Below, in pieces: positions 1 to 20,000 of a stretch of DNA of 20,000 nt. The position numbers were made by a program, and so were the translations under genes. The notes beneath the pieces were generated by a model, which was not told the origin of the DNA, did no database searches, and saw only the letters and a program-made list of their open reading frames with translations. Origin of the DNA: an uncultured virus (IMG/VR IMGVR_UViG_3300037313_000338) (taxonomy: Duplodnaviria > Heunggongvirae > Uroviricota > Caudoviricetes). The DNA is taken from the IMG/VR virus record IMGVR_UViG_3300037313_000338; one strand, 5' to 3'. Each line of letters starts with the position of its first letter. The stretch's first letter is position 1.

Positions 1-2
1 AA

Positions 3-947
3 TTCAGCGGACAAGAGCCGAAGACGTTGCGCCCGATTGGTGAAATTCAGGCGGTCGGCACCCATTGGGTCGGTATTGTTACTAAAGAAGGTAAGAATAC
101 CAACATCGGTATCACGTGCCGCAACGTGAAACTCGATGGCACTGAAGACCCGCAAGGCGGTTGCGCGTTCTGTAAGATCGGCCACAAATCGAAGGTCAGT
201 TATTACGAGAATTTCATTGACACTGAAGAGGAAGAGAACCCGCCTCGTAACCTCGGCAAGCCTACTCCGGAAGAAAAGAAGGCCGGATTTAAGCTGAAGG
301 GTACGAAGCTATGGACGCCCGTTCGTGTCATGGTGTTCCCCGGTGGCGTCGCGCAAACGATGCAGGGAATTACTAAAAAGAATAAGGATAAGGAACAGAA
401 GGTTCGTGAGTTATCCGATCCTTCGTTCGGTCGTGCACTCGACGTTGCTAAGGATACCCGCAAGGGTACTGCCCCCGCTAATATGTGGAGCGTGCAGAAG
501 TCCGACAACATGATGCGCAAGCTGACTTCCGATCAGCGGGAATACTGGCTGTGGGATTTGTCTCTTCTTAAGAAGATGCTTCCTACCGCTAAGGAATCCG
601 AAGCGGAAATGAAGAAGCTTGTCGTTATTATGCAAGACGAAGAGTTCGACAAGATCGATCTGTCCGACTATCCGGAGTTATCAGCGAAGAGGAAAAAGGA
701 CGGCAAGAAAAAGTCTAAGTCGGGTTCATTCGAAGTGGATGACGACGAGGACGATATGCCGAAGAAAAAGCGTCGTGTCATTGATGACGATGATGACGAT
801 GACGATGATATCCCGCGTCGGTCGAAAAAGCGTTCGCGTGACGACGATAACGACGACGATGAGGATGAAGACGATCTGCCGAAGCGCAAAAAGAAAAGCA
901 CGAAGAAAAAGAAGGGCAAGTCCTTCAACGTCAGCGACGTGTTTTAA
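3..947 (+). CDS. T4 gp32-like Zn-binding single-stranded DNA-binding protein with a long charged tail (5'-truncated)
   Basis: The frame is open from the window edge (FSGQEPKTLRPIG...), so the true start is upstream. HW...C...CAFC resembles the gp32 His/Cys3 Zn site, and DPSFG resembles the gp32 DPxxG segment. The tail is D/E- and K-rich and ends in Phe. The gene lies directly before recA. Confidence 0.65.
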   Translation, partial: FSGQEPKTLRPIGEIQAVGTHWVGIVTKEGKNTNIGITCRNVKLDGTEDPQGGCAFCKIGHKSKVSYYENFIDTEEEENPPRNLGKPTPEEKKAGFKLKGTKLWTPVRVMVFPGGVAQTMQGITKKNKDKEQKVRELSDPSFGRALDVAKDTRKGTAPANMWSVQKSDNMMRKLTSDQREYWLWDLSLLKKMLPTAKESEAEMKKLVVIMQDEEFDKIDLSDYPELSAKRKKDGKKKSKSGSFEVDDDEDDMPKKKRRVIDDDDDDDDDIPRRSKKRSRDDDNDDDEDEDDLPKRKKKSTKKKKGKSFNVSDVF

Positions 948-952
948 TTATT

Positions 953-983
953 AGAAGGGCGGCGTAATAACCGCCCTTCTTTG
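953..983 (+). terminator. Probable intrinsic terminator
   Basis: 10-bp stem AGAAGGGCGG (953-962) / CCGCCCTTCT (971-980) with an 8-nt loop and a short T-rich end, just after the stop codon. Confidence 0.6.
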
Positions 984-997
984 CCCTCGGTAGGATC

Positions 998-2536
998 ATG
1001 GCTAAGAAATCGTCTCCCCCACCTAAAACCAAGACCAAGGTCAAAGCAGCCGACGTTTCGGCTGACAAGCCTTCTAAGAAGAGCACTGGTAAGAGCTTAG
1101 TCATTGTGCCTAGCGCACGAGACATGGCTGCGTACGGGTCTAGTGACCCTGCTACTGAAGCTTTTAATAGTCTATTGTCTGCGCAATTCGATACGCTAGA
1201 GAAAAAGTACGAAATGACCGGTGCAGCGACTCGTTCGCTGGACAAGATTTCTTCGGATTCCCTGGTGTGCGATCTAGTAACCGGCGGAGGTTTCACTCCT
1301 ACGGGTATTAACCAGCTAGCTGGTGGTGAAGGTAGTGCTAAGACCACTACGACTTTCCACACGCTAGGACGTGCCCTAAGCGACCGCTCGGCATCGATGA
1401 TTCACTTCAACGATCCTGAGAATACGTTCGATCAGGACTACGTTTCTAATATCTTCGGACCTAAGTTCGACGCGATGTTGCTAGAACGTCTGCGGTACGC
1501 TGACCAGAACATTCTGGAAAGCTACTTCGACTTCATCCGTGGCATTATCCGCACCTTGCCCGACAAGGTTTGGAACGATGACATTGGTTCGTTTGTCTAT
1601 CGCATTAATAACAAGGTTCCTGAGCAAGTTGCGCTTCGGGAAGTGGCACAATCGCGTGGGATCAAACCTGATCCTAAGCTGTCCAACAAGGAATTTACTA
1701 TCATTCCTTCGTTGACTTCTACGCCGCAAGCTCTGTTCATCCTCGACTCCATTCCCGCACTAATTACCGACAAGTCTGATGATCGCGAAAGCGACGAAGG
1801 CGGCGGTATGAGCGAGAAGGCGCGGGTGATGGCAGAAGTTCTGCCTAAGACGGCGGGACGTTTCCGCCGTAAGGGTGTTGTCGCCTTGTTTATTAACCAG
1901 CTTCGCGAGAAGCCGGGCGTCATGTACGGTTCGCCGATCTACGAACCCGGTGGTAACACACTGAAGTTCTACTCAGCGCAACGCACGTGGACTACTACTC
2001 GTGTTCCGCCGAACGATACCTTCAAAAAGGATAAGGAAGCGACGCAATTAAACGTCGAAGACAATCCGCTTGGTGGTAAGGATTACTATTCGTTCAAGGA
2101 ATACAAGAACGTTAAAAACAAGGCAGGTACTCCGTTCCTGCGCGGATGGTTCCGAGTTTGGACCGCCGACCCGGACGGCAACGGTCATGGCATCGATCCA
2201 GTGTTTGACCTTTGGGAATATCTGTCGATGACCGGTCAAGTCGAAGGCAAGCGAGTTAGCGCAAAAGGCTTCCGGCTGTTACTACCCGGCGCGTCTAAGA
2301 ACCTGGGTTCTGATGCTCCGCTGAATTGGCATACATTCAAGTTATTAGTGTTGGCCGAGAAGTATGGTGGTAAGTACCTGAAGGCTGCCAAGGAAGCTGG
2401 TTATTCCAAGCCTCCTAGGTTGCTGGAACTGGCATGGCAACAACGCGGCCCCAAAGCCTCGCAACTTCGTGCTGAACGTACGAAAGCCATTGCTGACGGC
2501 AGGGCCGAGAAAGACGAAATGAAAGAAGCCGCCTGA
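998..2536 (+). CDS. recA: RecA/UvsX recombinase, enlarged (512 aa)
   Basis: Walker A variant GGEGSAKT, Walker B LFILDS, RecA signature FINQLREKPGVMYGSPIYEPGGNTLKFYS, and VKNK. RBS AGGA lies just upstream. Confidence 0.93.
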   Translation: MAKKSSPPPKTKTKVKAADVSADKPSKKSTGKSLVIVPSARDMAAYGSSDPATEAFNSLLSAQFDTLEKKYEMTGAATRSLDKISSDSLVCDLVTGGGFTPTGINQLAGGEGSAKTTTTFHTLGRALSDRSASMIHFNDPENTFDQDYVSNIFGPKFDAMLLERLRYADQNILESYFDFIRGIIRTLPDKVWNDDIGSFVYRINNKVPEQVALREVAQSRGIKPDPKLSNKEFTIIPSLTSTPQALFILDSIPALITDKSDDRESDEGGGMSEKARVMAEVLPKTAGRFRRKGVVALFINQLREKPGVMYGSPIYEPGGNTLKFYSAQRTWTTTRVPPNDTFKKDKEATQLNVEDNPLGGKDYYSFKEYKNVKNKAGTPFLRGWFRVWTADPDGNGHGIDPVFDLWEYLSMTGQVEGKRVSAKGFRLLLPGASKNLGSDAPLNWHTFKLLVLAEKYGGKYLKAAKEAGYSKPPRLLELAWQQRGPKASQLRAERTKAIADGRAEKDEMKEAA

Positions 2537-2550
2537 CTTGGACCGGCGAA

Positions 2551-2609
2551 CTAATTTTCAACTGCTCCCGTAAGAGAGCTTCGAAGCATCGAGAAACGGA
2601 GGGCGGGAG
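2551..2609 (+). promoter_or_regulatory. Conserved intergenic element, copy A
   Basis: TAATTT...AAGAG...GAAGCATCGAGAAACGGAGGGCGG. Core 2583-2606 matches 12906-12929 at 20/24 nt. Confidence 0.6.
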
Positions 2610-2632
2610 TTAATAGCGAAATGCTCCCGCCC
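2601..2632 (+). other. Stem-loop just upstream of the RBS of the acidic protein gene
   Basis: GGGCGGGAG (2601-2609) pairs with CTCCCGCCC (2624-2632). There is no + strand U-tract. Confidence 0.55.
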
Positions 2633-2646
2633 ATTAAAAAGGATTA

Positions 2647-3120
<474 letters not shown>

Positions 3121-3128
3121 TTATTAGA

Positions 3129-3326
3129 ATGGATGATCAAGAATTTCTCATTCAGTTCTTCCATTACGAACATCTACCAATTGAGAAACAAGGGGTGTCA
3201 AAGCCCTTTGGTGAGTTAGCAAAACTCATTGTACAAACACTGCCACGTAACCCGGAACGTACGACGGCTCTTCGAAAGCTGTTGGAAGCTAAGGACTGTG
3301 CGGTGAGAGCTTCATTCGCCAAGTAG
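3129..3326 (+). CDS. Small helical-hairpin phage protein, possibly an Acb2/Tad1-like nucleotide-signal sponge
   Basis: FFHYEHLP...SKPFGELA...PRNPERTTALRKLLEAKDCAVRA is a pattern I recognise in phage proteins. The second helix resembles the Tad1-type E-x3-A-x2-KL-x-EA helix. Function is inferred. Confidence 0.5.
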   Translation: MDDQEFLIQFFHYEHLPIEKQGVSKPFGELAKLIVQTLPRNPERTTALRKLLEAKDCAVRASFAK

Positions 3327-3331
3327 AAGTT

Positions 3332-3364
3332 AGGCCCTAGTATTTCGGTACTAGGGCCTTTCTT
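3332..3364 (+). terminator. Intrinsic terminator with a UUCG loop
   Basis: AGGCCCTAGTA (3332-3342), loop tTTCGg, TACTAGGGCCT (3349-3359), then TTCTT. Confidence 0.8.
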
Positions 3365-3389
3365 ATGAAGTGCTACAGGATACGTTAGT

Positions 3390-5738
3390 ATGCCTATTTC
3401 GCTAAAAAAGCCATGGGGCGATTACATCTGCCCGACCGACAATTTTTATATGCTGCGCCCGGCAGGTATGGGCGGTAGCCCTAAGCGATACAAGCATAGG
3501 CTACTGGTCGTGTACGACCGCCCGTTCCACAACGATACGGAAGTGGGTGAACTTCACAGTTATAAAGCGGGCACAACCATGCTCGCGAATACACCCGAAT
3601 GGCGCAAGCCTACTATGCCTTCCGAGACCATTGACCGGTTACTTCATGTGGCTGGTTACGAGAAGTGGGATAAGGTTGCTGTCGGGTGGCAATTCCACGA
3701 CCTAGAAGACTTGACGGATGATTTAGTAGAACGCGCCTTCCAAGCATTTGACAAACGTCTGACGTACTACATCAAAAAGTTGGAACCTACCGCGATCCTA
3801 TTCATGGGAGACGCGCCGTTAGTAAACTACGCCAAACGCAAGGGTAAACGCGTGCCTGTTGGGCGCGTGTTTAAGTACAAGGGCGTTGACGCGATCTGGA
3901 CGGTTCCAGCGGCTCCGCTTTGCGTACCTGATCCTGGTACGTCTTCGTTATTAGGCCAAGCGATGGATCATGCTGACGCAGTGCGCGTTGGCAAGAACCG
4001 CTACACGGCCCGTAAGCTGGAGCAACCTACCGAAATAGTATACTGCGATACGCTGGATAAGGTTGAAGAGGCTGTTGAAGCCTGTCTTGCGTCACCGCAA
4101 TTCGCGTACGATACGGAAGGCGCAAACCTCAATCGTATCATCAACACGTTATTATCTGTCCAGTTGGCTCCCACTACCGACAAGGCGTACTTCATTCCTT
4201 GCGCGCACGTAGACAGCCCATTCGGCGGCAAGACACTAGACCAAGTTTACGCCAAGCTGCGACGACTGTTTCATACGTACACGGGTACGGTTATTACCGC
4301 GCACGGCAAGTACGATTTGATTATGGCACGCGTGCAACTGAAGGTACCGCATATGCGGTTCAAGTTGTACGACGTTGCGGCGGCTGAATACGCCATCGAC
4401 GAGAACCGGAAATACTACAGCGCAATTATTAGCGCACAGAAGGTTTATCTAAGCGTCGATGGTGAACGCAAGGCTGAGAAAGACCGCGACAAGCACAACA
4501 AGAACAAGTTGTCTGCGTGGGGTCTACAGCGCATCGAAGAGGACTACGGGATAAGCCGAGGCGAAGACATTCTCGGTAAGGACCAACGTACTAACATGTC
4601 GGCAGTGCCGTTGGAACAAATCGTCCCATACGGTATCCTTGACGTTGTGAACCTGTTATTAATCAAGGAACAGCAAGAACGTCTAGCTAAACGACGAGGG
4701 TTCCCCAACTTCCAAGGCTATGTTGAACACCTGGGGTTAATGACTCACGTGTTCGCGAGCATGGAGGTGCGCGGGTTGCCTACAGACGTGCCTGCGCTGA
4801 TTGCGCTACGCAAAGCAGACGGGCCGGTGCGTAAGGCCATTCGCGAAGCCAAAGCGATATTAATGGAAAGCGATGCTGCGAAGCACGCAAACGCCATGTT
4901 ATTGCGGCAGATCGGAGCACCAGCGAAAAGCCTATGGGGCAATCAGACAGCCTGGGTGTTCAATCCAGACAAAGACGAGAGCCAACAAACATTATTCTTC
5001 GGCGTGCTACACCTGAAAGGGTTTGGTATCACGGCGACGGGTAAGAAATCAGTAGGCAAGCAGTTCCTCAAAAATAATGCTGCACACCCTATCGTCGCGG
5101 CGTATGCCGATTACGTAGAAGCTAAGAAGTTCAAGACCGGATTCGTCGACAGCTTTGCCGCTATTATTTCGACCAATCCTGACGCTCGCGCCACACAACG
5201 CATTAGGTCCAGTTACGGCTTCCTGACTGTGTTGACCGGGCGAACGTCGTCTACGGACCCGAACCTTCAGAACCTTCCGGCTCACGGTAAGCTAGCCAAG
5301 CTTATTAAGAAGATTACGAAGGCCGTGTTCGGTTACGGGTTAATCAAACAAGACTTCGGCCAGAACGAAATCCGCGGCTACGCTATTATCTCCAAAGATA
5401 GTGCGTACGCGGCCAAATTCTGGAATAGTATCTTGATGCATAAAGCCTACCGCGTTGCAACTGATCCGGCGAAGATCGATGAGCTTCACAAGGAATGGGA
5501 CACGAAGGGTGACACGCACGTTCAGGCGGTGTGGGACTTCTTCAAGCAACGAGTTAATAAGAAACACGCGTTGAGGCAGGCGGTTAAGGCCGTCATCTTC
5601 GGCGTGCTGTACGGTAAATCGGCTAGGTCGCTAGCTTTGGAACTAGCGTTAGTGGAAATCAAACAGCTTCGCGAGGAACTTAAAGCTCTGCGCGCGGCTA
5701 ATGATAACCAAGACAACGAACGAAAGCGGGCAGCTTGA
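3390..5738 (+). CDS. polA: Family A DNA polymerase, N-terminal part: degenerate UDG-like domain, 3'-5' exonuclease, thumb, motifs A and B
   Basis: ExoI YDTEG, ExoII HGKYD, ExoIII YGILD. TGRTSSTDPNLQNLP, motif A DFGQNEIR (5352-5375), DTH, motif B RQAVKAVIFGVLYG (5574-5615). Motif C is absent. Confidence 0.93.
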   Translation: MPISLKKPWGDYICPTDNFYMLRPAGMGGSPKRYKHRLLVVYDRPFHNDTEVGELHSYKAGTTMLANTPEWRKPTMPSETIDRLLHVAGYEKWDKVAVGWQFHDLEDLTDDLVERAFQAFDKRLTYYIKKLEPTAILFMGDAPLVNYAKRKGKRVPVGRVFKYKGVDAIWTVPAAPLCVPDPGTSSLLGQAMDHADAVRVGKNRYTARKLEQPTEIVYCDTLDKVEEAVEACLASPQFAYDTEGANLNRIINTLLSVQLAPTTDKAYFIPCAHVDSPFGGKTLDQVYAKLRRLFHTYTGTVITAHGKYDLIMARVQLKVPHMRFKLYDVAAAEYAIDENRKYYSAIISAQKVYLSVDGERKAEKDRDKHNKNKLSAWGLQRIEEDYGISRGEDILGKDQRTNMSAVPLEQIVPYGILDVVNLLLIKEQQERLAKRRGFPNFQGYVEHLGLMTHVFASMEVRGLPTDVPALIALRKADGPVRKAIREAKAILMESDAAKHANAMLLRQIGAPAKSLWGNQTAWVFNPDKDESQQTLFFGVLHLKGFGITATGKKSVGKQFLKNNAAHPIVAAYADYVEAKKFKTGFVDSFAAIISTNPDARATQRIRSSYGFLTVLTGRTSSTDPNLQNLPAHGKLAKLIKKITKAVFGYGLIKQDFGQNEIRGYAIISKDSAYAAKFWNSILMHKAYRVATDPAKIDELHKEWDTKGDTHVQAVWDFFKQRVNKKHALRQAVKAVIFGVLYGKSARSLALELALVEIKQLREELKALRAANDNQDNERKRAA

Positions 5739-5781
5739 GTCCATAAATCCAGCTGCATAATGTTTCGGGTCATGTCAAGTG

Positions 5782-5815
5782 CGCCCTCAGTCCGCGTGTT
5801 GGCGGACTGAGGGCG
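5782..5815. other. Perfect 14-bp GC-rich inverted repeat without a U-tract
   Basis: CGCCCTCAGTCCGC (5782-5795), 6-nt loop, GCGGACTGAGGGCG (5802-5815). Confidence 0.85.
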
Positions 5816-5827
5816 ATGTGCTATATT
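5799..5827 (+). promoter_or_regulatory. Candidate sigma70-type promoter for the inserted cassette and the polA C-terminal gene
   Basis: TTGGCG-N17-TATATT with TG just upstream of the -10 (TGcTATATT). It also contains CTATAT, the -10 typical of rhizobial RpoD promoters. Confidence 0.45.
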
Positions 5828-5849
5828 AATCTCACTCGGGGAATGTCAG

Positions 5850-6041
5850 ATGGTTGAAATCATTAAACGCGGTACGCTCAAATACGAAAAGGTCTATGAG
5901 GCGACCTGTAGACAATGCACGACGGAATTCACTTTCAAGCGGCATGAAGCCGCAGAACTCTACGACCCACGTGAGGGAACTGCGTTAGGTATTAATTGTC
6001 CGCTTGCTGGTTGCAATAACGAAGTATGGGTGAACGCGTAA
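5850..6041 (+). CDS. Small Zn-ribbon protein
   Basis: CRQC...CPLAGC, RBS GGGGA, TAATG overlap with the next gene. Confidence 0.75.
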   Translation: MVEIIKRGTLKYEKVYEATCRQCTTEFTFKRHEAAELYDPREGTALGINCPLAGCNNEVWVNA

Positions 6042-6229
6042 TGGCTCGGTTGCTGCCTGTAGTTGATGGACGTGTGACGTACAGAGGGCGACCGCAGCTA
6101 GGTTCTGGTAAAGTTATTAGTATCAACGACAAATGGGTGAACGTCTTGTGGGACGTTAGATTGTCTGACACGCACCGGTACGCTCGCATCAACCACATCG
6201 ACGAACTAGAAGGTCTAGCCGATGACTGA
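6041..6229 (+). CDS. Small hypothetical protein, possibly an SH3/KOW-like beta-barrel
   Basis: ATG at 6041 overlaps the upstream TAA. Pattern GRVTY...GSGKVISI...VNVLWD. Confidence 0.65.
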   Translation: MARLLPVVDGRVTYRGRPQLGSGKVISINDKWVNVLWDVRLSDTHRYARINHIDELEGLADD

Positions 6230-6728
6230 CGATAGTAACAAGTCTGAACAGCCTTTGATCTTCAGCAGTGACATTGGGTTTACGACAACGAAAACTGCCG
6301 CTAGCGAAATTCGCGAGGCTTTGACTGACGTACTAACTCGTTGTGTGAAAGACGGCGTAGCTCCAGCACATATCGCTTATGATATCGAGCAAGCGTTTCT
6401 CATGCATTTCGGCGTGAATCTTACTAAAGTTGTCGAAGCCCAACGTGGCTTTGAACAACCTCCGGTGATGGGCGCGTCTGATATACTGGAAGCTGCTATA
6501 GCTGGAATACGGTTGCGGCTCGGTAAGAGACTTGGTTCTCATAGTGATTCAATCGTCGGTCCCGGCGTTGCGCCTAACTGTGGCTTCTCCGTTACGTCGC
6601 TTGACGATCCAGATGACTGGACGCGTTACGAACTGACGGTGAAAGAAAACAAACCCACCGAAAAATATAAAGAGTCCATCCGCCGTAGCGTGAACGCCAT
6701 TATGGAGAAAGCTTCCAGCAATGAGTAG
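6222..6728 (+). CDS. Hypothetical protein (168 aa)
   Basis: Overlaps both neighbours by 8 nt, RBS AAGG, no recognisable motif. Confidence 0.7.
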   Translation: MTDDSNKSEQPLIFSSDIGFTTTKTAASEIREALTDVLTRCVKDGVAPAHIAYDIEQAFLMHFGVNLTKVVEAQRGFEQPPVMGASDILEAAIAGIRLRLGKRLGSHSDSIVGPGVAPNCGFSVTSLDDPDDWTRYELTVKENKPTEKYKESIRRSVNAIMEKASSNE

Positions 6729-7605
6729 ACGCGAGCGGGAGATTACTAATCGTATCGACCTACTTGAGCGCGACCCACAAGGCGCTAAGCTACAAGAGGC
6801 CGAAGATACTATTAACAAGTTCTTTGAGAAATACCCCGATGGCGCACGATGGATCGAGGCGACGCACAAAAGCGGCAGAGAAGAGTTCTTTGCACCCAAT
6901 CTTTTTGGAGGCCGCCGCCACCTGTATGGTTATATTAGCGCTAACACTGGCGTCCACTCGGCGATGGATCGAAGAGGGCCAAACTCTCTCATCCAAGGTC
7001 CGCTCTCTCAAGTCGGATACGTCGCAGTCTACAGCCTCGAACAGTGGCTCGACGATCTCTCCAACGAAACCAACCTACCATTAATAGAACACATGGGTGT
7101 GTTCAACATGGTGCACGACTCACAGGAAATGGAAGCCCCTATCCTGTTGATGCCGTTAGCAAGTTACATGTTGGAGCACGCCTGTACGACACGGGTGGTG
7201 GAATACTTTAATAAATATCAAGTCGCTCAGAACTATAAGTTGTCGGTCCACGAAAAGTCCGGCAAACAAGTTGGCATTCCGCTGAACGTGGAATTCGAAG
7301 TCGACCAAGAAATCGGCCTGAACCTGGGCGAAACTAATAAGTACGACGGCCACCGCCGTTCAATGCTCTCCAGCATGTTGCCGATGGCTCGTTCCAAGCG
7401 AGAACGTAGGCAGTTAACCGCTAACATCGAATTAGTGATGGGCTTGCGGGAGAAAGAAATTCGCCGTGACCTGAAGTCATACAAAAATAGCAACGACAAC
7501 AAAGAAGCGTTGATACCGTCTACTCGTTGTTTACTAACGGCAAAGCACGTCTTAGAAATGTACTTGCCTGAGGAAGTGAAACCGAAAAAGCGGCATCAGG
7601 TGTAA
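6721..7605 (+). CDS. polA: Family A DNA polymerase, C-terminal part (distal fingers and palm motif C)
   Basis: EAEDTINKFFEKYP, NLFGGRRHL, RRGPNSLIQG and motif C NMVHDS (7111-7122) continue the PolA fold where the upstream gene stops. Confidence 0.92.
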   Translation: MSRREREITNRIDLLERDPQGAKLQEAEDTINKFFEKYPDGARWIEATHKSGREEFFAPNLFGGRRHLYGYISANTGVHSAMDRRGPNSLIQGPLSQVGYVAVYSLEQWLDDLSNETNLPLIEHMGVFNMVHDSQEMEAPILLMPLASYMLEHACTTRVVEYFNKYQVAQNYKLSVHEKSGKQVGIPLNVEFEVDQEIGLNLGETNKYDGHRRSMLSSMLPMARSKRERRQLTANIELVMGLREKEIRRDLKSYKNSNDNKEALIPSTRCLLTAKHVLEMYLPEEVKPKKRHQV

Positions 7606-7624
7606 ACGCACCTGGATAAAATAG

Positions 7625-7846
7625 ATGGGGCAAAATATGATTCGCAATCCGTTGTCAGAATTCGAGTACCCGTTAATGCATTTCGGTAATCTCGTAGTGG
7701 CGCGCAGTGGTTTGCACGTATGTCAAGCTTTCAACGAATCAATAGCGAAACAAATCTGTTCTGATCTTAATAAAGAACAAGAACTTCGCGTAGCAAGTGT
7801 AAGAGTCGGAAAAGGCAATCCTGCCGCCGCGTACAGTTTTTTATGA
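7625..7846 (+). CDS. Hypothetical protein
   Basis: ORF fills the gap in the + strand gene train. Confidence 0.6.
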   Translation: MGQNMIRNPLSEFEYPLMHFGNLVVARSGLHVCQAFNESIAKQICSDLNKEQELRVASVRVGKGNPAAAYSFL

Positions 7847-7856
7847 GGTTAGTAAG

Positions 7857-8225
7857 ATGGTTCACATGCTAGGCAGTAAACTACTTAGCGGCAAGGCTCC
7901 GCACCAGCCTAAGTTAACGGTAGTGATGAATATCTCACGCGCCACGGAAGACGGCGCTGCTATTACGATCAAGACCGGTACTATCTCAGTCAGCGATGAC
8001 CGTTATCGCGCATGGTATCAGCCGTTGTTCAAGAGCGGTGAAGAGCACCATGTGGCTATGAGTTCACCGCCGCTCTCACTGGACAAAGCTAGGGCGTTGG
8101 CGCTCAAGCAAGCAGAGTTATTAGCGTTTCAAGTGGACCTTGGTCTTCGGCAGTTGCTTGACGAAGCTGAAGCAGAAGCCAAAGAACGCGCCAAGATCGA
8201 CTCGGCTATTAAGTCTAAAGGATAA
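7857..8225 (+). CDS. Hypothetical protein
   Basis: RBS GAGGT, helical C-terminus. Confidence 0.7.
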   Translation: MVHMLGSKLLSGKAPHQPKLTVVMNISRATEDGAAITIKTGTISVSDDRYRAWYQPLFKSGEEHHVAMSSPPLSLDKARALALKQAELLAFQVDLGLRQLLDEAEAEAKERAKIDSAIKSKG

Positions 8226-8233
8226 TTAATAAC

Positions 8234-8419
8234 ATGCTCACTTGGACTATAATTGTAATGGAGAATTCTCGGGGATTTCGTATGGCGACGTACACGAATG
8301 AGACTGAGGCTCGCGAGAAAGCTTCAGCAGCCGCAAAGGGAATGGATAGCCCTATGTTTGGTCATCGTACCGTCTACATTATTGATCCTTTTGGGATGCA
8401 TTCTCAGGTGTTTCCATGA
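8234..8419 (+). CDS. Hypothetical protein
   Basis: RBS AAGGA, ATGA overlap with the next gene. Confidence 0.65.
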   Translation: MLTWTIIVMENSRGFRMATYTNETEAREKASAAAKGMDSPMFGHRTVYIIDPFGMHSQVFP

Positions 8420-9033
8420 CCGTCCCATCAAAGACGTCTATTAAACTGCACGGCGGCATTTTCTTCGATTTCGAGCAACCCGAACGCAGTCCCTTTACAA
8501 TCGAAACTGTTGCTCATCATCTGTCGAAAGTAGACCGCTACGCTGGTATGCTGGACGTGATCTTTTCGGTAGGGCAACACTGCCTGTTAGTAGACGTAAT
8601 TGTCGCCCATCTTGTAAGTGCATTACACGAAACGGACCCATTGGAGTATTGGCAGCTTCGGTTTGAAGCATTGATGCATGATAACTCCGAGTTCGTTATG
8701 GGCGATATGGTGCATCCTCTTAAGATCATCATGCCAGAGTATCGCGCCAAAGAAGCGCAAATCGAAGACCTTTGCAGCAGGCGGTTTGGTTTCCGTCGCC
8801 CACATAATCCAGTTATTATGCAAGCTGACAAGATCGCGCGTTACGTCGAGACTTATAACTTCGATCCGCATTTTGATGGCGTGAACACCACAGTCCACCA
8901 AGGCGAAGTTATTCCTGACCTGTTCAGGGAGTATCACCTTTCGCCGATGAATTTCCCCGAAGTGAAGGATGAATTCTTGGCCCGATACAACCTCATCACC
9001 GGCAAGATCACTTCCTCTATGCTGGAAGCATGA
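8416..9033 (+). CDS. HD-domain phosphohydrolase, YfbR/YfdR-like 5'-deoxynucleotidase
   Basis: VAHHLS...RYAG...SVGQH...ALMHDNSEFVMGDMVHPLK...ADK gives the H...HD...D metal motif. Confidence 0.88.
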   Translation: MTVPSKTSIKLHGGIFFDFEQPERSPFTIETVAHHLSKVDRYAGMLDVIFSVGQHCLLVDVIVAHLVSALHETDPLEYWQLRFEALMHDNSEFVMGDMVHPLKIIMPEYRAKEAQIEDLCSRRFGFRRPHNPVIMQADKIARYVETYNFDPHFDGVNTTVHQGEVIPDLFREYHLSPMNFPEVKDEFLARYNLITGKITSSMLEA

Positions 9034-9039
9034 TATAAT
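9031..9039 (+). promoter_or_regulatory. Candidate extended -10 promoter
   Basis: TGaTATAAT is a perfect TGn-TATAAT about 33 nt upstream of ATG 9072. No good -35. Confidence 0.4.
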
Positions 9040-9071
9040 ATTAGATACGAGTGAGCCTTTGGAGAATATTA

Positions 9072-10181
9072 ATGGCGAAGAAATTGGCTGCGGAAGATAC
9101 TAAGACTACCACCAGAGGCCACGATCTTACTAAGCTATTGGCTTTCATGGCGAAAGTTGTCCCTGACGGCGAAGGTATTGTGTTCGCGGACGACGGCAAG
9201 TCGCGCATGACCTTACAAGCCAACTCAGCGGATTCGCAATCTGTTACCGCGATACTGCCTACCGGAGGCAGAGTTATTAAGCCAGTGATGCTGCGTCGGC
9301 ATGATTTCTTGAAAGCCTATCGTAAGGAAGCTTTTCTCAGCGGTACGGACGGCAAACTTCAAATGTCTGCGGGGCATTGGAAGCTCGCACTGGCGGGATC
9401 GGTAGAGGCCAACACGCCAGAACCCTTCGTCGTGGAAGGTAAGAAGTTAGTAGCGGATGTGGGTCCGCTCAAGTCGATCCAGACTGAAGACAGTTACGGA
9501 GGTTCGACGTGGGCGATCTTCCTACCTAACGGACTCGCGGCGGTGGTTTCTACTTACTCCATGGTCTGCGTGATCATGGATTCCGAAGTTTGGCCGTCTA
9601 AGCCTGTCACGATGCAGGCCAACGCTATCTATCCGTTATTAAATCTTGTGGAACCTGTGCTGACTGTTGGCGCTGACGTGGTTGGCGTAACCGGCAAGTT
9701 CCCCTGCGGTAATAACGTTGATGCTCAAGTGCATATCGCGCTAGCCAAGCCGACAATCGATCCGCCATCTGCGGAACAGATTGAGCAAATGGTTCCTACT
9801 AAAAAGCATCGCCTGTCGGTTCCGTCACAAGAACTACGTATCTGTATCGAAGGCGCAAAGAAGACCTTCGAAGACGAAGCTACTAACCTAACGTTCTCAC
9901 TAGTGGAAACCGGATTGTCTGTAAGCCTGCAATCGCACTCAGCAGCGCTGTCGGAAGTAATTCCATATGTGAAGCGTCCTGAAAAAGCTAGCGGCAAGCT
10001 GGTTATTAATACTGACGTAGCAGTAAACGCGTTCAAGAGCATCAAGGAACTGACTAGTAGTGACGCAATTGCGTGTATTCGTTGGGATGAAACGGCGGTG
10101 TACATTCGTATCGTTCACGCTAAAGAGGTACTCGAAGGCAAGTTAATCGGCGCTATCGTAATCGCAGCTTCGGAAGAGTAG
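9072..10181 (+). CDS. Divergent DNA sliding clamp (Pol III beta-like), 369 aa
   Basis: ATG 9072 has a GGAG RBS and the length is close to bacterial beta. The C-terminal third (LSVPSQELRICIE...LTFSLVETGLSVSLQS...SEVIPY...LVINTDVAVNAFKSI...IRW) follows the beta-clamp domain III pattern. Replication-module context. Confidence 0.6.
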   Translation: MAKKLAAEDTKTTTRGHDLTKLLAFMAKVVPDGEGIVFADDGKSRMTLQANSADSQSVTAILPTGGRVIKPVMLRRHDFLKAYRKEAFLSGTDGKLQMSAGHWKLALAGSVEANTPEPFVVEGKKLVADVGPLKSIQTEDSYGGSTWAIFLPNGLAAVVSTYSMVCVIMDSEVWPSKPVTMQANAIYPLLNLVEPVLTVGADVVGVTGKFPCGNNVDAQVHIALAKPTIDPPSAEQIEQMVPTKKHRLSVPSQELRICIEGAKKTFEDEATNLTFSLVETGLSVSLQSHSAALSEVIPYVKRPEKASGKLVINTDVAVNAFKSIKELTSSDAIACIRWDETAVYIRIVHAKEVLEGKLIGAIVIAASEE

Positions 10182-10183
10182 TC

Positions 10184-10372
10184 ATGGACAATCAGCGCAG
10201 CATCCGGGATTTTATTAACGACTGGACAGACGCCGTTAATAGTTCGGGTAACGTAGTCCTCGATCTACCGGAGTCCATTAGGCAGACTGTACGTGATGCG
10301 GGTGGCGATCCCGACACTCTTTACTTGGCGGGCGTAGAATACGACGTGGTGGAGGAGGATAGTAACGCATGA
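10184..10372 (+). CDS. Hypothetical acidic protein
   Basis: Tight packing, ATGA overlap with the next gene. Confidence 0.65.
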   Translation: MDNQRSIRDFINDWTDAVNSSGNVVLDLPESIRQTVRDAGGDPDTLYLAGVEYDVVEEDSNA

Positions 10373-10770
10373 GTAACCTACTCGAACTGGTCAAACTAGC
10401 TAAGCCCGGCACGTTTGTTGACGCGAGGTTATCAGCGTCTCCCGAGAACGCTATTGTGTATCGAGCTAGGCAACCGCTTATCGAAGATATTATCGAAGTG
10501 CCGATGCTTCAGAATTTCGGCATCATTCCGGTGTCTGCGATCATGGCGGGACGTACGCAAGTCGGGGTTTGCGTGAGGTTTAGTGACAACATGACGGCGA
10601 AGGTCACTCAGGGTAATTTTGCTACGTTCGTGTCAGATCGTTGTCGCGGAAATCTAGGTGTTGCTACGTGCGCAATGCGTACGCCGGACTACCTGATTTT
10701 CTCGTATGCTTCTCGCGGCGCATTGTTATTAAAGAAACTGACCAAGGGCCGTGGATATGGAGCCGTCTAA
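10369..10770 (+). CDS. Hypothetical protein
   Basis: Strong RBS GGAGGAGG, overlaps at both ends. Confidence 0.75.
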   Translation: MSNLLELVKLAKPGTFVDARLSASPENAIVYRARQPLIEDIIEVPMLQNFGIIPVSAIMAGRTQVGVCVRFSDNMTAKVTQGNFATFVSDRCRGNLGVATCAMRTPDYLIFSYASRGALLLKKLTKGRGYGAV

Positions 10771-10964
10771 TGCGTGAAGGAACTTGGCACACATTGAGGT
10801 GTTCCGCTTTTACCCAAGAAGATTTAGATAAGTTAATAATGGAAGTAAGCCAAACGGGCTGGGAACTGGTTACCGTTATGCACACTCCAGACACTAGAAC
10901 TACAGCGCCTCTCGGTGGCGGGTGTTCGTGGCACGCGTATTTAAAGAAATTCGAAGGTTATTGA
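10770..10964 (+). CDS. Small protein with a GWELV motif (DUF4177-like)
   Basis: Start is probably ATG 10770 (TAATG overlap, GGAG RBS) rather than 10641. Pattern LDKLI...GWELVTV. Confidence 0.6.
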   Translation: MREGTWHTLRCSAFTQEDLDKLIMEVSQTGWELVTVMHTPDTRTTAPLGGGCSWHAYLKKFEGY

Positions 10965-10965
10965 C

Positions 10966-11670
10966 TTGATTATCATTCCCGAAATCGAAACTGTGATCAT
11001 TCTCGTTCCGAGGACGGGAACCAAATCATTAAAGAAGGCGATATCAAATCGCTATGCTAGTGCCATGCCAATCTACCGTCACATGGAAGCCGACGGCATT
11101 CCTGACGGTTACGAACGCTGGCGTAAGATCGGCATTGTGCGTGATCCGCTAGAGCGCTTGTGGAGCCTTTACAAATACCTCCAGACGTTCGATGGTCCAT
11201 ATCCGAGAGAGTACATCGCTGAACAGCGCGATAGTGTGGCGATGCCGTTCTCCACTTGGTTGGTTATTAATCGTCTGCCGTTCACTCAGCCGTACGATAG
11301 TAGCGGACGTGGCAAGTTCTTCCCCGGCTATAACGTGCGGCATAATTTACCTGAGAACCGCAAGTCGCAGCATGTGTATCTGCGTCCTGATCTAGGAACG
11401 CAAGTGTTCCAGTTTAGTGATTTGCAGAAATTCGGCGAGGAAGTGCTCAAGTTGCACCTCCCTCATATCAACGCGAGCACAGACTTTCCGCTGCCTTATG
11501 TCAACGGAATTACAGCGCTGGGCGATGAAGACCGTCGAATTATTGAATACATGTTGCGTTGGTTCGCGTGGGATATCGTCGCCACACGCCCCAAATGGGC
11601 GGACGGTGAAATAATGCATCGCGCTATACAGCGTGTAAGAGGATTGCCTGATGGCTTCGGTGAAACTTAG
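10966..11670 (+). CDS. Sulfotransferase-like protein (Sulfotransfer_2-type P-loop fold)
   Basis: 5'-PSB-like loop VPRTGTKS, 3'-PB-like motif VRDPLERLWSLY, C-terminal HINAS. TTG start. Confidence 0.75.
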   Translation: MIIIPEIETVIILVPRTGTKSLKKAISNRYASAMPIYRHMEADGIPDGYERWRKIGIVRDPLERLWSLYKYLQTFDGPYPREYIAEQRDSVAMPFSTWLVINRLPFTQPYDSSGRGKFFPGYNVRHNLPENRKSQHVYLRPDLGTQVFQFSDLQKFGEEVLKLHLPHINASTDFPLPYVNGITALGDEDRRIIEYMLRWFAWDIVATRPKWADGEIMHRAIQRVRGLPDGFGET

Positions 11671-12220
11671 TAAAGCAAAAATCAAGACCGCAGCCGAAGA
11701 AGATTGGCGTACAGCCGAACCTATCCTCAAGGTTCGTAAGCGTTTGCGCACACACGCAGCGGAAGCAACTGAGTTCTTCACCGATACGCAGAAAGAGATT
11801 ATTAAATTTCAGGCGCAGCGTATCAAGCATAACACGGTGACGTTTGATGACGTCGCATCGCGGGGTATGCGTAAGCTGGTGGAATCCATCGCTAGGGACA
11901 AGGCGTTCCGGTCCAACATCATCGGTCTACTAATTAAGGTAGAAGACTCGGTCGCCTACATGCGCAACGCGCTGTCGCTAGTAAGACGCCAAGTGAAGGG
12001 CAACTACGGCGCTTCGCTTCGTAAGGAATTCAAGACGGTAGCTGCGCAGAACGACGCCATCGAAGATCACTTCAGTGTGGCGGTGCGTGCGATCAAGCAA
12101 GGCGAGCTACTAATCAAGCTAGCTGACATGGTAATCACGGATATCGACAAGGGCGGGTTCAATGATCAGAAACTCACCAAGATCGGCGAATTAATGTATC
12201 ATCCAGGACGAGCGGATTAA
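11651..12220 (+). CDS. Helical protein, possible UvsY-like recombination mediator
   Basis: Long amphipathic helices. The C-terminal KT...DAIED...IDKGGF resembles the UvsY C-terminus. RecA and gp32-like genes are in the same module. Confidence 0.4.
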   Translation: MASVKLSKAKIKTAAEEDWRTAEPILKVRKRLRTHAAEATEFFTDTQKEIIKFQAQRIKHNTVTFDDVASRGMRKLVESIARDKAFRSNIIGLLIKVEDSVAYMRNALSLVRRQVKGNYGASLRKEFKTVAAQNDAIEDHFSVAVRAIKQGELLIKLADMVITDIDKGGFNDQKLTKIGELMYHPGRAD

Positions 12221-12225
12221 TAAAA

Positions 12226-12510
12226 ATGAGCAGTGATTTACGTGAACTTGAAACGACGCCAGTACAGAAGGCGTTTGCAGTTGATTTGATGAGCATTCTT
12301 AGCAAGCATACGGTAGACGGACTAGAGACCCAAGCCGCGATTGCTTTGACTGGTCAATTCCTAGGCAAGTTGATCGCAATGATGCCAGACGGAACTGACA
12401 TTAGTTCCCTTGATAAAGTCATCGTTGCGAATATTAACATCGGTAACGCTATGGCTGTGGAGTGCCTAAAGTCTGAAGACTCTATCGGACAAGTCGAAGG
12501 GTCGGCGTAA
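12226..12510 (+). CDS. Hypothetical protein
   Basis: Intact ORF in the gene train. Confidence 0.7.
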   Translation: MSSDLRELETTPVQKAFAVDLMSILSKHTVDGLETQAAIALTGQFLGKLIAMMPDGTDISSLDKVIVANINIGNAMAVECLKSEDSIGQVEGSA

Positions 12511-12527
12511 CTACGCGACATGGTGAC

Positions 12528-12872
12528 ATGAATTCCGAAGAGATTAATAACATGATGGTTTGGCTACAAGTATTCGCGATCTGCTTCCTCGTGATCGTGG
12601 TAAACGAAGCGATCCATCGCGGTTGGGTCATCCGGCGTCTGCTACGTCTTGACGAATGGGTGAATTACCACATCATGAATGGTCGCAAGGGCGAGACTAT
12701 TTCCACGCGCACGTATCGGGCGATATGGCGCAAGGAACATAATATACCTGAAGAGGGTGATTGGAAGTGGTACGTGCTCGATTGGTTACTAAACCTGATC
12801 GATCCCAACCATTGCCGAGAGTCTTACGAACGAGCTAAAGAGCTAGGGCGGGTGACTGACCCGCTTGAATAA
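12528..12872 (+). CDS. Phage membrane-associated hypothetical protein
   Basis: Hydrophobic N-terminal helix and an N...G...ETIS.R...W...DPNHC pattern that I recognise from phage proteins of unknown function. Confidence 0.7.
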   Translation: MNSEEINNMMVWLQVFAICFLVIVVNEAIHRGWVIRRLLRLDEWVNYHIMNGRKGETISTRTYRAIWRKEHNIPEEGDWKWYVLDWLLNLIDPNHCRESYERAKELGRVTDPLE

Positions 12873-12931
12873 TTTACGACCGACCCACGACGAAGAGCGA
12901 GGGCGGAAGCATCGATAAAAGGCGTGCGGAG
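12870..12931 (+). promoter_or_regulatory. Conserved intergenic element, copy B
   Basis: TAATTT...AAGAG...GAAGCATCGATAAAAGGCGTGCGG, ending at the GGAG RBS of the gene at 12941. Confidence 0.6.
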
Positions 12932-12940
12932 ACAAGCACA

Positions 12941-13840
12941 ATGGCATTCGTCAAAATCACGGCCCCTAAAAGAGAACTCAAGCGCTTGAAATCTGCGGAA
13001 GCGCCGGTGCGTATCTCTGTGATCAAAACGGGCAAGCTAACCGACAAGCTTCGTGTTGTTATTATTTTCAGCGCTGAGCTAGCAAATAAGCTGCGCGGCA
13101 CAACTCCGCTGGATGAATTGTATTTAGTAGCGCTGGAAGGTACCAGAGAACATGAAGGTCTTATCTGCCTTCAACCTTCGGACAAAAAGACCGAAGGTTC
13201 GGTGAAGGTAGGCCTGACTAATAAGCAGAAATGCGCAAGGATTTACCTTCCGAACATGACTGAGCGGATGCCGAAGGTGGTAACGAAGGTTGCTGCCTGC
13301 GCTCTGGTGAGTATCGACGTCGCCAACTTAGTTTTTCGGCTTCCTGATAGTTGGACTGCTGCGCCCAAAGAATCAGACAACGTTATGCTGCTAGCGGATC
13401 AGCCTAAGAACCAGCAAAGCCCCGGTATTCCTATTAACACGCGGGCGGCTGGTTTGATTCGTGATCAGAAGCCCATGTCACGCGGCTTCCAACCGTCTAA
13501 GCCTGTTGCGCCAAAGGTTAGTAGGGTCGTCAAAAAGCCAACTGTTGCTTTCTCCGGGAAGGTTTTCAATATCCTCGGACAAGACGTTACCGGGGCGCTA
13601 GACGTTATTCGGCCTATCGAATATCTGCGTCGTAAGGGTTACACGTTGACCAAACACCCCGCAGAGGGAATGTGGCAAATCCGAGGTTCGGAATTTTCCA
13701 GCACTGATACTTCGCAAGTTGCTCGGTTGATCAACACTACAGAGTTGGTTGCTATTATTAACAAAGAGCGCGACAAGTTGGGTGTTGCTTCAATCACAGC
13801 GGCGCACCTAGTCGACGAAAATGCTCTTGAAAACGCGTAG
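12941..13840 (+). CDS. Basic two-domain hypothetical protein (299 aa)
   Basis: RBS GGAG. A beta-rich N-domain, a Pro/Lys linker and a small C-domain. Confidence 0.75.
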   Translation: MAFVKITAPKRELKRLKSAEAPVRISVIKTGKLTDKLRVVIIFSAELANKLRGTTPLDELYLVALEGTREHEGLICLQPSDKKTEGSVKVGLTNKQKCARIYLPNMTERMPKVVTKVAACALVSIDVANLVFRLPDSWTAAPKESDNVMLLADQPKNQQSPGIPINTRAAGLIRDQKPMSRGFQPSKPVAPKVSRVVKKPTVAFSGKVFNILGQDVTGALDVIRPIEYLRRKGYTLTKHPAEGMWQIRGSEFSSTDTSQVARLINTTELVAIINKERDKLGVASITAAHLVDENALENA

Positions 13841-13853
13841 GATTTATTAACAT

Positions 13854-14501
13854 ATGTTCGCATCCAAGGCTCAAACAGAACTCGTTCTACAAGGTGGCCC
13901 GGTGCTCGGTGATTTCGTCACCAAGGAAGAGCTTATGCTACAGGAGGCTACCTTGCTGGAACTTAACGTTACTAGCTACAATCGAATTCTCCGATTTATG
14001 CAGACCTACGAACAAGATACGCCCACGCGTCCCGGTTGGCCTAGCGAAGAGGTTTTCCGGCTGCGTGTTCGTCTGGACCTCGAAGAATTCTTCGAGAAGC
14101 TTGTGCTAGGTTACTACAATGGCAACCCGGTCGAAATCATCGACGGTGCTTGTGACGTTGAGGTGGTCGGCACTGGCGCGACTATCGCGTTTGGAGTTAA
14201 TCACGAACTCTGCATCGCGGAAGTGGATCGCTCCAACCTCTCCAAGCTCGGAGAAGACGGCAAGCCGATTAAAGACGAATACGGCAAGGTACAAAAAGGG
14301 CCGAATTATACTAAGCCCAACATTCGCCAGTTCCTCCACGATTGGGCGGACACGCCTGCGCCGTACGATACTAAAAAGATCGTGGCTGAGGAATTTGCTA
14401 ACGTTCTGTTCGGTGAAAAGAACTACGGACGCAATGCGGAAATGCTGAACGTCAGCCGTATTAGTCGTGTTATCGACGTTCAGTTTGGTCTATCACGATA
14501 G
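13854..14501 (+). CDS. MazG-like all-alpha NTP pyrophosphohydrolase (DR2231/PRA-PH-like)
   Basis: LEEFFE...EIIDGACD metal motif and EVDRSNLSK...GKPIKDEYGKVQKGPNYTKPNI. Confidence 0.88.
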   Translation: MFASKAQTELVLQGGPVLGDFVTKEELMLQEATLLELNVTSYNRILRFMQTYEQDTPTRPGWPSEEVFRLRVRLDLEEFFEKLVLGYYNGNPVEIIDGACDVEVVGTGATIAFGVNHELCIAEVDRSNLSKLGEDGKPIKDEYGKVQKGPNYTKPNIRQFLHDWADTPAPYDTKKIVAEEFANVLFGEKNYGRNAEMLNVSRISRVIDVQFGLSR

Positions 14502-14520
14502 TTGTTAATAGGGGAGGCAC

Positions 14521-15072
14521 ATGGAAGTTGATACCACTACTGAGGCAGCACCTTTCGAGTGCCTCCCTCATGACGAATTCTGCCGACAGTTAATGGAAGT
14601 TGTGAAGCTCCCTGCTGTTAAGGGCACTGCGCATAAAGTTAAAACAAAGTGGACTGATCCTGAAGACATGATCAGTGAAGCTGTTATTAAGGCCATTGAA
14701 AACCGTGAAAAGTTTCGGGCTGGTACCAACCTATCCGCTTGGTTCTGTTTCATATTGCGTAACGCGGCGCTTACTAAAATCCGTAAGCACGGCAAGCGAG
14801 AATTCGAAATGGCGGAAGGTCAAGCCGAAAGCATCCCGCTGGCGGCATCCGCTCACCATACCTTAGAATTAAAAGAAGTTCTGGCGGCGCTGCATTACAT
14901 GTCGCGTGCTAACTACACGGCGTTCGACGCAGTTGTACTGCAAGAAATGACGTATGAAGAGGCTGCCATTCATATGAATATTCCGATTGGCTCAGTTAAA
15001 TCTCGCGTCTCACGTGGTCAAACCGAGTTATTCGAATACTTCGGACTGCAAAGAGGGGATCAAGTTGTCTAG
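14521..15072 (+). CDS. ECF sigma factor, EcfG (ECF15/SigT/RpoE2)-like
   Basis: Region 2 EDMISEAVIKA...FRAGTNLSAWFCFILRN...RKHGKRE, region 4 TYEEAA...IPIGSVKSRVSRG, RBS GGAGG. Confidence 0.88.
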   Translation: MEVDTTTEAAPFECLPHDEFCRQLMEVVKLPAVKGTAHKVKTKWTDPEDMISEAVIKAIENREKFRAGTNLSAWFCFILRNAALTKIRKHGKREFEMAEGQAESIPLAASAHHTLELKEVLAALHYMSRANYTAFDAVVLQEMTYEEAAIHMNIPIGSVKSRVSRGQTELFEYFGLQRGDQVV

Positions 15073-15076
15073 TGCT

Positions 15077-16003
15077 ATGCTGCGACCGGTCCTGCCGCTG
15101 ACTAACGAGGAACTTGCAATGCGTCATGGCTTGCGCCGTTTAGACCCTATCGATTTCAAGACCAGCCTTGAAGTTAATAAGCCCGGTCCCGCACCGGAAA
15201 TGCTCGATGTTGAAATCTGGCGTCTGTGCGTAAACGACGAGTATCAGCGCGATATCTCGGGAACCGGACGCAACCGCATTAAACTGATGGCCGAGAATTG
15301 GGATTGGGAAAAATACACCCCCATTTCCATCGTGTTAGCGGAAGCTGCGGCCATTGCTGAAGCGGGAACTACGCTCTACGAAGTGGTGGACGGTCAACAC
15401 GAAGCTATTGCAGCGGCTACTAACGGCAACATTGTGCGTCTCCCGGCAATCTTGAAGTCCGCTTCGACTCTCAAAGAAAAGGCGGCGTCGTTCATCGGCA
15501 TTAATAAGCGGGTAGCTATCCCGACTTCGCATAAGTTCAACACGGAACTGGCGGCTGGGGATGAGGTTGCTATTAGCGTCAATTGCGCCTTGTCGTTTTC
15601 CAAGTGCCGGTTATTGGATATGCCGCCGTCGAAGGCGCAATACGAGGTAGGCGATACGCTGGCGGTTGGTACGATGCAAATCATCGTGCGGGCGCAAGGT
15701 GGTGACGCACTAACCCGCATCCTACGTATCGCTAAAGCCGGGCGTGCTGCGCCTATCACGGCGCATATGCTTAAAGCCTTAGCCATTGTCATTAACTCTG
15801 ATGATGACGATTTGGACGACAAGATTGCTAACTACCTTGTCGCGTACGGGGCTAAGCGTATCGAACTGGAATGCAAGGCCCATTGCCCGCCTGGGGAACA
15901 AGTGTCCTCTTATATGGCAGAGCACTTCTTTACTAAGTTGAACATTCGTAAACCGGCGGTGCGTGGCAGCAAGGCGCGTAGAGCCTCAAGGCTTTTGGCA
16001 TGA
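15077..16003 (+). CDS. ParB/Srx-like N-terminal domain protein (DUF6551-like); start ATG 15077 or 15119
   Basis: VNDEYQR...IKLMAENWDW...YEVVDGQH...EKAASFIGIN. ATG 15119 has a GAGG RBS. Confidence 0.75.
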   Translation: MLRPVLPLTNEELAMRHGLRRLDPIDFKTSLEVNKPGPAPEMLDVEIWRLCVNDEYQRDISGTGRNRIKLMAENWDWEKYTPISIVLAEAAAIAEAGTTLYEVVDGQHEAIAAATNGNIVRLPAILKSASTLKEKAASFIGINKRVAIPTSHKFNTELAAGDEVAISVNCALSFSKCRLLDMPPSKAQYEVGDTLAVGTMQIIVRAQGGDALTRILRIAKAGRAAPITAHMLKALAIVINSDDDDLDDKIANYLVAYGAKRIELECKAHCPPGEQVSSYMAEHFFTKLNIRKPAVRGSKARRASRLLA

Positions 16004-16251
16004 ACCGTACAGCAGCTTTCAAATTCTGGAAACGGGTGTACGAATACGCGCTAAAGCAAATGAAACGCGACAGCGGCGGTTGGACTAAGTGCGGTACGTG
16101 TAATAACTACGATTTCATGATACCTTGGAAGTCTTGGCGCACAACAAGTAATCCGGTAATCGATGAATCTGTGTGCGGTAACTGTGGCGCTGTTAATAGG
16201 TGGCGTATGGACTGCATACTTCCTATTCCAGAGAAGCCGTTAAAAGCTTAA
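16000..16251 (+). CDS. Small Zn-finger protein
   Basis: CGTC...CGNC, ATGA overlap. Confidence 0.7.
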   Translation: MNRTAAFKFWKRVYEYALKQMKRDSGGWTKCGTCNNYDFMIPWKSWRTTSNPVIDESVCGNCGAVNRWRMDCILPIPEKPLKA

Positions 16252-16268
16252 CATAGATCAGGACTAAC

Positions 16269-16305
16269 AAAACCCCGTAGCGCTAGCGCTACGGGGTTTT
16301 TCTTT
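16269..16305 (+). terminator. Intrinsic terminator (perfect 32-bp palindrome, possibly bidirectional)
   Basis: AAAACCCCGTAGCGCT/AGCGCTACGGGGTTTT (16269-16300), followed by TCTTT. Confidence 0.88.
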
Positions 16306-16355
16306 GTCTACTTTCCGATCTAATTTGCCTCTGCACTATAAGAGTAGGGGCTACT

Positions 16356-18023
16356 ATGGCTCAACGCGTACGCACGTTGATAAAAGGCAAGCTGTACTTG
16401 AGGCAGCGCGATTTGGAAAAGGTAGTCGCCAATACGGACGATATCATCCGCGCGTATCGGGTACGAGCTTTTAATGAAATGAGTTGCCGTAGTTGTCCGC
16501 ATTTGGATGAGCGATTCTCACGTGAGCATTGCGGACCTTGCGAACACTACAATGGCAAGATTGAACTAGCGGAACGCTTGAGGATCGACGGTAATAAGTA
16601 CATTTCGCTTCCGCTAGGCGCACAGCGCAGCATCGAACGTAAGCTGGATATTAAGCTTAAGGTACCAGAAGGATTCGACCTACGTAAGTATCCGGCGATG
16701 GCTAAGCGCTACAAGCTTACTATCGATCTATATGATGGCACTCCCGCACCCGACGGTACTACCCGCATCAACCAAGAAAAAGCGGTTGAGGATTGGCTAG
16801 CTGGCGGCGGCATTGGAGTTATTAGAGCGGGAGCCCGTTCAGGTAAGACGGTGTTGGCCGTAGCTATATCCGTGAAGCTTCGCCTTAAGACCTTAGTAGT
16901 GACCGATAGCACGGATTTGCTAGATCAGTTTTGGGACACCTATTGCGGTGATGGAGTTTCGCGCATTTGCGCTACCAACATGCCCGCCGAGCGTGTTATC
17001 AAGATTAATAAAATGGAGGATTTCCTAAAGCCTCACGACGTAGCCCTGATCAACTATCAGAAGCTCATTCGTGAAACGGCAGACGCACGGATCGAAGCGT
17101 TCATTCGTGGAAAATACGGCCTGTTAGTAGGCGACGAAGTACACATGGCGGCGGCGCAAGCCTACGCCTCGTTCCTCCTGAAGTTAGACGTACCTTTCCG
17201 GTTAGGCCTATCGGCTACGCCGAAGCGCAAAGACGGTCGCTACCATGTAGCCGAAGCTGTGTACGGCCCGGTTATTGTTAGCCTCAATAAGGTCGGTCTC
17301 AAACCACTGGTCAAGATTCACCGCACTGGACGATTTGCCGGACGTTCTCAACGGGCGTGGCACATGATTAGTGCGATGATCGTTGAAGACAAAGTGCGCA
17401 ACAAGCAGATAGTAGACCAAGCGTTTGCGGCTATCGACCGAGGACACAAAGCAGCACTCATTGCGTTAGACCAGACGGAGCACATCGACAACATCACAGA
17501 AATGCTGAACGACCGTGCGTACGAAGAGCATCGTAAGAACCGAAACCTGCCTGAAATAACTGCGATGAAAATCGACGGACGTACAGTTGGTAAGGCGCGC
17601 AAAGCCAAGTTCGACGAATTTGATGCTGAAGGCGCGCCGTATAAATTCCTTGTGGCACAACGCAAAATCGTCAAACAGGGTATCGACCTGAAGCGACCGT
17701 CCTGCGTTATTATGCCTATTCCCATGTCCGCTAAGCCCGGCGAAGGCGCACCGTTATTCGAGCAATTGAGTTGGCGCGGTTCTACGCCGTACCACGGTAA
17801 GTGCCAACCGGAAGCAATCGTGTTTGCGGATGATTCCGGTGTGCTTGAGGGAATTATTAACGGCCTGTTGCGTTGGGAAGTCATGAAGAATGACGTGGCA
17901 CAAGTTGGTGATAAGCGTGGCATCTATCACGTTGACGATAGCTGCTACAAGTTCATGGAAACCTCAGGCAAATCAACCAACGTCTCCTACGGTAAAGTCG
18001 GAGGCGTAGTTATTAGGAGATAA
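16356..18023 (+). CDS. Superfamily 2 DNA helicase (UvsW/XPB-like) with an N-terminal C4 Zn finger
   Basis: Q motif NQ, motif I AGARSGKT, motif II DEVH, motif III SAT, motif V QGIDL, and CxxC-x11-CxxC at residues 44-62. Confidence 0.9.
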   Translation: MAQRVRTLIKGKLYLRQRDLEKVVANTDDIIRAYRVRAFNEMSCRSCPHLDERFSREHCGPCEHYNGKIELAERLRIDGNKYISLPLGAQRSIERKLDIKLKVPEGFDLRKYPAMAKRYKLTIDLYDGTPAPDGTTRINQEKAVEDWLAGGGIGVIRAGARSGKTVLAVAISVKLRLKTLVVTDSTDLLDQFWDTYCGDGVSRICATNMPAERVIKINKMEDFLKPHDVALINYQKLIRETADARIEAFIRGKYGLLVGDEVHMAAAQAYASFLLKLDVPFRLGLSATPKRKDGRYHVAEAVYGPVIVSLNKVGLKPLVKIHRTGRFAGRSQRAWHMISAMIVEDKVRNKQIVDQAFAAIDRGHKAALIALDQTEHIDNITEMLNDRAYEEHRKNRNLPEITAMKIDGRTVGKARKAKFDEFDAEGAPYKFLVAQRKIVKQGIDLKRPSCVIMPIPMSAKPGEGAPLFEQLSWRGSTPYHGKCQPEAIVFADDSGVLEGIINGLLRWEVMKNDVAQVGDKRGIYHVDDSCYKFMETSGKSTNVSYGKVGGVVIRR

Positions 18024-18025
18024 AT

Positions 18026-18649
18026 ATGTCCAAACGCATAACCGTTACCGCTCGCGACGATGACGAAGCGAAAGTTATTAAAGAACTTGTGGCTCAATTA
18101 CGGGAGAACCCGCGAAGTGAATACCAAGGTCGGTTCTACTACAAGTTGGAACCCACTCTAGTATTCATGTCAACGGCACCAGTGTGGCCTAGTTGTCCTA
18201 GGGATCAAGTAATCGCACACGCCAAAGCCGTTTCTGAGGATAAAGCGACAGAATCACCACTAGTAGAGCGTTCTCAGTACCAATTAGTAAAAGATGGTTG
18301 GGAGAACGAACGCAAACGCACGCGTGACCTGAGTTTGCAACTCAGCAAACTAACGTTCGGTCGTATCTACTTACTACCGGGCGCTGAACTGGAAGAAGGA
18401 CTACAAGCCCTATTCGCGGCTCAGCCACAACTACTAAAGCAAGACCGCCGTGGTAAGTACATCGATCTTACGCCTAGCGAATTCCGTCCGCCTTGGGACA
18501 AAGGTTTCGACGTTGTAAGTTTTATTAACAACGTGACGCTTACCAACGCTGAAAAGCTGAAGTCCACACGCAAGCTGTTCGTTATGGCTTTCGCCTCTCT
18601 GTGGAAGCGCCTACGTACACTAGGGGTCTCCGATGGCCTCGGAGACTGA
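18026..18649 (+). CDS. Hypothetical protein (207 aa)
   Basis: RBS AGGAG, intact ORF. Confidence 0.75.
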   Translation: MSKRITVTARDDDEAKVIKELVAQLRENPRSEYQGRFYYKLEPTLVFMSTAPVWPSCPRDQVIAHAKAVSEDKATESPLVERSQYQLVKDGWENERKRTRDLSLQLSKLTFGRIYLLPGAELEEGLQALFAAQPQLLKQDRRGKYIDLTPSEFRPPWDKGFDVVSFINNVTLTNAEKLKSTRKLFVMAFASLWKRLRTLGVSDGLGD

Positions 18650-18791
18650 AGTAGAAGCATTAATAGACAGATTCGAAAAGGCCGTTGTTCGGCACGAGAA
18701 ATGTCGAAACCAACGTCGTAATAACTCAGATTCTGATCGCGAATACGACGCGGCTAAACTTGCACTTAGGAAAGCATTGCGACGATCATGA
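18633..18791 (+). CDS. Small helical hypothetical protein (52 aa), absent from the ORF track
   Basis: Translated by hand as MASETEVEALIDRFEKAVVRHEKC...AKLALRKALRRS. RBS AGGGG, ATGA overlap with the gene at 18788. Confidence 0.65.
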   Translation: MASETEVEALIDRFEKAVVRHEKCRNQRRNNSDSDREYDAAKLALRKALRRS

Positions 18792-19066
18792 GTTACAGAC
18801 CAGAATGTCCACCCTGTCCGTGCTATCTGTCTTACAGGCAACAGCAATTTCTCAACGCTTTGGAAAAGTTGCCGCGAGAGCGTTATTACAAACGACGCGT
18901 ATTTGGCTGGGGACGTTTAGGCGGAACTGGCATTTACGAATTGGTGGTTACTGGGCATTTGGTCACCGGTTATTGTTGGGCTACTGATAGACCATTTGTG
19001 ACGTTCTCTGATCAAGCGAGACGCGAGCTTATCCGTCGTAGGTTGCAGGACGTATTCTCAACCTAA
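18788..19066 (+). CDS. Hypothetical protein
   Basis: ATGA coupling, N-terminal CPPCPC. Confidence 0.55.
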   Translation: MSYRPECPPCPCYLSYRQQQFLNALEKLPRERYYKRRVFGWGRLGGTGIYELVVTGHLVTGYCWATDRPFVTFSDQARRELIRRRLQDVFST

Positions 19067-19083
19067 TTTACAGAAGACCATGT

Positions 19084-19119
19084 GGAGCCCGGAGTCTGAA
19101 AGGACTACCGGGCTTCTGT
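19084..19119 (+). other. Stem-loop with a GAAA tetraloop upstream of dnaB (terminator or leader)
   Basis: GGAGCCCGG-AGTC-tGAAAg-GACT-a-CCGGGCTTC with only a weak U-tract. Confidence 0.55.
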
Positions 19120-19154
19120 GACGTTAAGGCTGATTTTCGTTAGTAAGGGTAACA

Positions 19155-20000
19155 ATGCAGGCTTCTAAATATGAGCTTGAGCTAATAGCGATTCGTACGC
19201 TTTGCGCGGGCAAAGACGCGGGCCTAGCTCTACTCAACCAAGTTACTCCTGCCCACTTCTTTAATCCGACCACCTCTTTGATGTATCGCCGCCTGATGGC
19301 GCGTCTCAAGAATGAGGGACATTCGCCGGGTTGGAACGATCTGCTTAATGATCCGACCATTCCGGAAGAGAAGCGGCAGAACGCACAACGCATTGTTAAA
19401 AAGAAGAACCTGAAACCTTTCACGTCGAAACGGAAGGGCGAGGCGCTGTTCGTCAGTCTCGACAACATGCGCAAGCTGCGGGCCTTCTACGAGACACTTA
19501 ATAAGGCAGGCAACAGCCTGAGCCAACCGGCTTTCGACATTGACGAACTTATTAATCAAACGCGCCGGGATTTGATCGCTATCGACGTCAATCACCGTGG
19601 CGCACCTGTCACGGTTGACGGTGTTATGGATACACACGTCGTCGAGGCGATGACCAATGCCGAAAGTCTGATCCCCACCGGCTTTACTGAATTCGACGAA
19701 CGCACTGGCGGCATCCCTGAAAGCGCCGTGTTCCTGATGGGGGCAGATACTGGCGGCTTTAAGTCAGTAACTTCGCTGCAAATGGCCGCGAACATTGCCA
19801 AGGGCAAGAAACCCGCTGGCCCTGGTCTGCCTAGTAATCAACGTCGCGTTGGGTTCTACTCGTTGGAAATGACCCTATCGCAAGTGACGCGACGGCAGAC
19901 CGCCAACATTACTAATACCGACGTCAATTCCGAAATGATGCTCTTCGCGGAAATGCGCCGTAAGGCCAAATCCCTGAAGGAATTGGAAGAGATTAATAAG
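19155..20000 (+). CDS. dnaB: DnaB-like replicative helicase (3'-truncated, absent from the ORF track)
   Basis: Translated by hand from ATG 19155 (RBS AAGGG) as MQASKYELELIAIR...HFF...IPTGFTEFDERTGG...GADTGGFKS (Walker A)...FYSLEM. Open to the window end. Confidence 0.9.
   Translation, partial: MQASKYELELIAIRTLCAGKDAGLALLNQVTPAHFFNPTTSLMYRRLMARLKNEGHSPGWNDLLNDPTIPEEKRQNAQRIVKKKNLKPFTSKRKGEALFVSLDNMRKLRAFYETLNKAGNSLSQPAFDIDELINQTRRDLIAIDVNHRGAPVTVDGVMDTHVVEAMTNAESLIPTGFTEFDERTGGIPESAVFLMGADTGGFKSVTSLQMAANIAKGKKPAGPGLPSNQRRVGFYSLEMTLSQVTRRQTANITNTDVNSEMMLFAEMRRKAKSLKELEEINK

Follow-up and report, generated by a model that had tools for sequence, protein, structure and literature searches.

A phage family A DNA polymerase probably assembled from two separately translated chains

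A divided polymerase gene

The window analysed here is a stretch of 20,000 nucleotides from an uncultured virus of the Caudoviricetes (IMG/VR record IMGVR_UViG_3300037313_000338), a soil phage that is probably large. It encodes a family A DNA polymerase (PolA) in two pieces. Gene structure and domain content can be read directly: PolA-N and PolA-C are both plus-strand open reading frames, separated by 982 nt (5739-6720) and lying in different frames (3390 mod 3 = 0; 6721 mod 3 = 1). The principal features are as follows.

3332..3359, plus strand: intrinsic-terminator-like hairpin (12 pairs and a T-rich tail), just 5' of the PolA-N gene
3390..5738, plus strand: PolA-N, 782 aa; an N-terminal region followed by the 3'-5' exonuclease, the thumb, motif A of the palm and motif B of the fingers, ending in a break-specific C-terminal tail
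4110..4118, plus strand: Exo I motif, D241-T242-E243; D241 and E243 invariant in 14 sequences
5352..5375, plus strand: motif A, catalytic D655 plus E660 and R662; columns invariant in the alignment
5574..5615, plus strand: motif B (O-helix), R729, K733, F737, G738 and Y741; columns invariant in the alignment
6721..7605, plus strand: PolA-C, 294 aa; starts with a break-specific head, continues with the rest of the fingers helices and motif C of the palm, and closes with a C-terminal extension common to contiguous relatives
7114..7122, plus strand: motif C, H132-D133-S134, with the second catalytic Asp; H132 and D133 invariant in both alignments

PolA-N matches the Pfam profiles DNA_pol_A_exo1 (PF01612; residues 218-424, E 2.9e-6) and DNA_pol_A (PF00476; residues 524-753, profile positions 30-231 of 381, E 3.2e-26). 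PolA-C matches the latter over residues 22-137 (positions 232-339 of 381, E 6.5e-10). Since the first match ends at profile position 231 and the second begins at 232, the two pieces abut exactly. PolA-N falls in phrog_17 (E 3.8e-44), and its profile finds the Taq and Klenow chains (E about 1e-65); PolA-C falls in phrog_5995 (E 4e-13), and its residues 20-115 are alignable to Taq large-fragment chains. The summed halves come to 1076 aa, versus 1003-1056 aa in contiguous relatives.

Residue S134 of PolA-C is invariant in a 10-row alignment and at least 90% conserved in the second alignment. HDS is normal in this PolA group, and the SPO1 PolA likewise has VHDS. An earlier note on this DNA gave both gene coordinates, the 982-nt distance and the different frames correctly, as the list of reading frames confirms. 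It also placed the exonuclease, motif A and motif B in the first gene and the distal fingers and motif C in the second, as do Pfam and the alignments; and the catalytic residues that it described as kept in both halves occupy invariant columns in the N and C alignments alike.

The spacer contains three tightly packed plus-strand reading frames and a perfect hairpin, features absent from the earlier note.

5782..5815, plus strand: perfect hairpin of 14 bp closing a 6-nt loop, located 44 nt past the N-half stop, without a U tract
5799..5827, plus strand: weak sigma-70-like promoter match (TTGGCG, 17 nt, TATATT; TG before the -10; score 9/12)
5850..6041, plus strand: ORF 1, 63 aa, small Cys-pair (zinc-ribbon-like) phage protein; phrog_2834, E 2.8e-8
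6026..6229, plus strand: ORF 2, 67 aa; 16-nt overlap with ORF 1
6222..6728, plus strand: ORF 3, 168-aa orphan; 8-nt overlaps with ORF 2 and with the C-half start

A homologue of ORF 1 (50-52% identical) lies at 226 kb in phage BcepSauron, about 97 kb from its polymerase gene. ORF 2 had no phage match on searching; its Atlas model (pLDDT 0.71), whose nearest clusters are unnamed small phage proteins, hints at a small SH3/Tudor-like fold, as a lead only. ORF 3 has a low-confidence fold prediction and is missing in all four related records searched; a word-indexed search gave no relative, and a further search gave one (P0132; 37% identity, E 7.7e-15). Pfam and phrog searches found none of the three to be homing-endonuclease-like, and presumably they are ordinary phage cargo with no homing element. 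With their overlaps of 16, 8, and 8 nt, these genes look like a translated operon, and translation of PolA-C is probably coupled to that of the gap genes.

The hairpin at 3332..3359 probably ends the preceding transcription unit. The hairpin at 5782..5815 might act in RNA processing or stability, or as an attenuator; the segment 5736-5852 folds at -40.1 kcal/mol (z -2.1). The 3' arm of this hairpin is overlapped by the promoter match, which is only a lead, since sigma-70-like sites in the window are no commoner than in shuffles (16 found versus 18.0 expected).

These two signals stand between the N half and a cassette that terminates with the C half, whose overlap with the upstream reading frame suggests coupled translation; moreover, the phage encodes its own sigma factor (14521-15072). 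Conceivably they form a switch, in which PolA-N acts alone early, as an exonuclease or DNA-binding protein, and the polymerase becomes active only after the internal promoter-like site has driven production of PolA-C, providing temporal control of replication. The weakness of the promoter match, the shuffle counts and the missing U tract make such a switch unlikely, and it would refine the two-chain model developed below, not replace it.

Conservation of the split and its tails

Comparison with homologues, as the earlier note suggested, revealed that the split is kept in one clade and that the other relatives inspected are contiguous (5/5 cultured phages and 3/3 IMG/VR loci). Metagenomic relatives supplied five further N halves, with lengths of 778-783 aa and identities of 75-84% across residues 400-782, and eight further free-standing C halves, with lengths of 273-298 aa and identities of 63-74%. 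In four cases an N half and a C half come from contigs of equal size (205604, 31219, 44989, and 26183 nt). In a quick-search tree of 20 rows, with SH-aLRT as the sole support measure, the six split N halves form one clade (support 100), sister to the contiguous enzymes P0018 and P0019 of 1003-1032 aa (support for the joint clade, 100). The conservation of the split is thus directly visible, and so, in this tree, is a single origin.

Both sides of the break carry residues that stand out against the contiguous relatives P0018, P0019, and P0010.

5622..5735, plus strand: N-half tail, residues 745-782; nearest contiguous relatives lack a counterpart from about residue 753
6721..6792, plus strand: C-half head (residues 1-24); the first 21 or so residues unmatched in nearest contiguous relatives

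Mean pairwise identity is 82.7% in N-tail residues 745-771 (76.0% for whole PolA-N) and 74.7% in C-head residues 1-24 (72.1% for whole PolA-C). Length differences in the tails preserve the frame, and the stop falls at the same place in six of six N halves; all nine free-standing C halves, including that of the window, open with Met and the same basic motif. Judged from these alignments, the break-specific tails are conserved as strongly as the catalytic core and are under protein-level constraint.

The sequence is metagenome-derived, and a chimeric join or insertion error might have broken a contiguous gene. Such an artefact is extremely improbable: the architecture recurs in contigs obtained independently through NCBI, ENA, Logan, and JGI, and the G+C content of the insert (0.49-0.52) is the same as that of its flanks. 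A Logan contig of 13,377 nt also covers 3300-7700 with 0 differences at a word depth of 18.7; its assembly run (X1) probably represents the source sample, so this contig is not independent evidence.

Unrelated genes inserted in an essential catalytic domain look disruptive, and one might suppose that the halves are a decaying relic, non-functional or being lost, while another polymerase, of phage or host, carries out replication. This is very unlikely. Both reading frames are intact in the window, and relatives retain the N half (five) and the C half (eight) at 63-84% identity, with every catalytic column invariant and the tails conserved. None of the 26 other window reading frames scanned has a polymerase-family match, a search confined to the window, beyond which the genome may differ. 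The genome of the closest complete relative (G001; 205,908 bp, terminal repeats present) encodes no PolB, and apart from PolA itself its family A and B polymerases amount to a 78-aa fragment; the enzyme is therefore probably essential. The conservation of the split across a clade argues against both artefact and decay.

From two chains to one fold

The earlier note had proposed co-folding the two chains. Residues 430-782 of PolA-N together with PolA-C passed in three of three runs (ipSAE 0.80), whereas the best of three controls gave 0.00; 116 of 157 solved complexes reach the mark used, as do 2 of 215 mismatched pairs. The runs share at least 96% of contacts, with partner pLDDT of at least 80. 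The interface includes N-tail residues 745-771 and C-head residues 2-24, both predicted to be helical and to pair with the 3-4 spacing of heptad-like contacts. The pass may stem from resemblance to solved single-chain PolA structures; it is expected for halves of a known fold, and would tell little more than that the two chains fit together and that their tails can pair.

Could the gap instead be removed from the RNA? An atypical self-splicing intron of about 1.1 kb, or a similar RNA element, might carry the three reading frames; the spliced PolA would have about 1020 aa, and the tails would be what is read when translation of the exon frame runs on into the intron. Genes of this PolA group are known to be targeted by introns, as shown by the group I intron and homing endonuclease gene in SPO1 gene 31. 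Two relatives (P0017 and P0020) end, and another (P0010) starts, exactly at the SPO1 intron site, and P0017 runs through 20 unrelated residues to a stop, as an intron would predict. Furthermore, removing the tails would give a junction equal in length to that of contiguous relatives. Set against this are the absence of any intron-like Rfam match, group I or group II, in 5300-7100 at E values up to 10 (a single chance microRNA scored E 8.1); the lack of resemblance to homing endonucleases in all three intervening reading frames; and their overlaps, which suggest a translated operon. The Rfam screen is insensitive, in that the genuine SPO1 intron scores 25.6 bits (E 5.9e-4) versus a gathering score of 50. 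The tails, moreover, behave as protein: conserved like the core, kept in frame to a common end in the N halves, opened by Met and a shared motif in the C halves, and heptad-like and paired in the co-fold. An intron is accordingly a distinctly unlikely explanation. Pfam found no intein or Hint match in either half or in the three intervening reading frames. The earlier note's statement that neither intein nor intron is present agrees with these screens, and its second option, rejoining at the RNA or translation level, gained no support and seems unlikely.

The evidence best supports its first option, in which PolA is a heterodimer and the active site is composite: the split is clade-wide, the catalytic residues are invariant, the tails are conserved, and the co-fold passed its controls. 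Probably, then, the phage makes a two-subunit replicative PolA whose separately translated halves assemble non-covalently through their tails. From this evidence we infer that the halves are co-expressed and form an active complex, and that the tails hold it together.

In the proposed mechanism, the proofreading exonuclease, thumb and O-helix (motif B) would belong to PolA-N together with the motif A aspartate, and the motif C aspartate would come from PolA-C, along with the other fingers helices and the C-terminal extension. The break would lie in the fingertip loop, directly past the helix that follows motif B. The halves, translated separately, would assemble into a normal PolA fold; being separate chains in one fold, they would contribute the two catalytic carboxylates from different chains. 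About 30 residues of PolA-N and about 21 of PolA-C, exclusive to the split clade, would form an antiparallel helical pair that substitutes for the lost covalent link.

Split enzymes in other phages

This polymerase is a family A counterpart of the split polymerases known from other phages. Proven split enzymes include PhiKZ PolB, T4-like gp43A/B, and Aeh1 NrdA; published PolA splits lie at other sites. The precedents invoked in the earlier note, the split Aeh1 NrdA and T4 topoisomerase, are indeed described (PMC3045599, PMC2988022).

The replicative polymerase of the jumbo phage PhiKZ, as described in a bioRxiv preprint (PMC13648687), is likewise encoded by two genes, DNAP-N (gp82) and DNAP-C (gp50), with the motif A and motif C aspartates on separate chains. 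Its composite active site was established by cryo-EM and assay; the chains form a stable 1:1 complex active in primer extension. There too the break falls in a lineage-specific helical insertion, to which one chain contributes its C-terminus and the other its N-terminus. However, the PhiKZ enzyme belongs to family B and is broken in the palm, not the fingertip; its insertion runs to hundreds of residues, in contrast to tails of about 30 and 21; and its complex is proven by experiment, whereas the one proposed here comes from sequence and model.

Phages 25 and 44RR, T4-related phages of Aeromonas, also encode their replicative polymerase, gp43, as two cistrons, 43A and 43B. According to a review (PMC2988022), the division is an untranslated spacer in one phage and a seg endonuclease gene in another, and the phage 25 proteins co-purified and were active as polymerase (Petrov et al. 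2010, cited there). These are family B enzymes, one of them with a homing endonuclease. Aeh1 NrdA-a/NrdA-b is another essential phage enzyme whose active site is fragmented by inserted DNA; as reported in PMC3045599, neither RNA nor protein splicing occurs, and the break carries C- and N-terminal tails of its own, which arose when the DNA was inserted and without which the enzyme is inactive. That enzyme is a ribonucleotide reductase, its insert is the mobile endonuclease mobE (there is none in the PolA gap), and its tails are reportedly needed for higher-order assembly, not for heterodimer formation.

Among PolA enzymes, T7-like cyanophages resembling S-SBP1 have a fission between exonuclease and polymerase genes; the account in PMC10201439 calls it the first split in PolAs and superposes AlphaFold models on a contiguous relative. 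LUZ24-like phages have "DNA polymerase part I / part II" with about ten small reading frames between (PMC3890496). Both break at the exonuclease/polymerase boundary and thereby keep the polymerase active site on a single chain; the present break, by contrast, separates motif B from motif C within the polymerase domain. The OM43 phages MEP401 and MEP402, cultured and viable, have the PolA polymerase domain in two reading frames (ORF13 and ORF15) separated by a small one of unknown function, without an endonuclease; the authors leave the mechanism open (PMC10580990). We place that break at Pfam positions 132|154, just past the TGR...NLQN motif, which leaves motifs A, B, and C together on the 236-aa piece. 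Theirs is another PolA lineage (Zobellviridae), and conserved helical tails are not noted for it.

SPO1 gene 31 encodes a member of the same broad PolA group (about 1050 aa, VHDS motif C), with its polymerase domain interrupted. Its record annotates a joined coding sequence. Splicing of the mRNA yields a single protein. The interruption differs in being a true intron with an HNH-type endonuclease reading frame and an Rfam Intron_gpI match, located at TGR|NLQN rather than after motif B.

Finally, the family B polymerase of the archaeal Pfu system has been split artificially (PMC3061061). There, termination and reinitiation produced a break that, like the one proposed here, is near the fingertip; the fingers split changes nucleotide selectivity, and the two-piece polymerase is still active.

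The division of the polymerase

The earlier note had claimed that a family A DNA polymerase is divided in the fingers just after motif B, leaving the exonuclease and motifs A and B on one product and motif C on the other. Pfam searches bear this out. The N half (3390–5738, +; 782 aa) matches PF01612 at residues 218–424 (27.7 bits; cut-off 23.6) and PF00476 (DNA_pol_A) at residues 524–753; the C half (6721–7605, +; 294 aa) matches PF00476 at residues 22–137. Because the former covers profile positions 30–231 of 381 and the latter 232–339, the profile is divided cleanly between positions 231 and 232. Both DNA_pol_A scores, 92.6 bits for the N half and 38.9 bits for the C half, exceed the gathering score of 34.3, and the profiles of both halves match the Taq, Klenow, and Bst chains. 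The ORF coordinates confirm that the halves lie 982 nt apart in different frames.

Each half also keeps its catalytic residues, as had been claimed. Four sets of invariant columns lie on the N half: motif A (D655, E660, and R662); motif B (R729, K733, F737, and Y741); Exo I, DxE (D241 and E243); and Exo III, YxxxD (Y414 and D418). The C half carries motif C (H132, D133, and S134), in which the first two columns are invariant and S134 is invariant in one C-half alignment and at least 90% conserved in another. (The names and catalytic roles of motifs A, B, and C are those of the textbooks.) The 'HDS' form of motif C is usual among polymerases of this group, as in SPO1, where it reads VHDS. Homology of the C half begins at residue 389–390 of the Taq large-fragment chain, in sequence past the helix that follows the O-helix, and so the break sits at the fingertips.

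According to Pfam and PHROGs-type searches, the window is a phage replication module with its genes all on one strand. Apart from the polymerase halves and the ORFs between them, its features are as follows:

3–947, +, SSB-like protein
998–2536, +, UvsX/RecA-like recombinase
2647–3120, +, acidic protein (157 aa), mostly Asp/Glu runs with a Lys/Ala-rich end, between recombinase and polymerase
8416–9033, +, YfbR-like dNMP phosphatase / 5'-deoxynucleotidase (phrog_318, E 3e-39)
13854–14501, +, MazG-like nucleotide pyrophosphohydrolase (pyrophosphatase; phrog_671, E 2.4e-29)
14521–15072, +, sigma factor
14987–16003, +, 338-aa ORF with a weak ParB-like match (E 8.3e-5)
16356–18023, +, SF2 helicase
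19155 onwards, +, DnaB-like helicase

A distant relative locus, L003, has an ORF of comparable size (182 aa) in the position equivalent to the acidic gene; the poly-Ser ORF antisense to that gene is spurious. The sigma-factor and 338-aa ORFs overlap by about 85 nt with a TTG start at 14987, and the true start of the latter is probably downstream.

A split shared by one clade

Might the split be an artifact of misassembly? A 13,377-nt Logan contig, assembled from the soil metagenome run X1, covers 3300–7700 without any difference. Of the runs listed as containing the stretch, this DNA run was the only one, and none was an RNA run. X1 is probably the source sample, so the contig represents a second assembler rather than a second sample. 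The protein collections provide stronger evidence for a real, maintained split. Eight other free-standing C halves (273–298 aa; 63–74% identical) all share the same basic N-terminal motif, and five other N halves (778–783 aa) are 75–84% identical over residues 400–782. Four N/C pairs come from equally long contigs, the longest of 205,604 nt. The probability of misassembly is accordingly close to negligible.

Next in relatedness come two contiguous proteins: P0018 (1003 aa, 56% identical); and P0019 (1032 aa, 52%), whose gene lies on G001, an IMG/VR genome of 205,908 bp that is complete and has terminal repeats. A quick maximum-likelihood tree was made from 20 rows over the region matching N-half residues 1–744, leaving out the fragments P0017 and P0020 along with bacterial Pol I matches. 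In this tree, the six split N halves form one clade (SH-aLRT 100), whose sister is P0018 plus P0019 (100). The polymerase is contiguous in all five phages inspected (BcepSauron, Yoloswag, GR7B, Motura, and Lb338-1) and in all three inspected loci (L003, L004, and L005). DNA-level searches of viral, metagenome, and genome collections with each half, the C-half alignment, P0017, and P0020 found no split-clade locus; the loci returned were the distant, contiguous L003–L005 or the short, distant L006–L009 (28–36% identity). Alignment to related-phage polymerases, one of the checks that the earlier note had proposed, thus finds a contiguous enzyme in the nearest outgroups and a split one across a single clade. 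Because that clade is monophyletic and the other inspected relatives are contiguous, the sequences indicate one fission event, retained through substantial divergence.

These comparisons bear also on the idea that the split gene is a relic, which is most improbable. The ORFs are intact, the catalytic residues are invariant across the clade, and the nearest complete relative, G001, encodes no PolB, its one other polymerase sequence besides this PolA being a 78-aa fragment. (The fragment is a stray open frame, L016, at G001:C1:140650–140781; it matches DNA_pol_A profile positions 122–166 with 35.5 bits, and lies about 20 kb from the main contiguous PolA gene.)

The gap, the tails, and the case for two subunits

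The gap holds three ORFs of 63, 67, and 168 aa on the + strand. The successive overlaps, the last being that with the C-half start, are 16, 8, and 8 nt. A spacer of 111 nt separates the N half from these ORFs, and contains two candidate signals: close behind the N-half stop codon, a hairpin of 14 perfectly matched bp, which has a loop of 6 nt but lacks a U tract (5782–5815); and a weak sigma-70-like site, whose TG-extended −10-like element overlaps the hairpin 3' arm (region 5782–5827). It is possible, as a regulatory refinement, that this internal hairpin and promoter control the C half separately, but the motif matches behind both are weak. (The window contains three long spaced hairpins; the other two, at 3327–3364 and 16269–16300, look like true terminators.)

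Searches of Pfam and PHROGs found no likeness to a homing endonuclease, maturase, or intein in the three gap ORFs, and no HNH, GIY-YIG, LAGLIDADG, or reverse-transcriptase match. The 63-aa product (5850–6041) is a Cys-pair protein, a member of phrog_2834. Its homologue in BcepSauron (L012, 226338–226517) is 50–52% identical and lies about 97 kb from the BcepSauron polymerase gene, and weaker homologues occur in small Psychrobacter, Rhizobium, and Pseudomonas phages; it has the look of a small, mobile phage gene. The 67-aa ORF has no phage match by tblastn, and the only look-alikes of its product in an Atlas structure search are small phage proteins without names. The 168-aa ORF has no Pfam or PHROG match, and a word-indexed search returned only itself. 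An exhaustive search of 1.84 billion representatives found a single relative (37% identity), on a 7,709-nt JGI contig with no traceable link to the split clade. The protein is missing from all four related records searched, and its Atlas fold is of low confidence with no usable match. The G+C of the gap equals that of its flanks. Together, ORF content and G+C make the gap look like ordinary phage cargo, with no recognizable mobile element.

In contiguous relatives, nothing intervenes between the motif B helix and the next conserved one. Members of the split clade carry about 30 extra residues at the N-half C-terminus and about 21 at the C-half N-terminus. These break-specific tails, missing in the contiguous relatives, match the catalytic core in degree of conservation: mean pairwise identity is 82.7% for N-half residues 745–771, versus 76.0% for the whole N half; and 74.7% for C-half residues 1–24, versus 72.1% for the whole C half. 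Where lengths differ, in a few places, both the frame and the stop position are kept. Such conservation is what would be expected of a translated, functional peptide, and fits intron sequence poorly.

A gene interrupted by a spliced intron, of which the earlier note saw no sign, is improbable. Rfam finds no intron family in 5300–7100 at E values up to 10. This is only moderate evidence, because a comparable search gives the genuine SPO1 intron no more than 25.6 bits (E 5.9e-4). Stronger arguments are that the tails are conserved and keep their frame, and that the gap lacks an endonuclease gene.

Two further routes to a single chain were rejected. An intein or split intein, of which the earlier note likewise saw no sign, finds no counterpart in Pfam: neither half matches an intein or Hint family. 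The junction nucleophile is missing as well. The tails, predicted to be helical, are in any case too short, at about 30 and 21 residues, for a split-intein N-fragment of known size. Stop-codon read-through or frameshifting appears unlikely from the sequence, because the frame past the TGA at 5736–5738 stops again after 23 sense codons. A gap of 982 nt also far exceeds known bypassing.

Co-folding, which the earlier note had suggested, was done with N-half residues 430–782 and the C half, each with its alignment, in three runs with three controls. The ipSAE was 0.80 in every run, versus 0.00 for the best of the controls; of solved complexes, 116 of 157 attain the mark applied to this score, as do 2 of 215 mismatched pairs. 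Contacts agree at 96% or more, with partner pLDDT of at least 80. The modelled interface comprises the expected palm and fingers contacts, plus contacts between N-half residues 745–771 and C-half residues 2–24 at a spacing of 3–4 residues, which indicates two paired helices. The fold has many solved single-chain structures, and so this favorable result may stem from likeness to those structures; the model speaks for compatibility of the halves and pairing of the tails, not for binding. With the clade-wide split and the conserved tails, it supports the two-subunit, heterodimeric polymerase that had been proposed, on comparative and modelling grounds.

Recurrent break sites, implications, and known split polymerases

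The fingertips are not the only point of interruption in this lineage. Two relatives, 86% (P0017) and 63% (P0020) identical to the N half, terminate at the TGR...P motif, around N-half residue 624, beyond which P0017 continues for 20 unrelated residues and then stops. P0010 starts Met-NLQNIP. The site is precisely that of the intron in SPO1 gene 31 and lies near the break in MEP401; the window is uninterrupted there (compare 5250–5270). Together with the window break, they show a PolA lineage interrupted at two or more sites. From these sequences, some members are possibly interrupted at TGR/NLQN by an intron, and the phage of P0017 may have a three-piece polymerase.

A helical hairpin of about 50 residues is inserted in two contiguous polymerases, that of BcepSauron (L001, CDS 3662–6832) and P0025, between Pfam positions 231 and 236, where the gene in the window is split. 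Descent of the tails from this hairpin was considered and rejected: the tree sets those phages far off, and the sister phage Motura has no hairpin. The hairpin is therefore treated as an independent insertion at a permissive site, and the sequence comparison marks the fingertip loop as a permissive, recurrent insertion site.

If the heterodimer is real, it would extend to family A a principle proven in family B (PhiKZ and T4-like phages), that a replicative polymerase can work with an active site shared by two chains. Two short helices at the fingertip loop would make a compact natural design that could guide split-polymerase engineering, with uses in conditional assembly, sensors, and altered nucleotide selectivity. 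A PolA lineage broken at two or more sites also lends itself well to studying how insertions into essential genes are survived. In annotation, the products of 782 and 294 aa should be named subunits of a single enzyme instead of 'partial' polymerases.

It is doubtful, if conceivable, that the fingertip break and its conserved coiled-coil 'zipper' represent adaptive innovation rather than tolerated damage. The O-helix, on the N half, would be uncoupled from two elements of the C half, the palm strand bearing motif C and the fingers helices after it, altering the closing of the fingers; this in turn would change nucleotide selectivity. Changed selectivity could suit a non-canonical base, as suggested only by the neighboring YfbR-like and MazG-like genes. 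In phages, genes of these two kinds can occur together with non-canonical DNA bases; the window has no identified base-modification enzyme. Alternatively, the projecting helical pair may dock another replisome protein. The gap itself would then be a protected slot, its cargo genes co-expressed with the polymerase. On this reading, the enzyme would be the first of family A to have its two catalytic aspartates on different polypeptides.

The published family A splits lie at sites other than the break in the window, and searches of open-access papers and bioRxiv turned up no PolA cut between motifs B and C. In excerpts of the published accounts, the break falls at the exo/pol boundary both in S-SBP1-like phages, where it is called the first PolA split (PMC10201439), and in the LUZ24-like part I and part II proteins (PMC3890496). 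MEP401/402 differs in being broken just after the TGR...NLQN motif, such that motifs A, B, and C stay together (PMC10580990).

Family B already has established cases of split phage polymerases. Excerpts on PhiKZ describe a 1:1 complex of DNAP-N and DNAP-C, with the motif A and motif C aspartates on separate chains and the break inside a helical insertion built by both (PMC13648687); those on the T4-related phage 25 describe 43A and 43B as co-purifying and active (PMC2988022). A mobile endonuclease lies at the break in Aeh1 (mobE) and phage 25 (seg) (PMC3045599, PMC2988022), but this is not universal: in the same excerpted sources, 44RR and PhiKZ are without one (PMC2988022, PMC13648687). Unlike Aeh1 with mobE and phage 25 with seg, the window break has no mobile endonuclease gene by Pfam and PHROGs. 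The polymerase in the window resembles these fragmented enzymes (Aeh1 NrdA, gp43A/B, and PhiKZ DNAP N+C) in that two ORFs cover one fold with a contiguous form in relatives, and in its conserved break-specific terminal tails. By analogy, and as far as the excerpted account goes, the tails of Aeh1 NrdA would be the best functional analogue of those in the window (PMC3045599).

What the first reader, a model, noticed from the sequence alone, without database searches (positions are those of the whole stretch)
5646..6792. Complementary coiled-coil-like extensions at both cut ends may zip the polymerase halves together
Seen: typical PolA runs YG...L...L-(short turn)-EA...I..YF..YP. Here the N-half adds about 30 aa (ALVEIKQLREELKALRAANDNQDNERKRAA, 5646-5735) and the C-half begins with about 24 extra aa (MSRREREITNRIDLLERDPQGAKL, 6721-6792). 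Both have 3/4 hydrophobic spacing and charged flanks. Inference: an ancestral helical-hairpin insertion was broken at its tip and now acts as an antiparallel dimerisation module, which would explain why the split is tolerated. It would also mark a usable split site for engineering.
Basis: partly seen in the sequence, partly recalled or inferred. Interest (0 to 1): 0.72.

Follow-up and report, generated by a model that had tools for sequence, protein, structure and literature searches.

The report
Phage polymerase split at fingertip hairpin
An uncultured large phage encodes its DNA polymerase I as two proteins cut at the tip of the fingers, and the short helical pieces on both cut ends look like the two arms of a helical hairpin that many uncut relatives carry at that same spot.

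Summary
A family A DNA polymerase is split into a 782-aa gene (3390-5738) and a 294-aa gene (6721-7605), with three small ORFs between them. Pfam places the break exactly (profile 231|232). That leaves 29 extra residues on the N-half and 21 on the C-half.

Both extensions are as conserved as the catalytic core in the closest split relatives: 5 N-halves and 8 C-halves.

The hairpin reading is supported at family level:
- Of 120 relatives continuous across this site, 32 carry a 19-73 aa helix-loop-helix-looking insertion there.
- 19 further split representatives carry 25-49 aa heads.
- In 5 of 7 sister pairs the head aligns significantly with the second arm of the sister's intact insertion.

For this lineage it remains an inference, because the nearest unsplit relatives (P0017, P0010, L004) have no insertion.

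Contact between the two extensions is not shown. The one complex job gave no answer, the single-chain folds are low confidence, and amphipathicity is no better than in shuffled sequences. It is also doubtful that a zipper is why the split is tolerated, since a Pfu polymerase split at the fingertip works without one.

The scan found the same phenomenon before on other DNA (e1-5773860), in an independently split lineage.

The parts
3390..5738 (+). PolA N-half gene (782 aa): N-terminal region, 3'-5' exonuclease, thumb, and fingers up to helix O1, with motifs A and B
   Evidence: ORF. Pfam PF01612 at residues 218-424 and PF00476 at 524-753, matching profile 30-231. phrog_17 DNA polymerase.
5346..5378 (+). 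Motif A region (residues 653-663, KQDFGQNEIRG), which carries one catalytic Asp
   Evidence: Position. Naming it motif A rests on recalled knowledge of PolA motifs plus the alignment to unsplit relatives.
5571..5615 (+). Motif B / O-helix region (residues 728-742, LRQAVKAVIFGVLYG)
   Evidence: invariant in 6 of 6 split N-halves.
5649..5735 (+). N-half C-terminal extension (residues 754-782). Residues 754-773 are conserved and helix-like; 774-782 are a variable polar end.
   Evidence: Lies outside the Pfam match. Residues 753-773 are 85% identical across 5 relatives, against 74% for the whole N-half; residues 774-782 are 53% identical. AF2 draws one helix over 745-769 at pLDDT about 45-51, which is low confidence.
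5782..5815 (+). Perfect 14-bp stem with a 6-nt loop, 44 nt after the N-half stop codon
   Evidence: No T-run follows, so it is not a canonical intrinsic terminator.
5799..5827 (+). Sigma-70-like promoter match (TTGGCG, 17-nt spacer, TG, TATATT) overlapping the 3' arm of the stem, 23 nt before ORF1
   Evidence: One site found against 1.5 expected, so this is a consensus match only.
5850..6041 (+). Gap ORF1, 63 aa with CxxC...CxxxC, family phrog_2834 (unknown function)
   Evidence: A 50%-identical homologue sits in Burkholderia phage BcepSauron among small hypothetical genes; no polymerase is annotated in the 14-kb stretch fetched around it.
6026..6229 (+). Gap ORF2, 67 aa, no family match
6222..6728 (+). 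Gap ORF3, 168 aa, an orphan; its stop overlaps the C-half start by 8 nt
   Evidence: No Pfam or PHROG match, no phage tblastn match, and only itself found among 5.8 billion proteins.
6721..7605 (+). PolA C-half gene (294 aa): helix O2 onward, palm motif C, and a helical C-terminal region
   Evidence: ORF. PF00476 at residues 22-137, matching profile 232-339. Residues 24-114 align to Taq Pol I 686-776. A GGAG lies 13-14 nt before the ATG.
6721..6783 (+). C-half N-terminal extension (residues 1-21: MSRREREITNRIDLLERDPQG)
   Evidence: Lies outside the Pfam and PDB matches. R4, R6, E7, I8, R11, E16, R17, D18 and P19 are invariant in 9 of 9 sequences. It is 74% identical against 70% for the whole C-half. 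AF2 gives a helix at 3-14, a loop, then a helix at 22-37, at pLDDT about 60.
7108..7128 (+). Motif C region (residues 130-136, MVHDSQE), which carries the second catalytic Asp
   Evidence: Position. H132, D133, S134, Q135 and E136 are invariant in 9 of 9. The motif name is recalled.

Best explanation
The only DNA polymerase visible in this window is a UDG/exo-PolA-type enzyme of an uncultured large phage related to PaBG-like jumbo phages. It is made as two proteins that must assemble non-covalently. Motifs A and B lie on the 782-aa N-half and motif C on the 294-aa C-half. The cut lies in the turn between fingers helices O1 and O2, at about Taq residues 683-685. The 29-aa tail and 21-aa head are most likely the two arms of a 'fingertip' helix-loop-helix hairpin, a surface projection that many unsplit relatives carry intact at this site. 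The tail helix continues O1 outward. The head helix runs back, ends in a conserved RDPxG break, and leads into O2. The two arms probably still pack antiparallel against each other, adding a small local clasp to the large native interface between the halves. The hairpin tip is foremost a permissive place where foreign genes can be inserted without harming the fold; any clasp role is secondary. Shown here: the split, its exact site, conservation of both extensions, intact hairpins in relatives, and repeated independent splitting at the same site. Inferred: that this lineage passed through an intact-hairpin stage, that the arms touch, and that they contribute to assembly.
For: - Exact break: Pfam profile 231|232, with catalytic motifs on both halves.
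- Conservation: tail helix 753-773 is 85% identical against 74% for the N-half (75th percentile of equal-length windows); head 1-21 is 74% against 70% (51st percentile). Hydrophobic positions change only conservatively (I757 to A/V, L767 to I, I12 to L, L15 to I), whereas positions 9, 10, 13, 765 and 766 vary freely.
- The gap content is not conserved while the extensions are. ORF3 has no relative anywhere, and the gap ORFs of the second split lineage are unrelated (best E = 4).
- Census of 156 relatives: 85 continuous with no insertion; 32 continuous with a 19-73 aa insertion at this site; 3 with 322-502 aa extra, all with intein Pfam matches; 31 C-half-like; 3 other; 2 unaligned.
- The insertions read as helix / polar loop / helix. 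Tail plus head here is 50 aa, against an insertion median of 41.
- In 5 of 7 sister pairs of split and insertion-bearing proteins, the head aligns to the C-terminal arm of the intact insertion (z 4.7-9.6; 0-1 of 300 shuffles as high). The other 2 of 7 do not (z -0.1 and 0.8).
- Independent recurrence: a second lineage verified at DNA level (L012) is cut at the same turn, with a 38-aa tail, a 59-aa head and four different gap ORFs. The AU test rejects one clade for the two lineages (delta lnL 176.9, p 2e-44).
- Weak hint of co-variation in 5 pairs presumed to share a contig: tail 757 I with head 12 I (2 pairs), A or V with L (3 pairs). This fits a single event on one branch.
- Low-confidence folds give helices at 745-769 and at 3-14.
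Against: - The three nearest proteins continuous across the site (P0017, P0010, L004) have no insertion.
- This lineage's tail and head show no convincing similarity to any of the 32 insertions or 19 heads. The best of 102 comparisons is z 5.2, and it aligns to the wrong arm.
- Amphipathicity is not above that of shuffled sequences.
- No structural computation here shows the arms in contact; both single-chain models are poor (mean pLDDT 60 and 48).
[quoted passage not shown] The termini of the T7-like exo/pol split are described as 'simply exposed to the solvent' (PMC10201439, passages read).
- Intact hairpins exist in unsplit enzymes, so the hairpin must have, or have had, a role or neutrality unrelated to holding halves together.
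- Outside the window and L012, 'split' status is judged from protein length and start position only. No DNA was seen for those representatives.
Confidence: 0.6

Rival explanations
1. The extensions are hairpin arms whose selected function has nothing to do with joining the halves. The fingertip projection instead contacts the template or downstream DNA, or a replisome partner such as the helicase, clamp or SSB encoded in the same module. The split merely happens to pass through it.
For: The same kind of insertion sits in 32 of 120 relatives that are continuous across the site and need no clasp. The window is a replication module with SSB, a UvsX-like recombinase, and UvsW-type and DnaB-like helicases. 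In PolA the O1 region lies next to the template strand (recalled, not tested here). Czernecki et al. propose that such appendices affect processivity, dynamics or partner binding (PMC10201439, passage read).
Against: 85 of 120 continuous relatives, including every cultured phage checked, lack any insertion, so the projection is dispensable for the core enzyme. Insertion sequences differ widely between clades, which argues against a conserved partner surface. This rival does not exclude arm-to-arm packing.
Confidence: 0.22
2. The extensions are neutral by-products of the insertion event. The N-half simply reads on into inserted DNA until the first stop, and the C-half starts at the first usable ATG. 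Neither piece has any function.
For: The last 9 residues of the tail are variable (53% identity). This lineage's nearest unsplit relatives have no insertion. The tail and head resemble no other lineage's hairpin.
Against: Residues 753-773 and 1-21 are as conserved as the catalytic domain, or more so, across relatives whose C-halves are only 63-75% identical overall. The gene content of the gap is not conserved. The same two-sided helical pattern recurs in an independent lineage and in 19 further heads.
Confidence: 0.08
3. The halves are rejoined covalently or read through by a split intein, a self-splicing intron or a translational bypass, so the enzyme is not really two proteins.
For: Inteins are common in this family. 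P0133, P0180, P0217 and P0265 have Intein_splicing matches, and two relatives begin with a stretch that ends like an intein C-terminus.
Against: No intein family matches either half. The tail is 29 aa and the head 21 aa, far too short for intein halves, and the junction residues are ...KRAA-stop and MSRRE.... No Rfam family matches at E<=1 in 5400-7000. The gap is 982 nt, holds three tightly packed ORFs, and the two halves are in different frames. Five relatives end, and eight begin, at the same residues as separate proteins.
Confidence: 0.02
4. The N-half tail is a regulatory or degradation tag rather than an assembly element. The conserved RAANDN...AA-COOH end would expose unassembled N-half to a host protease, and pairing with the C-half would hide it.
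For: AANDN is nearly invariant and 5 of 6 tails end in AA. The resemblance to the bacterial ssrA tag is recalled, not tested. Several unsplit relatives also end in -xAA (P0017, P0023, P0026, PaBG).
Against: No test was made. The resemblance covers a handful of residues. The host is unknown.
Confidence: 0.03

Closest known systems
Fingertip-split family B polymerases gp43A/gp43B of T4-like phages (Petrov et al., as summarised in PMC3061061), and the engineered split Pfu PolB
   Same: An essential replicative polymerase is cut at the tip of the fingers into two genes, 2 bp to 3 kb apart. Intercistronic content varies and the enzyme assembles non-covalently. The fingertip is variable in length and is described as a hotspot for DNA insertion (PMC3061061, passages read).
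   Different: The polymerase family and fold of the fingers differ (B, not A). Pfu needs no added residues. No paired helical extensions are described in the passages I read.
Aeromonas phage Aeh1 NrdA-a / mobE / NrdA-b (Crona et al. 2011, PMC3045599)
   Same: [quoted passage not shown] The tails were shown to be essential and to act as protein interaction domains (abstract read).
   Different: In Aeh1 a homing endonuclease gene sits in the gap and the tails arose with its insertion. Here no endonuclease is detectable in the gap, and the family evidence points to a pre-existing hairpin. The Aeh1 tails are not needed for the a/b heterodimer but for higher assembly (section headings in the outline).
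Engineered T7 RNA polymerase split at residue 601 with antiparallel SynZIP 17/18 (Segall-Shapiro et al. 2014, PMC4299498)
   Same: A single-subunit right-hand polymerase is cut in two, with antiparallel coiled-coil pieces on both cut ends. Adding both raised activity more than tenfold at low expression (passages read).
   Different: It is man-made, an RNA polymerase, cut at a different site, and uses long designed zippers. Here each helix is only about 12-20 residues.
Other natural PolA splits: the exo/pol split of T7-like cyanophages (Czernecki et al. 2023, PMC10201439) and LUZ24-like 'DNA polymerase part I/II' (PMC3890496)
   Same: Phage family A polymerase is encoded by two genes. In LUZ24-likes many small ORFs lie between them (gene table read).
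   Different: Those cuts fall between the exonuclease and polymerase domains, not inside the polymerase active-site domain. In the T7-like case the new termini are reported as simply solvent-exposed.
Unsplit PolA of PaBG-like and related jumbo phages (PaBG_00205, JA13_161, Motura QDH83419, RHph_N46 QXV73938), and metagenomic relatives with an intact fingertip insertion (e.g. P0153, P0179, P0221, P0022)
   Same: Same polymerase family, with 24-43% identity over the C-half. PaBG and JA13 share the gene order, with a clamp-like gene and a UvsW-type helicase downstream.
   Different: They are single polypeptides. The cultured ones have no insertion at O1-O2.
Earlier finding of this scan, e1-5773860 (another genome)
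   Same: A family A polymerase split in the fingers, with helical extensions on both ends and a 2.1-kb gap. The earlier agent read it as a cut at the tip of a helical hairpin that recurs in many related phages.
   Different: That is lineage B (P0024/L012-like; 80 of 110 words shared). The present window belongs to a separately split lineage with unrelated tail, head and gap genes.

Membership tests
Family A DNA polymerase (Pfam PF00476) | Significant match to the family profile above the gathering score | tested here: met
   N-half 92.6 bits and C-half 38.9 bits, against a cut-off of 34.3. The two matches abut at profile positions 231/232.
Family A DNA polymerase (Pfam PF00476) | Catalytic motifs A, B and C present | tested here: met
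   DFGQNEIR (655-662) and KAVIFGVLYG (733-742) lie on the N-half; VHDSQE (131-136) lies on the C-half. All are invariant in the split relatives. The motif definitions are recalled.
Family A DNA polymerase (Pfam PF00476) | DNA polymerase activity of the assembled protein | not testable with these tools
   Needs expression of both halves and a primer-extension assay.
Split intein (trans-splicing) | An N-intein of about 100 aa starting with Cys/Ser after the N-extein, and a C-intein ending in His-Asn followed by Cys/Ser/Thr | tested here: not met
   The tail is 29 aa ending KRAA and the head begins MSRRE. No intein Pfam match at E<=0.1 in either half.
Group I/II intron or other curated RNA element in the gap | Match to an Rfam covariance model | tested here: not met
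   0 matches at E<=1 over 5400-7000, both strands.
Homing-endonuclease-mediated gene fragmentation with element-derived tails (Aeh1 nrdA/mobE type) | An endonuclease gene lies between the two halves | tested here: not met
   The three gap ORFs have no HNH, GIY-YIG, LAGLIDADG or other nuclease match in Pfam or PHROGs.
Homing-endonuclease-mediated gene fragmentation with element-derived tails (Aeh1 nrdA/mobE type) | The tails are required for activity or assembly | not testable with these tools
   Needs deletion mutants.
Two-stranded antiparallel coiled coil / helical hairpin | Both segments are helical | tested here: inconclusive
   AF2 draws helices at 745-769 and 3-14, but at pLDDT about 45-60 from alignments of 6 and 9 rows.
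Two-stranded antiparallel coiled coil / helical hairpin | Heptad-type amphipathic pattern beyond chance | tested here: not met
   The hydrophobic moment is not above that of shuffled sequences (52% and 13% of shuffles as high). Each segment spans only about two heptads, and no coiled-coil predictor was available.
Two-stranded antiparallel coiled coil / helical hairpin | The two segments contact each other | tested here: inconclusive
   No computation here gave contacts. The inference rests on homology of other lineages' heads to arms of intact, short-looped insertions.
Fingertip hairpin insertion of this PolA clade (defined here) | Extra residues located between O1 and O2, of total length within the 19-73 aa seen in intact forms | tested here: met
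   29 + 21 = 50 aa at the same alignment position.
Fingertip hairpin insertion of this PolA clade (defined here) | Sequence homology of tail or head to an intact insertion | tested here: not met
   The best of 102 comparisons is z 5.2, to the wrong arm. The nearest unsplit relatives carry no insertion.

The most novel reading that the evidence does not exclude
The fingertip hairpin of this phage PolA clade is a naturally evolved, self-complementing 'breakable joint'. Its tip has been cut open by inserted genes many times independently (about 20 changes of state on the tree), and perhaps closed again. The two arms suffice to re-dock the halves. In this phage the halves lie on separate transcription units (a stem-loop and a promoter-like site follow the N-half), so assembly of the replicase could be timed or titrated through C-half expression together with the gap genes. 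If true, this gives a portable, nature-tested split site plus clasp for family A polymerases such as Taq, Bst and Klenow.
Probability: 0.25. Interest if true: 0.72.

Novelty: new variant of a known kind. Interest (0 to 1): 0.55.

Why it matters
Splitting an essential polymerase inside its active-site domain, with motifs A and B on one protein and motif C on the other, is rare.

Three full-text searches and passages of the 2023 PolA reclassification paper turned up only exo/pol domain splits for family A. [quoted passage not shown]

Here the cut recurs at one surface hairpin in at least two lineages verified at DNA level, and apparently in about twenty more cluster representatives. Intact-hairpin relatives stand alongside them.

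The result is a natural series (no hairpin, hairpin, broken hairpin) for studying how essential genes survive invasion by foreign DNA. It also marks a concrete candidate split site, the O1-O2 turn at about Taq 683-686, for two-piece family A polymerases.

The phenomenon itself was already met once in this scan, and the clasp function remains untested.

Tried and rejected
- Complex prediction: C-half residues 1-40 (alignment A3, 9 rows) with N-half residues 750-782 (alignment A2, 6 rows). ipSAE was 0.03 in both runs against a mark of 0.32, controls were not run, and the tool's verdict was 'no answer'. This counts neither for nor against binding. I sent only the extensions because whole halves of a split gene would be expected to pass by likeness to solved PolA structures.
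- Single-chain AF2 of both halves: mean pLDDT 60 and 48. These are usable only for a rough secondary-structure reading.
- Hydrophobic-moment test: not significant for any extension, including those of lineage B and of the P0022 insertion.
- DNA of the close split relatives could not be obtained. Megablast against phages found nothing. Scans of viral contigs, metagenome contigs and genome contigs gave only distant, mostly unsplit loci. So gap content and dN/dS within the lineage could not be examined directly.
- No whole genome is held for the window.
- Intron, intein and bypass readings are rejected (see rivals).
- An apparent similarity between the N-half tail and the C-terminal region of the window's own C-half, seen in a MAFFT alignment, is not conserved in relatives. 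I dropped it as chance.
- Similarity of lineage B's tail and head to the insertion of its sister clade (P0022, P0026): z 0.9-2.7, not convincing.
- A crude regex census failed for 114 of 150 proteins. It was replaced by the phmmer-based census.

Full report
**What is there.**
All sizeable ORFs in the window lie on the + strand and form a phage replication module. It encodes an SSB, a UvsX-like recombinase, a dNMP phosphatase, a MazG-like enzyme, a sigma factor, a UvsW-type helicase and a DnaB-like helicase.

Inside this module a family A DNA polymerase is encoded by two ORFs: 3390-5738 (782 aa) and 6721-7605 (294 aa). Pfam DNA_pol_A matches N-half residues 524-753 to profile positions 30-231, and C-half residues 22-137 to positions 232-339. 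The two matches abut exactly. That leaves 29 residues (754-782) and 21 residues (1-21) outside the family profile.

Motif A (DFGQNEIR) and motif B (KAVIFGVLYG) lie on the N-half and motif C (VHDSQE) on the C-half. Neither protein can be a polymerase alone.

Against solved structures the C-half aligns from residue 24, which is Taq Pol I residue 686. None of the 53 chains listed covers residues 1-23. By recalled helix nomenclature the cut lies in the turn between fingers helices O1 and O2.

**The gap.**
The 982 nt between the halves hold several features:
- A perfect 14-bp stem-loop at 5782-5815. It has no T-run, so it is not a canonical terminator.
- A sigma-70-like match at 5799-5827. This is one site against 1.5 expected, so it is only a consensus match.
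- Three tightly packed ORFs: 5850-6041, 6026-6229 and 6222-6728. The last overlaps the C-half start by 8 nt.

ORF1 belongs to phrog_2834, of unknown function. It has a 50%-identical homologue in Burkholderia phage BcepSauron, among small hypothetical genes with no polymerase annotated in the 14-kb stretch fetched. ORF2 has no match. ORF3 has no relative at all: none in phages, and only itself among 5.8 billion proteins.

No nuclease, intein or intron signature is present.

**Relatives.**
There is no near DNA match in the phage collection. By protein, 107 phage records match the C-half, all below 60% identity. In all 40 listed rows the match starts at residue 21 or later.

Six cultured relatives have single polymerase genes of 1018-1057 aa. 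These are Dickeya JA13, Pseudomonas PaBG, Vibrio GR7B, Erwinia pEa_SNUABM_17, Achromobacter Motura and Rhizobium RHph_N46. For the five whose junction could be located (RHph_N46 could not), it reads straight through with no extra residues.

In the large protein collection I found eight other C-halves (273-298 aa, 63-74% identical) and five other N-halves (778-783 aa, 77-85% identical in the region searched). All end or begin at the same residues.

**Conservation of the extensions.**

| Segment | Identity across relatives | Whole half | Percentile of equal-length windows |
|---|---|---|---|
| Tail helix part, 753-773 | 85% | 74% (N-half) | 75th |
| Last nine tail residues, 774-782 | 53% | 74% (N-half) | not computed |
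| Head, 1-21 | 74% | 70% (C-half) | 51st |

Invariant positions include L754, V755, E756, K758, Q759, L760, R761, E763, L764 and N771-D772-N773 in 6 of 6 tails. In 9 of 9 heads they include R4, R6, E7, I8, R11, E16, R17, D18 and P19.

So the extensions are under selection comparable to the core. By contrast, at least the largest gap gene is not shared by the relatives, within the limits of a word-seeded search.

**Helical and amphipathic character.**
However, the helical hydrophobic moment is not above that of shuffled sequences: tail 0.71 against 0.77+-0.39, head 1.22 against 0.77+-0.38. Net charges are +1 and 0, so they are not complementary.

AF2 single-chain models are poor (mean pLDDT 60 and 48). 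They draw a helix at 745-769 that runs from O1 into the tail, a helix at 3-14 in the head, a break at 15-21, and then helix 22-37.

The single complex job, restricted to the two extensions, returned 'no answer'. I draw nothing from it.

**The family picture.**
An exhaustive HMMER search with the C-half gave 372 hits at E<=1e-3, of which the best 150 cluster representatives were listed. I placed those 150 plus six proteins from then on the junction with two local phmmer queries.

| Class | Count (of 156) |
|---|---|
| Continuous across the site, at most 12 extra residues | 85 |
| Continuous, with 19-73 extra residues (median 41) | 32 |
| Continuous, with 322-502 extra residues | 3 |
| C-half-like, starting shortly before O2 | 31 |
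| Other | 3 |
| Unaligned | 2 |

- 'Continuous' means across this site only; some of these proteins are fragments or are cut elsewhere.
- The three large insertions all have intein Pfam matches.
- The 32 medium insertions read as helix / polar loop / helix.
- Of the 31 C-half-like proteins, 19 lie outside this lineage, are longer than 240 aa and have heads of 25-49 aa (median 35). Three belong to this lineage, two have 11-aa heads, and the rest are short fragments.

**Heads compared with intact insertions.**
I built a FastTree tree of the part after O2 with 148 rows. I dropped rows with fewer than 180 residues after O2, C-half-like rows with heads under 10 aa, and the 'other' class. On this tree, seven split representatives are sister to insertion-bearing continuous ones.

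In five of those seven pairs the head aligns with the C-terminal arm of the sister's insertion, at z 4.7-9.6 with 0-1 of 300 shuffles as high. In two pairs it does not (z -0.1 and 0.8). For those five lineages, 'an intact hairpin broken near its tip' is directly supported.

The split state needs 22 changes on this tree. That tree is weakly resolved and cannot tell gains from losses, so I take it only as 'many times'.

**A second lineage verified at DNA level.**
L012 is a 177.8-kb IMG/VR contig. It has an N-half ending in a 38-aa tail, four unrelated ORFs in a 2.1-kb gap, and a 302-aa C-half with a 59-aa head, cut at the same turn.

On a 30-row IQ-TREE tree of the N-part, the window's lineage is sister to unsplit P0017 + L004 (SH-aLRT 100). 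L012's lineage sits in another supported clade with Motura, P0020, P0022 and P0026. Forcing the two split lineages into one clade costs 176.9 log-likelihood units (AU p 2e-44).

This second lineage is the one already reported by the scan as e1-5773860.

**What this means for the window.**
Tail plus head is 50 aa, within the range of intact insertions, at the same position and with the same architecture: a helix continuing O1, a polar end, a helix, an [R/K]DP-type break, then O2. I read them as the two arms of a fingertip hairpin.

The arms of the intact insertions are joined by a short polar segment, so they probably lie side by side. By this reasoning the two arms here probably still pack antiparallel. 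This step is inferred, not shown.

Three facts keep the claim modest for this lineage:
- Its nearest unsplit relatives (P0017, P0010, L004) carry no insertion.
- Its tail and head resemble no other lineage's hairpin convincingly. The best of 102 comparisons is z 5.2, on the wrong arm.
- The only co-variation hint fits a single branch. It is tail position 757 against head position 12 (I with I in two pairs; A or V with L in three), in 5 pairs assumed from equal contig lengths.

**Does the clasp explain tolerance of the split?**
Probably not by itself, for these reasons:
- An engineered Pfu PolB split at the fingertip, with unchanged sequence, co-purifies 1:1 and behaves like wild type. Natural T4-like gp43 enzymes are also split at the fingertip (PMC3061061, passages read).
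- The termini of the T7-like exo/pol split are reported as solvent-exposed (PMC10201439, passages read).
- In Aeh1 NrdA the tails are essential, yet a section heading states that they are not required for heterodimer formation (PMC3045599, abstract and outline read).
- Pointing the other way, antiparallel SynZIPs at a T7 RNAP split raised activity more than tenfold at low expression (PMC4299498, passages read). A small clasp could therefore matter when the halves are scarce or made from separate transcripts.

My reading is that the hairpin tip is first of all the place where a cut and foreign genes do no harm, and that the retained arms add local stabilisation.

**Novelty.**
Full-text searches for split DNA polymerases in phages, and passages of the PolA reclassification paper, showed only exo/pol domain splits for family A. 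I saw no description of a split inside the fingers or of a helical fingertip hairpin.

I did not read those papers in full or their supplements, and subscription journals are not covered. The scan itself had already found the phenomenon in another lineage.

I therefore rate this a new variant of a known kind: polymerase and other essential phage genes fragmented at tolerant sites, sometimes with interaction tails.

Noticed in passing
window 2647-3120 (+): A 157-aa protein with a roughly 90-residue run of almost pure Asp/Glu flanked by Lys-rich ends (phrog_10064, unknown function), between the UvsX-like gene and the polymerase. The minus strand shows the mirror-image poly-Ser ORF. It may be a DNA mimic or a histone-chaperone-like acidic protein.
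   Followed up: no
window 3327-3364 and 16269-16300: Two further intergenic stem-loops: 16-nt arms at 88% complementarity with a T-rich tail just upstream of the N-half, and a perfect 16-nt palindrome flanked by A4/T4 upstream of the UvsW-type helicase. Together with the stem at 5782-5815 they bracket the N-half gene as if it were its own transcription unit.
   Followed up: partly
window 5715-5735 (N-half residues 769-782): The conserved AANDN motif and the terminal AA of the tail recall the bacterial ssrA degradation tag (from memory). Several unsplit relatives also end in -xAA (P0017, P0023, P0026, PaBG).
   Followed up: no
proteins P0133, P0132 (relatives of the C-half), P0180, P0217, P0265: Inteins are frequent in this polymerase family. 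P0133 (564 aa, 57% identical to the C-half) has an Intein_splicing match. P0180 and P0217 carry intein plus LAGLIDADG inserts near motif B, and P0265 carries an intein. P0132 (636 aa, 70% identical) has an unexplained insert of about 340 aa.
   Followed up: partly
proteins P0140, P0241, P0160, P0212, P0240, P0010: Other relatives start upstream of motif B or at motif A, which suggests further cut sites in the same enzyme. Two of them (P0140, P0241) begin with a stretch ending in VHN followed by C, like the C-terminal end of an intein (motif recalled), so they may be split-intein fragments.
   Followed up: no
window 9051-10181 (+): A 376-aa ORF with no PHROG match sits where PaBG has a gene annotated 'putative DNA polymerase III subunit beta' two genes after its polymerase. 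It may be the sliding clamp of this phage.
   Followed up: no
window 6222-6728 (+): Gap ORF3 (168 aa) is a complete orphan. It has no relative in Pfam, PHROGs, the phage records or 5.8 billion proteins, even though the flanking polymerase halves have relatives at 63-85% identity.
   Followed up: yes
protein P0265 and the window's N-half residues 35-200: [quoted passage not shown]
   Followed up: partly
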